This document shows positions 1-64,000 of a stretch of 64,000 nucleotides of DNA, piece after piece. Within the stretch, counting starts at the first letter, position 1. Each line of letters opens with the position of its first letter. Under the pieces are notes generated by a model. The model worked only from the letters and a program-made list of their open reading frames with translations. It was not told where the DNA came from and searched no databases. The DNA lies in IMG/VR virus record IMGVR_UViG_3300046808_001301; one strand, 5' to 3'. The stretch is from a virus. The position numbers were made by a program, and so were the translations under genes.

Positions 1-1
1 A

Positions 2-487
2 CAGGATGAAGCGACCCTACAAATTACGTCAAACACTATTGTGTACAAGGACGATTCTTTTTCATTCAAGTATCATTTGCTAGATGAAGGATATATGGTG
101 GAAAAGAAGTCAATCAGCGAAGAAAAATTAAAACAGCTTGAGTACGATACCACATTTACTATAGGCAAATTAGTTTTATCGGAAGCATTAAGATACAATT
201 CCATTATTCCCGATGCAGAAAAGTTCTATTTGTACACAACTGATTCCAAGGTGTTTGCTAAGTTAGGAGACGAGCAAAAAAGCAACACAAATGAAATTGT
301 GACGGAATTATGCAAGAGCTACAGTGGAGCTGAGTTAGCTAGCTCAATACCAATCAACATACAAAACTTGCATTTGATGGCGTTTGTTGCTGATAACACA
401 ATTGACATTAGCGTTAATTCGAGACTTAAAATAGTAAAGTTTGCTACTTCTAATATCCAGTACATTGTTTCTGGACTTGTTAAATAA
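2..487 (+). CDS. Probable sliding clamp (gp45-like), 5'-truncated by the window edge
   Basis: The frame is open from base 2. The FKYHLLD segment and the beta-rich C-terminus ending QYIVS resemble T4-like gp45 C-terminal halves; T4-like context. Confidence 0.5.
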   Translation, partial: QDEATLQITSNTIVYKDDSFSFKYHLLDEGYMVEKKSISEEKLKQLEYDTTFTIGKLVLSEALRYNSIIPDAEKFYLYTTDSKVFAKLGDEQKSNTNEIVTELCKSYSGAELASSIPINIQNLHLMAFVADNTIDISVNSRLKIVKFATSNIQYIVSGLVK

Positions 488-506
488 ACTAAGCTAAATA
501 GCTAGC

Positions 507-854
507 ATGGCTAATAAACTAACCACGCTAGGATATACATTAAAACGCTTACGCGATTCTGGATATATTGCTGATAAAATATTTGAAGATTATTCTATTG
601 GAGATCCACGGTCGTGGACGATTATAATAGAACCAGGCAAGTCCTCTGTATTTTTTACTTGTTATGTAAACGATCCCTATATCGGTGAAACGTTTTTCGA
701 AATCTATGATGGCAATCAGTTTGTGCCAGGAAGGTTAAAACTTCAAACTAGCTCATTTGAAGTAATTGTAGAACATTTAATTAAGTACGGAATAGAAGGC
801 AGTGCAAGCAAAACTAAACTGTCTCAACAACCTGTTGTCGATCTTATTAGCTAA
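507..854 (+). CDS. Hypothetical protein (115 aa)
   Basis: Clean ORF with TAAATA (495-500) 6 nt upstream of the ATG. Confidence 0.75.
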   Translation: MANKLTTLGYTLKRLRDSGYIADKIFEDYSIGDPRSWTIIIEPGKSSVFFTCYVNDPYIGETFFEIYDGNQFVPGRLKLQTSSFEVIVEHLIKYGIEGSASKTKLSQQPVVDLIS

Positions 855-855
855 T

Positions 856-1215
856 ATGGAGCCGTCGAATAAAAGCAAAAAACCCAAAAAGCATGTAGCC
901 TCAAAAGCACAAGAGAGCCCTGCAGTGGACGACGGAATTCCGAAAGCGGAAAAAATTAACATCGATAATTTAATATCCCAAGCCTTTACTAGACACAAGC
1001 TTGAAAAGTTAGTTAATGAAAAGAAAGAAAAATTTAAAGAAATTACTCACTTAGCTTCAATAGTTGAAGAGTATTTGAGTTGTTTTTCACTAATTGGATA
1101 CACTCTTCAAGGAGAAAAGGTCTGCATTTTTAATGCAGTAAATTCTAAAGACGAAGCAGCTTTAGTGGATCTGTTAAGATCTACGTTTTTGGAAATAGCC
1201 AATAATCGACCTTAA
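856..1215 (+). CDS. Hypothetical protein (119 aa, MEPSNK...)
   Basis: The ATG at 856 follows the upstream stop at 854 and is preferred to the overlapping GTG at 802. Confidence 0.7.
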   Translation: MEPSNKSKKPKKHVASKAQESPAVDDGIPKAEKINIDNLISQAFTRHKLEKLVNEKKEKFKEITHLASIVEEYLSCFSLIGYTLQGEKVCIFNAVNSKDEAALVDLLRSTFLEIANNRP

Positions 1216-1225
1216 TTAAATTCTC

Positions 1226-3247
1226 ATGAGCGAGGACATAGTCAAAAAGGGCGGCCGCCCTAAAGGCTCTAAAAACAAACCAAAAAGAGGCCGTCCAAAA
1301 AAAGAAAAAGAAAAAAACCCAGTCGGCCGACCTAAAAAACAGGTATCTGATACAGACGGTTTGCATACAATTAGAACATTTGCTCCTAAAGAAGAGACCT
1401 CAACGATAGCTCCGTCTTCAGAAAACGAAATGTTGGATTCTTTATTAGACGACGACTTATTAAATGAATCCCTTGCTCAAAAACAAATTAACCAAAACCC
1501 GTTAGATGATTCATATTACTATCGTGGTTCTAAAAATATCCCAGTTGCTGGAGCTCAATATGAATTTACAGCAGATATGGTCAAAGAGCTGCAAAAATGT
1601 AAAGAAGATATTACATATTTTGCCGAAAACTTTTTTTACATCGTTAATCTTAATACTGGCAAACAAAAGATAGAGCTCTATGATGCTCAAAGAAAGGTAT
1701 TACAATCTTTAGTAGACAATCGATTTGTAGCGTTACTAAGTTGCCGTCAGTCAGGCAAAAGTACGTTGCTTACTATTTTTGCGTTATGGATGGTGTGCTT
1801 TAATGAAGACTATAGAATAGCAATTGTTGCTAATAAAGAAACCACTGCTATTAACATTTTTAAACGAGTAAGAATGGCGTACGAGCAACTTCCAAATTAC
1901 ATTAAACCTGGAGTAAAAGACTACGGAAAAACAGGAATGACTCTTGGAAATGATTCGAGCATTGTGGTATCTACTACAACAGCAACATCAATTAGAGGTG
2001 ACTCTCTGAATTGCGTATGTTTGGACGAAGCTGCTTTTATTGAACCTCATTTGATTAACGAATTTTGGGCGTCTGTTATACCATCTATATCTTCAGGAAA
2101 GAATTCAAAAGTATTAATGGTTTCTACGCCAAACGGAGTTGGTAATAAATTTTATGAAATGTTTTCCGGAGCTGAAAACGGTAGCCTCAAGCAATGGAAA
2201 TCAGAAAGAGTAGACTGGTGGCATGTTCCTGGCAGAGACGAAGAATGGAAGCAAACTCAAATTGAATTGCTTGGCTCGGAAGAAAAGTTTTTACAAGAAT
2301 ACGGTAATACTTTTTTAGATGATGCCTCAACTGCAGTCGGAGCTTTAGTAATAGAAAGATTCAAGCAAAACAAAAAGCCTCCTATTTGGACGTCAGAAGA
2401 CGGAGAATATATAGTATTCGAATATCCAGATAAAGACAAACTTTATGTAATTGGGGTAGACGTCGGTGAAGGCATTGGCAGAGCATCATCTGTAGCACAA
2501 GTTTTAGATGTAACAGACTTGCAGAATATACAGCAAGTTGCTGTATACGGTTCTACCGTCATTGAGCCCTATCACTTTGCAAACAAATTAAGCATTATTG
2601 GTCAATCTTGGGGTTTGCCTCCGATGCTCATAGAAAGAAACAATTGCGGAGCTCAAGTAATTGACGCTTTATATTACAAGCACAATTACGAAAAAATAGC
2701 AAGTTATACAAAAATATCAGAACAAGACAAATACAATAAAACTAGAAATTTAGGAGTATTGTCTCATACGAATATTAGGTTTGATGGCATACAAAACATG
2801 AGGTACTGGATTAATCACCTACAGTGTGTGCACATCAACGACACTCAAACAATAACTGAGTTTGAAACGTTTGTTAGACAACCAAATGGTTTTTACAGAA
2901 AAAGAAATGATAATTTTTTTGACGACAGAGTAATGGCATTGGTGTGGGCAATGTTTATTTTAGAACCAGAACTTTGTGAGCAATATTTTACCATAGAAGA
3001 TTATGATTTGCAGCATAAACCGTTAAGGATTAAACCAAACGGATATTGGGAAAATTTTTCTGAATATTATAACTTAAGAGAATTGAACAAACTCGCGACA
3101 ATTGTCCCAAATTTTGGAACAAACGTTGAAACAAAACATTTCGAAACTATTGGAGAAGGAATTACTAGCACAGAAGCGGAACAGACCAATAAGTATGATT
3201 TAGATATCGAGTCTTTATACGAGCTCGGGTACGAAATTTATACTTAA
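1226..3247 (+). CDS. gp17: Terminase large subunit (T4 gp17-like) with N-terminal AT-hook-like extension
   Basis: Walker A CRQSGKST, Walker B VCLDEAAF, coupling motif VSTPNG, nuclease motifs GVDVGEG and DDRVMA. Confidence 0.97.
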   Translation: MSEDIVKKGGRPKGSKNKPKRGRPKKEKEKNPVGRPKKQVSDTDGLHTIRTFAPKEETSTIAPSSENEMLDSLLDDDLLNESLAQKQINQNPLDDSYYYRGSKNIPVAGAQYEFTADMVKELQKCKEDITYFAENFFYIVNLNTGKQKIELYDAQRKVLQSLVDNRFVALLSCRQSGKSTLLTIFALWMVCFNEDYRIAIVANKETTAINIFKRVRMAYEQLPNYIKPGVKDYGKTGMTLGNDSSIVVSTTTATSIRGDSLNCVCLDEAAFIEPHLINEFWASVIPSISSGKNSKVLMVSTPNGVGNKFYEMFSGAENGSLKQWKSERVDWWHVPGRDEEWKQTQIELLGSEEKFLQEYGNTFLDDASTAVGALVIERFKQNKKPPIWTSEDGEYIVFEYPDKDKLYVIGVDVGEGIGRASSVAQVLDVTDLQNIQQVAVYGSTVIEPYHFANKLSIIGQSWGLPPMLIERNNCGAQVIDALYYKHNYEKIASYTKISEQDKYNKTRNLGVLSHTNIRFDGIQNMRYWINHLQCVHINDTQTITEFETFVRQPNGFYRKRNDNFFDDRVMALVWAMFILEPELCEQYFTIEDYDLQHKPLRIKPNGYWENFSEYYNLRELNKLATIVPNFGTNVETKHFETIGEGITSTEAEQTNKYDLDIESLYELGYEIYT

Positions 3248-3248
3248 A

Positions 3249-3866
3249 ATGTCCGACATAACTTGCGTAAACCCCACTGAACAATCTGGATTAAACAAAT
3301 TATCAAAAGATAAATTTGTTTTAGTCTTAGCTCTGCCAAAAGCTTTAAAAAAATTAGCAGTAACTGACGAGGCTTTAGGAAAATTAGATCCTTTACAAAT
3401 TAGTGTATTTGGATCTGTAGTTCCAGACGTATCAGTACCATCAATAGCTGTCCCATATGGGGGCCAAGTACCAAACTATTCAAGTCATACAAGACCAAAC
3501 TATTCGCCGTTAACGGTAAATTTTGCTGTAGACAACAGTTATACAAATTATTACATTTTATGGAAATGGCTTTCTGTATTAAACGGCTCGATAACGAGTT
3601 TGTATGAAGGTCCGGACGAAAGATATATTACAAAAGACGACATTATTGAGACAGGACAACTAAATGATTATCAGTCTAATTTTTCAATATTAGCATTAAA
3701 CGAATACAATGAAGCTGTAACGGAATTTAAATATTTTAACGCATTTATTACATCGTTAAAAGGAATTACCTATTCATACAAAGATTCGGAAATGATGGAA
3801 ACTTCTGCAGAATTTCAATATAGTCAGTTTACCATGGAGAGACTCAAAAGGCCGTTCGCAGTATAG
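3249..3866 (+). CDS. gp3: Tail tube terminator / tail completion protein (gp3-like)
   Basis: YSPLTVNFAVDNSYTNYYILWKWL matches the gp3 pattern; C-terminal FxY; adjacent to the sheath gene. Confidence 0.7.
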   Translation: MSDITCVNPTEQSGLNKLSKDKFVLVLALPKALKKLAVTDEALGKLDPLQISVFGSVVPDVSVPSIAVPYGGQVPNYSSHTRPNYSPLTVNFAVDNSYTNYYILWKWLSVLNGSITSLYEGPDERYITKDDIIETGQLNDYQSNFSILALNEYNEAVTEFKYFNAFITSLKGITYSYKDSEMMETSAEFQYSQFTMERLKRPFAV

Positions 3867-3935
3867 TATTATTCCAAATATATATTTCAACAGCAACTCA
3901 AAAAAAATACCTAATTTACAATAAGTAAATTATAT

Positions 3936-6185
3936 ATGCGAACAATAAACTCACCAGGTGTACAAATTACGGAAAAAGATTTGTCATTAAGACTTAACTC
4001 TCCAGTTGGAACGAATATTCTCGTTCCGGGGTTTGCTGCTCAAGGTCCTGTAAATGAGCCAATTCTCATTACTTCGACTAGCGAACTTGAAGGAATCTAC
4101 GGAACTCCGACCAACGCAGCAGAGCGTTATTTTTATTATTCCTGTAAAGAAGTATTAAACTCTCCTGGTGTGTTAACTACTGTAAGGTTGCCTTATGGTC
4201 CAGATAACGGAGTGGCTTTCTCAAAAAATTACAGCGCTTTGTTTTACCCAATGGCATACGGTTATAATGACACTTTAAGTGCCATGGAATGGAGAGTAGG
4301 AGCACCAATGCACAAGACATTGGGCCACGATGAATACGTTGCTCTTTTACACGGAGATTTCGAATGGAAAGGCACATCAAACGGAGCAGCTGGAGACGAA
4401 GATGGCATTATTGAAATTGGTACTCCTGATGGGTTTCCTGTTGCTGACGTCAATGAAGAAACAGGAGAGATAACACTTGACTACTCAGTAACAGCTGGAT
4501 TTGTAGTATTAAATGATTTGCAAACAGTCATTAACGAAAGTAGCGAGGGATACTATGTTGGTTTTGCTGACAATTCTTCTGTATACACAGAAAATACATT
4601 CGGATCCCTTGCTTCTCCAAATTTTGATTCAATCAAGACAATTCAAACATTAATTTCAGCTGACACTTTAGCTGAATTAAACGACGAAAAATATGATTTT
4701 GCTGTCGAGTCTACTAAAGAGCAAAGCGAACAAGGAGTACATTCTGTATCAGAATTGCTCGAAAAGGTTGGTTTCAAAGCTTTTGAAACAGCAGCCTATC
4801 AAGATTATCTTTCCTTTGGAGTTTTCCGTGTTAGACGTTCAACATCAGATCCTTCGCAATTAACATTAGGGACTGTTGAAAAATATCTTGGTTCGTTTGA
4901 TTTTAACAGAAAGGCTATCAGTCCAACTGGCGGAACTCCTATTAATGCTTACATTGAAGAGGCAATTAACGACAAATCTCCGACAGTTAAAGTAATTGTT
5001 AACCCCGAAATTTCAAAAGTATTTGATTGGACAGCAAATGACTCAACTCTCCCAACATGCCGTATTACTGTAGACGAAGAAGCTAAAAAGTTGTTCCCAC
5101 TTGGCACTTATGCACCTGATACAAGAGCAGTTGAGAGCACAAAAGTTATTGGCAATGTGCCAACCAAACTTGAAAGATCTCTTCGCTTATCAGAAAGCGT
5201 GGAAAACAACACAGTCGACGTGGTAATCGATGGCGGACTTTCGACCGTATTTGCAGCAACTTATGGCATGGGTCCACAAGTTGCTGGAGATCGCACATCT
5301 GTTCCTGGCTATGACGATGAAAAATTCGTTAGCTTAATCGGAGAAAAGCTAGAGTACGCTCAAGAATCGTGGATGTCTATTGCAATTCCTCTTATTAATT
5401 TTGCAGAAACTACTCGTAAAGACTGCATGGCAATTATCGATCCTCCTCGTTTCTTGTTCATAAGAGGCAAGGACACGAAGGTTATTGAACAAGCAAATTC
5501 TAACTTCACACAAGACATTTACGAGCCTCTCAAAAAGATGGCAGCAATTGATTCAAATTACTGCGCAATGTATGCCAACTGGGTTAAGATATTTGATGGA
5601 TTCTCCGGACGTAAGTTCTGGTGTCCGTTTTCAGGATATGCTGCATCAATTTACGCTAAGAACGACGCTGTTGCTCAACCTTGGTCTGCTCCAGCTGGAT
5701 TGAACAGAGGAACTTTCAACGTACTTGACATTGCTATTAATCCAAACTTAAAGCAAAGAGACAAGTTTTATGAACTCTCAGTAAATCCTGTAGTGTTCTT
5801 TACCGGAGACGGCTACGTGGTAATGGGCCAAAAAACCCTTCAAGTCAAGCCAACAGCTTTCGACCGCGTCAACGTTCGTAGGTTGTTCTTAACACTCGAA
5901 AGAGCTGTTTCAAGAACTCTCAAATACTTCGTATTCGAACCAAACACAGAATTTACGAGAACAAGAATTGTCAACACAATTACTCCAATTTTCGAATTCG
6001 CTAAAAACACCCAAGGTTTGTATGACTATCTAATTGTAGCTGACTCGAGAAACAACACTCCAGACACAATTGATAATAATGAATTGATTGTAGATATCTA
6101 CATCAAGCCAGTTCGCACTGCTGAATTTATCTTGGTCAACTTCATTGCAACCCGCACAGGTCAAAACTTTGCAGAATTAATCTAA
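3936..6185 (+). CDS. gp18: Contractile tail sheath protein
   Basis: N-terminal SPGVQITEKDLS; PWSAPAGLNRG; GQKTLQ...FDRVNVRRLFL; FEPN; YIKPVRTAEFI. Confidence 0.98.
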   Translation: MRTINSPGVQITEKDLSLRLNSPVGTNILVPGFAAQGPVNEPILITSTSELEGIYGTPTNAAERYFYYSCKEVLNSPGVLTTVRLPYGPDNGVAFSKNYSALFYPMAYGYNDTLSAMEWRVGAPMHKTLGHDEYVALLHGDFEWKGTSNGAAGDEDGIIEIGTPDGFPVADVNEETGEITLDYSVTAGFVVLNDLQTVINESSEGYYVGFADNSSVYTENTFGSLASPNFDSIKTIQTLISADTLAELNDEKYDFAVESTKEQSEQGVHSVSELLEKVGFKAFETAAYQDYLSFGVFRVRRSTSDPSQLTLGTVEKYLGSFDFNRKAISPTGGTPINAYIEEAINDKSPTVKVIVNPEISKVFDWTANDSTLPTCRITVDEEAKKLFPLGTYAPDTRAVESTKVIGNVPTKLERSLRLSESVENNTVDVVIDGGLSTVFAATYGMGPQVAGDRTSVPGYDDEKFVSLIGEKLEYAQESWMSIAIPLINFAETTRKDCMAIIDPPRFLFIRGKDTKVIEQANSNFTQDIYEPLKKMAAIDSNYCAMYANWVKIFDGFSGRKFWCPFSGYAASIYAKNDAVAQPWSAPAGLNRGTFNVLDIAINPNLKQRDKFYELSVNPVVFFTGDGYVVMGQKTLQVKPTAFDRVNVRRLFLTLERAVSRTLKYFVFEPNTEFTRTRIVNTITPIFEFAKNTQGLYDYLIVADSRNNTPDTIDNNELIVDIYIKPVRTAEFILVNFIATRTGQNFAELI

Positions 6186-6198
6186 TAAATATAATCAT

Positions 6199-6783
6199 AT
6201 GGCTACAGACATTCTAGATCAAAACATTGGTACGTTCTATCAAGTCGCACGTGAAAGAGACTTTGCTCGCAAATTTCAATTTCGCGTAACTCAACTTGGT
6301 TTTACTGGACAATTCAATCCTTCGGAGCTCATTTATGCTGAAACAGCAGCTTTGCCCGGAAGACAAATTAACAACATTCAAGTTCCCTATATGGGCATCA
6401 ACTTCAATGTTCCAGGTGTTGCTGCCTATCCCGGCTCAGCTGGTTACAAGATTACATTTAGATGTGATAAAGACTATCACTTAAGAGGCAAGCTTGAGCG
6501 CGAACTCTTCCGTACATTTGATGACGCCACCACAAGTGGTGAGTATTCAATTCCTGGAATGAATTCAGTGCTTTCATTAACTCTTACTAACAAAAAGAAT
6601 ATTGGTGTGCGTACCTACACTCTTTATGGTTGTTACATTCAAGCAATGGACGATGAGATGTTTGACGTAAAAGATACAGGCAACGTTGTTAGCATTAACA
6701 CAACAATTGCATATCAATACTGGAAGGTGACATTAGGCGGATTTTATCCACCAATTACACCTAGAGATAGTATTGGAAACTAA
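6199..6783 (+). CDS. gp19: Tail tube protein
   Basis: Directly follows the sheath gene; FARKFQFRV, AALPG, VPYMG and YQYW motifs of gp19-like tubes. Confidence 0.9.
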   Translation: MATDILDQNIGTFYQVARERDFARKFQFRVTQLGFTGQFNPSELIYAETAALPGRQINNIQVPYMGINFNVPGVAAYPGSAGYKITFRCDKDYHLRGKLERELFRTFDDATTSGEYSIPGMNSVLSLTLTNKKNIGVRTYTLYGCYIQAMDDEMFDVKDTGNVVSINTTIAYQYWKVTLGGFYPPITPRDSIGN

Positions 6784-6837
6784 CGTATTCCAAATACAAA
6801 AAAAATTTAAAATTCCCCGAGCTCGTTAGCTCACCCT

Positions 6838-6867
6838 AAACTCCTCCTCACGGAGGAGTTTTTTTTT
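6838..6867 (+). terminator. Rho-independent terminator after the tail tube gene
   Basis: AAACTCCTCC-TCAC-GGAGGAGTTT perfect hairpin running into a T tract. Confidence 0.9.
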
Positions 6868-6893
6868 GACAATAAAGTTTGTTGCTATACACT
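6866..6893 (+). promoter_or_regulatory. Sigma70-like early promoter
   Basis: TTGACA-16 nt-TACACT, 9 nt before ATG 6903. Confidence 0.7.
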
Positions 6894-6902
6894 TATACGG
6901 CC

Positions 6903-7163
6903 ATGAAATACTTATTTGCTTTGCTCTTTGCTTTATCTACAACAAACGCCAACACATTTAAAGTTACTGGCCAGACAGAATACACTCAACAGCAAACAAA
7001 GTCTCTTATAACGACTATAAACGCTGAATATCGCGTTACAATATACGAACCTGGTCACAAATCTTGGTTGGTGTACATAGGAGGAAAAATAAGTCCTGAC
7101 TATAACGTGTTTGGTAAAGAATTAAAAACAAACGTATTTACGACAATAGGTGTTGATTTTTAA
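6903..7163 (+). CDS. Small secreted beta-strand protein, possible outer-membrane protein
   Basis: Signal-peptide-like MKYLFALLFALSTTNA, alternating beta strands, C-terminal IGVDF. Confidence 0.65.
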   Translation: MKYLFALLFALSTTNANTFKVTGQTEYTQQQTKSLITTINAEYRVTIYEPGHKSWLVYIGGKISPDYNVFGKELKTNVFTTIGVDF

Positions 7164-7180
7164 AACTAATAATCGATGAT
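7153..7180 (+). promoter_or_regulatory. Sigma70-like promoter (leaderless)
   Basis: TTGATT-16-GATGAT, 6 nt before GTG 7187. Confidence 0.5.
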
Positions 7181-7186
7181 ATCTTT

Positions 7187-7558
7187 GTGAAAAAGATCAT
7201 TAAACCTCTAGTACGAGAGGAAGCAGTATACTATTCAGACTTTTCAGGTAAATGCTTTGGAGAAACGCCAGCTCCAGTAGAAATATCAATTGCCTTTTCC
7301 TATGGTTCTAAGCACGACGGAACAGAACTCAAGTTGCAACTAGATGACGAAGATGTTAGCCCTCTACTAGAATTAATCAAAAGCTCAGTTTCTGAGGATT
7401 TTAAATCTCATATAAAAAAAATCATAACCGAACAAGAAAAATCTTACGAAGATTCCATGCAAATGAGAGATTGGGATTATTGTGACATAGTTACCAACAC
7501 GCTTTGGTTTTGGAGAGATTTTTTAGGGTTGACTAACGAAGAAGAAGAGGTAGAATAA
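7187..7558 (+). CDS. Hypothetical protein (123 aa)
   Basis: Clean ORF in the early gene run. Confidence 0.75.
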   Translation: MKKIIKPLVREEAVYYSDFSGKCFGETPAPVEISIAFSYGSKHDGTELKLQLDDEDVSPLLELIKSSVSEDFKSHIKKIITEQEKSYEDSMQMRDWDYCDIVTNTLWFWRDFLGLTNEEEEVE

Positions 7559-7562
7559 TCGT

Positions 7563-8165
7563 ATGGGAATGTTTGACACAATTATTGTTAAAAAGGATCT
7601 TCCTCTTCCTGAGGAAATTAAGCATCTAAATATCGACTGGAAGTCATATCCTTTTCAGACCAAAGATCTGGAAAATTGTATGCTCGAGTACATCATCACA
7701 GAAGACAGCAAACTCGTTGAACACGTAGTTGAAAGAGAATACATCGAATATACTGACGAGGAGAAAAAACACAAAGATCACCGGAGATGGAATCTTTGGA
7801 AAGACGTGATTGTTAAAGGAGAAAGATACGAGAATGTTGACCATCATGGAACTATTGCGTTTTATGCGTACGAAGACTTTAACGAAACTCAGGATTTTTG
7901 GATAGACTTTAGGGCTTATTTTGTGTATGGAAAATTAGACAAAATCGAATTGCTTGAGTTTAAAAAGCAAAAGTCTCACAAAATTACCAATAAGGAAATT
8001 GACGAAAAACAAAAACAAAAACAAAAGCTGCCGTGGAACGTATTCAAGCGTTATGCCGCGTACGTTGGTTGGCGCTGGTTTTGGAATAAAGCTTCTCGGT
8101 GGTGTTACGAAGCGTCTCGAGTTACAAGCTCTATGCAAATGTTTATTATTAGACACATGCTATGA
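7563..8165 (+). CDS. Conserved-type phage hypothetical protein (MGMFD...QTKDL)
   Basis: The N-terminal MGMFDTI...FQTKDL pattern is common in phage hypotheticals. Confidence 0.75.
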   Translation: MGMFDTIIVKKDLPLPEEIKHLNIDWKSYPFQTKDLENCMLEYIITEDSKLVEHVVEREYIEYTDEEKKHKDHRRWNLWKDVIVKGERYENVDHHGTIAFYAYEDFNETQDFWIDFRAYFVYGKLDKIELLEFKKQKSHKITNKEIDEKQKQKQKLPWNVFKRYAAYVGWRWFWNKASRWCYEASRVTSSMQMFIIRHML

Positions 8166-8380
8166 AAGGCACACTAGAATTTAATCTTCCGGAAGATCAA
8201 GACGATTTTGATACAGCAACCAATGGCTGGAAGTATAGATCAGTTATTGATGACATAGACGGATTTCTTCGTAACAAATTAAAATACGACAATTTAACAC
8301 AAGAGCAATATGATGCTTATGACAAGGTTCGTACTGAGCTTTGGAACTTTATAAACGAACACAACATAGACATACACTAA
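8162..8380 (+). CDS. Hypothetical protein (72 aa, MKGTLEFNLPED)
   Basis: ATGA overlap with the previous gene. Confidence 0.75.
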   Translation: MKGTLEFNLPEDQDDFDTATNGWKYRSVIDDIDGFLRNKLKYDNLTQEQYDAYDKVRTELWNFINEHNIDIH

Positions 8381-8381
8381 C

Positions 8382-8657
8382 ATGATTACAAAAACAATTC
8401 AAAGATCAGATGATCTCTACATTCAATTTACAAACGAAGAACTGACGTCACTCGGTATTGAGCCAGGAGAAAAATTGTCTTGGGAAATTAAGGACGATTC
8501 TGTAGTGCTTAAAAAACTAGCAACACTGGAAGTAGATATTTCAGAGTGGTCCAGAGACATTCTTGAAATGCTTATTGTTGAATCGGTTGAAAAGGACATT
8601 TCGGTTAACGATGTGATTGCTAATATACTAGAGGAACAGCTTAACAAGCTGTCTTAA
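8382..8657 (+). CDS. AbrB/MazE-like DNA-binding protein with a possible C-terminal ribbon-helix-helix
   Basis: LYIQF...LGIEPGEKLSWEIKDDSVVLKK is AbrB-like; C-terminal ...DISVNDVIANIL is RHH-like. Confidence 0.6.
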   Translation: MITKTIQRSDDLYIQFTNEELTSLGIEPGEKLSWEIKDDSVVLKKLATLEVDISEWSRDILEMLIVESVEKDISVNDVIANILEEQLNKLS

Positions 8658-8665
8658 CGTACGTT

Positions 8666-9088
8666 TTGCGACAAACGATTAGAATTTCTTGGGAAGAATA
8701 TGCATTAAGAATTGCAGAAGTAGCGTCTTTGCGTAGTGAAGACAAGTTCGTTAAGGTAGGTAGTTGTGCATTAGATTCTTCAAATAGAGTGATTGGCGTA
8801 GCCTACAACGGTTTAGCTAGCGGAATAAAAGTCGATGACACATTCTGGAATGACAGAGATGCTCGAAGACCTTATATGATTCATGCAGAAGTTAATCTTC
8901 TTTCTTTATTTAAAAGAGGAGAGTGCAGTTTGTTAGCCTGCACTCTTTTGCCTTGTTCCTGTTGCGCGTCCATGATCGCTGCTTATGGAATTAAAAAGGT
9001 TGTATACAGAGATACCTATTTTAGAGACGATAAAGCGTTGGATATATTCAAGTTTAACAACATCTTATGTGAACAAATTACTTTTTAG
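8666..9088 (+). CDS. cd: dCMP deaminase
   Basis: Zinc deaminase motifs HAEVN and PCSCC; KVG...YNG; GIKKVVY. Confidence 0.9.
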   Translation: MRQTIRISWEEYALRIAEVASLRSEDKFVKVGSCALDSSNRVIGVAYNGLASGIKVDDTFWNDRDARRPYMIHAEVNLLSLFKRGECSLLACTLLPCSCCASMIAAYGIKKVVYRDTYFRDDKALDIFKFNNILCEQITF

Positions 9089-9121
9089 GTGTCATAATTT
9101 CAATAAATACAAGTAAGACAT

Positions 9122-9961
9122 ATGAATTTTCTTAACTACTTTACTGAAGCTAAATTTAGGGAAATACCTCTGTCTGTATCAAAAAAAGCTCGCAAAATTG
9201 CACAGTTGTATGCAAGTGATTATCGAAATTTTAACAAACAAGAGCTTGCGATATACGCTAAAAGAATTACAGATCCTTCGTGGATAGATTATTTGGAAGA
9301 TCCAGGATACACTCACTTAGCGCTAATGACGACCGTTTCTATTTTGGATCTTGAAACGAATAAAAACAAAAAAATAGAAGTATATGTAATTTACGGTAAT
9401 CCTAAAAATTCTAAAAATTTGGACGACATGGCCGAATATAATGACGCTAATCGCACCATATTTTTGTATGATTATCGATGCAAGTCATTAAGTTTAGTGG
9501 ACCTGGAAGCAACTATTCTTCATGAATTTACGCACGGATTTCAGCAATACAAAAATCTTCCAGCACAAGAAGACGATGAACCTGCAGAAGAGCAACATGA
9601 ATTTGACTACTATCTTTCTCCAGAAGAAGTAGATGCTTATTTGACTGAGTTGGCTTACAGAATTCGCCTTGAGCATTCTAATTTAATAACTCTTCTTAAG
9701 AAACCCAGTGTCTCTTCTAAGGCAAGCAATTTAAAAAAGCTCAATAAATTTTTACTTGAACTTAAAGTTTTTATTCAGTCGCCGCTAGATACATATTTTG
9801 TATATAGAGAACTGCCTTTGCCTAAAACAATAAAACAATCAGAAGAATTTCTCGAAACGATTGCAAATTTTACTCCTTACTGGAACAAATTTAAAACAAA
9901 GATGACAAAACTTTATAACGAATTAATTAATTCAAGTAAAGATTTTTATGAACAACAATGA
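9122..9961 (+). CDS. Putative zinc metallopeptidase (HEXXH)
   Basis: ILHEFTHGFQ plus downstream YYLSPEEVDAY; N-terminus MNFLNYFTEA resembles a capsid-targeting leader. Confidence 0.6.
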   Translation: MNFLNYFTEAKFREIPLSVSKKARKIAQLYASDYRNFNKQELAIYAKRITDPSWIDYLEDPGYTHLALMTTVSILDLETNKNKKIEVYVIYGNPKNSKNLDDMAEYNDANRTIFLYDYRCKSLSLVDLEATILHEFTHGFQQYKNLPAQEDDEPAEEQHEFDYYLSPEEVDAYLTELAYRIRLEHSNLITLLKKPSVSSKASNLKKLNKFLLELKVFIQSPLDTYFVYRELPLPKTIKQSEEFLETIANFTPYWNKFKTKMTKLYNELINSSKDFYEQQ

Positions 9962-10055
9962 CGATAAAGCTGACTTGTTCGACAAGATTTGTTGGACACT
10001 ATTGTTAATAGGAGTTATATACACAGTAGTATATAGCACATCTAAGCTACTTTAG
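9948..10055 (+). CDS. Small membrane peptide (35 aa), not in the ORF track
   Basis: MNNNDDKADLFDKICWTLLLIGVIYTVVYSTSKLL; single TM helix; fills the gap between genes. Confidence 0.5.
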   Translation: MNNNDDKADLFDKICWTLLLIGVIYTVVYSTSKLL

Positions 10056-10063
10056 TATAAGCG

Positions 10064-10092
10064 TTGACTCTTTCATTATTTTATTGTAATAT
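10064..10092 (+). promoter_or_regulatory. Sigma70-like promoter (leaderless)
   Basis: TTGACT-17-TAATAT, 6 nt before ATG 10099. Confidence 0.7.
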
Positions 10093-10098
10093 GAAATA

Positions 10099-10788
10099 AT
10101 GCTAAGCAATTTGCCGTTAATTTTTTTGGGAGATCATCATGGAAATTGGTCTGATTTATTTTATCTAATTGATAAAAACAACATTTCTAATTGTAATCTA
10201 ATTAGCGTAGGAGATAGTGGCATTGGCTTTGAATACAAGACAAGACAACTTCAGACAATTAACCGTCTGAACAAAGTATTTGAAGAAAAAAATATTTATT
10301 TTAAAGCTATTCGTGGCAACCATGACGATCCAGCTTACTTTAAAGGGGATGATAGAATTGCTTTAAAACACTTCGAGTTAATTGAAGATTATTCTGTTTG
10401 GGAATACAATTCTAAAAGTATTCAATTTATTGGAGGTGCTGTATCAATTGACAGAACGGGCCGAGCGCCCAACGTGTCTTATTGGCTTGATGAAGGAGTA
10501 ATTTTCAATAAAAATGCATGCAAAAAAGTAGATATTTTAGTCACTCACACTGCTCCTTCAGTTTGTTTTCCGCAATCTTTCAACGAAATGGTATATGGTT
10601 GGGCTAGAGAAGATGCATATTTAATTGAAGATCTTAATGATGAGCGTTCTGTCATGAATGAAATACTCAAGCTTTGTGATCCAGAGTACCATTTTTATGG
10701 CCACTTTCATTCATCTTGGAGTGAACAAATAAATGGATGTCGACATCGTTTGCTTGCAATCAACGAATTATACGAATTTAATAATTAA
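10099..10788 (+). CDS. Calcineurin-like metallophosphoesterase
   Basis: GDHHG, VGD, GNHD, THT and GHFH motifs. Confidence 0.92.
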   Translation: MLSNLPLIFLGDHHGNWSDLFYLIDKNNISNCNLISVGDSGIGFEYKTRQLQTINRLNKVFEEKNIYFKAIRGNHDDPAYFKGDDRIALKHFELIEDYSVWEYNSKSIQFIGGAVSIDRTGRAPNVSYWLDEGVIFNKNACKKVDILVTHTAPSVCFPQSFNEMVYGWAREDAYLIEDLNDERSVMNEILKLCDPEYHFYGHFHSSWSEQINGCRHRLLAINELYEFNN

Positions 10789-10795
10789 ACGTTCA

Positions 10796-10876
10796 ATGAA
10801 AACAATTAACAAACAAATTCTAGCTTTTTTTGTTTTATTTTTATTAATTGTAGTTACATGGTATTTGAATCGTTGA
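10796..10876 (+). CDS. Small membrane peptide (26 aa), not in the ORF track
   Basis: MKTINKQILAFFVLFLLIVVTWYLNR; single TM helix. Confidence 0.45.
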   Translation: MKTINKQILAFFVLFLLIVVTWYLNR

Positions 10877-10900
10877 CCTTTTAATATAATTTAAGATAAT
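10873..10900 (+). promoter_or_regulatory. Sigma70-like promoter (leaderless)
   Basis: TTGACC-16-GATAAT, 6 nt before ATG 10907. Confidence 0.65.
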
Positions 10901-10906
10901 ACAAAT

Positions 10907-11488
10907 ATGACTGATGAACTCGAAATGACGCTCGTAGCTAAGTATCCAAAGCTTTTTAAGAACTATAAAGGCGACCCGATGGCTACCTGCATGGCTTGGG
11001 GAATGGAATGTTGTGATGGTTGGTACAAAATTCTAGATCATCTCTTTGGATATCTTACAGACACAATGGAACGAAAGTTTGCTATAGAGTATACGCAAGA
11101 ATATCAAGACAAGCACAAAAACAACAAGGATTTCTACACAAACTTTTGTTCTCACAAAATTCTTCCACCACAAATTGTTCTCGATCAAGTAAAAGAAAAA
11201 TACGGAACTCTTCGCGTTTATTATTCATTGAATACTGAAGAGATTCCCGAAGAACTTTGGGCCATTTTAGATCACCAAGACTACAATAAAAAGATAGAAA
11301 GGTACTATAATGTTATTGATAACGCAATTGATTATGCAGAGTATCAATCAGGAGTTACATGCGAAGTAACAGGAAAAGACGGCAAGCTTTATACAAAAGG
11401 ATGGCACAAAGTGCTCTGCGATGAAGAAGCAATTGCAACAGGTAGAGATCCAAAAGACGGAGAAAAAATAAAATACATAAATGTATAA
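10907..11488 (+). CDS. Conserved phage hypothetical protein (GW...QVKEKYGTLR...CEVTG family)
   Basis: Recognisable motif set of a widespread phage family of unknown function. Confidence 0.8.
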   Translation: MTDELEMTLVAKYPKLFKNYKGDPMATCMAWGMECCDGWYKILDHLFGYLTDTMERKFAIEYTQEYQDKHKNNKDFYTNFCSHKILPPQIVLDQVKEKYGTLRVYYSLNTEEIPEELWAILDHQDYNKKIERYYNVIDNAIDYAEYQSGVTCEVTGKDGKLYTKGWHKVLCDEEAIATGRDPKDGEKIKYINV

Positions 11489-11915
11489 AACTTTATTTAA
11501 ACAAAACAAAAACGTTTTAATAGGCTTAGTCACAGCCATGGTGCTGTTTGGAAGCCTGGCTGCTTTTAGATACTTTATTGAAAAGCAATCAACACATTCT
11601 TCTCTTGATATGAATATGTTGAATCAGTTGGTGGAAGAAGAAATCAACGGATCTCCAACAATGTATCATTTTGTTTTTATAGGAGGATGTGAGCACCAAT
11701 TGTATGTTAACGGTATAGAGGCAGAACAACTGACAGATTCTCAGCGTCGCGACGTGCTAAATTACTTGACAAGTAAAATAAACAGCAACTTTACGAAAGG
11801 AAACATAGACCTACACGACGTAGTTTCGTTTTTTCCATACAGTTCGTATGAAGCAGATGACAAAAAACCAACAGATTGTGGAAAAATTTGGTACAAGACA
11901 ACTTGGGACCTTTAG
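11481..11915 (+). CDS. Membrane-anchored hypothetical protein
   Basis: N-terminal TM helix VLIGLVTAMVLFGSLAAF. Confidence 0.7.
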   Translation: MYKTLFKQNKNVLIGLVTAMVLFGSLAAFRYFIEKQSTHSSLDMNMLNQLVEEEINGSPTMYHFVFIGGCEHQLYVNGIEAEQLTDSQRRDVLNYLTSKINSNFTKGNIDLHDVVSFFPYSSYEADDKKPTDCGKIWYKTTWDL

Positions 11916-12166
11916 CGTTCTAAAGCTCGAATCCTAGCTTCATGGTCAGTTAGCATGTGATCATGTCTTTTATCGGTCTCTGCTCCACTTTCCATTCTAA
12001 TCAATATCTGTTCAATCTTTTCAACTCTCGAAAAGATTTTTTCCGCATGAGCCTGAAACTCATTTTTTCCCACAAACTGCGTTTGCATATAAGCCATAAA
12101 CAATACAGCAAATGGCGTTATATACTTCCAGTAATTCTCAATAAACTTGATTAATTCTCTATTCAT
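11912..12166 (-). CDS. Small TM plus coiled-coil protein (holin-like), paralog 1
   Basis: One hydrophobic helix followed by a coiled coil ending HEARIRALER. Confidence 0.6.
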   Translation of the reverse strand: MNRELIKFIENYWKYITPFAVLFMAYMQTQFVGKNEFQAHAEKIFSRVEKIEQILIRMESGAETDKRHDHMLTDHEARIRALER

Positions 12167-12387
12167 TTTGAGTGAGATTGGGTTGAAATTTTTGGTTCTT
12201 GTTTAGCATCAACAAGCTTGTGAATCAACTCTTCGACTTTATCCAATCTTTGAAATAATTCGGTTTTAATAGCATTATATTCATCTTGATGAACATAATC
12301 TTTGTGCGTTGAAATAATAAAAACTATTACAGCCACTGGTATAATAGCATTAAAAAAAGTAAATATACGATCGAACACACTTTTCAT
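12163..12387 (-). CDS. Small TM plus coiled-coil protein (holin-like), paralog 2
   Basis: Same architecture as its neighbour; 4-nt overlap; upstream TAAGTA. Confidence 0.6.
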   Translation of the reverse strand: MKSVFDRIFTFFNAIIPVAVIVFIISTHKDYVHQDEYNAIKTELFQRLDKVEELIHKLVDAKQEPKISTQSHSK

Positions 12388-12414
12388 TTCACATATTACT
12401 TATTAAATTTTCGT

Positions 12415-12442
12415 TTGACTTTTGTTTGTTGTTCTGTATATT
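12415..12442 (+). promoter_or_regulatory. Sigma70-like promoter
   Basis: TTGACT-16-TATATT, 12 nt before ATG 12455. Confidence 0.65.
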
Positions 12443-12454
12443 TGTGTCCACTAA

Positions 12455-12832
12455 ATGAACAAAAGCATCAACATTGAAACAGCAATCTCACTTGTCAACA
12501 AACGAGGAACAACATTTGAAACGATGTGTAGCTTCATTTACGAAGACGTGAAACAATTTCAACAAACTCGAGAAGAGTACTACTTAAAAGAACTAAAAGA
12601 CAATTTCGAGGGACCTATTGATCCAAAACAAATCGAAAAGCTAGCTAACGATCAAACCGACATTATAGCAAAAAAAATTCAAAAAGATCTTGCAAAGTTT
12701 TGCGTTAATTACGCTGAACAATCAATCGACGATGTCCTTGATGCAATGAACGCCAAGAGATTTAAATATAAAACCGGCTCAAGGAATTTGCTAGTAATAT
12801 TAAGCTCGATGAAAGAGCTTCACGAAAGTTAA
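12455..12832 (+). CDS. Hypothetical protein (125 aa)
   Basis: Clean ORF with its own promoter. Confidence 0.75.
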   Translation: MNKSINIETAISLVNKRGTTFETMCSFIYEDVKQFQQTREEYYLKELKDNFEGPIDPKQIEKLANDQTDIIAKKIQKDLAKFCVNYAEQSIDDVLDAMNAKRFKYKTGSRNLLVILSSMKELHES

Positions 12833-12834
12833 AA

Positions 12835-13281
12835 TTATCTTAAGGATCTAGCGACTCCAGCAAGATTGTCCATTGCTATTGCGAGCTTCTGTTGCTGCCA
12901 TGGTTCTAAGTGTCCTCCGCTAGCGCAACATTTAGCAATTTTCATAATACTTTCTCTAATAGAATTTAAATTATCAATCGACATACTGTCTTCTTCGCTC
13001 TCATCTTCAACATCGAGACGGTCATCTCCCATTCCTGAGCTCATGTCGCTCATATCATCAGATGGCATGCCCGAATCCAGTCCCATTTCGTCTCCAAGTC
13101 CAGAAGCTTCTGGTCCAGTCATTAGCGTATCGGTACCAGGAGCAGGTTCGTCCATAGGTCCGGAACCAACTACTTCATTAGGTTCAGTTGAAATTGTTTC
13201 TTCATCGGAAGGAACAGAAGGCATCTTTTGAGAGATTGAAAGATACGCTTTTTCGAGTAAAACAGAATCGTTGTGGGACAT
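12835..13281 (-). CDS. Acidic hypothetical protein, possible internal head protein
   Basis: Low-complexity acidic middle; C-terminal LEPWQQQKLAIAMDNL helix of a type seen in T4-like hypotheticals. Confidence 0.7.
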   Translation of the reverse strand: MSHNDSVLLEKAYLSISQKMPSVPSDEETISTEPNEVVGSGPMDEPAPGTDTLMTGPEASGLGDEMGLDSGMPSDDMSDMSSGMGDDRLDVEDESEEDSMSIDNLNSIRESIMKIAKCCASGGHLEPWQQQKLAIAMDNLAGVARSLR

Positions 13282-13321
13282 ATTATTTATTTATCAATTA
13301 AGGTTGAATTTAATAGCTTGT

Positions 13322-14731
13322 CTACCAAACAGACACTCTATCGTTAGAAGCAGCTCTTAAGCTACAAGAGTGGCCTGGAGGTAATTGTATGAACGCTGTC
13401 GATAAAGATCTAGTATTGCTTCTCCATGCTGAACCGTTTCTTACAAAAACAGTTGGAGAACTTGTTATAGTTATCATGTTTGTACTCGCATTAGTTAGCG
13501 TGTAGCTTAATCCTCTAACTCCTCCAATAAACGAGCTAATCACCACATCAGAAGAAGTAGCTAGTTCTAAATCAGACCTAACTAACACTTCTCCGTTAAC
13601 TGGGTTTATAGTTACGTTTACCAGCTGAGTCGTAGCGCTGGCTGTAATCGTAGCAGTATTCCATCCTTGTATGGCTGTTATAACCTCAACGTTTAAGACA
13701 GGAGTATATATATGCTTAGCGGACAAAGAGCTAATTGTTAAAGAGCCAGCACTTAAAGCAGAAATTTTTGCTGAAATTGCGCTTAATGAAGAAACTCCAA
13801 TGTTAGAAGCACTTAATAGAGTAGCGCTCAGTAAAGGAGCGACGACTCTGTTTGATGCAACTATGGATCCAGCGTTTATATTGGATACTGATACAGAGTT
13901 TCCATACAAATTTCCTGTCGCTGACAAATTACCTAATACAGTCAATGCTTCAGGCGGGGCTAAAATTGGACCTATAGCAACGTTACCGTTTGAAGCAACC
14001 ACAATAGATTGATAAGCTTGAGTTTCTATTGTAAAAGCAGGACCTGTTGGAGATATGTGCTTATTTTTTAATAAAACGGAATGGTTTGAGTTTGTATACT
14101 GAATTAAACAACCATCGCTTTCAGATACAGGACCAGCTAAATTTAAGATAGTTCTACCTAACTCATATGTATTTTGGATACGAAACTCAACTTCAGGAGT
14201 GCTTCCTTCTCTTTTTAAATGAAGGTCAGCATAGGGAGTATATGTGCCCAGTCCTACCTTGCCATTGTCATCAAATATAATATCCTCGCCATTAGAGTCA
14301 ATGAAGTGAGCAATAGGTTGGAATCCAGACTGTTCAACTCTTAAGGCAGGACCTGACCCTGAGTTTGTAATGTCTACCGCTGACGTGATGTGAACAACCG
14401 TATCAATTTGAGAGGTTTCTCCTTGAACAAAAAGATTGCCATTGATTGTCAAATTGTTTTCAACAATTAAGTCGTTAGAAACGCTTAAATTGTGATCTAC
14501 AAATGCGTCATGTCCAACACTTAAGTCCTGTCCAACGATTGCGTGCTGAGTAGCAGAAACTGATTTTGTAGTTATAATATCACCATGAGTATAAAATTCT
14601 CCTTTAAAAGGAGATTCAAATGAAGCAATTGGATCATACCCTGCATCAGGATATTTTGGATTACGAGCTTGTTCCGGACGCAGAGAATGGTGATCAAATC
14701 TATGATTTTTTTGGTGAAGCCTATTGCTCAT
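13322..14731 (-). CDS. Tail fibre-like structural protein
   Basis: GKVGLGTYTP and GNVAIG repeats, LTINGNLFVQG beta repeats, Ser/Ala-rich LSA repeats. Confidence 0.75.
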   Translation of the reverse strand: MSNRLHQKNHRFDHHSLRPEQARNPKYPDAGYDPIASFESPFKGEFYTHGDIITTKSVSATQHAIVGQDLSVGHDAFVDHNLSVSNDLIVENNLTINGNLFVQGETSQIDTVVHITSAVDITNSGSGPALRVEQSGFQPIAHFIDSNGEDIIFDDNGKVGLGTYTPYADLHLKREGSTPEVEFRIQNTYELGRTILNLAGPVSESDGCLIQYTNSNHSVLLKNKHISPTGPAFTIETQAYQSIVVASNGNVAIGPILAPPEALTVLGNLSATGNLYGNSVSVSNINAGSIVASNRVVAPLLSATLLSASNIGVSSLSAISAKISALSAGSLTISSLSAKHIYTPVLNVEVITAIQGWNTATITASATTQLVNVTINPVNGEVLVRSDLELATSSDVVISSFIGGVRGLSYTLTNASTNMITITSSPTVFVRNGSAWRSNTRSLSTAFIQLPPGHSCSLRAASNDRVSVW

Positions 14732-14744
14732 TTGATATTATTAT

Positions 14745-14921
14745 TTAATCAAACAGAGTTTTGAAAACCCGTAAGTCAATGTCTTCCAATTGAGCAATTA
14801 ATAATTCCAAAGCTACTTCACATTCTTCTGTTGTGGAAAAGCTATTAGCAAACACATCTAAAATGTTATGCTCTATTAAATCTTCAACAATTGCTTCTAT
14901 TTCGTGACGTTTTGAATACAT
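14745..14921 (-). CDS. Small acidic protein (58 aa), not in the ORF track
   Basis: MYSKRHEIEAIVEDLIEHNILDVFANSFSTTEECEVALELLIAQLEDIDLRVFKTLFD fills the gap. Confidence 0.6.
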   Translation of the reverse strand: MYSKRHEIEAIVEDLIEHNILDVFANSFSTTEECEVALELLIAQLEDIDLRVFKTLFD

Positions 14922-14981
14922 AAGTTTTGTGTAATTATCTTATTTGCGATATAAATAACCTTGTGAAAGGAATTTTTATTT

Positions 14982-16574
14982 ATGGCAGTTAAACCAACAG
15001 AAGTAGGAGGAACTTTCAACGCAGCAGCAGCCAAAGCAAAACAGCAACAATTAGTGTCCGCTCGAGGACAAGAGGTAGCTAAAGCAGCTGCGGCTCCTAA
15101 GTCCCAATCCGTAGGAACGTCGTACACGAATAGCGCTTTAACTCAAGAAAAAGTGCTAGTTATGACCGCTAAAAATAAAGCAATTGGAGATTACTTAGGG
15201 GCGACCTTACTCGGAACTGCTCAAACAACACCAAATTCTTTTCAAGGCCCGGGAGCATCAAATGCTCAAACAAAGCCCATTGACCGTTATACTAAAAATG
15301 TTCTTCAAACAATTTTTTCTCCAGAAGTTGCTGCTACACAACAATCAAGTGCAGCAACAGATTCTAAAATTGAAGCAATTTCCAAATCAGCTCCTGCTCA
15401 AGCTTCAGGCTCCCCAAAAGAAGACGTTCATGATAAGGCTGGACTAAAAGAAGATTTAAATAAACTACTTCAGCCTGTTTCTTCGTTTACAGGATCTACC
15501 TTAGGAGCTCTCCCAAATTTAGCCTCAACGCCTTTAGGATCAACGGCTCCTCTTGGAGGAGGCAACATGGCCAATGTTATAGACAAAGTAAATCCTAATT
15601 TAACAAACCAACTTGATGCTTTTGTAAAACAACACAAATCATCCGAACTGGCTCAGTTGCCAGCATCGATGATGGGAAGTGTGCAAAAACTAGCAACAGC
15701 TGCATCTGCTGGATTGGCTGTACCAACAAATTTAGCTCAAGATTTGTACGGCGGCATCATGAAAATTCAGGATCAAATTTCGAAACTGACAGACAAAGCT
15801 CAAGCTCTAGTACAACAAGTATTTTTAGGAGCACAAGGAGTAATTGATCAAGTTATTCCTCCAGCTATAATGAAACAAGTTACTTCAGCAGTTGGTGGAC
15901 TAAATTTGTCAATGGGACAGCTAACTCAATTAGCTGGAGGGTTTGGAGTAACAGCTAATCTTACATCTCAATTGACAAACTTTACTTCGCAAGCTCAATC
16001 AGCGTTAAGTGATCCTATGAGTTTAGCCAATTCATATCTTCCTCAAATGGGCGGACTAACATCTTCGTTAAACTCTTTGCAATCAGGAAGCATTTCCGGA
16101 GTAGCTCAACAAGCCATGAGCAAATTTGGAGGAAATCTAAAAGGAGTATCTTCTATAACTCAAACCCTTGGTAATATAGGAGGACCGACAAATAAATTAG
16201 GTGACGCTTTATCAATTCTTCGGGATGGTTCTCAAATGGTGTCAAAATTAGTACCTCCTCAGTTGTTGTCTCAAATGGGAAAAATATCTCAAATGCCTGG
16301 GCTAGGATCGGTTGGAAATTTGGGTTATGGATTAGGTCCAGTTCTCGAAAGCATAAAGCCTGCAGCAATTTCTCAAACGCTTTCTCAATTTTCAGCTCAA
16401 GCTGCAATACTCGGTCCGCTATTAAACATTCAAAATGCTCCTCCTCTTTATCCAACAGACGCTCCTAGAGAAGTCGCAATAAAAACAGCAGCAGTTAATC
16501 CAGGCATTCCAACTGCTCACGGAGTGCCTTTGCAAACAACTCCAAGGCTGGCAATTTTTGAGCAAATGTCGTAA
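14982..16574 (+). CDS. Ala/Gly/Gln/Ser-rich helical protein, probable baseplate- or ejection-associated
   Basis: Low-complexity amphipathic sequence immediately upstream of the gp5-like gene. Confidence 0.6.
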   Translation: MAVKPTEVGGTFNAAAAKAKQQQLVSARGQEVAKAAAAPKSQSVGTSYTNSALTQEKVLVMTAKNKAIGDYLGATLLGTAQTTPNSFQGPGASNAQTKPIDRYTKNVLQTIFSPEVAATQQSSAATDSKIEAISKSAPAQASGSPKEDVHDKAGLKEDLNKLLQPVSSFTGSTLGALPNLASTPLGSTAPLGGGNMANVIDKVNPNLTNQLDAFVKQHKSSELAQLPASMMGSVQKLATAASAGLAVPTNLAQDLYGGIMKIQDQISKLTDKAQALVQQVFLGAQGVIDQVIPPAIMKQVTSAVGGLNLSMGQLTQLAGGFGVTANLTSQLTNFTSQAQSALSDPMSLANSYLPQMGGLTSSLNSLQSGSISGVAQQAMSKFGGNLKGVSSITQTLGNIGGPTNKLGDALSILRDGSQMVSKLVPPQLLSQMGKISQMPGLGSVGNLGYGLGPVLESIKPAAISQTLSQFSAQAAILGPLLNIQNAPPLYPTDAPREVAIKTAAVNPGIPTAHGVPLQTTPRLAIFEQMS

Positions 16575-16587
16575 TTAATAGTTAAAA

Positions 16588-19272
16588 ATGAAAACATACA
16601 ATTCAATGTATTTGGGCATGTGCATCAACAACAATGACCCAGAAAGAAGAGGAAGAGTTCAAATATTTATTCCCGAAATCATGCCTGCATTGTATGAAAA
16701 CTGGAATGCTGATGGAGAAGATATCGAAATTACGTGTGTTGGCGACAACATGCCTCAAGGGCTAAAGACGGAAGTTGTAGATCGTCTTAGAAAAATATTA
16801 CCTTGGGCAGAGGCAGCGTCTCCTATTGTTGGAACCTCTGCTCCAGGAAACGTCGTTTCAAGAGTAATTGAAGCTGTTTCTTCAGCAGTTTCTTCAGGGG
16901 TAGACGCTGTAGCAGGAGCAGTATCTTCTGCTTCTCAACAAGTTGGAAATTTTTTAGATCAATCTCCTTCTGGAGAGCCTCCGTGCATTGGTGACCTAAA
17001 CGCTCTCCTTGACGAAGCAGCAAAATATGCTGGAAATGATGAGTTCGGAAGAGCAGCAGCAGCTTCATACAAAGGAAACCGAGGAGGTAAGCGCTGCGGC
17101 CGCGGAACACACGGAGTGCTAGGAGCCATGACTGGAGGAAAAATTCCAGGAGGAGCTCTCGGAGGTAATGCAGATTCTTTTGCAGCAAACGGAAGCAAAG
17201 ATTTTACTAAATCTGGTTTATATAACCCAAAAACAGTTCCTCCAGCAAATTATTTAAACGATCCTTCTCAATGGAAAGTTGGAGACGTAATTGCTAATGA
17301 TGGAGGAAGTGCTGGACACGGACATATTCAAGTATGGACCGGTAAAGCGTGGGTAAGTGATTTTACTCAAAATAGAGTTCTTCAAAATTCTAACTACCAT
17401 AGCTTTGCTTTGCATAGACCAAATGCAGCTGGAGAGGCCGTTATTAACCAAAATATGGCAGGAATGCAGGGCAATTCCTCTTCTGTGTGCGAAAGACCGA
17501 GCATAAGCGGAGATTCTCCAAGTGCTCCTGCTCAAGCCAACTCTACTCCCCCAACCATGCAGAGCCCTCCAGCAACCGAAGCTACTGCTGCTGCTCCTGC
17601 TGCTCCTGCTGCAGCAGCGTCTACTCCAGGTACAGCAGCTGCCGCTGCTAGCGCTCCAGCACCAAGCGATCCCACCACTTACGGAAATGCAGCTAATCAA
17701 AAAATTGATCCTCCTCCAATCGTAACAGCCTCTCCTCCTCAAGCTTCAGGAGATGCTGGAGGTTATACTAACAATGAAATTTTATTTGCTATGAGAATTG
17801 CTGCAACGGAATCCGGAGCAGGAGTTAGCAATAGAAGCTACGTAATTAAAGAAATTTGTGAACCAAACAGAGCGGTAGGTTATTCTTATGGGGCAGAAAG
17901 AAACGCCGTAGCGGTCGGAGCTCAACGAATTGCTTCAGGCAATGTTGACTGGAATAAAGTTGATTTGGGTTTTTGCCAATCAAATGCATACAACAACAAG
18001 CAAGTTGGCAGAGAAATTAACTCAGGAAGCTATACGAATCAAATCACAGGTACTGCAGAACTAATAAGAAAGCTTTGCGGAAAGAGTAAGTATGGAGCGG
18101 AAGTGCAACAATCAATTGCAAGCGGCGACTTTAGAGCAGCTGATCAAATTTTAGGAGCCGTAGGAAAAGGAAAACCAAGTATAGGCACAAAATATTTCGG
18201 ATTAACAAAAGGAGCAGCTGCAGCAGCTTCTATGACAAAAAGAGTTAATGCTGAGTTTGGAGGAGATGCCAAAGCAGCAATGGCGGCAATTAACGAACAA
18301 TTGCCAGCAACTCCAACTATTGCTGACATATCAGCAGGCAAAGCAAATGTTAGCTTAGACGGACTACCTGCTGAAAGCAAAGGAAATTATGCTGCTGATT
18401 CAGCTAATGGAAGTGCTCAAGGCCAACAGCAAACAAGCTTGTCCCAAAACACAGACAGTCACGGGCCAATGGCAACTCAAAATTTGAATGGAGTAGCAAA
18501 AGGAATGTTCTCCTTTCCTGCTGCTGGAGCGATGTTGTGGTGCTTTTTTAGAGAAGGAAATCCTTTGTTTCCTGTATATTTTGCAGCAAGTTACTCTCAA
18601 GCTGAGTGGTCAAGTGTATACAGCACAGGATCTCCTGGACCTGGTTATAATCCTTCTCCTGCTCCAGGGGAAGCTCAATCAACTGGAGGAATGATGAATC
18701 TAAACGGAGTTGGAGGCATCCGTTGGGAGGATACACACAACCCAGAAAAAAGAGAACAAGACCAAAAAAGTATTATGTTTTTTGGAGAAGATGGATCTAA
18801 CATATTCATGGGCAAAGGATATAATCAATATTATACTCGTTTTGACAGAAGAGATCAAGTCGAAGGAGACAGATGGGTAACAACTCTTGGAACTCACGAG
18901 CAGTGGACTCAAGGAGATAATAATAACGTTACGATGGGAGACGTGTATATTAAAATAGGCAACGTTTCTTCATCTGCTGCAGAAGCTGTAGATAAAATTC
19001 ACAAAATAATACAAGAAATACAAAAGCCATTACAAGAGTCCAGTGGCGGCGGTGGAGGTGGTGGAGGAGGAGGTTCTGCTGGATCTTCTGGCTCAATTAA
19101 ACAAGATGCAACTCTTCCTCCAAAATTACAAGAACAAATTGACAAACAAAGCATATTAAATAAACTTGCTCCAGATCCAGGCAAATTCAAATACAATCCT
19201 AATGCTTCTCCGGCTCCAGTAGCTCCTGTACAGACATTTAGTCGAGCTTCTTTTATTACGCAACAAAAATAA
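16588..19272 (+). CDS. gp5: Baseplate hub / tail-spike protein (gp5-like) with inserted CHAP-like amidase and SLT-like domains
   Basis: OB-fold motifs NNDPERRGRVQI...LPWA and GMFSFP...LWCFFREGNPLFPVY; CHAP-like C...GHGHIQVWTGKAWVSDFTQ; SLT-like IAATES...DLGFCQSN; C-terminal beta-helix-like repeats. Confidence 0.85.
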   Translation: MKTYNSMYLGMCINNNDPERRGRVQIFIPEIMPALYENWNADGEDIEITCVGDNMPQGLKTEVVDRLRKILPWAEAASPIVGTSAPGNVVSRVIEAVSSAVSSGVDAVAGAVSSASQQVGNFLDQSPSGEPPCIGDLNALLDEAAKYAGNDEFGRAAAASYKGNRGGKRCGRGTHGVLGAMTGGKIPGGALGGNADSFAANGSKDFTKSGLYNPKTVPPANYLNDPSQWKVGDVIANDGGSAGHGHIQVWTGKAWVSDFTQNRVLQNSNYHSFALHRPNAAGEAVINQNMAGMQGNSSSVCERPSISGDSPSAPAQANSTPPTMQSPPATEATAAAPAAPAAAASTPGTAAAAASAPAPSDPTTYGNAANQKIDPPPIVTASPPQASGDAGGYTNNEILFAMRIAATESGAGVSNRSYVIKEICEPNRAVGYSYGAERNAVAVGAQRIASGNVDWNKVDLGFCQSNAYNNKQVGREINSGSYTNQITGTAELIRKLCGKSKYGAEVQQSIASGDFRAADQILGAVGKGKPSIGTKYFGLTKGAAAAASMTKRVNAEFGGDAKAAMAAINEQLPATPTIADISAGKANVSLDGLPAESKGNYAADSANGSAQGQQQTSLSQNTDSHGPMATQNLNGVAKGMFSFPAAGAMLWCFFREGNPLFPVYFAASYSQAEWSSVYSTGSPGPGYNPSPAPGEAQSTGGMMNLNGVGGIRWEDTHNPEKREQDQKSIMFFGEDGSNIFMGKGYNQYYTRFDRRDQVEGDRWVTTLGTHEQWTQGDNNNVTMGDVYIKIGNVSSSAAEAVDKIHKIIQEIQKPLQESSGGGGGGGGGGSAGSSGSIKQDATLPPKLQEQIDKQSILNKLAPDPGKFKYNPNASPAPVAPVQTFSRASFITQQK

Positions 19273-19326
19273 AAGTTTTATAATTACAATTGTAATTTTA
19301 ACTCAGTTATAGTAATTACTACAAGC

Positions 19327-20790
19327 ATGTCAAAGCAAAGAGAAGTCAAGTGTCCGTTTTGTACAGGAGAATTTTTAGCTAAAGCGGAAGGAAAGGCTAT
19401 ACAATCCATAGCCGGATTTTTGCAACGGTCTTTTAATATCCGTATTCCTTCTCCGTTAGTTAGTTTTTTGCAACAGCAATCTCCAATTGGCAAAAAAAGC
19501 CTTTTTAAAGGCAAATGCGCAGCATGTGGAGGCAAAGGTTCTGTAAAGGATCCTTCAGACGACACATCCAAATACGAACAAGTTAAATCAATTGCTCAGG
19601 GTAAAATAAAAGAATTGTTAGATTTGGAAAACGTTTTAGCTCCAGCTTGCGGCAATAGATACACAATAATACAAGGCAACGACTTGTTGGAAGTAGGACT
19701 TGGAATGAACAAGTCTCCTTCTTATAGAATTGATAAAGGCAAGAGTATCAGAAATAAAGGGCTGATTGACCCATCCAAAATTAATACCGACAAGGGAGGC
19801 CCACAAATTCCAGAAGGATCTCCTTGCAATCACGTACAAGGGTTGAATCCCATGGCCACTCCTGGAGGATCTTATACTATTAAATGTTCCAACAAATTTA
19901 CGTTGGTTACAGGAGCTCAAGGCATTGATCTAACAACAGGAGGACCATTGACAATAAGTGGAGGAATTACAAGAATGGTAGGACCAGAAATAACAATTGG
20001 AACTTCGTCTGGTCGACTAACTTTAGAAGGAGAGGTAGTTAACATTAACGGCAAAAGTGTTGAAATTGCTCCCACAGACGGACATTTGTTCGTTAAAGGA
20101 ACAATGAGCACCACTGGAAATGTGATGGTTGGAGGACATTGCCACGCTGAAAGTATTTCTTTAACAAAACTTGAGTGCACTGGTCGAAACGACATGACAA
20201 AACCAGCTTCTCCAAGTGATCTCCATACTGGCCCAGCTTTCTGGGGTGGAATGAATGGGGAAGGAATTAAAGCTGTAGTTAAAGACATGCTGGGATATAC
20301 AACGAGTAAAGCAACGAACCCGGTTGAAGCTCAACAAATGGTATCTCAAAAACATATGGACGGGTTAAAAGATAAAGTTTTAAACCTCGCTTATCAAATG
20401 AGACCATGGGAACAAAAAGCCACGGGTTACATTTTACCTGGCACAAGAATGCAAATGCAGGGCACTACTCCTTGCAATTATGGTGGAGTTGCTGCTGGTT
20501 CTTTAAATGTCGTTTGTACGTATCCAATTGAGTTAAATAATTTTCCTCACTCTCACGCCCTTCCGGATCTTTCCCATTGTCATGAAGTAAGAGTTCCAAA
20601 TTTTGACTTCTCAGCTGATTCATGTGAAGAGGTAAGAGGCAAACAATCAGGAATTTCTCAAGGAGCTCCTTTACATAAAACAGCAGCTGCTAGTACAGGA
20701 GGAATTACTTCTTTATTTGCTCCTATAGCTACTGTGTTTGTCAGTATATGGAAGGGAATTCAAGGAAAACAAGGTCCTTTTCAGAAATAA
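19327..20790 (+). CDS. Probable spike beta-helix protein (separate gp5 C-terminal part) with an N-terminal Zn ribbon
   Basis: CPFC...CAAC; Gly-spaced beta repeats; HSH/HCH motifs near the C-terminus. Confidence 0.55.
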   Translation: MSKQREVKCPFCTGEFLAKAEGKAIQSIAGFLQRSFNIRIPSPLVSFLQQQSPIGKKSLFKGKCAACGGKGSVKDPSDDTSKYEQVKSIAQGKIKELLDLENVLAPACGNRYTIIQGNDLLEVGLGMNKSPSYRIDKGKSIRNKGLIDPSKINTDKGGPQIPEGSPCNHVQGLNPMATPGGSYTIKCSNKFTLVTGAQGIDLTTGGPLTISGGITRMVGPEITIGTSSGRLTLEGEVVNINGKSVEIAPTDGHLFVKGTMSTTGNVMVGGHCHAESISLTKLECTGRNDMTKPASPSDLHTGPAFWGGMNGEGIKAVVKDMLGYTTSKATNPVEAQQMVSQKHMDGLKDKVLNLAYQMRPWEQKATGYILPGTRMQMQGTTPCNYGGVAAGSLNVVCTYPIELNNFPHSHALPDLSHCHEVRVPNFDFSADSCEEVRGKQSGISQGAPLHKTAAASTGGITSLFAPIATVFVSIWKGIQGKQGPFQK

Positions 20791-21285
20791 TCAATACATT
20801 TTTGTGTATTGAGTCAGTATCTTCTTAGCAACCAAGATAGGGTCTTCTTCGATCATTTGTATTGGAATATGGTTTACCATATCAACAAACTGTAGATGTC
20901 TTGCTGTTTGCTGTTTGTCAATAACGAAACTGTCTCCTGATGGCATAGCAAATGCACTGTATACTTCTTGTGCTCTGCCAGCCGTTAATGCCTGAACTTG
21001 CAAGTCAAATAAATCTCCGTATTTGTCTGCAATTGCGCTTATTTCACAACTTATAGAAGAAAGGCAAAAATTGATAGGATCTGGAATATCACTTAATGAT
21101 ATTGTTTGTGTATTTGGTTCCAAATACTCATATCTCAATCTGTCATAAGGATGAGCTGGTACACTAGAGAGAGCGTGATCTAATTCTAAACACAAAAGAT
21201 CAGTAGCAGATAACAATTGAGATATAGTATGTTCTACTAAAGCGAGGTCCCCAGCTACAAAATCATGCAAAGTATTGTTACTCAT
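20791..21285 (-). CDS. Hypothetical protein (164 aa)
   Basis: Clean ORF. Confidence 0.7.
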   Translation of the reverse strand: MSNNTLHDFVAGDLALVEHTISQLLSATDLLCLELDHALSSVPAHPYDRLRYEYLEPNTQTISLSDIPDPINFCLSSISCEISAIADKYGDLFDLQVQALTAGRAQEVYSAFAMPSGDSFVIDKQQTARHLQFVDMVNHIPIQMIEEDPILVAKKILTQYTKMY

Positions 21286-21315
21286 CTATATTATTTTAAT
21301 ATAGAAAAATAATTT

Positions 21316-21807
21316 TTAAACTAATACTTCTCCAAGAAACATTTCCCATTGCTCATGATGAGCAGCTATGTCTTTTTGATCAAATGTGTTGTATACAGTT
21401 TTAGATAATTGTCTGTAAAAATCAGGCCTCGGAGCCCCGTGATACTTCCAACGTTTTTCTAAAGCTTGAGGATAAAATGATAAAGATATCAAGCACTTGC
21501 TTGCAAATAAAAGGCCTTGATCTGAAAGTAAAGAAGGAATTAACTCTCTTGTTTTATCATGATATTGATAAATTGTAATAGCAACTCTATTACATTCGTC
21601 TTCTGAATCAGCAAATTTAGCAGTCAAGCATATCATAAACAACGCATCTATAGCATTAGAAACAATTATTTTAGAAGAGTCTGTAATTAGCTTAGCTCCA
21701 ATTGCTTGCTTTATAGAAGGCCTCGACTCTAAGTCTGTCTCATACAGAGCTTTAAGCGCTTCTGAATTTTTCAAATCATAAAGTTGGTCTACGAGACTTC
21801 TAGGCAC
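21316..21807 (-). CDS. Hypothetical protein (163 aa)
   Basis: Clean ORF downstream of phoH. Confidence 0.7.
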   Translation of the reverse strand: MPRSLVDQLYDLKNSEALKALYETDLESRPSIKQAIGAKLITDSSKIIVSNAIDALFMICLTAKFADSEDECNRVAITIYQYHDKTRELIPSLLSDQGLLFASKCLISLSFYPQALEKRWKYHGAPRPDFYRQLSKTVYNTFDQKDIAAHHEQWEMFLGEVLV

Positions 21808-21812
21808 GCATA

Positions 21813-22589
21813 TTACTTAACTTTTGCTGCGTTGTAATTTTCAACTTGCTCGACAATAAATTTAAGAATTTCGGACCGCATGATGTCTTCTTTTCCGAAT
21901 TCAACACAATAAATTCCTTGCTGTTGAGCTTCTTCTGTATTAAAAATATCAAACATTGGTTTAAATCCTGATTGCTCTTTGTGTTTTAAATCAGTTTGCA
22001 TAGGATCTCCGAGAACGATGTATTTTGTGAATTTACCAATACGAGTCAAGCATGTTAAAATTTCTTGAAAGTTCGCATTTTGAAACTCATCTAATATAAC
22101 AACTTTTGCATTATAAGAAGCTCCTCTCAAATAATTTACAGGCATGCCTTTTACTCTTTCGTCAGCAAACAACCTTTTTATGTCCCCTGCTGGAAGTAGT
22201 TCCTCGAGCTTATCGTTAAGCACGGAAACGAAATAGTGCAGTTTGTCTGACATATCCCCAGGCAATGTACCCATTGAATGAGCAGCGCTTTCCACAATTG
22301 TTCTAATGTAGATTAAATCGCTTACTTTTTTTTGATTCAATAGCTGTAAAGCGCAATAAACCGCTAAAATGCTCTTGCTTGTTCCTGAAGGACCGGAAAG
22401 AAAGACAATTTTGGTGTCTTTGTTTAAAACTAATTCGATAAAAGCTTTTTGTTTTTCTGTCCAATCAAGGCCTCTTATGTTTAAATTAAAATTTATTTTT
22501 TCCTTTTGATGAACTCTTGGGGACGTGTCCTTAGTCTCCGTTGCAATTGTTGGTTTTTTTTGTGTAACGGATTTTTTAGTTTTTTTCAT
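21813..22589 (-). CDS. phoH: PhoH-family ATPase
   Basis: GPSGTSKS Walker A variant, GTLPGD, YLRGASY, ILDEFQN, GDPMQTD, DIMRS. Confidence 0.95.
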   Translation of the reverse strand: MKKTKKSVTQKKPTIATETKDTSPRVHQKEKINFNLNIRGLDWTEKQKAFIELVLNKDTKIVFLSGPSGTSKSILAVYCALQLLNQKKVSDLIYIRTIVESAAHSMGTLPGDMSDKLHYFVSVLNDKLEELLPAGDIKRLFADERVKGMPVNYLRGASYNAKVVILDEFQNANFQEILTCLTRIGKFTKYIVLGDPMQTDLKHKEQSGFKPMFDIFNTEEAQQQGIYCVEFGKEDIMRSEILKFIVEQVENYNAAKVK

Positions 22590-22638
22590 ATTAAGATGCC
22601 CAGCTGTAACTATTTATCTAATACAATAAATAGTATAC

Positions 22639-22884
22639 ATGAGATTGCCTTTTAATTTGGAAGACCCTAAAATAGATGATCACGCTCGAGTAAAGTTCTC
22701 ATTTACATCTCCGCAGCTGCATCAAAATATAGAAGTGTCTTTAGACGGAGATGAAACGACCGTTGAAACGCTTTTAGACGCCTTCCAACGCTTTTTGGGA
22801 GCATTAGGAGTATCAACACCAGATAACGTTATTTTAAGCTTTGTTGAAATTGAGGAAGAAGACGATAAAGACGACGAAGATTAA
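22639..22884 (+). CDS. Small acidic hypothetical protein
   Basis: ORF with TAAATA 6 nt upstream. Confidence 0.7.
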   Translation: MRLPFNLEDPKIDDHARVKFSFTSPQLHQNIEVSLDGDETTVETLLDAFQRFLGALGVSTPDNVILSFVEIEEEDDKDDED

Positions 22885-22895
22885 TACATACTTTT

Positions 22896-24455
22896 ATGGG
22901 ACAAGATTATAATCTCATTGCAGCGTACAAAAATTGGGTTTTATCTAAACAACCTTTTAACTCAAATTTTAAAACGCTTTCTGATTGTTATGAGGAAACA
23001 AAAATTCCTTTACATGAAGGCATGCTCGGGTACGCAGAGTTTCAAAAACCCCAAACAGCTAAAAGGCCTGATCGTAAAGAGTTGTTCCTTCAAAAATACA
23101 AAAATGGAACCGCATTCGATGTCAAAGTCAAAAATCAAACTAAAAAAGTAGTTTTTGTAGTAGATCCAAACGTAATAAAAGCAATTGAATCGTTGCCGGT
23201 TGGGTTTCTCACTACAGCTGATCCTAATTATAAAAAGGCTAAAAAAAACTATGATACTATAAGATTGACTGATAAATCAAAGGCAGAATATTCTCTAAAC
23301 AATCTTATAAAAACTCCAGAATTTGCAGGGCAAGGATCTGGAGGAGGCGGAACCAATACTAGAATTAATGAAGCCTCGGTATGTTTGTGGGCAGCTGTTT
23401 ATCAATTTAAACGAAATGCCTCTCCTCAAACCGTGACAAAGTTTGCCAATCATTCTTCTGTTACACAACATTGCAAAGTAGATATAGATATACCTACTCT
23501 TATAAACCAAACAGATAAAAATTGGCTCGTTCACTACGAAAGTACAGCTAAATATTTAGTTGAAAACATATTACCTAATTCTCAAAGCGAATATACATTT
23601 CATAGAAATTCAGAATTTGTGAAACAATCAATTTATGGAAAGTTTTCTCAGCTTTCTAAAATGACCGGAGGATTTAATGATTCAAACAAATGGAATCCTG
23701 CAGACATTTGGGCAATATCTGCTGACTACGGAGAAAGCAAATTTAACGCTGATATTCAAAACATACAAACACTGCAGAGCTACAATGCTCTATTAGTCAA
23801 ACTGTACAAGACTAAACAGCTTATTGGAATATCGTTAAAAAAGACAGCAGGCGGCCTCGTTTCTGCAAAAGAATTTAATTTGTCTGGCTCAAAACAATTT
23901 ACCGCAACTGTTGATAAAGTTACAGCCAGCGGCAAAACTAAAGGAATTCTTGCTAAAGACGTGTATGTAACAGGACAGTTAATAGAACAAAAAAATTCTA
24001 CTCCGTATACTTTGCAGTTTCGCTCTTTTACTGCATGGAGAGATTTTCAAGGAGAAATAAAAGGAACCAACGCAAATGGAGGAAAAGTTGCTCGTAGTGC
24101 AATTAATCGCATTTTAGAAAAATATAAATTAGAATTGCTACCGGATTATGCTACAGTACTTAGCTTTATTGAAAAAAATCCAAACAAATGTTTAAAAAAC
24201 ATTTACGATATGGTCAAGTCTTTAAACATACATCAAAATTTAATTAGCTGGAACACTTTTGCGAACGAATATGAAGTATCCAAGCGCAACAAAAGTATCA
24301 GCGAAGATTTTTTGTTTAGTAAATATTTTGGAGCCAAATTACTAACAATTTTAACACAAACAACGGATTCCATTAAAAATTCTATTATAACAGATATGTT
24401 TAAATATGCATATTCTAGTTCTGATGACAGCGGACCATTTGTTAAATTGTTTTAA
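22896..24455 (+). CDS. Putative PD-(D/E)XK-like nuclease
   Basis: NEA...NKWNPADIW...LIGISLKK fits a restriction-endonuclease-fold variant (D...SxK). Confidence 0.5.
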   Translation: MGQDYNLIAAYKNWVLSKQPFNSNFKTLSDCYEETKIPLHEGMLGYAEFQKPQTAKRPDRKELFLQKYKNGTAFDVKVKNQTKKVVFVVDPNVIKAIESLPVGFLTTADPNYKKAKKNYDTIRLTDKSKAEYSLNNLIKTPEFAGQGSGGGGTNTRINEASVCLWAAVYQFKRNASPQTVTKFANHSSVTQHCKVDIDIPTLINQTDKNWLVHYESTAKYLVENILPNSQSEYTFHRNSEFVKQSIYGKFSQLSKMTGGFNDSNKWNPADIWAISADYGESKFNADIQNIQTLQSYNALLVKLYKTKQLIGISLKKTAGGLVSAKEFNLSGSKQFTATVDKVTASGKTKGILAKDVYVTGQLIEQKNSTPYTLQFRSFTAWRDFQGEIKGTNANGGKVARSAINRILEKYKLELLPDYATVLSFIEKNPNKCLKNIYDMVKSLNIHQNLISWNTFANEYEVSKRNKSISEDFLFSKYFGAKLLTILTQTTDSIKNSIITDMFKYAYSSSDDSGPFVKLF

Positions 24456-24472
24456 ATAAATAATATATTATC

Positions 24473-24751
24473 ATGAATAGAAAATACATCAAAAATGTTT
24501 TAAATGAAGGTTATGCTTTTGGAAAGCTTTTTAAATCTTCAGTCAATATTTCTACTCACGATATTTTAAATGTTTGTAAAGATTTGGGAGCAAAACCAAT
24601 AAAGGATTTTAAAGAACTTACAAGCCTAGTTAACAACGAATATAGTGAAATGGACATCAAAAACGGACTGCCGTCCATTCGAGAAGTATTAATAGGCTTA
24701 CATAAAGCTGTACCTGGCGGTCTTTTTGAAGTCAAACAACAAGAAAGTTGA
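24473..24751 (+). CDS. Hypothetical protein (92 aa)
   Basis: ORF with upstream TAAATA. Confidence 0.65.
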   Translation: MNRKYIKNVLNEGYAFGKLFKSSVNISTHDILNVCKDLGAKPIKDFKELTSLVNNEYSEMDIKNGLPSIREVLIGLHKAVPGGLFEVKQQES

Positions 24752-24775
24752 CTTTTGTTCTCAAAACAGTAGAAT
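24748..24775 (+). promoter_or_regulatory. Sigma70-like promoter (leaderless)
   Basis: TTGACT-16-TAGAAT, 6 nt before GTG 24782. Confidence 0.75.
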
Positions 24776-24781
24776 AAGTTT

Positions 24782-25309
24782 GTGAACATTTTTTGCACAA
24801 ACGACGATCCAATTATTTCAGCTCAAGAGCTTTGTGATCAGCATTGTAGATCTAAAATGCAAATTGAATCGGCTATTTTGTTGCAACATTGCTTCTCTAA
24901 TAAAACACTAAATTTAGCTCCTCCAACCAAAAAAGGAACTCCTCGTAAATCAGGTAAAGGTTATTACAACCACCCTTGTTCAGTTTGGGTCAGAGAGTCA
25001 AAAGCTAATTTTGAATGGCTTTGCGAACACGCATTAGAAATGTTTAATGAACGAGATTATCGTTGGCCTTCCTCATCTGAACATTTTACAAAAACTTTTA
25101 TTCAATGGTGTAAAGACAACCTTGATAAAGCAGAACATTGCAAAGGGACAAAGCTGACTCCGTTTGCTGTAGCTATTAATCCCGAATCTAAATGCAAGCA
25201 AGTTAAAGACTTTGAACAGCTTCCAACTGTAGACAAATACAAACAGTATATTCGGTTAGACAAAGACTTTGCAAGCTGGACAACTCGCTCTAAGCCTTCT
25301 TGGTATTAG
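24782..25309 (+). CDS. Pyrimidine-dimer DNA glycosylase / endonuclease V-like family protein
   Basis: MNIF...DP..SAQ..CDQH..KM..ESA..L and NHPCSVWVRES..NFEWL signature. Confidence 0.8.
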   Translation: MNIFCTNDDPIISAQELCDQHCRSKMQIESAILLQHCFSNKTLNLAPPTKKGTPRKSGKGYYNHPCSVWVRESKANFEWLCEHALEMFNERDYRWPSSSEHFTKTFIQWCKDNLDKAEHCKGTKLTPFAVAINPESKCKQVKDFEQLPTVDKYKQYIRLDKDFASWTTRSKPSWY

Positions 25310-25427
25310 ATTTTTTCTTAATACAATTAGGAACGGTTTTCTTTCCTTTCTTTTTCATTCCCTTTTGTTCGTAACCCTTCCAGCACTTTTCCATTAACAC
25401 GATATTAACCAATTCATTAAACTTCAT
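25290..25427 (-). CDS. Small basic protein (45 aa) with a CWKGY...VPNC motif, not in the ORF track
   Basis: MKFNELVNIVLMEKCWKGYEQKGMKKKGKKTVPNCIKKKSNTKKA; motif known from T4-like phage hypotheticals; own TAAATA. Confidence 0.75.
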   Translation of the reverse strand: MKFNELVNIVLMEKCWKGYEQKGMKKKGKKTVPNCIKKKSNTKKA

Positions 25428-25432
25428 GTTGG

Positions 25433-25445
25433 TATTTAATAAATA
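25433..25445. promoter_or_regulatory. Back-to-back late-promoter-like palindrome TATTTA-A-TAAATA
   Basis: Each half lies 5 nt from a divergent ATG (25427 on - and 25451 on +). Confidence 0.7.
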
Positions 25446-25450
25446 ACCTT

Positions 25451-26704
25451 ATGTTAGAAACTTCTTTTGGGAGCTTTTTTGGAGTAGCTTCCAGACAAAT
25501 TAATTTAAACGAACAAGCTGAGGGAGTTTTAATGCACCTAACTCACCTTGAGGAGTTAATTTTAACTTCTAAAAAGCCAGGACTAGACATGGCGTTAGCG
25601 TTTTTAAAAGAATTGCATGAGATTTTTAAAGGCAAGACAGATTCAACAACGTTTACTACAGTCAAATTTGATGGAGCTCCAGCTGTCATAGCAGGAGTTG
25701 ATCCTCAAGCAAAAAAGTTCTTCGTTTCAACTAAAAGCATTAGCAACGTAAGTCCAAAAATTAATTATACTGAACAAGATATTGATTTAAATCACGGACA
25801 TGCTCCCGGATTAGCCAGCAAACTTAAAACAGCATTAAAATATTTACCAGCTGTAATTCACAACGGAATCTATCAAGGAGACTTTATGTTTGATGAAACA
25901 GATCTGAAAAAAGTCAATGTAGACGGAGAAGATCTTATAACATTTAAACCAAACACCATTACCTATGCTGTTCCGTTTCACAGTCCCCTTGGCCAAAGAA
26001 TTTTAAGTTCTAAAATGGGAATAGTTTTTCACACAAAATACACAGGCGTTAATTTAAAGTCTCTAACTAAAAGTTCAAACGTCAACGTTAATGATTTTAA
26101 TCAAACCCAAGACGTCTTTGCTGATGATGCAAAGTTTAAAGACATTTCTGGCATGGCTCTTTTTACTAAAGACGAAAGCACAAAATTTGAAAATCTCATT
26201 GACAGTTGCGAAACAGCTGGCAATAGAATTTCTTGGGACGAAATATCCGACAATATCTACTCATATTTGAACACGTTTATTAACAGTTTAATTAGAGAAG
26301 GCACCTTTGTTGCTGATCCTGAAGAATCTTTTTCTAAATTTTATCAATGGATGAGCATTAAGGGACAAAAAACCGTACAAGCTTTAAAAACAGAAAAAGG
26401 GCAAGCCAAAAAACGTCAAGCTTTAGAGCAATTACTATCTTCTATTAATTCACACAAAATGAACATTATGAATTTGCTTAATCTTACAAAAAAGTTAGAA
26501 AGAGCGAAATCAATGTTTATTAAAAAATACAATTCAGCCATTAAAACAAAACAATTTATTACAGAACCTGATGGCACGTTAAAAGTCACAGCTCCAGAAG
26601 GGTATGTTGCTGTAGATCATCTTGGAAATATGGTTAAATTTGTGGATCGTTTAGAATTCAGTCGTGCTAATTTTGCTTTATCAAAAGGAGATAAGTTTAA
26701 ATGA
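25451..26704 (+). CDS. DUF6267-like protein with ligase/nucleotidyltransferase-superfamily motifs
   Basis: HLTHLEE; TVKFDGAPA (KxDG motif I); QGDFMF; PEGYV; VKFVDR. Confidence 0.75.
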   Translation: MLETSFGSFFGVASRQINLNEQAEGVLMHLTHLEELILTSKKPGLDMALAFLKELHEIFKGKTDSTTFTTVKFDGAPAVIAGVDPQAKKFFVSTKSISNVSPKINYTEQDIDLNHGHAPGLASKLKTALKYLPAVIHNGIYQGDFMFDETDLKKVNVDGEDLITFKPNTITYAVPFHSPLGQRILSSKMGIVFHTKYTGVNLKSLTKSSNVNVNDFNQTQDVFADDAKFKDISGMALFTKDESTKFENLIDSCETAGNRISWDEISDNIYSYLNTFINSLIREGTFVADPEESFSKFYQWMSIKGQKTVQALKTEKGQAKKRQALEQLLSSINSHKMNIMNLLNLTKKLERAKSMFIKKYNSAIKTKQFITEPDGTLKVTAPEGYVAVDHLGNMVKFVDRLEFSRANFALSKGDKFK

Positions 26705-27291
26705 AAACTTTTCGTCAATTTTTTTCAGAACAACAAAGCAAATTTGTAATAATGTTGCCTGGAGGATACAAACCTCCGACAAAAGGACACATGCATATGA
26801 TCGAAAGTTACAATAACGATCCTTCTGTTGCTAAAGTTTTAGTTTTAATTGGACCCAAAGAAAGAGAAGGAATCACAAGAGAACAGTCTTTAGCTCTTTT
26901 TAAATTATACGGAACAGACAAATTACAGAAAGTAACAATTGAAGACACAAAGTTCAACAATCCTATGCAAGCTGCATTTGAGTTTGTTGAAAATGACCCA
27001 AGAGCAGAACAATATTCAGGACTCACATTTGCAATTGGAGCTTCAGATAAAGGCGACGATGCTGCTAGAGCTGAAAGATTAGTAAAATACTTTCAATCAA
27101 ATCCACAAAAACTCAAGCAAGATCTACGGGTCGGCCTTCCGAGAATTGTTAAAGCCCTTCAAATAAATGGAGCAGATGTATCTGCTACTCTATTAAGACA
27201 AGCCATACAAAATAAAGATTTAAAAACAATTAGTACATTGATTCCGAGCAATGTTCGACCAGAAGAATTTTTAAAGATTTTCAATAAATAA
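26701..27291 (+). CDS. HIGH-superfamily nucleotidyltransferase (cytidyltransferase-like)
   Basis: PGGYKPPTKGH (HIGH-like) and C-terminal VSATLLR. Confidence 0.85.
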   Translation: MKTFRQFFSEQQSKFVIMLPGGYKPPTKGHMHMIESYNNDPSVAKVLVLIGPKEREGITREQSLALFKLYGTDKLQKVTIEDTKFNNPMQAAFEFVENDPRAEQYSGLTFAIGASDKGDDAARAERLVKYFQSNPQKLKQDLRVGLPRIVKALQINGADVSATLLRQAIQNKDLKTISTLIPSNVRPEEFLKIFNK

Positions 27292-27296
27292 ACTTC

Positions 27297-28169
27297 ATGA
27301 CTAAACAGTTTGACGCTCTTCTAGAACAAATGCTTAACGAAATGATGCCAGCAGACATTGGCGAGCTTGGCGGATTTAGTGGAGCAGCATCGCATATTAA
27401 AGGCAACGTTCCAGAAGGAGAACCAAAAGGACATTGGTCTCCTTTGCAAAAATTAAGCGATGAAGATAGAAATAAAGTCCTTGAAGAAATTTTCAAAGAA
27501 GTGTTTTCAGAAAAAGAAAATACATACGCTCCAACGGTCGATAGTCCAGAAGATCTTCATGGAGCAATTCAGTCAGCAATTCAAACAGTATCTCAAAGAA
27601 CTGGTTTAAAAGCATCAGGAAAATGGGCTGCTAAATTCTTGACTGACCGTTTAATGACTCTTTTAAAAAACAAAGTAAAGTATACAACTTCCGGAGGAGA
27701 AGAATTGCAGAAAGACATGACGCAGAAGGAATTCAAACAAGCTCTTAATAAAGCTTTAGAAGAAGCACCTGCTACACCAGAAGAGGCTCCTGCAGCATCA
27801 GAAGAAGCCTCGGAAGAATCATCCGAAAAAGAAGTTGACACTGTTTATACAAAAGCAGCTGACCTTAATTCAGATGACTCTGATCTCCAGAAAGCTTTTA
27901 ACAAACTTCCTAACGATAAAGAAATGTCCTGGGAGCAGGTTCTTAAAACAATTGGCATGACAAAAGGAATGGCTCTCCTTGATGCCGGTGGTTTAATTGA
28001 AACGGAAAAAGAGAAAGAAGCTTCAGAAGACGAGGAAGTAAAAGATCTTGAGTTTGATGACGAAAACGAAAACGAAACTCGTGGTTACGAAAGCGATTTT
28101 GATAGAGCCATGAGAGATATTGATACTTTCCGGAGTTCAAGAAGTTTTGACAGCAATAGTTGGGACTAA
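27297..28169 (+). CDS. Acidic hypothetical protein, probable internal head protein
   Basis: MTKQFDALLEQMLNE leader; Glu-rich; TAAATA 6 nt upstream. Confidence 0.7.
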   Translation: MTKQFDALLEQMLNEMMPADIGELGGFSGAASHIKGNVPEGEPKGHWSPLQKLSDEDRNKVLEEIFKEVFSEKENTYAPTVDSPEDLHGAIQSAIQTVSQRTGLKASGKWAAKFLTDRLMTLLKNKVKYTTSGGEELQKDMTQKEFKQALNKALEEAPATPEEAPAASEEASEESSEKEVDTVYTKAADLNSDDSDLQKAFNKLPNDKEMSWEQVLKTIGMTKGMALLDAGGLIETEKEKEASEDEEVKDLEFDDENENETRGYESDFDRAMRDIDTFRSSRSFDSNSWD

Positions 28170-28194
28170 CCTAACGTATAAAGTTTAAAATATT

Positions 28195-28226
28195 AAAAGT
28201 GCTCGGTACCAACTGAGCACTTTTTT
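28195..28226 (+). terminator. Rho-independent terminator
   Basis: AAAAGTGCTCGG...CTGAGCACTTTT hairpin with a T run. Confidence 0.85.
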
Positions 28227-28243
28227 GTTAAATAATACCGTCA

Positions 28244-29398
28244 ATGAATCAATATACATACGATTTTGAAGTCGAAACAATGGTAACAATGTTCATGAAC
28301 GCGATGAGCGACATTGTTGTTAAGAGATTTCGAAACAGACAAATGAGAGATAGACTCAAAGTCCGTATCGTATATGCTCCGAAAGAAAGAGTTCTTAATG
28401 ATCTACTAGACAGAGATCAAAATCTTCAATTACCTGTAATGTCCGTATCAATCGGAGGTATAACAAGAGACAACAACAGAACTTTTAACAAAATTTTAGG
28501 ATCATTTAATCCGGTACCAACAAAACACGGAAAAGCAGTTGTTAATGAAAGACAACCTCTTCCGATTGACCTAAACATTAAAGTGTCGATTATGACGAGG
28601 TATCAACAAGACATGGATCAAATCTTATCTCATTTGCTTCCTTACATTAATCCTTATTTTGTTGTTTCCTGGAGAACTCCAAATCGACCTGATCACGAAA
28701 TTCGGTCCAATGTTGTATGGGACGGAAATACCTCAATAACATACCCTATTGATTTAACTTCAACTCAAGTTGCTAGAGTTGTTGCTGAATTGTCATTTGT
28801 ATTCAAAGGATGGATATTCCAAGCAATACCTGATTACGACATAGGTACTATCTTTACTGTTCATTCAAATTACTACATTGCTGATCAAGGAATTCCGTTA
28901 GATTATCGATACGAAGACGAAAACATAAGAGAGTCTTCATGGAGAAACGATTATCGGCCCGTTTCTGGTGTTCCTCCTCAACCAAAAATTGCTTATCCAG
29001 ATTTTGGACACATCGACCAATCCAGACAATTTTTGCTATACGGCTCAGGTTTTACTTCGATTAACAATATATATTTGTCAGGAGCTCCGTTTTTTAACGT
29101 GTCAACGACTCAGGTTCCGTTTTCATCTATTCCTGAACTTTCTGGCGTAACTTTTAATGCTGTAAAATTAAATTCAGCTAATTGGACATACGACAAAGAT
29201 AATTTAGTAACATTTGTAATGCCTACCGCAACTCAGTCGGGATATGTTGATGTGCTACTAGAGGGCCCGTACGGAGTAGGATCTCTTACTGAATCCGTAC
29301 GTGTAAATAATTTTAATCCTTATCATCCAAGCCATCCAGAGCACGCAACTTACGTTCCGTATCAATTGCCGTTTTTATCCGGCATAAGACTTTTTTAA
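28244..29398 (+). CDS. gp15: Tail sheath stabiliser / tail terminator (gp15-like) with a C-terminal Ig/IPT-like extension
   Basis: YAPKER, LPVMSV, PLPIDLNIKVSIMTRYQQDMDQI...PYINP, FKGWIF. Confidence 0.85.
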   Translation: MNQYTYDFEVETMVTMFMNAMSDIVVKRFRNRQMRDRLKVRIVYAPKERVLNDLLDRDQNLQLPVMSVSIGGITRDNNRTFNKILGSFNPVPTKHGKAVVNERQPLPIDLNIKVSIMTRYQQDMDQILSHLLPYINPYFVVSWRTPNRPDHEIRSNVVWDGNTSITYPIDLTSTQVARVVAELSFVFKGWIFQAIPDYDIGTIFTVHSNYYIADQGIPLDYRYEDENIRESSWRNDYRPVSGVPPQPKIAYPDFGHIDQSRQFLLYGSGFTSINNIYLSGAPFFNVSTTQVPFSSIPELSGVTFNAVKLNSANWTYDKDNLVTFVMPTATQSGYVDVLLEGPYGVGSLTESVRVNNFNPYHPSHPEHATYVPYQLPFLSGIRLF

Positions 29399-29441
29399 AA
29401 TGATTCCAAAAAAAATAACATTTTAAGATAAATATATCTAT

Positions 29442-30410
29442 ATGTCAATCGCTACAAACCTCAAAAAAAGAACCACGAGCTTAGCAGCTGCTGCTTTAAC
29501 TAAAGGAAAAAATGTAACCCCTCGTATTAAAACAACCAGCTTGACGGAGCTTGAGTTAACGTTTGACGTCTCAATGTCTAGCCCAGAAAACGTAGATGAT
29601 ACAAATCGTTTATCAGTTTCTTTTGTTAATGGCAAAACTGGAGTAATTTATTATAAAGCTGAACCTCCAAGCACAGAGAGCGAAGCTTATATTCCAGCAA
29701 CAATGACATTGTTTGTTAATAATGAGGTGCATGCGGTTGTTGACTTTTTCTCTGACAGAATCGGTGACCCTTTTGCTCTTTCAATTTACGGCTTTACTCC
29801 ACAAGAAGGTCCTCAAACAGGTACTTTTAAGCGAAACGTTTTCCAAGTTGACGGAAAGTTTACAGATGGGGATTTGTTTTTTAATATTATTGTGCCAACA
29901 GCTGTTCCGACACCGACAGCCACAATTGAACCAACATCAACTCCTCTTCCTACGCCAACACCTGAGCCAACTCCTGAGCCTGAGCCAACAGCAACTCCAT
30001 GGCCGACTGAAACTCCATGGCCGACTGAAACTCCATGGCCGACTGAAACTCCGTGGCCAACCGAAGTTCCTCCAACGGAAGTTCCTCCAACAGAAGTTCC
30101 TCCAACGGAAGTTCCTCCAACAGAAGTTCCTCCAACTCCGGTTCCTCCAACTCCGGTTCCTCCAACGGAAGTTCCTCCAACGGAAGTTCCTCCAACGGAA
30201 GTTCCTCCAACAGAAGTTCCTCCAACTCCGGTTCCTCCAACGGAAGTTCCTCCAACAGAAGTTCCTCCAACGGATGTTCCGCCAACTGAAGTTCCGCCAA
30301 CTGAAGTTCCGCCAACTCCAGTTCCTCCAACTGATGTTCCTCCAACTGAAGTTCCGCCAACTGAAGTTCCGCCAACTGAAGTTCCTCCAACTCCAGTTCC
30401 AGAGCCATAA
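29442..30410 (+). CDS. Structural/decoration protein with a long Pro/Thr-rich stalk
   Basis: Beta-rich N-terminal domain, then TETPWP and TEVPP repeats; TAAATA 7 nt upstream. Confidence 0.8.
29994..30401 (+). repeat. Coding tandem repeats: about 4 x 18 nt (TPWPTE) and about 23 x 15 nt (T[E/P/D]VPP)
   Basis: Directly visible, e.g. repeated GAAGTTCCTCCAAC units. Confidence 0.97.
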
Positions 30411-30448
30411 TTCCAAATAACGTATGAGTTTTTGGATAAGTAATTATA

Positions 30449-31771
30449 ATGAAGGCTGTCTCTTGCTATGGTGATTATTACGGTAAATTTACGCTAGTTA
30501 GTAATGATTCGACAACAACATTACCGTTTAGTACAGTCGATTCAAATTTAATTAGCGTCAAAACCCCATCTGGATCCAAGACAACTCTTATAGAATATAT
30601 TTCCGGAAGTTCGAATTTTACTGGGTTTGATCCTGCTTCAGGTTACATCGTATTTGCAAGACAACCGTTTGTATTACAAGATTTTCAATCTCAAAGCATT
30701 GTATCTCAAATTGACATTCCAGGAGATATACTAGGTAAATACACAATATTTCGATATCCGTTTGTAAATTCTTTACCGATTAGCTCTTACAACGTTAATA
30801 TATACGAAGTTAAAACCACCTCGTCTGAAAATTCAATTCTCAGAACACACTCTCCTTCAAATAACATAAATCCATTTACGGAATTTGAATTCAACAAATA
30901 TTATCTAATCAGAGCTAGAAATAATTTTTCTATTATTAATCCAGATCCTTCAATAACTGCGGATTTACAAGTAGGCTCAATCAGTGCAGGGGAAGTGGTA
31001 CCAGGAGGAACCAATTTGCAAGGATTCATTGATCAATTAGTAAGAACAATATTCGAACCAACGTTTGTTGAGCCAACCGTATACGCAGTAACAGACCTTC
31101 CAACATCCGTTGAAGTGGGAACGACTGGAGTGGTATTGTCCGCTGTATTCAACAGTGGAGCTATTGTCGGAGCGTTGGTTGGAGGAATTTGGAATCCATT
31201 AATGGCTCAAGATGTAAGATCAGGAGCAATTACAAATTACACTTTAAGCGGCGTTTCTAACAACACAACTCCATATTTGTCGTTTCCGACTAAGGTAATT
31301 GAAGATGGATCAAACACTTTTGCTGTGTCAGCCACATATTCTCAAGGACCTCAACCTTTAAATAACAGAAACAACAATTTTTCTGCTCCTCTTTTAGCTG
31401 GCACAGTAACTTCTTCTATAACAATTAATGGAAAAAGAAAAGCATTTTATGGTGTTAATATCGGAACGCTCAATAGTCCAAACATTAGAGCTTTAACAGG
31501 CAATGTTCTCGGTCCGCAAAAAGGAACCTCGTTTACGATTAATATTCCAATTGGCACTACAAATGTTGCATTTGCTTATCCTAGTTCATTGGGAGCAGTA
31601 TCAAAAGTTTCTTACTATGAAGGATTTGAAGCAGACGTAAAAGAAAACTTTACTTTAACTACCGTTCAAGTTTCAGGACTGAACGACTACACCCCAATTA
31701 ATTATAATACATATACATACGCTCCCGTCGAACCGTTTAGCGAAGAAGTTAATTACATTGTAACGATATAA
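30449..31771 (+). CDS. Virion structural protein with Ig-like domains
   Basis: Beta-rich and Thr/Ser-rich; late-type TAAGTA; inside the fibre cluster. Confidence 0.65.
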   Translation: MKAVSCYGDYYGKFTLVSNDSTTTLPFSTVDSNLISVKTPSGSKTTLIEYISGSSNFTGFDPASGYIVFARQPFVLQDFQSQSIVSQIDIPGDILGKYTIFRYPFVNSLPISSYNVNIYEVKTTSSENSILRTHSPSNNINPFTEFEFNKYYLIRARNNFSIINPDPSITADLQVGSISAGEVVPGGTNLQGFIDQLVRTIFEPTFVEPTVYAVTDLPTSVEVGTTGVVLSAVFNSGAIVGALVGGIWNPLMAQDVRSGAITNYTLSGVSNNTTPYLSFPTKVIEDGSNTFAVSATYSQGPQPLNNRNNNFSAPLLAGTVTSSITINGKRKAFYGVNIGTLNSPNIRALTGNVLGPQKGTSFTINIPIGTTNVAFAYPSSLGAVSKVSYYEGFEADVKENFTLTTVQVSGLNDYTPINYNTYTYAPVEPFSEEVNYIVTI

Positions 31772-31775
31772 TTTT

Positions 31776-33536
31776 ATGGGCGACTTTATTTTTCCACTTC
31801 AATTTAAAAGACAATTTAGTGCTCCAGTTGATGTTGATGCTGTATTCGCTACAACTGCTGAAAGAATTGCTTATTTAACGTCAGAACGAAGATATGCAGG
31901 ACAAATTGTCTCTGACTTACAAGACGGTCGAACATATCAACTAAATTCAGCAAAAACCGCGTGGGTTCATGTAGCCAGGCAAGGAGACTCATATTATTTG
32001 GCTTTAACGGGTGGAAATGTTTACGGAAACGTTACAATTCATGGAGATCTTTCATCAACAGGCACTCAAACATTTGCAAACACTATTTTCAATACAACTA
32101 GTGCTCTTAGTGTTGTTAATTTTGGACCAAATGCTGCTTTATATGTGTCCCAAGATGGAACCGGAGACATTGCATCATTCTACGACAAAGATTCTGGTAT
32201 TGAAGTCCTTCACGTTGGAGGAGATCACTCAACAAACAACTTTGTAGGAGTTAGAACAAGTACTCCAAACAAAGAATTTACCGTCAACGGAGAAATAAGT
32301 GCCTCAGCTATTTATGACGGAAAGGGAGGGTCTTCCGACACTTGGAATAGTGTCTTTAGTAATGTCAATCAAGCTTCAGCATATTGGACATTTCAAAATG
32401 ATCTTGTCGTTTCTCTTCCAATTGGAAAATCATTTGGTAGATATTCTAACGGATCAGTTATTCCCGCTACAGGAAAAACTCCAAAAGAAGTTATTTTACT
32501 TTCCATACAAGAGCCAATTACTCCTGCTGCATTTATTACTCCATCCTCTTCCACGACAGCATTCAATAAGACAGCAGTTGTCAACACTCTCAATTTTACT
32601 CATTTTATTTCAAGTCTCAATGCTACTTGTGCTTCGGGAACCATAGACTGGAGAAGAAACAATGCAGGAACTTGGACTAATCTATCAGCAACTACATTAT
32701 CAGCTGGCTCTTACGTTCATAATTACACAGACACAAACTACAACACTCAACCGTTTAACTACAGATATGTTGTAACGGATACAGCAGGAGCAGCGGTAAC
32801 AGCTACAAATAACGTAACAGTAGTGGCTTATAGTGCTCCAACAATTACTATAAGTGTGACTGGACCCAATATTTCTGGAAGTGAGAGTAATTTAGCCAGA
32901 GAAAAAGGCAATGTAAGTTCAAATATTAGCGGAACAATTACAAAAAATTCAACACTTGTTCCGCTAGTTAGTTACGCAATAGAATATCAAGTTAACGGTA
33001 CTGGATCATGGTTTGAGACAGGAATATCTGGACAAATTACAGGAGATCCTTCTCCTTACAACATACCAGCTACAAATCATAATAATCCGACTCTTGTTGG
33101 ATCTAATTCAATTGGCTACAGAATTAAAGTTGTTGATCAATTTAGACGCTCAGCTGCTACTCAAGATTACAGCTCAACAAGCCTTATTAATTTTTATAAT
33201 TTAATATTCCTCGGGCCTTCATCTTCTGCTCCAACAAACTCGAGCCAAGTCAGAGCCTTATCGTCAATTTTGAGCATCAATACGAGCACTCAAAACCCAT
33301 TTAATTTACATACAGGCACTACTCATACTAATTTCACCGTAGCTATGCCTAATAGCTTGAGCATAACAAACGTAATTGATCTCGATGCCTCAAATGCTCC
33401 TTTAACAAACAATTATATCAACAATCCGTTTAATGTTAATGATTATGCTGGTACTGCAACATCTTATAAAGTATACACTTTAACTGCAGGCATCCCATAC
33501 AGCAGCAATCACAGACATCAAGTAACTAGAGCATAA
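31776..33536 (+). CDS. Tail fibre-like protein
   Basis: YLALTGGNVYGNVTIHGDL and VGVRTSTP fibre-type repeats; Ig-like C-terminus. Confidence 0.7.
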   Translation: MGDFIFPLQFKRQFSAPVDVDAVFATTAERIAYLTSERRYAGQIVSDLQDGRTYQLNSAKTAWVHVARQGDSYYLALTGGNVYGNVTIHGDLSSTGTQTFANTIFNTTSALSVVNFGPNAALYVSQDGTGDIASFYDKDSGIEVLHVGGDHSTNNFVGVRTSTPNKEFTVNGEISASAIYDGKGGSSDTWNSVFSNVNQASAYWTFQNDLVVSLPIGKSFGRYSNGSVIPATGKTPKEVILLSIQEPITPAAFITPSSSTTAFNKTAVVNTLNFTHFISSLNATCASGTIDWRRNNAGTWTNLSATTLSAGSYVHNYTDTNYNTQPFNYRYVVTDTAGAAVTATNNVTVVAYSAPTITISVTGPNISGSESNLAREKGNVSSNISGTITKNSTLVPLVSYAIEYQVNGTGSWFETGISGQITGDPSPYNIPATNHNNPTLVGSNSIGYRIKVVDQFRRSAATQDYSSTSLINFYNLIFLGPSSSAPTNSSQVRALSSILSINTSTQNPFNLHTGTTHTNFTVAMPNSLSITNVIDLDASNAPLTNNYINNPFNVNDYAGTATSYKVYTLTAGIPYSSNHRHQVTRA

Positions 33537-33544
33537 ATAATACT

Positions 33545-34294
33545 ATGGCGTTAACAACAGGATTTCAAGTACCATACGGATTTCAGCCAACAGTTGCTGT
33601 TCCAGCAGATGCTTGGTCTGGTCCATACGAAGGGATTACTATAGCTGGAGCACTTACTGCAGCAAATTTAGCTGTTTCTCCGGCTATTAGATTCAAATCT
33701 CTTGAAGTTCGATTACTTGTTAACGGAGTTTCTCAAAAATACTGGTACAAAAATGGAATAACAGACGGAGATTTAGTTCCTTTTGACATTGATAGATATG
33801 CAGCGGTTTCTACAAAATTAGAAGCAGCTTCTGCTAGCTGGGATTCTGTTTATAGTTCTGTAAACCCAATTAGTGCAAATTGGAATTCGGTTTATAGTTC
33901 CGTAACTGCAGTCAGCGCAAATTGGGACTCTGTTTATAACTCTGTACATCCAGTTAGCGCAAATTGGGACTCTGTTTATAGTTCTGTAAACCCAATTAGT
34001 GCAAATTGGAATTCGGTTTATAGTTCTGTAAATCCGATTAGCGCAACTTGGAATTCGGTTTATTCTACTGTACAAACAATATCTGGCGGTCAATATGCTC
34101 CAATTAGAAAATTCGACATACAGGATGATGGGTTTACTACCTATTCTGGAATCGCATTATACGGTACGTACGACAATATAGCTGGTTGGAGAATAACTAG
34201 ACTAAAAACAACTCTTAGTGGAACGGTGTCAAGCAATCAAGTTGCAATAAACGCTGTATGGACTGATAGACAACAGATCACGACTTATACATAA
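33545..34294 (+). CDS. Fibre/whisker-like protein with 14-aa coiled-coil repeats
   Basis: Six SA[NST]W[DN]SVYxxV repeats. Confidence 0.7.
   Translation: MALTTGFQVPYGFQPTVAVPADAWSGPYEGITIAGALTAANLAVSPAIRFKSLEVRLLVNGVSQKYWYKNGITDGDLVPFDIDRYAAVSTKLEAASASWDSVYSSVNPISANWNSVYSSVTAVSANWDSVYNSVHPVSANWDSVYSSVNPISANWNSVYSSVNPISATWNSVYSTVQTISGGQYAPIRKFDIQDDGFTTYSGIALYGTYDNIAGWRITRLKTTLSGTVSSNQVAINAVWTDRQQITTYT
33830..34081 (+). repeat. Coding tandem repeat, 6 x 42 nt
   Basis: GCAAATTGG[G/A]A[C/T]TC[T/G]GTTTATAG-type units. Confidence 0.95.
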
Positions 34295-34311
34295 GTATAA
34301 GCTAATATAGA

Positions 34312-37296
34312 ATGATCACAAGTCCAACACAACTTTCTAACTGCATTGTGTGGCTAGATGCTGCCGACACGTCTACGATGTTTTTAAATGTCAGCGCTAC
34401 AAGATTTAATCTTGTTACCAATCCTGTTAATTTTGATACCCTTCAAGGATTAGTAGCAACAACGTGGGGTAGAACTACAAACGTAGGAGTGTCTTCTTCT
34501 CTTGTGGGAACGACTAGTCCTCACGGTTTGTCAGGAACAAGAATTTTTAGAGCCACTAATACTGCTACGACGTTACAATGTCTATCAACTACAGTTACAT
34601 TACAGCCCTCAGGATATACTTTTGCTATCTATTTAAAGCCGGTAAGGACCTCGATGATGAGTACTCCTCCTCCTCTTTCAGCAGTAGTGCTTGAGCTAAT
34701 CAATGTAAATAAAACTCAAGGAGCTTCTTGCACTTATATTTTGAGTAGTATAGGACAGCTTTCTGCAAACACGCTGCAGAATTACGGCACGACAATAGAT
34801 TCAACAGCAACTATAACTCTTTCTACCGACAATTGGTATTTCTGTACCCTTACTGTAAGGAACCCAACATCGAGTCCTGTAACATATTATCCTCGAATAA
34901 CATTTCCGTTAGATGGAAACGTTTACGGCTACGGGGCTCAAGTAGAATTAAGTGCAACGTTTGGAGGTCATTTATATCGCTCAACAGTCGATGCTGCAAG
35001 CTCTGTAGTTACTCAAAATGGAGACGCGGTTGCATTATGGAAAGACAAAACTCCAAATAACAGACATTTTTCTACGATTTATGAATCCTCTCCTTTGACG
35101 AGAAGACCAACATGGAATTCATCTCTTAGTTGTTTAGTATTTGACGGAGTAGACGACACATTTGTTTCTTATTTTGATCAAAGATATAGCGAACAGACTG
35201 TTTTCATGGTAACGAGAAAAAGGAATACGACAAATAGTGCTCTTTATACTCAACACATGGGAGAAAATTATCCGTTTTATGTCAATTCAACAAACGGGAG
35301 TTATTTTAACTCAAGTGCTGGAAATCTGCCAGTTCAGCCGTTATATAGTGAATCCTCTTATCCGGTCACATACGGAGTAAATGTCGGAAATGCTGGAGAT
35401 CCCAGTTTAGTAATTCGAAATTATGCTTCTCGTCCTGGAAATGTTACGTTTTTAAACCGTTTTCATACTTATACATCTTGGATTTCAGGAGCTTGGATAG
35501 CGTTAGCTGCTGATGGATTATATGATGCTATTAGGGATTCCTCGGCGTATCTACGATATCAAAGCATTACCAATAACACATGGCCAGTATTTACTTCCAA
35601 CCCTCGATACAATAGTACAGTTCATGAAACAAGATTGTGTTCTCACAGAGACGTCAATCGAGTTTCAGTAGCACACTATCCAGGAGATATGTGCGAAGTT
35701 ATCGTATACAACAGAGCTTTAACGAGCGTAGAACGAGAGGAAGTTGAATATTATTTGTTCAGAAAATGGTACCACCTCAACGGGTTAACTCGTACAATTC
35801 ACGCTGTTAAAAACGGTGTCCTAGAAGATGGAGCTACGTGGAATATAAACAGCGAACCAGCTCCATTCAATAGTGCTTTACTAGAAAGAGACAATTTACT
35901 AACAAATGGGTTTCAAGTTACAGCCAATCTTCCAAAAATGCATTTTCCCTCATATGGAAATGCTTATCAGCGGCCATGGATGGCTCTTGGTGGATCAATT
36001 ATACTTACATCCAATGTACAAGAAATATCTGGTTATGCCGTTGGAAACAACCACACTGCTCCTAGGTCTTTTACTGTTTATGTTTCTTCAGGACCAAACA
36101 GTTTTGTAAACGCTCTCAGTTCTCTTGTTCCTTTTGGCGGAAACGCTGTTGGAGTGGCTCCTTATAGCACAATAAATTTATGTCCCGGAGTGTATATACA
36201 TCAAGGCAATGGTGCTGCTAGTTGGCACGACCAGGGTTGGTCTTCTCAGCCTTGTATTATTACTACTCAAAATTCAACAATTTCTGGCAATCGAATTACA
36301 CTAGAAGATACTAATAACCAAAACGACGGAAATAAACGTAGATATGCAATCGAATTAAGCGGAACTAATAACACAATTACTTTAAACAATAGTTATATTA
36401 GAAATCAAGTAAAATCTACTCAGCCAGCTCAAACAATATATTGTGGGTCAAGCACAAATACTATTAACTTGTCTGGCTGTATTATTTCTTGCAACGAAGC
36501 AACCGGCAATCTTAACGTTTCTCCTAATACGTTTTTTGGAACAGCTATCCATATTAATGCTGATAGCATTTTAAACATTAAAGATTCAACCGTTTATGGT
36601 CCAAAACAAAGTCCACAGGATCAAACACAAGGATGCATAGCGTTAACAAACCAAGCTAAGGCATATTTTGATAACGTAAAACTTGTTCCTTATACTGAAT
36701 TTACTTACACTTATCCGCACATTAATACTGTCATATGGGTTCAAGATTCGGCTTCATTAGCAATGTGGCTTAGTGCTGACAACATCGTGCCAAACGCTCA
36801 ATCTCCTTCAATTTTTTCGATTAGCACTTCCCCAGTATCAGCATATACTAGAGAAAATGTTTTACATCACGCTAGCGGCAAACAAAGCATTTATGCAACA
36901 AAATTTAAATTAATTCCTGTAAACGACCCGGTTTTATACACAAGACAAACAGGAAGAGAAGCTGGTACGTATGTTTATTACTGGACGCCTAACGCTACGT
37001 TTAGTCTTCCAGATCCTTCAGACGTGCAAGAAGGCTATGAGTATTACGATCAGACCAACGGAATTCCGGTTTTTGGAACCTGTGTATTGCCGCCAGCAGA
37101 TGCATTGTATTACGGAGTTTTTGCTGGGTCAAAAGATAACGGAGGTTATTACGGAACAGCTGTGTTCGATCCTGATACTATTTTAACAGTGCCCTTATCA
37201 ACAACTTTACTAAGCGACAGTATTGGAGAAAGAATAAAAAACACTACTACGAATCAAATACTTTCTAGTCTTGTTAATAGTTGGAATTTTGCATAA
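34312..37296 (+). CDS. Modular fibre/adhesin protein (LamG/ConA-like domain, beta-helix, shared C-terminal module)
   Basis: WLDAAD...WKDK...FDG...EVIVYNRALT...YL..KW; C-terminal LPDPSDV..G...GTCVLP module. Confidence 0.75.
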   Translation: MITSPTQLSNCIVWLDAADTSTMFLNVSATRFNLVTNPVNFDTLQGLVATTWGRTTNVGVSSSLVGTTSPHGLSGTRIFRATNTATTLQCLSTTVTLQPSGYTFAIYLKPVRTSMMSTPPPLSAVVLELINVNKTQGASCTYILSSIGQLSANTLQNYGTTIDSTATITLSTDNWYFCTLTVRNPTSSPVTYYPRITFPLDGNVYGYGAQVELSATFGGHLYRSTVDAASSVVTQNGDAVALWKDKTPNNRHFSTIYESSPLTRRPTWNSSLSCLVFDGVDDTFVSYFDQRYSEQTVFMVTRKRNTTNSALYTQHMGENYPFYVNSTNGSYFNSSAGNLPVQPLYSESSYPVTYGVNVGNAGDPSLVIRNYASRPGNVTFLNRFHTYTSWISGAWIALAADGLYDAIRDSSAYLRYQSITNNTWPVFTSNPRYNSTVHETRLCSHRDVNRVSVAHYPGDMCEVIVYNRALTSVEREEVEYYLFRKWYHLNGLTRTIHAVKNGVLEDGATWNINSEPAPFNSALLERDNLLTNGFQVTANLPKMHFPSYGNAYQRPWMALGGSIILTSNVQEISGYAVGNNHTAPRSFTVYVSSGPNSFVNALSSLVPFGGNAVGVAPYSTINLCPGVYIHQGNGAASWHDQGWSSQPCIITTQNSTISGNRITLEDTNNQNDGNKRRYAIELSGTNNTITLNNSYIRNQVKSTQPAQTIYCGSSTNTINLSGCIISCNEATGNLNVSPNTFFGTAIHINADSILNIKDSTVYGPKQSPQDQTQGCIALTNQAKAYFDNVKLVPYTEFTYTYPHINTVIWVQDSASLAMWLSADNIVPNAQSPSIFSISTSPVSAYTRENVLHHASGKQSIYATKFKLIPVNDPVLYTRQTGREAGTYVYYWTPNATFSLPDPSDVQEGYEYYDQTNGIPVFGTCVLPPADALYYGVFAGSKDNGGYYGTAVFDPDTILTVPLSTTLLSDSIGERIKNTTTNQILSSLVNSWNFA

Positions 37297-37305
37297 ATAA
37301 TAGTT

Positions 37306-37587
37306 ATGCAAACAACAAATCCGATTGAAGATAACGGACACGTATATCCATTGTACAGCGCCAGTTTAGCAATTAGTTCTCTTTACAAAAATAATCAATT
37401 CGAGGCGTATACGTCACTAAGATTAGTACCAACAAGATTGGACGAACAAGGTAACGGGATAACGCTTGAGGAAAAAGACAAGTCAATTGCAATTGGGACA
37501 GTAACTAATATTTCTGGACCTGAACAAGAAGCAATGCAAGAAATTTATCAAGCTGTACAAAAATACATTATTGCTAAAGGTTTATAA
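37306..37587 (+). CDS. Small protein, possible fibre assembly chaperone
   Basis: 93 aa between two fibre genes; own TAAATA. Confidence 0.6.
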   Translation: MQTTNPIEDNGHVYPLYSASLAISSLYKNNQFEAYTSLRLVPTRLDEQGNGITLEEKDKSIAIGTVTNISGPEQEAMQEIYQAVQKYIIAKGL

Positions 37588-37590
37588 CAA

Positions 37591-40500
37591 ATGGCTTTAA
37601 TAACGTCACCATTAGATATTACTGGCTGTCAGCTTTGGTTAGATGCTAATCAAGGAGTCTTGGATCAATTTGGCAATCCTGTGACCGCTGACGGAACTTC
37701 TATTGGAACTTGGCGAGATCAAAGTGGCAACAACAATCACGTAAGCTCTAGTAGTGGCACTAGGCCTACTTACAGAACAAATATTAGAACTTCTCCTGAA
37801 AAATATAGCAATGTAGTAAGATTTGGAGGTAATGGGTTGCTTGCTACAGGAGACGTATTAGCGTTAGGAACTAACCACGCTTTACTGTTTGCTGTTATTA
37901 AAAATACAGTTGCTCCGACTTTTAATGCTCAACACATCATGTCTAAGAGCCGACCTGGTTCTGTTGGTCAGTATTTTATTAGTAGAACGTCTCCCGTAGA
38001 CGGATCCATCGCCAACGGTTTGTTGGGGTTTGTGTGGTCTAATGGGAATATGTACACAACTTTATCCAACACGTGTTCTGACTACACGATTGTTTGCTGG
38101 AACGTTTTAAGAAATCAATCAGTCAATGGACCAATGAAAATGCGTGCTAATAGATTTCAAAATAGCACCGACGCTGGTGGAGGAGACAACGGATTTAATG
38201 CAGTTCTTTCGTCCAGGTTTTGTATTGGAGGATGTAACGATTCTACAGGCTTTGCTGACAATTCCGATCCTGAATATTATTTTAATGGAGATATTTGCGA
38301 GTGTGGAGTATATATTCGAAATACCCCATACACTGATCACGAACTTAGACGTTTAGAGGGGTATCTTTATAATAAGTGGTTTTCCTCAACTAATCCAGTA
38401 GTTTTTAATTTAAAAGGATGGTTTGACGCTGCAGATTCTAGTACTTTGTTTCAAGACAGACTTGCAACAACTCCTGCAATTATAACTAGCCCCCAAAAGC
38501 AACCCGTTGGTTGTTGGAAAAATAAAGCTCTAGACGGTTACGGAAATTTTACTGGGATTGTCGGACAAACAGTTTCAGCGCTGCCCAGTGCCGTAGTTAG
38601 CTCTTACAACGGTTTGTCTGCTATAAGATTTAATGGACTAGCATCTCCTCTTACATTAACATATTTAAGTCTTTCGGCTCCAGATCAGACAACAGCAGGA
38701 GGATTTAGACATCAACAACAAACAGCAATTGTCGTTGTTGCTCCTCATAGTTCAAATTTTGTTGATAGAGCTAGAATTTTAGGGTCCAATAGAACTATTA
38801 CTGGTTCTAACGATGCTACAGCCGGGTTTACTCCTTTTGTTCAATTTGGGACAGCAACTACAATAGCTTCTCTGATTGATAACGGTAGTAATGCAGCTGT
38901 GCAAGCAAAGCTAGCAGAATTCAATATACTTACGAACAGAGCAAATAATACAGTAGAACTTACAAATACCAGAAACAGCCAATTAACAGCTTATCAGCAA
39001 AACACTAGTTTTACAGGCAAACTTTCTTCGTATGGATTTAGACTAGGAGCAAACATTGGTGTTAACGGAATTAACACAGCTCCCACGGGAACGCAGTATA
39101 ATGGAGATATTTCAGAAGTATTAATATATGATCGGTTTTTAACAAACGCAGAATGTCATCAAGTTGAATACTATCTTGCTAAAAAATGGAATATTCCTGA
39201 AGCTAAATTCACTTATGCTATACGAAACGGAAATTGGTCAGATGATGCCACGTGGTCAACTAACATTGTTCCGACTCTTAGTTCAGATGTATATTCTAAT
39301 GGATTTAACGTAACTATTGATCAAAACATAATAGAGGAGGTTCGAACTCTAAGAGGAACTCCTCCTCCCGCATACCCTTCTTTATCGTTAGCTAACAATG
39401 GCTCGTTTTTACTCAATCAGCCTTACACAATAAACATTGCACCTAGTAGCGTTAATCACTTTACAATTGTAGCTGGCACCGTTCCTGGGTTAGATTTAAA
39501 CGTTTCTACTGGTAGTGTACACTTAACAGGAAACATTATTTCAGGAACAACAACCACTGCTTACGGTTTAATACAAAGAGGCACTTCTCCTTTAACAGTA
39601 TACGGAAAAGTTATTCCAAATCAAGCCATTGGACTTTATAATTTAGCTGGAACTTCTGTAACTATAACCCAAACGTTATCTGGAGGAGCTGTAGATGACA
39701 TATACGGGGTATACAATCAAGCTCCGTTTTGTAATATTAGTGTATTAAGCGGAGTAACTGGAGGAACAGGTACTAGGAGTGTAGGAATATCAAGCGTCTC
39801 GACCGGAGCTCTTACTCTTTCGGGAAGAATTTTAGCTGGAACGGGGTTATCAGCAGCTGCTGTGGTTAGTTCTGTAACTACTACAATTGCTGTTACAGGA
39901 GATGTAACCGGAGGCCCAAATACCAATACTTCAGGCATTTTATGTTTGTCTTGCGAAGACATTAACATTTTAGGAGTAATTTCAGGAGGTTCTGGACTAT
40001 CAGCGTGCGGAGTAAACATTCCTTATACTAAAAACATATTTTTATCAGGAGCTAGCTCAGGAGCAATTGTAAGAGGAGGAACAGGAGAATCTACTCACGG
40101 GTTATATAATAATACAGCAAACAATATAACCGCATATGGAATTATAAGTGGTGGTACTTCTCGATACTCTCGAGGCATCAATTCTTTTTATGCTAATAAT
40201 TTATTTTTACAAAGAGGAGTTTTAGGAGGAACTTTATCAGCTACTAGTGGCTTTTATAACCTCACATCCAACTCTTTGTTTGTTAGTGGAAATATTGTAG
40301 GAGGCAACAACACTCTTTCTACAGGTGTTACTACACTAACTACTAGCTCAATTAAAGTAATTGGAAACATAACTGGTGGAACAATGTTGTCCTCGTTTGG
40401 CTTATTAAACGACGCAACAAACACAATAGAAATTTCCGGAAACCTAACAGGAGGATCAGGAGCTAATTCAAGAGGGCTGCACTCTAATGTGGCTACAACC

Positions 40501-41928
40501 TCAGTCATAATTTCAGGAAATGTTACGGGAGGAAGCGCATTTGAAGCTCACGGCGCTATGTGTCCTATTACGACGTCTGTCTCCGTAACAGGAAATATTA
40601 TTGGAGGATCTGGAGGAGGATTTGGTATTTTGTGTCTTTCTGCAGCTCCGTCTATATTCGTATTAGGAGACATACGGTCAGGCGGAAATACAGCATTTGT
40701 CGTGCGTCCCACAAATCCCGCGTCCTATTCCAATATAACTGTTATTGGAAACATACAAGGCATTGGAGCAGGAAACGGAGTTCTTAACGAATCTACGGGA
40801 AATTTAACCGTAATTGGCAATGTAATCGGTGGAGCAGGAACCAGCATACAAAACTTGTCGTCAAACGTTGTATACATATCAGGAAGCGTATCAGGTGGAA
40901 GTGCGGGAGTTGGACTATACGACAGACTTGCTCAATCTATTACCATTGTTGGCTCAATTTCTGGAGGAACAGGAGCTGCTGGATATGGTTTAAGATTGTC
41001 AAGTCCAAATAGTTCTACGGTAAATATTTCAGCAACGGATATTTCGGGCCGAGTAGGAGTAGCTATATACAACGATTTAAATCTTCTTGCTAACTATGCT
41101 GCAACAGGGTTTGGACCAGGATCTGAACCCGTCAGCAATATTTACATAAATTGTCCGCTAATACGTTCAGGAAGCAATTCAGGAGCTATAAGCAGCGTTA
41201 ACACAGGACAAGGAGCTGATATATACATAACAGGAAGTGTATATGGCTCCGGAGGAAATCCTACTATTGTAAACGCCAATAGATGGGGAAAAATTAACAT
41301 TAAAGGTGACGTAATTGCTGGGTTAGCTCCAGCTCCTATAGGTTATGTTATTGAAAATTTAAGCAATGCTACACTTCAAGTTACAGGTTCTGTCATTGCA
41401 ACAAACAACCAAGGAGCAATTAGAGGAGTCTCCCTCGGAGCAATTCATGAAATTAATGGCCCGATTATCAACGCTTCAAATGGCAGACAAGCTCTTTGGT
41501 TAAGAACGTATTATCATTCTGCTAAGAATTTTAATTCTTTTATTAGATACGGAACGAACACAGGAGGAACGTTAGACTTTTACGCTCCAGAAGGATATCC
41601 AGTTTCTCAAATTCCACCAGTTTCTTCTGTAGCAGCAGGAACCGTTTATGCTGTTATGAGTGCTCTTTCAGGCATGCCGTTTATTAACGTTTCTCAACTT
41701 ACAGGAACAATGATCGTTCCTTCAGTAAGCTCTGTTAAATTTGGCGTACCAGTTGGAATTGACACAGGAAAAGTAAAAGCAACCAAACTAAATTTAATCG
41801 ATATGTTAAATATAACTACTGAAAGTGGATTATTGACATCTGATGGCACCTATGGCAAATTACTTGCAAATATTTGCACCAAATCAACAGCATTATCAGG
41901 AGCTAGTCTCTTAGCAGGAGCACGTTAA
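37591..41928 (+). CDS. Large modular fibre/adhesin protein (two LamG-like domains and a Gly-rich beta-helix)
   Basis: Two W[LF]DA...W[RK]...GDI.E...YL..KW domains; [VI]xGN[VI]xGG repeats; shared C-terminal module. Confidence 0.8.
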   Translation: MALITSPLDITGCQLWLDANQGVLDQFGNPVTADGTSIGTWRDQSGNNNHVSSSSGTRPTYRTNIRTSPEKYSNVVRFGGNGLLATGDVLALGTNHALLFAVIKNTVAPTFNAQHIMSKSRPGSVGQYFISRTSPVDGSIANGLLGFVWSNGNMYTTLSNTCSDYTIVCWNVLRNQSVNGPMKMRANRFQNSTDAGGGDNGFNAVLSSRFCIGGCNDSTGFADNSDPEYYFNGDICECGVYIRNTPYTDHELRRLEGYLYNKWFSSTNPVVFNLKGWFDAADSSTLFQDRLATTPAIITSPQKQPVGCWKNKALDGYGNFTGIVGQTVSALPSAVVSSYNGLSAIRFNGLASPLTLTYLSLSAPDQTTAGGFRHQQQTAIVVVAPHSSNFVDRARILGSNRTITGSNDATAGFTPFVQFGTATTIASLIDNGSNAAVQAKLAEFNILTNRANNTVELTNTRNSQLTAYQQNTSFTGKLSSYGFRLGANIGVNGINTAPTGTQYNGDISEVLIYDRFLTNAECHQVEYYLAKKWNIPEAKFTYAIRNGNWSDDATWSTNIVPTLSSDVYSNGFNVTIDQNIIEEVRTLRGTPPPAYPSLSLANNGSFLLNQPYTINIAPSSVNHFTIVAGTVPGLDLNVSTGSVHLTGNIISGTTTTAYGLIQRGTSPLTVYGKVIPNQAIGLYNLAGTSVTITQTLSGGAVDDIYGVYNQAPFCNISVLSGVTGGTGTRSVGISSVSTGALTLSGRILAGTGLSAAAVVSSVTTTIAVTGDVTGGPNTNTSGILCLSCEDINILGVISGGSGLSACGVNIPYTKNIFLSGASSGAIVRGGTGESTHGLYNNTANNITAYGIISGGTSRYSRGINSFYANNLFLQRGVLGGTLSATSGFYNLTSNSLFVSGNIVGGNNTLSTGVTTLTTSSIKVIGNITGGTMLSSFGLLNDATNTIEISGNLTGGSGANSRGLHSNVATTSVIISGNVTGGSAFEAHGAMCPITTSVSVTGNIIGGSGGGFGILCLSAAPSIFVLGDIRSGGNTAFVVRPTNPASYSNITVIGNIQGIGAGNGVLNESTGNLTVIGNVIGGAGTSIQNLSSNVVYISGSVSGGSAGVGLYDRLAQSITIVGSISGGTGAAGYGLRLSSPNSSTVNISATDISGRVGVAIYNDLNLLANYAATGFGPGSEPVSNIYINCPLIRSGSNSGAISSVNTGQGADIYITGSVYGSGGNPTIVNANRWGKINIKGDVIAGLAPAPIGYVIENLSNATLQVTGSVIATNNQGAIRGVSLGAIHEINGPIINASNGRQALWLRTYYHSAKNFNSFIRYGTNTGGTLDFYAPEGYPVSQIPPVSSVAAGTVYAVMSALSGMPFINVSQLTGTMIVPSVSSVKFGVPVGIDTGKVKATKLNLIDMLNITTESGLLTSDGTYGKLLANICTKSTALSGASLLAGAR

Positions 41929-41929
41929 C

Positions 41930-43489
41930 ATGCCTAGTAAATACGCTACAAGAAATGGAAGTTTTCATGATACTGGAGTAAATTCCCTATGGTATTCAGC
42001 ATCAGCAGCCAACGCTCCTGGAGGTTATGTTCAAGTGGAACCTCCCGTTGCTGGAGATGATGCAATTTCTAACGGATATTTTGTTACTATAACAAATGAT
42101 ATTAGATGCAACAATCTTCACAATGGTAGACGCTACGGCTTTGCAAATCCAGGAGGAGGGTTCGTTTTAAATACTTGGACAAACTCAGTTAGTGTTACAG
42201 CAAACGTTTTGGGAACAAAATTAATTAATAATACTACTGCTCTGTCCTGCGTAGGAACAAATACAGCGACGCTGGTCGGATTTGTGCGAGCCCCGGAGTG
42301 CCCTACTCCCAATTCGTTGGGATCGAACTACGGAGTATCTGTTGTCAATCGGAATACAAATACATTTAATATGTTCGGAGAAATTACATCTCCAGACATA
42401 ATAGGAAGCGATTTAAACGGTGGAAATGCTTTTGTTCACTCTGCTTCCGGAACGCTAAATCTTTATGGCAATATACGTTCATCCAATCTTAGTCGATCTT
42501 ACTGGCACGACAGATACATTCGTTTATTAACGCTTAATTCGGGAACATTTAATCTATATGGCCACATAATAACAACTGGGGGTTGGTCAGGAATAGACAA
42601 TATGTCTTTAGTTGTATCAGGCCCCTCCACTACTACAATTTTTGGAAATATTTACGGAAACGACACTAACGGCGACGCGCTCTATCCTGTAAACATCAAT
42701 TCCAGTACTGGGCCAGTAACGATGACTGTTAACGGAAACGTATACGCAGGTGTTACACAAAGTGGAGCAGCTATATACTCAGCAAATCCTCCTGCCAACA
42801 CCACCTTGACTGTTAACGGCAATCTAATAAGTGGAAGAAACGGTTATTGTGTAGATTTTAGAGGGACTAATGTTGGAACAATTAGAGTTAACGGGAACAT
42901 ATTAACTCAAACTGCTGTAGGAATTCATTATACAAATTCAAACGTATTTGTTAACGGCAATGTAGTAACAACCAACATAGAACCCGCAATATACGGAACA
43001 CCTGATAACACAGGAGTAACTACCATTAATGGAAATTTACTCGGTACTCCGCAAGGTATTCCTGCTATTCAAGCTCCGTTTGTAAGATTTGCTTCAAACG
43101 TATACCAGCCTTATATATCTCATGCAAAAACTCCATGGGAACAGGATCCAAATGTCTCTCAAAACAAGTTTGCCGACGTTCAAACATATTATACGCTAGA
43201 CGCGCTTTCTGAATTTTCCCTGCCACCAATAAGCTCGGTAAGAGCTGGTCATGTATATGCAAACAGCTTATATACTGGAACTTGTCAGATTCCTTTAACT
43301 TCTGATGTGTATTATGGAGTTAGGTACGATGCAGATGGCACCGTTATGGGAACAGCCACTGTAAATCCAATAGATTTCTTTTTGATTAATCCTGCGGCAC
43401 TATTAGTACAAAATAATACACTAGGACAAAAGTTAGCAAATGCAGCAACAATTGATGTTTTCGGGAACACAGTTGCTAGTTTAGGATAA
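41930..43489 (+). CDS. Beta-helix fibre/adhesin protein without a LamG domain
   Basis: VNGN[VIL] repeats; C-terminal LPPISSVRAG..YA...GTC module. Confidence 0.75.
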   Translation: MPSKYATRNGSFHDTGVNSLWYSASAANAPGGYVQVEPPVAGDDAISNGYFVTITNDIRCNNLHNGRRYGFANPGGGFVLNTWTNSVSVTANVLGTKLINNTTALSCVGTNTATLVGFVRAPECPTPNSLGSNYGVSVVNRNTNTFNMFGEITSPDIIGSDLNGGNAFVHSASGTLNLYGNIRSSNLSRSYWHDRYIRLLTLNSGTFNLYGHIITTGGWSGIDNMSLVVSGPSTTTIFGNIYGNDTNGDALYPVNINSSTGPVTMTVNGNVYAGVTQSGAAIYSANPPANTTLTVNGNLISGRNGYCVDFRGTNVGTIRVNGNILTQTAVGIHYTNSNVFVNGNVVTTNIEPAIYGTPDNTGVTTINGNLLGTPQGIPAIQAPFVRFASNVYQPYISHAKTPWEQDPNVSQNKFADVQTYYTLDALSEFSLPPISSVRAGHVYANSLYTGTCQIPLTSDVYYGVRYDADGTVMGTATVNPIDFFLINPAALLVQNNTLGQKLANAATIDVFGNTVASLG

Positions 43490-43507
43490 GTATTTGTAAC
43501 TTTTGAT

Positions 43508-46500
43508 ATGGCTGCTTTAACATCTCCATTAGATATTCCAGGTTGCATTGTTTGGTTAGACGGTAACGACAAAACTACTATGTTTTTGTTGAGTACTGGC
43601 CTAAACCAAGTGCAAACCGACGGAGATGCAGTCGGGTATTGGAAAAATAAAGCTGCTTGGAATTCTGACTTGCTTTCACTCAATACCCTCGGAACAACGA
43701 CTCCAGGATTAAGTTCTTTTACGCATTTTCCTGGAACGTATCAAACAGCAAGGCCTGTATTTAAAGTTCAATCAAACAATACTTCTATACTTAATTTTGA
43801 TGGTTCTGATGCTTTAACGAGTTATTTTAATTTTCCTGTTCCAGCTCCTGCAAATAGCAGAGGGCTTACAACGTTTGTTACATTGAGCACTGGAAGTCCC
43901 GTGGCAAATTCCAGAACATACACTCACACAATTAATGGCTTACAAGATTCTGTTGCAGGAGTCGGAAATGTTATTCCGGCTTTTGGGCCAACTACCTCTG
44001 GTGTTATAGGTTCCCAAACTTCGCCGACTGGCTTGACTACTACTCAAACGCTTCGGTGGTCTCAATTTGAAACATACGTGTGTCATCATGACGGAACAAA
44101 ATTTACTTCGTATCTGAATAGTTTGCGATCAACAACTCCTAATTACGCTACTCATAGTTTAGACATGACGAACGTAAGTATTTCTAGAGTTGGGGCAGGC
44201 ATCGGAGCTGCTGGAGCAACTTTTGTTAATCCTGCAAGAATTAACGTGGCAGAAGTTATTGAGTATGATCGAGCATTAACTGATTCGGAAAGAATTAAAG
44301 TAGAACTTTATTTGAATAGAAAATGGAATGTCAATCAAAGAAGAACGTACGCAAAACAAAGCGGTAATTGGTCTGATCCAAATACGTGGATAGAAGAATT
44401 GGTACCTTTGACGTCAGACAATGTATTTAGCAACACATACAACGTAGATATTGATCAAAATATATTGGTTCAGGATTTGAGAAACGTCGCTCTTGCTCCT
44501 TATGTTCCTACAGGAGGAGGAATGTTTACTATTTCTGCTCCAGTTAACGTTGCAACATTAAGCGGGTCTGGGTTTGTTTCAAACGGAGTTGTGCCTTTAT
44601 TAAGCAGTTCTGCTTCAACTGGGACAGTTAATTTGACAGGACATATTGTTGGAGGTTCATTAGCCAATGATTGCTATGGTTTTCGTCATATTGGAAACGC
44701 TAGCGTCAATTTGTCTGGAAATGTCACTGCTGGAAATACTACACTATCTAGTTATGGGCTTTTATTTTATGCAGACATTGAATCTCCTAGCAATTTAACA
44801 ATAAACGGAAACGTAAGTGCCGGCAATGCTTCATCAAACTACGGAGTATCATATACAGGAGGAGGAGACGTAACAGTTACGGGGTATGTCTCAGCAGGAG
44901 GAGCCGTTGTTGGGGCCGATATGTGTTACGGATTAACGTGTATTGGGAACGGTTCAGTATACGTAGCAAGTGGAATATCTGCTGGATTTGGAAATATTTG
45001 TTACGGAGCATATCTCTCAGGAGGACAAACTAATTCAAGCGTTACTATAGGCTCTAGGGGAATTACAGCTGGTCCTGGAGCTTTTTCATTCGGTCTATAC
45101 AACGCTGGAGAAACCAGGTCTATTTCGATAACAGGAAACGTAGCTGCTTCTACTGGTTCGGGATCTTACGGTTTAAACAATGCTGGAAACGGAAACATTT
45201 CAATACTAGGAAATGTAGCTGCTTCTACTAATTTGGGATCTTATGGTTTAACTAACATTGGAAACGGAAACGTTTCATTAACAGGAAACGTAACAGCTTC
45301 TACTGGTTCTGGATCTTATGGTTTAACTAACATTGGAAACGGAAACTTATCAATAAGAGGAAACATAACTGCTTCTACTGGTTCTGGATCTTATGGTTTA
45401 ACCAACACCGGAAATGGAAATACAACATTAATTGGAGCAATAGTTGGTTCGACTAATACTCATGGAGCTGAATGCAGTGGAACTGGTGTAGTGTTTCTTA
45501 GCGGCAGAGCTACTGGTGGCGCTGGTTCAAATTCTTACGGTTTAAGGTGCCGCAGCACGGAATTGTCGGCTATAAGCGCATTTCCTTTAGGCACCGCAGT
45601 ATTTACTGGAGGTACAGGAACCAATTGTTACGGTTTATTGTTTGGTGGTAGTGCTGCTCCATTGTACGTAGAAGGAACGATTACTGGCGGTTCAGGAAGT
45701 GGGTCTCATGGAGCTTATATTGCAAACAGCACTTCTGTTAAATTGTTTGGGAACTTAAACGGAGGTACAGGATCTTCAATTGGTGTTTATGACGCTCAGA
45801 GCTCAAGCATTTCGTTAAGTGGAGGAGCTGCTGGAGGATCAGTATCAGGAGCGTATGGACTACATTTAGCGTATAACCCTTCGGTTATCAACACAAATTT
45901 ATACATAAACGGAGGACAGAATCGAGACATTACTGGAGGAAACGGAACCTCTACACATGGAGTTTACATTAACCGTGTATCTGATTTAACAGTAGAGAGG
46001 ATACTGAATATTAGAGGTGGAATTGGTGGAAATTTTTGTTATGGCATGTATTGGGCTTTTCCTTTATCAAGCTGTAACATTCAAGCATCAAGTATTAGAG
46101 GCGGAACCGGAGGTACTAATAATCACGGATTAACAATTGATGTGGATTGTACTGCAAACATAACAGGCAGCGTATTTGCTACTACTTGGGGCCACGGAAT
46201 TTACGTAGGTTCTACCTATTCGTATGTGTCTGCTAATACTTTCTTTTCTCCAAATCTTATTGTTAGAGGAAACGTGTCAGCTTCATCTGCTTCTGCTGCA
46301 GCATACAGCGCAATATACAACTCTCACAGCGACGTATACGTTGCTGGCAATGTTACAGGAGGAGCGTTCAGTGGAGCTTACGGTATTAATAATGTAGGAG
46401 GAAACGTTGACGTAAGAGGCAACGTTAATGGAGGCCCTGCTGCTGGAGGCCACGGAATATATGCTTCTTCTGGAACTGAGCGTTCTACAACAAACCTTAT

Positions 46501-47860
46501 TGTTAGAGGTAATGTTACAGGTGGAACTGTATTCAACAGCAACGGAGTGGTTAACGAAACGAATAACGGAACATTTCAGCTTTTTGGTAATCTTATTGCT
46601 CGTCCATCCTCAGGAGCAGTTGCTCTTCGTTCTGGTCATTGGAGTTCAGGAACTTATGGTATGCTTGCTAAAAACTATATTTGTGGAAACGTAATCAATG
46701 CTCCAGATGGAGGATCAGCAATGACAGCATTCCATTGCCAATTTTATCCTCCTGCTTCTTTTGGCTCCTACATTACATATTCCTCTGGATACAATACCGT
46801 TTTAGACATGGTTTTGCCAGATGGGTTTGGGATGCCGGAACCATGGGCAGTTCGTTCCGGAGTTTCTTATGCAAATGACACTCGCGTGGGAACCTGTGTC
46901 GTTCCGGATCCTAGATCAGTTAAATTAAGGACACCTGTTGATAACACGGAAGGACTTGCAATTTTGGATCCAATTGATTTATATAGCATTTCAACAGCTG
47001 TTCTCACAGCGGAAAACACACTAGGAAAATTGCTGTCCAATAGCTTAACTACCGAAGTGGCAGGAAACCTCGTTGCTAGCTGGAGCGAAGATTTTGGAAG
47101 CTATAGTCCAACAATGATTTCTGGTTTGCAGCTTTGGCTGGATGCTTCAGACAGTTCAACGTTATTTGATGCAACTGTTGGTGGCAATTTGGTAACTACT
47201 GACGGATCAGCTGTAGCAAGGTGGGCCGATAAATCCGGAAACAATAGGCATGCTATTCAAACAACGTCTACAGCAAGACCGCTACTCAAAACAGGCATCC
47301 AAGCTGGAAAAAACGTCTTACGTTTTGATGGTACGAACCATTATTTTAATATTAATAGCATAGCTGCGTTCTTTGGTTCCTCCCATACAATTTTTGCGGT
47401 TGCTCAAACTAATACAGGAGGAAAAAATGCTACATCAGAAGCATACCAAACTGTTATAGCAGGCACAGGATTTCATCAAACAATTTCATTCAGAGGATAT
47501 CCGCTCGCTAATATCGTTCATGCGGAAGTGTGGAATTCAACTCAAAGCCAGAATGCGACATCAACTCGTCCATATTCTGTAGGTAGCTGGATAGTCGCAA
47601 CCAGACGCGTTACTGCTTCCACAGCGTCAACTGTTCAGCTGTTTTTAAATAAAACAGCAGGAATTCAACAAGCTCTTTCGTCCGGCACCGTATTGAGAAC
47701 TCCTGTAGAAGCGCGTATTGGATGCGCTCAGACAGTTGGATCATTTGATTGGTTTTTAAATGGACAAATTTCAGAAATTTTAATTTATAATTCTGCTTTG
47801 ACTCCAGGCCAATACCAGAGTATTCAGTCATATCTCCAATCTAAATGGAATATTGTTTAA
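43508..47860 (+). CDS. Large modular fibre/adhesin protein (LamG, beta-helix, C-module, LamG)
   Basis: N- and C-terminal WLD...KW domains; GN[VI]xAG/GG repeats. Confidence 0.8.
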   Translation: MAALTSPLDIPGCIVWLDGNDKTTMFLLSTGLNQVQTDGDAVGYWKNKAAWNSDLLSLNTLGTTTPGLSSFTHFPGTYQTARPVFKVQSNNTSILNFDGSDALTSYFNFPVPAPANSRGLTTFVTLSTGSPVANSRTYTHTINGLQDSVAGVGNVIPAFGPTTSGVIGSQTSPTGLTTTQTLRWSQFETYVCHHDGTKFTSYLNSLRSTTPNYATHSLDMTNVSISRVGAGIGAAGATFVNPARINVAEVIEYDRALTDSERIKVELYLNRKWNVNQRRTYAKQSGNWSDPNTWIEELVPLTSDNVFSNTYNVDIDQNILVQDLRNVALAPYVPTGGGMFTISAPVNVATLSGSGFVSNGVVPLLSSSASTGTVNLTGHIVGGSLANDCYGFRHIGNASVNLSGNVTAGNTTLSSYGLLFYADIESPSNLTINGNVSAGNASSNYGVSYTGGGDVTVTGYVSAGGAVVGADMCYGLTCIGNGSVYVASGISAGFGNICYGAYLSGGQTNSSVTIGSRGITAGPGAFSFGLYNAGETRSISITGNVAASTGSGSYGLNNAGNGNISILGNVAASTNLGSYGLTNIGNGNVSLTGNVTASTGSGSYGLTNIGNGNLSIRGNITASTGSGSYGLTNTGNGNTTLIGAIVGSTNTHGAECSGTGVVFLSGRATGGAGSNSYGLRCRSTELSAISAFPLGTAVFTGGTGTNCYGLLFGGSAAPLYVEGTITGGSGSGSHGAYIANSTSVKLFGNLNGGTGSSIGVYDAQSSSISLSGGAAGGSVSGAYGLHLAYNPSVINTNLYINGGQNRDITGGNGTSTHGVYINRVSDLTVERILNIRGGIGGNFCYGMYWAFPLSSCNIQASSIRGGTGGTNNHGLTIDVDCTANITGSVFATTWGHGIYVGSTYSYVSANTFFSPNLIVRGNVSASSASAAAYSAIYNSHSDVYVAGNVTGGAFSGAYGINNVGGNVDVRGNVNGGPAAGGHGIYASSGTERSTTNLIVRGNVTGGTVFNSNGVVNETNNGTFQLFGNLIARPSSGAVALRSGHWSSGTYGMLAKNYICGNVINAPDGGSAMTAFHCQFYPPASFGSYITYSSGYNTVLDMVLPDGFGMPEPWAVRSGVSYANDTRVGTCVVPDPRSVKLRTPVDNTEGLAILDPIDLYSISTAVLTAENTLGKLLSNSLTTEVAGNLVASWSEDFGSYSPTMISGLQLWLDASDSSTLFDATVGGNLVTTDGSAVARWADKSGNNRHAIQTTSTARPLLKTGIQAGKNVLRFDGTNHYFNINSIAAFFGSSHTIFAVAQTNTGGKNATSEAYQTVIAGTGFHQTISFRGYPLANIVHAEVWNSTQSQNATSTRPYSVGSWIVATRRVTASTASTVQLFLNKTAGIQQALSSGTVLRTPVEARIGCAQTVGSFDWFLNGQISEILIYNSALTPGQYQSIQSYLQSKWNIV
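45128..45427 (+). repeat. Coding tandem repeat, 4 x 75 nt (25-aa beta-helix coil)
   Basis: GCTTCTACT...GGATCTTA[C/T]GGTTTAA recurs at a 75-nt period. Confidence 0.9.
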
Positions 47861-47868
47861 ATTTGTTG

Positions 47869-47897
47869 TTGACCTGGCCTCGAACATATGGGATATT
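47869..47897 (+). promoter_or_regulatory. Sigma70-like promoter
   Basis: TTGACC-17-GATATT, followed by GGAGG and ATG 47906. Confidence 0.55.
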
Positions 47898-47905
47898 GGA
47901 GGTCG

Positions 47906-48139
47906 ATGAAAACATCACTAACAAACACACGCATTAAGCCTCTCGAGGCTATCACTGGACGTAACAATGTACCTTCTGGTCTTTCTATTGAAAAGAAGAC
48001 CAAAATGGTCAACCGTTGCATTAATCCTAGTCGCTATGAGTTCCTTGGCTTCTTGGATCGTACAAACTCTGCAGTTCTCCGTGAACGTTTTTACAACGTT
48101 CGTGACGAGTTCGGCCGTTTTGCAACAGTCGAAGCCTAA
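47906..48139 (+). CDS. Small basic protein (77 aa) ending in RDEFGRF
   Basis: Own promoter, GGAGG and terminator; ATG 47906 preferred to 47888. Confidence 0.75.
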   Translation: MKTSLTNTRIKPLEAITGRNNVPSGLSIEKKTKMVNRCINPSRYEFLGFLDRTNSAVLRERFYNVRDEFGRFATVEA

Positions 48140-48156
48140 GAGCTAAGCGTTCAATT

Positions 48157-48188
48157 AAAGCCCTTTGCTGTTGCAAAGGGCTTTTTTT
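48157..48188 (+). terminator. Rho-independent terminator
   Basis: AAAGCCCTTTGC-TGTT-GCAAAGGGCTTT hairpin plus T run. Confidence 0.92.
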
Positions 48189-48204
48189 GTTTTAAATAAG
48201 ATTA

Positions 48205-49182
48205 ATGAGTTTAGTATTAGTAACTGGGTGTGCTGGGTTTATAGGTTCAAGAGTATGCAGCATGTTGATCGAAGATGGACATGAAGTTGTCGGAATAGAC
48301 AATCTCAACAATTATTATGATCCGAGTCTTAAACAGTACCGTTTACGTAGGTTACGGTTTTTTGGTAACAAATTTAAGTTTGAGTTACTAAACATTGAAA
48401 ACAAAAACAAGCTAATTGAGTTATTCAAAACTCATTCGTTTGAAACGGTATACAATCTAGCAGCTAGAGCAGGAGTACAGAATAGCTTAAAAGATCCGTA
48501 TATTTATTTGTCAACAAATGCTGTAGGAACACTAAATTTGCTTGAAGCAATGAAAGAAACCAACGTCAAAAAAATGGTGTTGGCCTCAACTTCTTCATTA
48601 TACGCAGGTCAACAAATGCCGTTTACGGAAGATCTTGCAGTAAACACTCCTCTATCTCCATATGCAGCTTCTAAAAAAGCAGCAGAGTTGATGGCTTATA
48701 GCTACCACCATTTATATGGATTAGATATTTCCGTAGTAAGGTATTTTACGGTATTTGGTCCAGCAGGTCGACCAGATATGAGCATTTTTAGATTTATTAA
48801 ATGGATTGATGAAGGGCGTCCTCTTGAAATTTTTGGAGACGGTTCTCAATCAAGAGATTTTACATACGTTGATGATATAGCTAGAGGAACAATTCAAGCT
48901 TCAAAATCGTTAGGGTATGAAATTCTAAATTTAGGAGGAGGAAAGTCTCCAAAAAGTTTAAATTGGACGATTGATTTTATTTGTAAGGAACGCAACCTTC
49001 CTGTTCCAGCAAGATCAACAAAAGACTTTCATGTAGCTGACATTGTTGCTACTCAAGCTAATATATCTAAAGCTAACCAGTTAATTGGTTATGAACCAAA
49101 AATTTCTTTTGAAGAAGGGTTATTAAACACTCTTCAATGGCATAAAGAGAACAGTCATTGGCTTAAAAATATCAGAATCTGA
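48205..49182 (+). CDS. NAD-dependent nucleotide-sugar epimerase (UDP-glucuronate 4-epimerase-like)
   Basis: TGCAGFIG, NLAARAGV, ASTSSLY, YAASK, GRPDM, RDFTYVDDI. Confidence 0.93.
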   Translation: MSLVLVTGCAGFIGSRVCSMLIEDGHEVVGIDNLNNYYDPSLKQYRLRRLRFFGNKFKFELLNIENKNKLIELFKTHSFETVYNLAARAGVQNSLKDPYIYLSTNAVGTLNLLEAMKETNVKKMVLASTSSLYAGQQMPFTEDLAVNTPLSPYAASKKAAELMAYSYHHLYGLDISVVRYFTVFGPAGRPDMSIFRFIKWIDEGRPLEIFGDGSQSRDFTYVDDIARGTIQASKSLGYEILNLGGGKSPKSLNWTIDFICKERNLPVPARSTKDFHVADIVATQANISKANQLIGYEPKISFEEGLLNTLQWHKENSHWLKNIRI

Positions 49183-49193
49183 AAAATCTGATG

Positions 49194-49221
49194 TTGTTTA
49201 ATCTCATTTTTAGTATAAAAT
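49194..49221 (+). promoter_or_regulatory. Sigma70-like promoter of the modification operon
   Basis: TTGTTT-16-TAAAAT, 7 nt before ATG 49229. Confidence 0.55.
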
Positions 49222-49228
49222 CAACTCA

Positions 49229-49573
49229 ATGACAACCACTGTTATTATTACACTCCAATACGAAGCTTTTCACAACTGGCAGGGAGTCAAAGAGGCTCTT
49301 CCTGACAACCCAGAAATCCATTTCCTCTTTGATAGACACAGACATTTGTTTTTTATTACGCTAGAAAAACACGTAACTCATGATGATAGAGACGTGGAAA
49401 TCATTCTTTTTAAACGCAAAGTGCAAGATTATCTTGAAACAAAGTATGGCAGGCCAGGAGAACTTGGATCAAGGTCATGTGAAATGCTTGCAGAAGAACT
49501 TCTTAAGAAATTCGATTGCGAAACAGTGCAAGTACTTGAAGACAACGAAAACGGAGCTAAAGTATATAAATGA
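49229..49573 (+). CDS. QueD-like (6-pyruvoyl-tetrahydropterin synthase-like, T-fold) protein
   Basis: EAFH, HRH, DRDVE, SCEMLA and VLEDNENGA match the QueD metal-binding His and S/TxE pattern of the phage variant. Confidence 0.75.
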   Translation: MTTTVIITLQYEAFHNWQGVKEALPDNPEIHFLFDRHRHLFFITLEKHVTHDDRDVEIILFKRKVQDYLETKYGRPGELGSRSCEMLAEELLKKFDCETVQVLEDNENGAKVYK

Positions 49574-49995
49574 TTACCTTTGTCTGCGGTCAGCTTTGTT
49601 CCGGAAAAACCAGATATGCTAAAGCTATGGCTGATTCGGTGAACGCGTTGTTCATTGAAGTCGGGGATATCGTTCGTGAGATAACTCAGACAACCGATCG
49701 AGCACAACTTCAAGATACAAAAAACCTTTTGGATGAGATCGTGGAGCGACTCATACGCAAAATGCCTTTGTGTGATGTAAAGGAATACGTCGTTTGCGGA
49801 GTTAGGCAGAAAGAAATACTGTTACAATTTCCGGATGCAACGATGCTGTGGATTGAGTGTCCTAAAAAGGAACGTAAAAAGCGTTATAAAGAACGAGCTC
49901 GACAAGGAGATACTACTCCTTTTAAAGAAGCGGAACAAGGTGATATCGAACTAGGCATCTTAGAAGTTAAACAATACATTTTCGACAACAAATGA
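49570..49995 (+). CDS. P-loop nucleotide kinase (NMP / dephospho-CoA kinase-like)
   Basis: GQLCSGKT, GDIVRE, VVCGVR, Arg-rich lid. Confidence 0.75.
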   Translation: MITFVCGQLCSGKTRYAKAMADSVNALFIEVGDIVREITQTTDRAQLQDTKNLLDEIVERLIRKMPLCDVKEYVVCGVRQKEILLQFPDATMLWIECPKKERKKRYKERARQGDTTPFKEAEQGDIELGILEVKQYIFDNK

Positions 49996-50783
49996 AATTC
50001 TTTTGTATTCCGCCAAACAACCATCTCGACATGATGGACAACGGCGATTGGTATTTTGCTCTTTGTCATCACTATATACAAGATAAAAAGTATAGAGAAT
50101 ATTTCCTTAATTTAAGAAAAGCAAAACCTAATGCTTTTATTTTGCTAGATAATGGAGCAGCAGAGCATAGTCTCGTAACAGAAGATGTTTTAATCGAAGC
50201 TGTTATGGAATTACAACCAAACGAAGTAATTGCTCCAGACGTTTTGTTTGACAAAAAACAAACACTTAAAAATCTTGAGTCGTTTATTAATAAATTGATC
50301 AAAGCTCAAATGCTAGACAAGGTTAATTTGTTCGGTTGTCCACAAGGATTAACAAAACAAGAATGGGTTGAATGTTATTTTCAAATGGCTCTTAATCCGT
50401 TCGTTAAAACAATTGGATTAAGCAAAATTGCTGTTCCGAAATGTTGGAATAACGCAGTTGATGACAAGATGATTTCTCTGTCTCGTAATCAATGCGTTAA
50501 AGAACTACAGCAAACGTTGTTGTTAACTAAGCCTCTCCACTTGCTTGGTATGGGGGAACACAATGAGTTCGACTTCTACTTGAGAAACAAAATTAAAAAC
50601 ATACGCAGTTCGGATAGTTGTTACACAATACTTGCTGCAATGAATGGAATTGATTTTGAGACAGGAAATACATCAAGAATTCCTACAACCAATGCTTATT
50701 TTGATGTTACTCTCACGGACGAACAACAAGAACTTGCAAAGAAAAATATAAACTATTTAAAAACCAAATATAAAGAAATATGA
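49992..50783 (+). CDS. tRNA-guanine transglycosylase-like (TGT/DpdA-like) TIM-barrel protein
   Basis: Ordered motifs LLDNGA, IAPDV, GCPQG, LHLLG and RSSDS parallel TGT DSGG, xD, QG, [HY]LxG and the catalytic D; no Zn-binding tail. Confidence 0.65.
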   Translation: MKFFCIPPNNHLDMMDNGDWYFALCHHYIQDKKYREYFLNLRKAKPNAFILLDNGAAEHSLVTEDVLIEAVMELQPNEVIAPDVLFDKKQTLKNLESFINKLIKAQMLDKVNLFGCPQGLTKQEWVECYFQMALNPFVKTIGLSKIAVPKCWNNAVDDKMISLSRNQCVKELQQTLLLTKPLHLLGMGEHNEFDFYLRNKIKNIRSSDSCYTILAAMNGIDFETGNTSRIPTTNAYFDVTLTDEQQELAKKNINYLKTKYKEI

Positions 50784-51451
50784 AAAACGAACTTCTAATT
50801 GTTACATGCACAGAAGCTAAAACAGACAAAGAATTTAGTCAAAAGCCTTTGTATGCTAGTCTTCAAAAACAATTTGAAAGCAATTCTAATGTGTCTTTTT
50901 ATATTTTCAAAGACAACAAAAGAGGTCTTTCGGAGTGCTATAATGAAATTCTACAAAATCAAACAAACATCAATAAAACAGTTTTGTTTGTTCATGATGA
51001 TGTTGTGCTTGATGATATATTTTTATACGAAAAGCTTACTCAGAGCCCGTATTCAATTACAGGCCTTGCTGGCGCTAAAACCTTCAATAAGCGCGCTGAC
51101 AAGCTTGCCTGGCACCTTGCCTCAGATAGGACTGATTACGTTGGTGAAGTAACACACTTCCATGAAGGCAAAATCTGGACAACTGTCTTTGGACCGACTC
51201 ATTCAAGAGCGTTAACAATTGACGGTTTGTTTATTTCTTGCAAAGTAAACGACCTAAAGCAAAAGGAATTGCTGTTTGATACCAATTTTAATTTTCATTT
51301 TTATGATATTGCTTTTTGTTTACGAGCAAATGAAAAGAAAGTCAGCTGTGGGGTGCTTCCAATTAAAGCAACACATTATGGAATTGGAGATTCAATGTTG
51401 ACTCCCCAATGGGAAGAAGCTAATATCGAGTTCAAACAAATTTACGCATGA
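50780..51451 (+). CDS. GT-A fold glycosyltransferase (GT2-like)
   Basis: YNEIL, FVHDDVVL, GLAG, IDGLFI, FHFYDIAFCL. Confidence 0.85.
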   Translation: MKNELLIVTCTEAKTDKEFSQKPLYASLQKQFESNSNVSFYIFKDNKRGLSECYNEILQNQTNINKTVLFVHDDVVLDDIFLYEKLTQSPYSITGLAGAKTFNKRADKLAWHLASDRTDYVGEVTHFHEGKIWTTVFGPTHSRALTIDGLFISCKVNDLKQKELLFDTNFNFHFYDIAFCLRANEKKVSCGVLPIKATHYGIGDSMLTPQWEEANIEFKQIYA

Positions 51452-51987
51452 TTGTAACACCTGAACAACTTAGTCAAACAAGCATTTTAACTCAAGAAGG
51501 AGTTTATGATTGCTGTTTAATCCAGCAACGCTTTTCATACAAGCTTTTTGGCAATTCAGTTTCCTCATTGGGAGATGTCATAACATTCCGAGCTCCAATT
51601 AATATTGGTCCTTTATTCTTTGAAAATTCTATCGTCATAGCAGCAGAACTTCCGAATGCTTCTATGTTTGCTGGAACCTGCTTTGCTAGACTTTATGCAG
51701 CTCAGCTTGGATCAATTTTGTCCTCAATGATCAACGAAGAATATACTGTTGATGAAAGCTGTATTTTTTCTGGAGAAGCTCAAGCTAGTCTATCAATGAT
51801 CAACCAGGTAAAAGATTCAGTATTGTTGCACATTGTTTTTCCGTTGAAAGAAGGAAATACGAAAGAAACTTTTTCTTGTCTTAAATTAGACGAAGAAAAA
51901 CTACTTGGATTTGAAATTAGTGCTGTTGAAGCATTTCGACAACTTACTCGTAGCATTTTTATAGAGACAAGACGTGACAATTTTTGA
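51448..51987 (+). CDS. DUF366-like protein (BPL/LplA-like fold)
   Basis: YDCCLIQQRFSYKLFG...GDVITFRAP resembles DUF366 YDG...[WF]AY..FG..GD.I..F.[AG]P; the C-terminal half is divergent. Confidence 0.55.
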   Translation: MIVTPEQLSQTSILTQEGVYDCCLIQQRFSYKLFGNSVSSLGDVITFRAPINIGPLFFENSIVIAAELPNASMFAGTCFARLYAAQLGSILSSMINEEYTVDESCIFSGEAQASLSMINQVKDSVLLHIVFPLKEGNTKETFSCLKLDEEKLLGFEISAVEAFRQLTRSIFIETRRDNF

Positions 51988-52324
51988 TTATATTAAGGAT
52001 ATAGTCGTTACCAAACGTGGGGATTTGCCTTTAGAACAATATGTACCGTTCTTAATCAATCGTTGGTTGAGTTTTGTTAATCCTACACTGTGTAGCGCTA
52101 TTAACCAAATGAATAACAAGACGTTATTGGAAGACAAAGAAATGCACTATAAAACATTAATTGCTTTGTTTCCTAAGATGAAGTATTGTCCTAAGATCAA
52201 TTACGTCAAAAAAGTCAAAGAAGCGGAGTCAACTGAGAACAAAATGATAGGAGTTGTTGCTCAGCAACTAGAAATCTCTAAACGAGAAGCAGAACAATTA
52301 CTCGAAGGAAGGTCTGCTAATTGA
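51974..52324 (+). CDS. gp62: Clamp-loader small subunit (gp62-like)
   Basis: FDYIKDI...YVPFLINRWLS...AINQMN...EISKREA pattern. Confidence 0.7.
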   Translation: MTIFDYIKDIVVTKRGDLPLEQYVPFLINRWLSFVNPTLCSAINQMNNKTLLEDKEMHYKTLIALFPKMKYCPKINYVKKVKEAESTENKMIGVVAQQLEISKREAEQLLEGRSAN

Positions 52325-52843
52325 TTCAATCTCGTTTAAAAACGGAATTACGGACTCTCCTTTTAACGGTTGTTGCTTTTGACCGTTGTGCTTTTTAACG
52401 AATTCGTCTTTCCACGTTACATCATACTGCTCGTCTTCGTTAATTTCGTTGATTTCTCCGTTGCTTAACTTACGAAGCATCCAAACTTGTTTGTCGTGTT
52501 CATAAGGACCAGAAATAGCAGAAGGTCCAAACTCCAGCTTGCGGTTTTCGTCCATTACTTGGCGAAAAAGTTCCTTGAAAGAAGATAAACTTTCCTTTAC
52601 TTCTTTCTTTTTGCCTTTGTCAGATAAAGCTTTTTTCATTGACTCCTTTTTATCCCCGTCTTCATCAGCATCTAGATAATCGGGCTTGTCTTGTTTGGCT
52701 TCTTTAACGGCCATTTTTTTGTTTTTCTTTTTGCACTCTTCGCAGTTATCACACTTGCGTCCCTTTGCTGCCGCTTGACAAACATGCTTCTTTTCCATAA
52801 GAACGTAAGCTTCTTGCAACATTTCTAAATCTTTGAATACCAT
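52298..52843 (-). CDS. Hypothetical protein with Cys cluster and DxDxDG loop, probable internal head protein
   Basis: HVC...CDNCEEC; KPDYLDADEDGDKKESMKKA; TAAGTA upstream. Confidence 0.7.
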   Translation of the reverse strand: MVFKDLEMLQEAYVLMEKKHVCQAAAKGRKCDNCEECKKKNKKMAVKEAKQDKPDYLDADEDGDKKESMKKALSDKGKKKEVKESLSSFKELFRQVMDENRKLEFGPSAISGPYEHDKQVWMLRKLSNGEINEINEDEQYDVTWKDEFVKKHNGQKQQPLKGESVIPFLNEIESISRPSFE

Positions 52844-52896
52844 ATACCCTTTACTTATCGTTGACTACAGAATTTTTCACGGTAATTACTTACCAT

Positions 52897-53271
52897 ATGC
52901 ATCCTGTATTACCTCGCGAAAACAACGGTCTTGCTGACCTTGATCCTTATTCGAACTGCCCACTTCCAGAAGATTATGAAATTACCGAACTTCTTGGAGA
53001 TGTTATCCAATTGGTATATGCAGACACAGCAGAAGACGGCAAATCGCTTGTGCGTAACGGAATTATACTTCCTGAAGCAGTCGTTGAAAACAAAGCTTGG
53101 CGTGTAGGTAGGGTTATTATGGTTGGACCAAACGTCAAGCAAGTTAAAGCAGGACAACACGTTATTTTTCCAGGAGATAAAGGAATTAAAGGCATTCAAC
53201 GAGACGGCAAATTAAACATCTTCCTTAATGAAGAAAGAATTTTCGGAATTTGTAAGCCTCAAACAAACTAA
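52897..53271 (+). CDS. GroES/Cpn10-like co-chaperonin
   Basis: LGDVI...GIILP...GRVIMVGPNVKQVKAGQHVIFP...FLNEERIFGI; ATG 52897 preferred. Confidence 0.85.
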   Translation: MHPVLPRENNGLADLDPYSNCPLPEDYEITELLGDVIQLVYADTAEDGKSLVRNGIILPEAVVENKAWRVGRVIMVGPNVKQVKAGQHVIFPGDKGIKGIQRDGKLNIFLNEERIFGICKPQTN

Positions 53272-53658
53272 ATGAGACTCGGCAGAACAGCTCTGTGGAC
53301 ATTGCTCAATACAAATGCAGCAGAGCTACGTTTTCATCGCCGTATTTCAAAGAAAGGGTTTAAAGATTACAGAAGAATGTTGTGCACAGGAGATCGTCGT
53401 TTGTTACAATCTGCTCCAGCTAAACAAATTCTGAATTTTGTCCCTCCTCACGGATCACTTAAATACGACCCTCGAGCAAAAAATTTAATCGTAACTTGGG
53501 ATATATTCATGCAAAATTGGAGAATGATCAATTGCGACGACGTTGAATTAATCGCTGTAATCCCAACTTCTCCTGATCCTACAGAGTTCTGGAAATACTT
53601 TCAAGAACGCCTGGCAAATATGTCAGGCACACAAAAAGCTCAATTCATGGATACATGA
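53272..53658 (+). CDS. SH3/Sm-like beta-barrel protein (WYL_2/DUF2693-like)
   Basis: ELRF...RRMLCT...VTWDIFMQNWRMI pattern. Confidence 0.6.
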   Translation: MRLGRTALWTLLNTNAAELRFHRRISKKGFKDYRRMLCTGDRRLLQSAPAKQILNFVPPHGSLKYDPRAKNLIVTWDIFMQNWRMINCDDVELIAVIPTSPDPTEFWKYFQERLANMSGTQKAQFMDT

Positions 53659-54020
53659 TGTCAATCAATACATTTACAGACGAATTATTATTTACTAAAA
53701 TTCCAGGCGAGAATTTTTTGCTATCTTGTTTGCAAAAAGATTTAATCTTTTATTTAGGCAATAAGCCAATCAAACAAGGCAAACTAATATTGTTTAAGCG
53801 TTCTCATTTCTTTATTCAAATTACTTTGCTCAATGTTAAGAAAGAGAAAGAAAACTTTGAGATTCCTTTTCCATTTAAAATAGAGGAATACGAAGACGAA
53901 GAAGTAATGTATTTTGATTATAGAGTAGAAACCCTAAGAGTAGACAACCTTCCTCCAATTAAAAATAAAGTATCTTCGTCTTACTTTAACAAAATTTTAG
54001 AAATAGCTGTTAAAAGCTAA
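53655..54020 (+). CDS. Hypothetical protein (121 aa)
   Basis: ATGA overlap with the previous gene. Confidence 0.7.
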   Translation: MMSINTFTDELLFTKIPGENFLLSCLQKDLIFYLGNKPIKQGKLILFKRSHFFIQITLLNVKKEKENFEIPFPFKIEEYEDEEVMYFDYRVETLRVDNLPPIKNKVSSSYFNKILEIAVKS

Positions 54021-54163
54021 TATCTATAGGTCGTTTTTCCCTTTTTGGTAACGCCTTCTTTTTTGGCAATCGCTGTCCATTCGATTCGTTCAAAGTTCTT
54101 GTCGAATTGGTTTTTGTCTACAGGTCTTGGTTTGTCTCCTTTGCCTGCTTGATTGTTATTCAT
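54017..54163 (-). CDS. Small basic protein (48 aa, GKGDKPRP motif), not in the ORF track
   Basis: MNNNQAGKGDKPRPVDKNQFDKNFERIEW...; widespread small phage motif; own promoter. Confidence 0.75.
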   Translation of the reverse strand: MNNNQAGKGDKPRPVDKNQFDKNFERIEWTAIAKKEGVTKKGKTTYRY

Positions 54164-54169
54164 ACAAAT

Positions 54170-54197
54170 AGATTAACATTTTTAATTAAAAAGTCAA
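54170..54197 (-). promoter_or_regulatory. Sigma70-like promoter (leaderless, extended -10)
   Basis: TTGACT-16-TAATCT with TGn, 6 nt before ATG 54163. Confidence 0.75.
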
Positions 54198-54199
54198 AT

Positions 54200-54230
54200 A
54201 AAAAACCCCGGCCTTGCGACCGGGGTTTTT
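54200..54230 (-). terminator. Rho-independent terminator after the major capsid gene
   Basis: On the - strand CCCCGGTC-GCAA-GGCCGGGG plus T run; A/T tracts on both sides, so possibly bidirectional. Confidence 0.92.
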
Positions 54231-54257
54231 AAGATTTTGCTCGCTATCGTCTGTAAG

Positions 54258-55709
54258 TTACAGATATGTAGCAGCTTGACCAGGAACGAATGATTGACCA
54301 AGGCCGGTGCAGATAACAAGATGGTAGTAGAGAGCAGCTCCGAAGATGTGATCAACTACGCCGTATCTTGTAAGTAAACCGACACGTGGACTAAAGTCGT
54401 TAGGACCGATCGTGCGTTGAACCATTACAGGGATGTATGGGCAGTAAACAATACCACTGTCGTAGTATTCTGTGCCTTTGTATCCAAGAAGGGCATAATC
54501 AACGGGCTTCGTACGAACCGAGCTGTAACCGCCATTTTTGTTTGTAGCAGTGTAACCAGCATTAATTTGAGCTTCTGTACGAGTGTCACGATAGATTTGG
54601 AAACGACCACCAACCGAACCGACCTTTGCAATACCAACAGGCTGGGTGTTTACATTACCATTGACTGGCATCCATGTGAAGTTAGGAAGAGTCTCGAGGA
54701 TAGCGCAAATGCGAGGCGTTGCAATGATGAAATTAGCAGCACCACGACGATTGCGGATAGCAACACGGTTAGCTTCAACAACGATTCTGTTGTAGAAGTC
54801 ACGTGCACGCTCCCCGGACCAACGTCCGTCAGCAGAGATAGCAGACCAGGTTGAGTAACCCACACCAGCGCCAGCATTGAGACAGACCTGAATCATACGC
54901 GCGATCATTTCGCGGTCGATTTCAGCCTGAATCTCATATGACATAGCGTTAGTAAGCTCAGTATCGATGTCGATACCATTCATATTTTTAAGATCCTGTT
55001 CAAGTTCAACAGACCATTTAGCTGCCAACCTACGGGTCAGAGCTTCAACGGCTGTCTTTTCAAACGAAACGGTGATTTGAGGAATCTTTGAGCTGAGCTC
55101 GAATTGTGAGATTAAAGCCCCAACGCCAGCGTCTTCAGCAATGTTGTCCCACTCATCATTACCACTGAGGGCAGCTGAGGAAGCACCTGTGAAGGCTGTG
55201 TTAAGGTAGTTATAACCCAATTCTTTTCCAGAACCAGAAGGACCGGAGGCACCATTGCCAGCAACTGACCCAGATCCATTAGATCCATCGCCATTAGCAG
55301 AATATCCGAGAGCGGAATCTTCGTACTTGTAGCGCATTGCGAAAGCAAGTCCGACAGGTCCAGTCATTGGTTGTACGCCCACGATCTCATTTGTGATGAG
55401 CTCAGGGAAGGTACGACGAATCATTGGAATGAGGACTTTTGGCAAGCGGGCGTCTCCGCCAGCGTAGTTGTCACCAGAGAAAGCTCCTGCAGTCGGGGAA
55501 TGTGACCCGAATACTCCTCCAGTAGCAGCTGAGTTGCCGCCTTCGTTCAAGCACCACTTTTCTTGGTTTTCCAAGAGAATAGCAGTGTTAAGACGAGTTG
55601 TTTCATTTGAAATCTCAGCAACCTTATCAGATTTGAAATCCAATACAGGACTCCACTTCTCGACGAGTTGTTGAGCGTAATCTTTACTAATATGCATTAA
55701 GTTAGCCAT
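54258..55709 (-). CDS. gp23: Major capsid protein
   Basis: KWSPVL, TAILLENQ, VGVQPMTGPVGLAFAMR, ELEQDLK, EIDRE, YCPYIP, TRYG. Confidence 0.99.
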   Translation of the reverse strand: MANLMHISKDYAQQLVEKWSPVLDFKSDKVAEISNETTRLNTAILLENQEKWCLNEGGNSAATGGVFGSHSPTAGAFSGDNYAGGDARLPKVLIPMIRRTFPELITNEIVGVQPMTGPVGLAFAMRYKYEDSALGYSANGDGSNGSGSVAGNGASGPSGSGKELGYNYLNTAFTGASSAALSGNDEWDNIAEDAGVGALISQFELSSKIPQITVSFEKTAVEALTRRLAAKWSVELEQDLKNMNGIDIDTELTNAMSYEIQAEIDREMIARMIQVCLNAGAGVGYSTWSAISADGRWSGERARDFYNRIVVEANRVAIRNRRGAANFIIATPRICAILETLPNFTWMPVNGNVNTQPVGIAKVGSVGGRFQIYRDTRTEAQINAGYTATNKNGGYSSVRTKPVDYALLGYKGTEYYDSGIVYCPYIPVMVQRTIGPNDFSPRVGLLTRYGVVDHIFGAALYYHLVICTGLGQSFVPGQAATYL

Positions 55710-55751
55710 AATTTTGTGTTTTTTTTGTCTCCTTTTTATTGTGAGTGAAAA

Positions 55752-56720
55752 TTACCGAGCGAATCTATTTCCGCTGATTTTTTTCATCTCGTTCAGATAG
55801 CCGCTTACACTTTCACCTGAAGGCGTGCGCTCGATCTCATTGTTAAAATTTTGTTGTTCTTCGATAATTGTAGGACGATCGATTGAAGCAGTCTTTGTAT
55901 TTTCTGTTTTGACTGACTCTTTAATCAATTCGACTTCTTCTTGAGATTCTTTCTCAAACATATCCACAACGTATGAGAAGTTTTCCTCAATATATTCTGG
56001 TGACTTGTTTCCTAACAATTTGTTAATGAAATTCTTTTTAGCTGATGGTAATTCAGCTGTCTTCTTTTCAAGAAGAATGAAAGCTTCTGCTTTATTTTTC
56101 TTGAGCGTCAAGTTAGCATTTTCTTTGAGAACTGAATTCAGTTCAGAGCGAAGAGAATCGATTGTCTTTTTGCCGTCAACGAGAGCTTCTTTAATTTCTC
56201 CGTCAACAAACTCTTCTGAAATTCCAACAATTTGACGAATTTGTTTAATTTGATTTGCAGCGCGAATATTGTCAACTGCTTCAGAAATTTGTTCTTTTGG
56301 AAGAGCCTTGTCAATGTAGAGATCAAGGTAGTTAGAAACTTCTTCTACGAGACGCTCTTGGAAAGTCTTGGCTTCAGCAGACATTTGATTTTCGTATTTT
56401 TCAACGACTTGTTTCAACATGCCTGTATATTTCTTGTCGATGCCCTTAACAAGCTTTTGAAGCTTAACAGCATGATCAGTATCAATTGCTTCAACAAGCT
56501 TTTTGAGTTTAGCAGAATGGTCCACGTCGATCTTCTCAATTAACGATTGGAGCTTTTCTGTGTAAGACTCATCAAGTGTTTGTCTTACGTTTTCTTTTTC
56601 GAGTTCGATCTTTTGATTAGCTTTTTCTTCAACAGCTTGTTGAAATGTGTTTTCTAATTCATTCAGAGTTTCTTCTGAAATTAGATCTTTAAATTGTTCG
56701 TTGAGAATATTCTTGATCAT
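55752..56720 (-). CDS. gp22: Prohead core scaffold protein
   Basis: Glu/Lys-rich coiled coil with VSNYLD; lies immediately upstream of gp23. Confidence 0.88.
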   Translation of the reverse strand: MIKNILNEQFKDLISEETLNELENTFQQAVEEKANQKIELEKENVRQTLDESYTEKLQSLIEKIDVDHSAKLKKLVEAIDTDHAVKLQKLVKGIDKKYTGMLKQVVEKYENQMSAEAKTFQERLVEEVSNYLDLYIDKALPKEQISEAVDNIRAANQIKQIRQIVGISEEFVDGEIKEALVDGKKTIDSLRSELNSVLKENANLTLKKNKAEAFILLEKKTAELPSAKKNFINKLLGNKSPEYIEENFSYVVDMFEKESQEEVELIKESVKTENTKTASIDRPTIIEEQQNFNNEIERTPSGESVSGYLNEMKKISGNRFAR

Positions 56721-56749
56721 GGTCGGTGTTTTTACTTATTCTATTTGTG

Positions 56750-56890
56750 TTACTTTTTTGGTGCTAAAGCGCTCTGAATACGCTCTTTGAGTTTGTTTTC
56801 AATCATTTTTTGCAATGATACGTTAGCTCCACTGTAGTTTTTATCAGCAATGTTCGCGATAAACCCTTTAATGTCTTTTGTTGGTTTCAT
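56750..56890 (-). CDS. Small prohead core protein (gp67-like, 46 aa), not in the ORF track
   Basis: MKPTKDIKGFIANIADKNYSGANVSLQKMIENKLKERIQSALAPKK, between gp21 and gp22. Confidence 0.6.
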   Translation of the reverse strand: MKPTKDIKGFIANIADKNYSGANVSLQKMIENKLKERIQSALAPKK

Positions 56891-56896
56891 AGTTTA

Positions 56897-57574
56897 TTAT
56901 TTACCTACTTTAAGAGAGTTAATAAAAATAGTTAACTGTTCTTTTAAGAAAGCATCAGTTTCTCTTTTAGGAAGCTTAGCTAATCCTTCTTTAAGATTAT
57001 CAAAAGCTGATGCAGAAACTTCTAAAATTCTTCCGTCTGTGCCTACCATCCATTCTCTAGATTCGAGAATTGATTCAAGCATTGCGTTTTGCACAGAAGG
57101 TTGATGAACTACATCCAAACAAATTAAATGGAAGTTGGAAACGCGTTTTCCTTCCGAAGATTCAGCAAGATTGCCGAGTCCGCGAGTAGAAATCCCCATT
57201 TGAATTTTGTCTTTAACGAGACTTTTAAGTAGTTGTCCCATTGGGGTGTCCAAGATCAAGGACTTGCCCATAAAATAATTTCCGTTTTGTTTTAACTCTG
57301 TAACCAAGTGACAAGCATTAACTGGGTTTACTTCAGTTGATTGGGGATGATTCATTTCCCCAAGAGCTCTACGGGTTTTGATCATGTCAGTTGCATAGCG
57401 ACCAACCTCTCGAGTCATTTCATCTAGCTGATAGATTCTGCCGTTTTGATTTTGCTTTTCAGCCATCATGTACGGACCAGTAATATAATATTTTTGAGGC
57501 TCTGACGAATTTTTTTCTTCTACGAGAAAGTCTAGTTGCTCATGCAATTCAGTGGTTAAGAATTTTAAACCCAT
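56897..57574 (-). CDS. gp21: Prohead protease
   Basis: NQNGRIY, ALGEMNHP, GISTRGLG, DVVHQPS. Confidence 0.96.
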   Translation of the reverse strand: MGLKFLTTELHEQLDFLVEEKNSSEPQKYYITGPYMMAEKQNQNGRIYQLDEMTREVGRYATDMIKTRRALGEMNHPQSTEVNPVNACHLVTELKQNGNYFMGKSLILDTPMGQLLKSLVKDKIQMGISTRGLGNLAESSEGKRVSNFHLICLDVVHQPSVQNAMLESILESREWMVGTDGRILEVSASAFDNLKEGLAKLPKRETDAFLKEQLTIFINSLKVGK

Positions 57575-57651
57575 ATGATTTATTTATTTAATTAACCACG
57601 ATAAATTATTTATCTCCTATTTGAATATATTTTTTTATAAGTATTATCACA

Positions 57652-57843
57652 ATGGAATGCAAGTTACATTCTCCTCCTCCTGATTTATTTGTTACTACGG
57701 GCAACAGAGGAACGCTATTTCCTAATTTAGATTGTCCAATCGAAACAGCAGTGCGCATTTGTCCGTTAATAATACAAGAAGGCGAAGAATATGTGTTGTA
57801 TTTAGAAACAGGAGATTTCTTGTTAATGCCTTGCGATCTATAA
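57652..57843 (+). CDS. Small structural protein (63 aa)
   Basis: TAAGTA 8 nt upstream; LYLETGDFLL motif typical of T4-like structural proteins. Confidence 0.6.
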   Translation: MECKLHSPPPDLFVTTGNRGTLFPNLDCPIETAVRICPLIIQEGEEYVLYLETGDFLLMPCDL

Positions 57844-57876
57844 CAAAATTCGATTTTAAGATAATTATTATAATAT

Positions 57877-59058
57877 ATGGCTGGAATAAAAATAACCGAT
57901 CTACCTTCTGTTAACGAAGTGCTTCGTACCGACCAAATGCTTATCGCAAGAGGAGAAACAACCAGAAAAGTATTCGGCACAGCTCTTACTACAAAAGAAG
58001 ATATTGCTGATTTAACTAATATTGTACGACAGCTTTCATCTTCTTCTCTTATTCCGGAAGAGTCTGAATTAATTTCACTATATTACAATCCGTTAACAAA
58101 GAGACTTTCAGCTGAAATCGAGGGGGTTATTCCTCAGTCGCTAGGAGGAACCGGGTATCAATCATACACGGAAAATCAAACATTGATTGCTGACGCTTAT
58201 GGAGTTTTAAGAAAATTTGAATTTACAGCAGGCAGAGGAATGCTGCTTAGTGCTGATCAAGGAACGTTTAAATTTATAAACACTGAGCCACATATTCCGA
58301 CAAATTTGTCTGCAACATATGTTAGTTCGTTTGTTAATTTGCATTCGTCTACTGGAGATGATACTACAATTGAATCATCTACTTTTTCAAGAGCGGGAGT
58401 AATGTCATCCCAAGACAAAGTTCGTTTGGATGATTTGTTTTTGTATAGAACAAGCCAGCCATTGGTATTTAGCAACAGTATTACAGCTACCAGTACTTTG
58501 TTAAGCGGGGCCAGAGTTGTTGTTATTGATTCAACCGATGATGTACAAATTACATTGCCATATGAAGTTCAACAAGGTTCAGCATTTCATTTTTTAAGAG
58601 CTAATTCAGGCTCTGTAACATTTGTTGGAAATCCTGGAGTTCAGATTTCAACTATTAAAAACAGTAGTTATCTCAAAATTCCTTATGTTAACGGAGAAGC
58701 CACTGCTTATTTTAATGCAGCAGGCCAATGGAAGTTGACAGGAGATCTTGCTTCTTTGTGGGACAGAACATTAACTGGCCCAAATTCAGTAGACGGGGAG
58801 CAAAAAGTGGGAATATTTACTAATGGAGCTTATGACTCAATTTATTATAAAAATGAGTGGGACAAAGCAACTACAAGTTTTAAATCCATGGTCGTGCACG
58901 TTGGTGGAATAGTAAGAGCAGCAATTGATTTTACTGAAGATAGATTAGGAAAACCCTTTGGTTACAGCATTGGGTCAGAATTAGGAGGACCTTCCATCCA
59001 AGACCCTGGTCCTACTTATTTCGGAACGTTTACGGCAGGAAACGTCAATTTGACTTAA
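57877..59058 (+). CDS. Fibre-like structural protein
   Basis: N-terminal IKITDLP, LGGTG, AGVMSSQDKVRLD; C-terminal domain shared with 29442..30410. Confidence 0.75.
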   Translation: MAGIKITDLPSVNEVLRTDQMLIARGETTRKVFGTALTTKEDIADLTNIVRQLSSSSLIPEESELISLYYNPLTKRLSAEIEGVIPQSLGGTGYQSYTENQTLIADAYGVLRKFEFTAGRGMLLSADQGTFKFINTEPHIPTNLSATYVSSFVNLHSSTGDDTTIESSTFSRAGVMSSQDKVRLDDLFLYRTSQPLVFSNSITATSTLLSGARVVVIDSTDDVQITLPYEVQQGSAFHFLRANSGSVTFVGNPGVQISTIKNSSYLKIPYVNGEATAYFNAAGQWKLTGDLASLWDRTLTGPNSVDGEQKVGIFTNGAYDSIYYKNEWDKATTSFKSMVVHVGGIVRAAIDFTEDRLGKPFGYSIGSELGGPSIQDPGPTYFGTFTAGNVNLT

Positions 59059-59504
59059 TTTATATTTAAATGTTTCTCTGTTAGTATTACAAACTGACAA
59101 CCGTGTCTTTCGCTATACTCTGTTGCAGCTTTCCATTTAGCTTGATTTTTTACATATTCAGCTTGTTGTCGCATTAACGTTTTTGTTTTTCTGTTTTTTT
59201 GAACAGGAGGTAGTGTCTGAGCATGAGGTTTAATTTCAATAAGAAATTTCTTTAACTCTCCGTTCTTATCTCTCATTGTAACGTTAAAGTCCGTAAAATA
59301 TCTACTAACTCTACCAGTTAACGGATTTTGATAAGGAATAACAACCGTTTCTGATCCCCAAGACAATATGTTTGGATTGTGATCAAACATTAGCATGCAT
59401 TTACACTCCCAGCCAGATCGATATGTTATAGGAAACGATCCTTTATATTTTTCAGGATGTTTTGGCGCAAATATGCCTTGCTTAAAATTTGAATTCTTTT
59501 TCAC
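59055..59504 (-). CDS. gp4: Head completion protein (gp4-like, TnsA-type nuclease fold)
   Basis: PEKYKG, YRSGWE, WGSE..IPY, RYFTDF, IEIKP..QT, NQAKW. Confidence 0.93.
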   Translation of the reverse strand: MKKNSNFKQGIFAPKHPEKYKGSFPITYRSGWECKCMLMFDHNPNILSWGSETVVIPYQNPLTGRVSRYFTDFNVTMRDKNGELKKFLIEIKPHAQTLPPVQKNRKTKTLMRQQAEYVKNQAKWKAATEYSERHGCQFVILTEKHLNIN

Positions 59505-60031
59505 TCAGAAATAACTTTTTTAAATAAATCAAAAAAAGCTAATTTTTCTTCGTATGGTTCATCTAACTTTGGAACATCTGAAAAAGAAGACTCGATTTTC
59601 TCATAACCATCTTGTCCAGCCATTTCAATGTCTTCTGACGTCAAAGGAATGCGTTTTGCTTGCACAAACTCAGCAAATTCAGATGATTGTGGATCCTGAA
59701 ATTTGACTACCGACCCATGAAGGTCGTTGTTGTCTCTAATTACTGTATACGCGTAGTCTACTTCTTCCAACGACCTGCCAATTTTGTATGTTAAGACAAC
59801 ATCAAAACTGTCTTTTTTAGACATATAATGGTACGTAACAACAGCAGTGCTTTTTGAGGGAAACCTAACGTTTTTAAACTGAAGATTTGAGCCAGCTTTA
59901 TTTGTATCTAAAGATTCTTCTACATTGGCATGCAAAGCAGCTATATATTTTTTAACTGGGCCCTCTGTGCAGCCAACCTTTTTTCCTGTATTTTTTTTAT
60001 ACACGCATTGTCCTTTTGAGTAGTATGGCAT
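59501..60031 (-). CDS. Hypothetical protein (MPYYSKGQCV...)
   Basis: The ATG at 60031 is preceded by TAAATA; the longer start overlaps the neighbouring gene. Confidence 0.7.
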   Translation of the reverse strand: MPYYSKGQCVYKKNTGKKVGCTEGPVKKYIAALHANVEESLDTNKAGSNLQFKNVRFPSKSTAVVTYHYMSKKDSFDVVLTYKIGRSLEEVDYAYTVIRDNNDLHGSVVKFQDPQSSEFAEFVQAKRIPLTSEDIEMAGQDGYEKIESSFSDVPKLDEPYEEKLAFFDLFKKVISE

Positions 60032-60045
60032 AATGTTATTTATCT

Positions 60046-60321
60046 TTACCAATCCGAGCATGCTGCTGCTTGAGGACTTCCAGCTTTTGCGGAAGAGCAC
60101 TTATGTCTAGCGCGGAATGCTTTTTTTCTTTTAGTGTTGCCTGATTTGCCAGTTACTCTGACTCCCTTTTGTCCCCAGTGGATTCTTTTGTAAGATCCGT
60201 CAGATTGTCTTGCGCACTTTGTCCACTTTTTCCCCTTTCTAGTAGAAGACGTTTTTTGAGTTGGACCAGTGCACTTACCAGCTTCGCTTAAAAGCTCCTC
60301 AACAAGCATTTGAAAATTCAT
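60046..60321 (-). CDS. Small basic protein with an RxxFRARHxC motif
   Basis: MNFQMLVEELLSEA leader; RKKAFRARHKC...C..W motif seen in T4-like phages. Confidence 0.75.
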   Translation of the reverse strand: MNFQMLVEELLSEAGKCTGPTQKTSSTRKGKKWTKCARQSDGSYKRIHWGQKGVRVTGKSGNTKRKKAFRARHKCSSAKAGSPQAAACSDW

Positions 60322-60339
60322 AAAAGTAATTATTAAAAA

Positions 60340-62043
60340 TTAGCCAATAAAGAAAGTTGGAGGCATATTATCTTGGTAAGAATTCATCAGCTCTTGCTCA
60401 AGTGTTTCTTTTTCTTTGATTCCTTCAGCCAGCAATGTTTGACTGTTAACTTGTCCTCCGCCAAACATATTAGTTCCCGAAAACTTTTCTCTTACTCTAG
60501 CAATTGCAATCTTGCTCAAAGCAAGAGCATATTTCTGCACCCATCTTTCTTTAATTAAATCTTTAATAGGTCTTTCAATATAGCAACCAACTATGCCTAA
60601 GAACGTATGATTTGATTGAGGTTCAGGAATAAGTCTAAGGACCTGAGATCTAGGATCAAATCTAAACTGAGATTGCATTGCTAGAACCTTGTTTCTTGTA
60701 TCAATAAACCCTTTCAGGACTTCCCATGTAACTAAGTCAAACCCAAAGTTACCGATCATGTAAGAAGAGTAAATTTGCTGAGCCATTGCTTGCTCCATTG
60801 TGAACAGGGTATTAATTCCTGTATCTTCTCCTTTGGAAAACTCAAAACAATCAACGACTTTTCTCCAGCTTGCTAAATCATAATCATAACCAGCAGACAA
60901 ACCTGGTGTTCTACTATTTCTCATTTCTGATGTTTTGTTAATCAAGCTATCAACTTTAATTCCTACACCAGGCAAATAAAGTTTGGAATCAAACACCAAA
61001 TATTCTTCCGTATAACCTGCCCATTTTGTAAAATACTCAATTGAGTCGGTGATATTGTCGTAAATTTGGTCGTCAGAAATTTCTAAATTAATCAACGGCG
61101 CTCCAAGCTGTCTTTGAATGCGATTTGAAAGGTCTTCGTATGTTTCAACAGACGCATTATATGTAGTTCCTCCTCGATTCGCATAACCAGGCGGAAGTAC
61201 TGGTCTCGGTGTCGGTTGAGGAGTTGGAACCGGAGTAGGAGTTGGAGGAGGTTGTGACCCCAATATAATAATACTACGAAATGTTAGAGAGTCTCCAGCG
61301 GTAACGGAAATTATTCCGTCTTGCCCTGGAAGAAATTCGCTATCCCTAATAAAGATGGCTTTGTTGTATTCTCCGGACGGAACTGTTAATTGAGCCCCCG
61401 TAGCTGCTGTAAATATACCAATTGGTTTCGCTGGATCAAAATATAAATTTAAATAAATGCTCGCTTGAGTATTGTTTGGAAGTGTGTATGCCTGAGAGTG
61501 ATCATACGTTCCAGGCATAATAATGTAACTAACTACTGAATTATTAAATGGCGTTGGCGTCGGAACAGGCGTAAGTGTGGGTGTTGGAGTTGAAGTCATT
61601 TCAACAGGAGTAGATGTAGGTATTACTGGAGTAGCAGTAGGAACTACAGGTGTCGAGGTTGGTTCAATAGGAGTAGCTGTAGGAACTACCGGAGTAGCAG
61701 TAGGCTCCACGGGTGTCGAAGTCGGAGTGGCAGTAGGAGGTATAAAAAGTTGAACAGTAATCGTCTGGCCATTAACAATGTAAGTACCGTCTGGAGCCAG
61801 TTCAGGAGACCACGATGTTACTTCCCAAGGATAAAAGACATCTTGAGACGACGAATAATACAATACGTCGGGTCCAGTTGCTATGTTATACAGGCCCCAA
61901 ATAGTTCCATTCCAATAAATTCTTTCGTCTCCGTAAGTGTATGCTGGTCGATCATTAAGCAGACCAACGTAATCAAGAGTTCTTCCTCCAATCCAGTTTG
62001 TAATAATTGGAGTCGTGTCAATTGGATCAGGAATTGCAGGCAT
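60340..62043 (-). CDS. gp13: Neck protein gp13-like with an N-terminal extension of about 290 aa
   Basis: RQLGAPLINLEISDDQI.D.I...IEYF and KYALAL...KFSG..MFGG...FFIG. Confidence 0.9.
   Translation of the reverse strand: MPAIPDPIDTTPIITNWIGGRTLDYVGLLNDRPAYTYGDERIYWNGTIWGLYNIATGPDVLYYSSSQDVFYPWEVTSWSPELAPDGTYIVNGQTITVQLFIPPTATPTSTPVEPTATPVVPTATPIEPTSTPVVPTATPVIPTSTPVEMTSTPTPTLTPVPTPTPFNNSVVSYIIMPGTYDHSQAYTLPNNTQASIYLNLYFDPAKPIGIFTAATGAQLTVPSGEYNKAIFIRDSEFLPGQDGIISVTAGDSLTFRSIIILGSQPPPTPTPVPTPQPTPRPVLPPGYANRGGTTYNASVETYEDLSNRIQRQLGAPLINLEISDDQIYDNITDSIEYFTKWAGYTEEYLVFDSKLYLPGVGIKVDSLINKTSEMRNSRTPGLSAGYDYDLASWRKVVDCFEFSKGEDTGINTLFTMEQAMAQQIYSSYMIGNFGFDLVTWEVLKGFIDTRNKVLAMQSQFRFDPRSQVLRLIPEPQSNHTFLGIVGCYIERPIKDLIKERWVQKYALALSKIAIARVREKFSGTNMFGGGQVNSQTLLAEGIKEKETLEQELMNSYQDNMPPTFFIG
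61549..61740 (-). repeat. Pro/Thr linker of degenerate 21-nt repeats (PT[AS]TP[VI]x) within gp13
   Basis: PTATPTSTPVEPTATPVVPTATPIEPTSTPVVPTATPVIPTSTP. Confidence 0.85.
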
Positions 62044-62067
62044 ATTACTATTTAATGAAAGTTAGTG

Positions 62068-63945
62068 TTACGCTGCCTCAATAGGAGCGGGAGCAGTTGG
62101 TGCTGCTGGAGCTCCAGTTGTTTCCGGAGCTGCTTCTGGTCCTCCTGCAGCTTCTTCTCCTGTTGGAGGTGGCATGGCCGATCCGCCTTCTCCAAAATCT
62201 GGTATAGCTCCTCCGCCACCGCCACCACCGCCTCCGCCAGCTTCTCCTCCACCTTCGGGAGCAGCTCCTCCAGCGGCTTGTTGCAATGCCAGCTGTTCTC
62301 TAAAGTTCGGGCCCATTTCCGTAATTCGTGCAATTTCCCAAGCTAGAGCAGCGTCTTTTCTGAGCCATTCTCTGTTTTCCATCATTTCGTTTGCTGACAT
62401 GTCCAAATAATACTTTTGAGCATAGGACTTTGAAATTGCTTCTGACTGAGTTGCTGTATTATAATTTTCAAACTTCATTGACAGCAATTGCTGATTGCGC
62501 ATTGCCATAAATGAAGTAGGTTCGTTAAATTTTAAATTAAGGTTTTGTTCTCTAAGTCTATATTCTTTCCAGAGACCCTTTAATTTCAAATGAGTAATAA
62601 ACGATTCTTTTATACCAACCGCAAAACGAGATTGGAGCCTGATAATAAATCTAGCAAACCTTAGCTCATCTCGAGTAATCTCAGCTCCATCTTTAAATGG
62701 ATCTCCAGCTGTCAAGAACCTTGAAATCGGAACCTTTAAGCTCTTATATAACTTTGTTAAAAAGTAATCCAAGTCTTTGATTTCTCCCAAGTTGCCTCCA
62801 GAAGGAAGAGTAGTTACATCAGTTCCTTTACCTTGAGCATCAACAGGAAACCAATAAGCATCCAACATGGATTGAGGATCATATACATTAGCTGTTCTTC
62901 CTTCTGCACTATTGAAAGTCTTTTTAGACCAATATTTCATCATGAGTCCTTTAATATATGACTCAGCTTTTGGAGGAGGCATGTTGCCTGTATATACTTT
63001 AAAAACAAGTCTTTCAGGAGCTCTCACTAAACGATAAATTACCACAGAATCTTCAATCAACGAAAGCTGTCTATAAGCTCTCTTTGCGTTTTCAACAAAC
63101 GGCAATCTAAATGTTTTAAATTCATTCCATAACCCAGAATGAATGTATGAAACCTGAGCTTTTTGCAAGAACAAAAGCTGTTGTTGATCTTCTGTGTTTA
63201 AAGAAGTTGTTGGTCCAATTATGGGCTTCTGTAAAAGATATCCTTTCAGCAATTCATTTTGTACATTATGGAAAACTGGATTAATCAGTTCAGACGGAAT
63301 CGACATTAAGCCAATAACTCCTAAATCTTCTTTGCCTTCTTTTATTAAATTTTCAAAAAAAAGTTCTCCATCAACTAACAACTGACGAAATTTTTCCCAT
63401 CCTGTGTGTCCCAAATCAAATATATTGATAAACTTTTTAAATTCTTTTTGTAATTCGTCTTGAATTGTTTTACTATACTCTCCGTTAACTAATTCAAACT
63501 TAATAATTTCTCCGTCTTCGTCCGTAACGATACACTCGTCACAAATTTCATCCAAACAATCAGCAAGTTCGGCATATGCTGCCATTCTTCTGTAATCAGT
63601 TAAGCGCCTTGGTTTATCTTTATCAATGTTAGCGTATACAAATGCTTGATAATCTTTATTGATGGAAAACGAAGCAGGAGAGCTTGAACCATACTGATCA
63701 GCGTTTGGCGGCTGAGACAAAAATACGGATTGGTCCTGCAACATTTCATCTCGTAACGAAGTTTGTTGTTTGAAATCATCAAACTTCGGATTGTTTTTAA
63801 CCATCGCGTCAATGATTTGATATGCATATGGTAACCTAGAAACAAACGCTCCTAACAAAGACGTCTGTGGATAAGGTTGAGGCTTAACAGAACCTGTAGA
63901 GTTTCCAGGGACTCCAGCGTTGTTCGTATATGGACGATAAATCAT
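62068..63945 (-). CDS. gp20: Portal protein
   Basis: YRRMA, VDGELF, QLSLIEDSVVIYRLVRAPERLVF, GGNLGEIKDLDYF, EITRDELRF. Confidence 0.98.
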   Translation of the reverse strand: MIYRPYTNNAGVPGNSTGSVKPQPYPQTSLLGAFVSRLPYAYQIIDAMVKNNPKFDDFKQQTSLRDEMLQDQSVFLSQPPNADQYGSSSPASFSINKDYQAFVYANIDKDKPRRLTDYRRMAAYAELADCLDEICDECIVTDEDGEIIKFELVNGEYSKTIQDELQKEFKKFINIFDLGHTGWEKFRQLLVDGELFFENLIKEGKEDLGVIGLMSIPSELINPVFHNVQNELLKGYLLQKPIIGPTTSLNTEDQQQLLFLQKAQVSYIHSGLWNEFKTFRLPFVENAKRAYRQLSLIEDSVVIYRLVRAPERLVFKVYTGNMPPPKAESYIKGLMMKYWSKKTFNSAEGRTANVYDPQSMLDAYWFPVDAQGKGTDVTTLPSGGNLGEIKDLDYFLTKLYKSLKVPISRFLTAGDPFKDGAEITRDELRFARFIIRLQSRFAVGIKESFITHLKLKGLWKEYRLREQNLNLKFNEPTSFMAMRNQQLLSMKFENYNTATQSEAISKSYAQKYYLDMSANEMMENREWLRKDAALAWEIARITEMGPNFREQLALQQAAGGAAPEGGGEAGGGGGGGGGGAIPDFGEGGSAMPPPTGEEAAGGPEAAPETTGAPAAPTAPAPIEAA

Positions 63946-64000
63946 TTTATTTAATTATTGTTTAAGACGATCTTGAACAACTCTATTTAATAGATTAAGT

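Follow-up and report, generated by a model that had tools for sequence, protein, structure and literature searches.

Genes that suggest a modified guanine and a gene for a sugar transferase stand together in one tightly coupled string in the DNA of a phage, and this raises the question of whether they serve one modification. The phage belongs to an uncultured, T4-like myovirus lineage of roughly 200 kb, and the window analysed here is a stretch of 64,000 nucleotides of its DNA (IMG/VR record IMGVR_UViG_3300046808_001301). By blastn the region gave no match to cultured phages, and an exact 50-nt search of metagenome and viral contigs likewise gave none. An earlier note, made from the letters of the window, took the six genes as a candidate new system of deazaguanine hypermodification. 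Here we describe the string as a probable composite of a 2'-deoxy-7-deazaguanine (dDG) cassette and a resident block unrelated to it, with the dDG pathway as proposed below. The first unit (49229-50783) would be a mobile cassette of dpdL, a nucleotide-kinase-like gene and dpdA3, orthologous to CGPG_00067, CGPG_00066 and CGPG_00065 of Cellulophaga phage phiST. The second (50780-52324) would be a GT2-like, DUF366 and gp62 block of the T4-like lineage, in which the preceding epimerase gene is probably included. The cassette would have inserted into or beside this block, which would have no demonstrable link to the deazaguanine.

All six ORFs lie on the + strand. The letters, read directly, confirm the chain of overlaps, with ATGA start/stop junctions at 49570, 49992, 50780 and 51448 and a 14-nt overlap at 51974, where the GTG start of the last gene lies inside the preceding gene. 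The family labels first given to the genes (QueD-like, kinase, TGT-like, GT2-like, DUF366-like and gp62-like) were each matched. The sigma70-like promoter proposed for the string is not borne out. A site scan found no + strand sigma70-like site at 49194-49228, the suggested TTGTTT (49194) and TATAAA (49214) have a spacing of only 14 nt, and promoter-like sites in the region show no excess (15 versus 14.9 in shuffles). The scan also found no terminator-like site between the epimerase gene (48205-49182) and the string. Terminator-like hairpins on the + strand lie upstream of the epimerase gene (48157..48184, 12 pairs with a T tail) and after gp62 (52364..52388). Because these flank everything from the epimerase through gp62, the transcription unit may hold seven genes. 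The gene order of the string is kept in eight related IMG/VR contigs, although the gp62-like sixth ORF is missing in three of them.

The first gene (49229..49573, + strand) encodes DpdL, a QueD paralogue and predicted 7-carboxy-7-deazaguanine decarboxylase, assigned by homology, motif and phrog_17812. It shares 44% identity with CGPG_00067 of phiST (E 3e-30). DpdL is defined by the motif LxxxHRHxF where QueD has CxxxHGH (PMC10516641). The protein has LFDRHRHLF at residue 33, an exact form of the motif, which is found in 46/46 family members. DpdL lies upstream of DpdA3 in 66 of 69 DpdA3 loci; these were sampled with patterns from the same family and many come from few samples, so the locus counts given here and below are not independent.

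The third gene (49992..50783, + strand) encodes DpdA3, a minimal TGT-fold guanine transglycosylase of 263 residues by homology and predicted fold. It is 38% identical to CGPG_00065 of phiST over 258 residues (E 2e-62), and tblastn agrees. In the AF2 model (pLDDT 91.2) the protein resembles TGT enzymes throughout, the top 50 Foldseek matches being all TGT or ArcTGT, and superposition on residues 40-361 of Z. mobilis TGT aligns 230 residues (Z 17.1, rmsd 3.2). TGT-family enzymes have three active-site Asp, serving as general acid/base, in base binding and as nucleophile. Across 44 homologues (26-63% identity) of DpdA3, D53, D83 and D208 do not vary. Their spacing is 30/125, compared with 35/126 for D95/D130/D256 of Salmonella DpdA (PMC10164549). 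In an hhalign alignment of low probability D208 falls on the nucleophile motif of E. coli TGT, DMFDC, and D53 and D83 are equated with TGT active-site Asp residues by spacing only. The TGT barrel with catalytic Asp, whose absence the earlier note had named as refuting its reading, is present. Searches of PDB sequences by phmmer and with profiles returned nothing meaningful for DpdL, DpdA3 or the GT2-like and DUF366 proteins. The phage lineage with this locus is abundant, with some 350 protein clusters at 90% identity.

In phiST every G of the DNA is 7-deazaguanine, and the genes assigned to this trait are those for FolE, QueD, QueE, a MazG-like protein (CGPG_00068), DpdL, CGPG_00066 and DpdA3 (Cui, Hutinet et al., NAR 2023, PMC10516641). 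Since the QueD-like and TGT-like genes of our string are DpdL and DpdA3 in the phiST order, the system is one already known, described in 2023 (PMC10516641), and not a new one. Judged by its genes, the locus is one more phage lineage of the dDG system. The earlier note's placement of the deazaguanine in DNA rather than tRNA is supported.

Each enzymatic step of the pathway is predicted from the homology, synteny, fold, motifs, co-occurrence and fusions that were observed. FolE, QueD and QueE would convert GTP to 7-carboxy-7-deazaguanine and would be encoded elsewhere in the genome, an arrangement seen in a complete relative only. This relative (G001, 217 kb), whose major capsid protein is 91.5% identical to that of our phage, has FolE, QueD and QueE away from the cassette and, as phiST, no QueC. 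In the window FolE and QueE are absent, as first noted, and QueD likewise was not found in the 64 kb. The companion statement on QueC holds in part: Pfam, PHROGs and NCBIfam searches covered the ten ORFs of 48205-53658 and gave a single weak QueC-like PHROG match. That match is on a minus-strand ORF (52298-52843), which also weakly matches DpdF; both hits were rejected as noise because of their E values (0.002-0.03) and the lack of Pfam support. DpdL would then decarboxylate 7-carboxy-7-deazaguanine to 7-deazaguanine, a role that is a prediction in phiST too, as is the activity of DpdA3 (PMC10516641). DpdA3 would swap guanine for this base, yielding virion DNA with dDG for dG as measured in phiST.

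The second unit has a different company. The epimerase gene (48205..49182, + strand) encodes an NAD-dependent nucleotide-sugar epimerase/dehydratase (PF01370, E 2e-59; phrog_540) and is probably part of a resident sugar cassette. The GT2-like glycosyltransferase (50780..51451, + strand) matches PF13712 at 27.8 bits, just above the cut-off of 27, and the same family, a capsule-type GT2 family, is annotated on most of its homologues. It has no strict DxD and an invariant H72-D73-D74. The last gene (51974..52324, + strand) encodes a gp62-like clamp-loader subunit of 116 aa (phrog_225, E 3.4e-11), a core T4-like gene that is present in all GT loci. Co-transcription with gp62 had been taken as a pointer to DNA replication; it reflects the site of cassette insertion and not function.

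Between them lies an optional member of the block (51448..51987, + strand), a protein of the DUF366 family whose fold is biotin/lipoate-protein-ligase-like. PF04017 matches 11 of 17 homologues (best E 3.1e-6), with the protein of the locus itself below threshold, and its Atlas neighbours are DUF366 clusters. The AF2 model (pLDDT 88) has its best fold match in 2ddz (TM 0.70, E 2.6e-8), with biotin and lipoate protein ligases next. The Pyrococcus horikoshii protein 2ddz shares both family and fold, and the present protein would represent a phage lineage of the family. A scan of genome contigs found no relatives of the DUF366 protein, and a literature search found no paper mentioning DUF366. We know of no function for any DUF366 (PF04017) member.

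We lean towards a reading, compatible with the composite, in which the block of epimerase, GT and DUF366 acts apart from the deazaguanine on some other target, be it a different DNA base, a protein of the virion or a sugar of the host envelope. The epimerase and GT genes are contiguous in relatives, directly abutting in L122 and L125; the GT-containing block is widespread in T4-like contigs; and the capsule-type assignment of the GT fits such a target. Against this reading stands the finding that no ThyA-like or dCMP-hydroxymethylase gene occurs in five complete relatives, so that the usual hydroxymethyl-pyrimidine acceptor is missing.

The second gene of the cassette (49570..49995, + strand) encodes a P-loop nucleotide-kinase-like protein, a homologue of CGPG_00066 of phiST (27% identity, E 4e-14). 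It matches Pfam AAA_18 (PF13238, E 5.4e-9) and carries the Walker A sequence GQLCSGKT, a P-loop pattern being present in 45 of 48 family members. The family profile matches the AdkA-like/UPF0200 protein SSO1041 (3lw7 and 3h0k, E 8.5e-9). This small kinase was set aside in 2023 because no homologues were found in other deazaguanine phages (PMC10516641). Across the 69 loci only DpdL accompanies DpdA3 more constantly: the kinase lies upstream in 62, and 7 have none nearby. DpdL-kinase fusion ORFs occur at 23 loci, counted with DpdL and kinase HMMs built from unfused sequences. In the protein clusters P0219 and P0254, DpdA3 is fused to a P-loop kinase domain at its N-terminal side. BLASTP finds no similarity between these domains and the kinase of the locus, so they are regarded as analogous P-loop domains whose orthology is not demonstrated. 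Of the 69 loci, 36 also carry a gene of the dCTP-deaminase/dUTPase fold (DCD-like) or a MazG gene. In G001 the DCD-like gene is far from the dpdL-kinase-dpdA3 cassette and MazG gave no match.

The linkage of kinase and DpdA3, the fusions and the company of dUTPase-fold or MazG genes hint at an exchange of the base at the level of free nucleotides, ahead of replication. This is contrary to the published model, in which the exchange takes place on DNA after replication (PMC10516641). The substrate of DpdA3 would be a deoxyguanosine nucleotide, with dGMP made from dGTP by a dUTPase-fold or MazG enzyme, and the kinase would re-phosphorylate 7-deaza-dGMP for a polymerase to incorporate dDGTP. We give this route a chance somewhat short of even. 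It would explain the complete replacement of G. The assignment of the kinase to a nucleotide-level step, already proposed in the earlier note, gains from the fusions and co-occurrence and falls short of proof. Coexpression of dpdL and dpdA3 alone in E. coli yielded no dDG (PMC10516641). It is conceivable, at slightly longer odds than the route itself, that DpdA3 uses free deoxyguanosine nucleotides, as the first enzyme of the TGT family to do so, and builds 7-deaza-dGTP before replication together with a dGTP-cleaving enzyme and the kinase. Genomes with 100% dDG, dADG or fdPreQ1 would then owe their modified base to the polymerase rather than to exchange in finished DNA, and the E. coli reconstitution would have failed for want of the kinase.

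The published model offers an alternative for the P-loop protein, which would be no nucleotide kinase but an ATPase helper, analogous to DpdB, of a DpdA3 that exchanges the base in finished DNA. The precedent is bacterial DpdA, whose insertion of preQ0 into DNA depends on ATP hydrolysis by DpdB (PMC10164549). The tight linkage of the P-loop protein to DpdA3, with occasional fusion, would suit a helper as well, and DpdA3 retains the full Asp triad of enzymes that act on polynucleotides. The protein itself, however, is NMP-kinase-like (AdkA-like/UPF0200, AAA_18) and not ParB-like, and its fusions are far commoner to DpdL, the maker of the free base, than to DpdA3. The dNTP-pyrophosphatase-fold genes in the same operons also speak against a helper. 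To our knowledge, 100% replacement of G is otherwise known only from pre-replicative routes, which likewise counts against it. We regard the helper as unlikely.

The weakest reading joins all six genes in one new hypermodification system, with the deazaguanine glycosylated or otherwise decorated by GT and DUF366, and it is very improbable: the genes are all translationally coupled, their order is conserved in the phage's own clade, and the adenylate-forming ligase-like fold modelled for DUF366 might in theory activate a carboxylate, for instance that of CDG, but GT and DUF366 are not co-conserved with dpdA3 and the system fails on this point, which the earlier note itself had named as refuting it. 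Of 57 related loci with at least 2.5 kb upstream, 50 have the GT-(DUF366)-gp62-GroES block but no dpdA3, and GT is absent downstream in 59 of the 69 DpdA3 loci. Three complete genomes (G004, G007 and G008) carry the block and lack both DpdA3 and FolE. Neither phiST nor MA9V-3 has a homologue of GT or DUF366, and tblastn of the two against cultured phages found no match. We also know of no hydroxyl or amine at C7 of 7-deazaguanine that could be glycosylated. The glycosylated deazaguanine and the co-conserved six-gene neighbourhood of the earlier note therefore find no support. With the composite reading a false lead is removed, since the sugar transferase and DUF366 are neighbours by insertion and not partners.

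The closest known system remains that of phiST, with which the locus shares the order of DpdL, P-loop protein and DpdA3 and their tight coupling. The phages themselves differ, phiST being a siphovirus of 79 kb. The precursor genes are adjacent to the cassette in phiST and scattered over the genome in the present lineage, as seen in the complete relative. The MazG-like gene of phiST has no counterpart found in that relative, which has a DCD/dUTPase-fold gene elsewhere instead. Unlike in phiST, the cassette is flanked by a sugar epimerase gene on one side and the GT-DUF366-gp62 block on the other. The chemistry was measured in phiST, whereas the present phage is known from its genes.

Bacterial DpdA/DpdB, from the Dpd restriction-modification system of Salmonella Montevideo (PDB 7UI4; PMC10164549), is a more distant likeness. 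Both transglycosylases are TGT-like TIM barrels in which three similarly spaced Asp are invariant, and both have a partner NTPase (PMC10164549). The partner is NMP-kinase-like for DpdA3 and ParB-like for bacterial DpdA. Unlike in bacterial DpdA, no Cys is invariant in the 44 DpdA3 homologues, and DpdA3 therefore has no conserved Cys-based zinc site. The extents differ as well: bacterial DpdA modifies less than 0.1% of G, whereas the DpdA3 phages replace all of it.

Complete base replacement also invites comparison with pre-replicative routes. T4 replaces a base before replication with the dCTPase gp56, gp42 and the dNMP kinase gp1, and the MazZ, PurZ and DatZ route to 2-aminoadenine is likewise pre-replicative. 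The nucleotide-level route suggested here would be built alike, from a dNTP pyrophosphatase, a dNMP enzyme and a dedicated kinase. The likeness is one of analogy only, as the enzyme of the nucleotide step would belong to the TGT family, unlike in T4 and the MazZ-PurZ-DatZ route, and we know of no TGT-family member that acts on free nucleotides. The comparative value of the locus lies in its kinase, which bears on whether complete G replacement has a pre- or a post-replicative origin.

The window is a segment of a T4-like myovirus genome, encoding a terminase, tail sheath, portal, prohead protease and a major capsid protein whose best identity to cultured phages is only about 34%. Six plus-strand ORFs form a continuous string: dpdL (49229-49573), a P-loop kinase-like gene (49570-49995), dpdA3 (49992-50783), a GT2-like glycosyltransferase (GT) gene (50780-51451), a DUF366 gene (51448-51987) and a gp62-like clamp-loader gene (51974-52324). 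Four of the junctions are ATGA overlaps and the fifth is an overlap of 14 nt, as the earlier note described; the gp62-like gene begins with GTG. The sigma70-like promoter placed at 49194 is not supported: no plus-strand site was present there in the scan, the hexamers behind the claim are spaced by 14 nt, and promoter-like sites in the region show no enrichment over shuffles. Plus-strand terminator-like hairpins flank the string upstream (48157-48184) and downstream (52364-52388), and the first gene between them encodes an NAD-dependent sugar epimerase/dehydratase (48205-49182, plus strand). A seven-gene unit, epimerase first and bracketed by the two hairpins, is possible. Two very large plus-strand ORFs lie just upstream, 37591-41928 (1445 aa) and 43508-47860 (1450 aa); the latter is similar, in an internally repeated way, to several parts of a related viral locus (L002) and probably encodes a tail fibre. 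Between gp62 and a GroES-like gene, roughly half the clade carries a variable 181-aa ORF (52298-52843, minus strand); its sole matches, to a QueC-like PHROG and DpdF, are weak (E 0.002-0.03) and probably noise.

In tblastn searches the 263-aa third protein matched Cellulophaga phages phiST, phi13:1 and phi19:2 and Chryseobacterium phage MA9V-3. The phiST match, CGPG_00065, lies directly 3' of QueD, QueE, FolE, a MazG-like gene and two small genes. [quoted passage not shown] DpdL, a paralogue of QueD in which LxxxHRHxF takes the place of CxxxHGH, is predicted to decarboxylate 7-carboxy-7-deazaguanine (CDG) (PMC10516641). The first three window proteins show 44%, 27% (E 4e-14) and 38% identity to CGPG_00067, CGPG_00066 and CGPG_00065, respectively. 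The window DpdL carries LFDRHRHLF, and LxxxHRHxF is found in 46 of 46 family members.

DpdA3 is a predicted TGT-fold enzyme, as the earlier note had proposed for this gene. In Foldseek searches the top matches of its model (pLDDT 91) are all tRNA-guanine or archaeosine transglycosylases, and a VIA-align superposition on TGT gave Z 17.1 over 230 residues. D53, D83 and D208 are among the residues invariant across 44 homologues (identity down to 26%) and are spaced much as D95, D130 and D256 are in Salmonella DpdA; D208 aligns with the E. coli TGT nucleophile motif. The earlier note's structural ground for refutation, a product lacking a TGT barrel with the two catalytic Asp, therefore does not apply. 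The alignment contains no invariant Cys, thus the Cys-based zinc site of TGT is not conserved. Several DpdA3-family proteins (P0127, P0130, P0168, P0261) contain LAGLIDADG homing-endonuclease or intein domains, so selfish elements target this gene.

CGPG_00066 was stated to lack homologues in other deazaguanine phages (PMC10516641). Among 69 DpdA3 loci from IMG/VR whose upstream DNA is long enough, 62 have the kinase domain, 66 have DpdL and 36 have a DCD/dUTPase-fold (dCTP-deaminase/dUTPase) or MazG gene, counts that describe a pattern rather than a statistic because sampling is biased and contigs are related. The most frequent full layout is QueD-QueE-DCD-like-DpdL-kinase-FolE-DpdA3. DpdL and kinase are fused in a single protein of about 300 aa at 23 loci, and in protein clusters P0219 and P0254 a P-loop kinase domain, with no detectable orthology to the window kinase, is N-terminal to DpdA3. 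Full-length similarity links the kinase family profile to SSO1041, an archaeal AdkA-like protein. The kinase was not found in cultured phages combining DpdL with a different DpdA type. The kinase-DpdA3 link is a worthwhile, testable hint. DpdL homologues occur in the cultured Vibrio phage Bakedbeans (L186), Synechococcus phage BUCT-ZZ01 (L187) and Faecalibacterium phage Roos (L188), none of which matches the DpdA3 or kinase profiles. Bakedbeans gp176 (L186:5188-6369, 393 aa) has DpdL as its C-terminal third, preceded by 270 N-terminal aa, and the QueE-QueD-FolE cluster of BUCT-ZZ01 includes a xanthine-guanine phosphoribosyltransferase.

We tentatively favour base replacement in the nucleotide pool, a reading that falls a little short of even odds. 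dGTP would be cleaved to dGMP, DpdA3 would exchange the base of the free nucleotide, the kinase would restore the diphosphate and the polymerase would do the remainder. Such a route is consistent with replacement being complete in DpdA3 systems and with dpdL and dpdA3 having failed by themselves in E. coli (PMC10516641). The main rival, which we consider rather unlikely, is that the P-loop protein may be an ATPase that assists base exchange on DNA, a role that DpdB plays for bacterial DpdA (PMC10164549).

The GT and DUF366 genes are a resident block, and the first three genes a cassette dropped between epimerase and GT. The GT matches PF13712 at threshold. The DUF366-like label stands, PF04017 being matched by 11 of 17 homologues of the 179-aa protein; the nearest structure to its model (pLDDT 88) is 2ddz, followed by biotin and lipoate protein ligases, and the fold resembles these adenylate-forming enzymes. 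A GT-alignment search yielded 80 viral loci; of the 57 that include 2.5 kb or more of upstream sequence, 50 have GT-(DUF366)-gp62-GroES without dpdL, kinase or dpdA3 (DUF366 present in 26 of the 50). Several of these GTs are 66-68% similar to the window GT, equal to those of DpdA3-bearing contigs, and in loci L122 and L125 the epimerase gene directly adjoins the GT gene. Three complete genomes (G004, G007, G008) have the block, and neither DpdA3 nor FolE was found in them. GT is downstream of DpdA3 in only 10 of the 69 DpdA3 loci, and phiST and MA9V-3 have no GT or DUF366 homologues. The supposed co-conservation with DpdA3 is contradicted by these counts, and a glycosylated deazaguanine is rejected on the same grounds. 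Five complete relatives lack a ThyA-like gene, making a hydroxymethyl-pyrimidine acceptor for the GT unlikely. The epimerase-GT-DUF366 cassette beside gp62 (48205-49182 with 50780-51987; L122, L125) is widespread among uncultured T4-like phages.

FolE, QueD and QueE are not found within the 64-kb window, as the earlier note had said of FolE and QueE. The QueD linked to DpdA3 modules (L014:864-1304 and the phage QueD set) has C-x3-H-G-Y instead of the canonical C-x3-H-G-H, retaining the catalytic Cys with the second zinc-binding His changed to Tyr. Two complete T4-like genomes with a GT-gp62 block, G005 and G006 (the records behind L131 and L150), have a DpdA3-family gene far from it (G005:C1:213008-213847 and G006:C1:88216-89055) and no FolE; the match to the G005 copy is split in two, and its second part contains one TGA. 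In the complete relative G001, a contig of 217 kb that carries terminal repeats and encodes a capsid protein 91.5% identical to that of the window, FolE lies at 64.9 kb and adjacent QueD and QueE at 39.2-40.3 kb; QueC was not found in it. This precursor-gene pattern, ending at CDG, is shared with phiST, in which CGPG_00067, 00066 and 00065 also have the gene order of the window trio. The window locus is a new member of the known dDG system, not the candidate new system of the earlier note.
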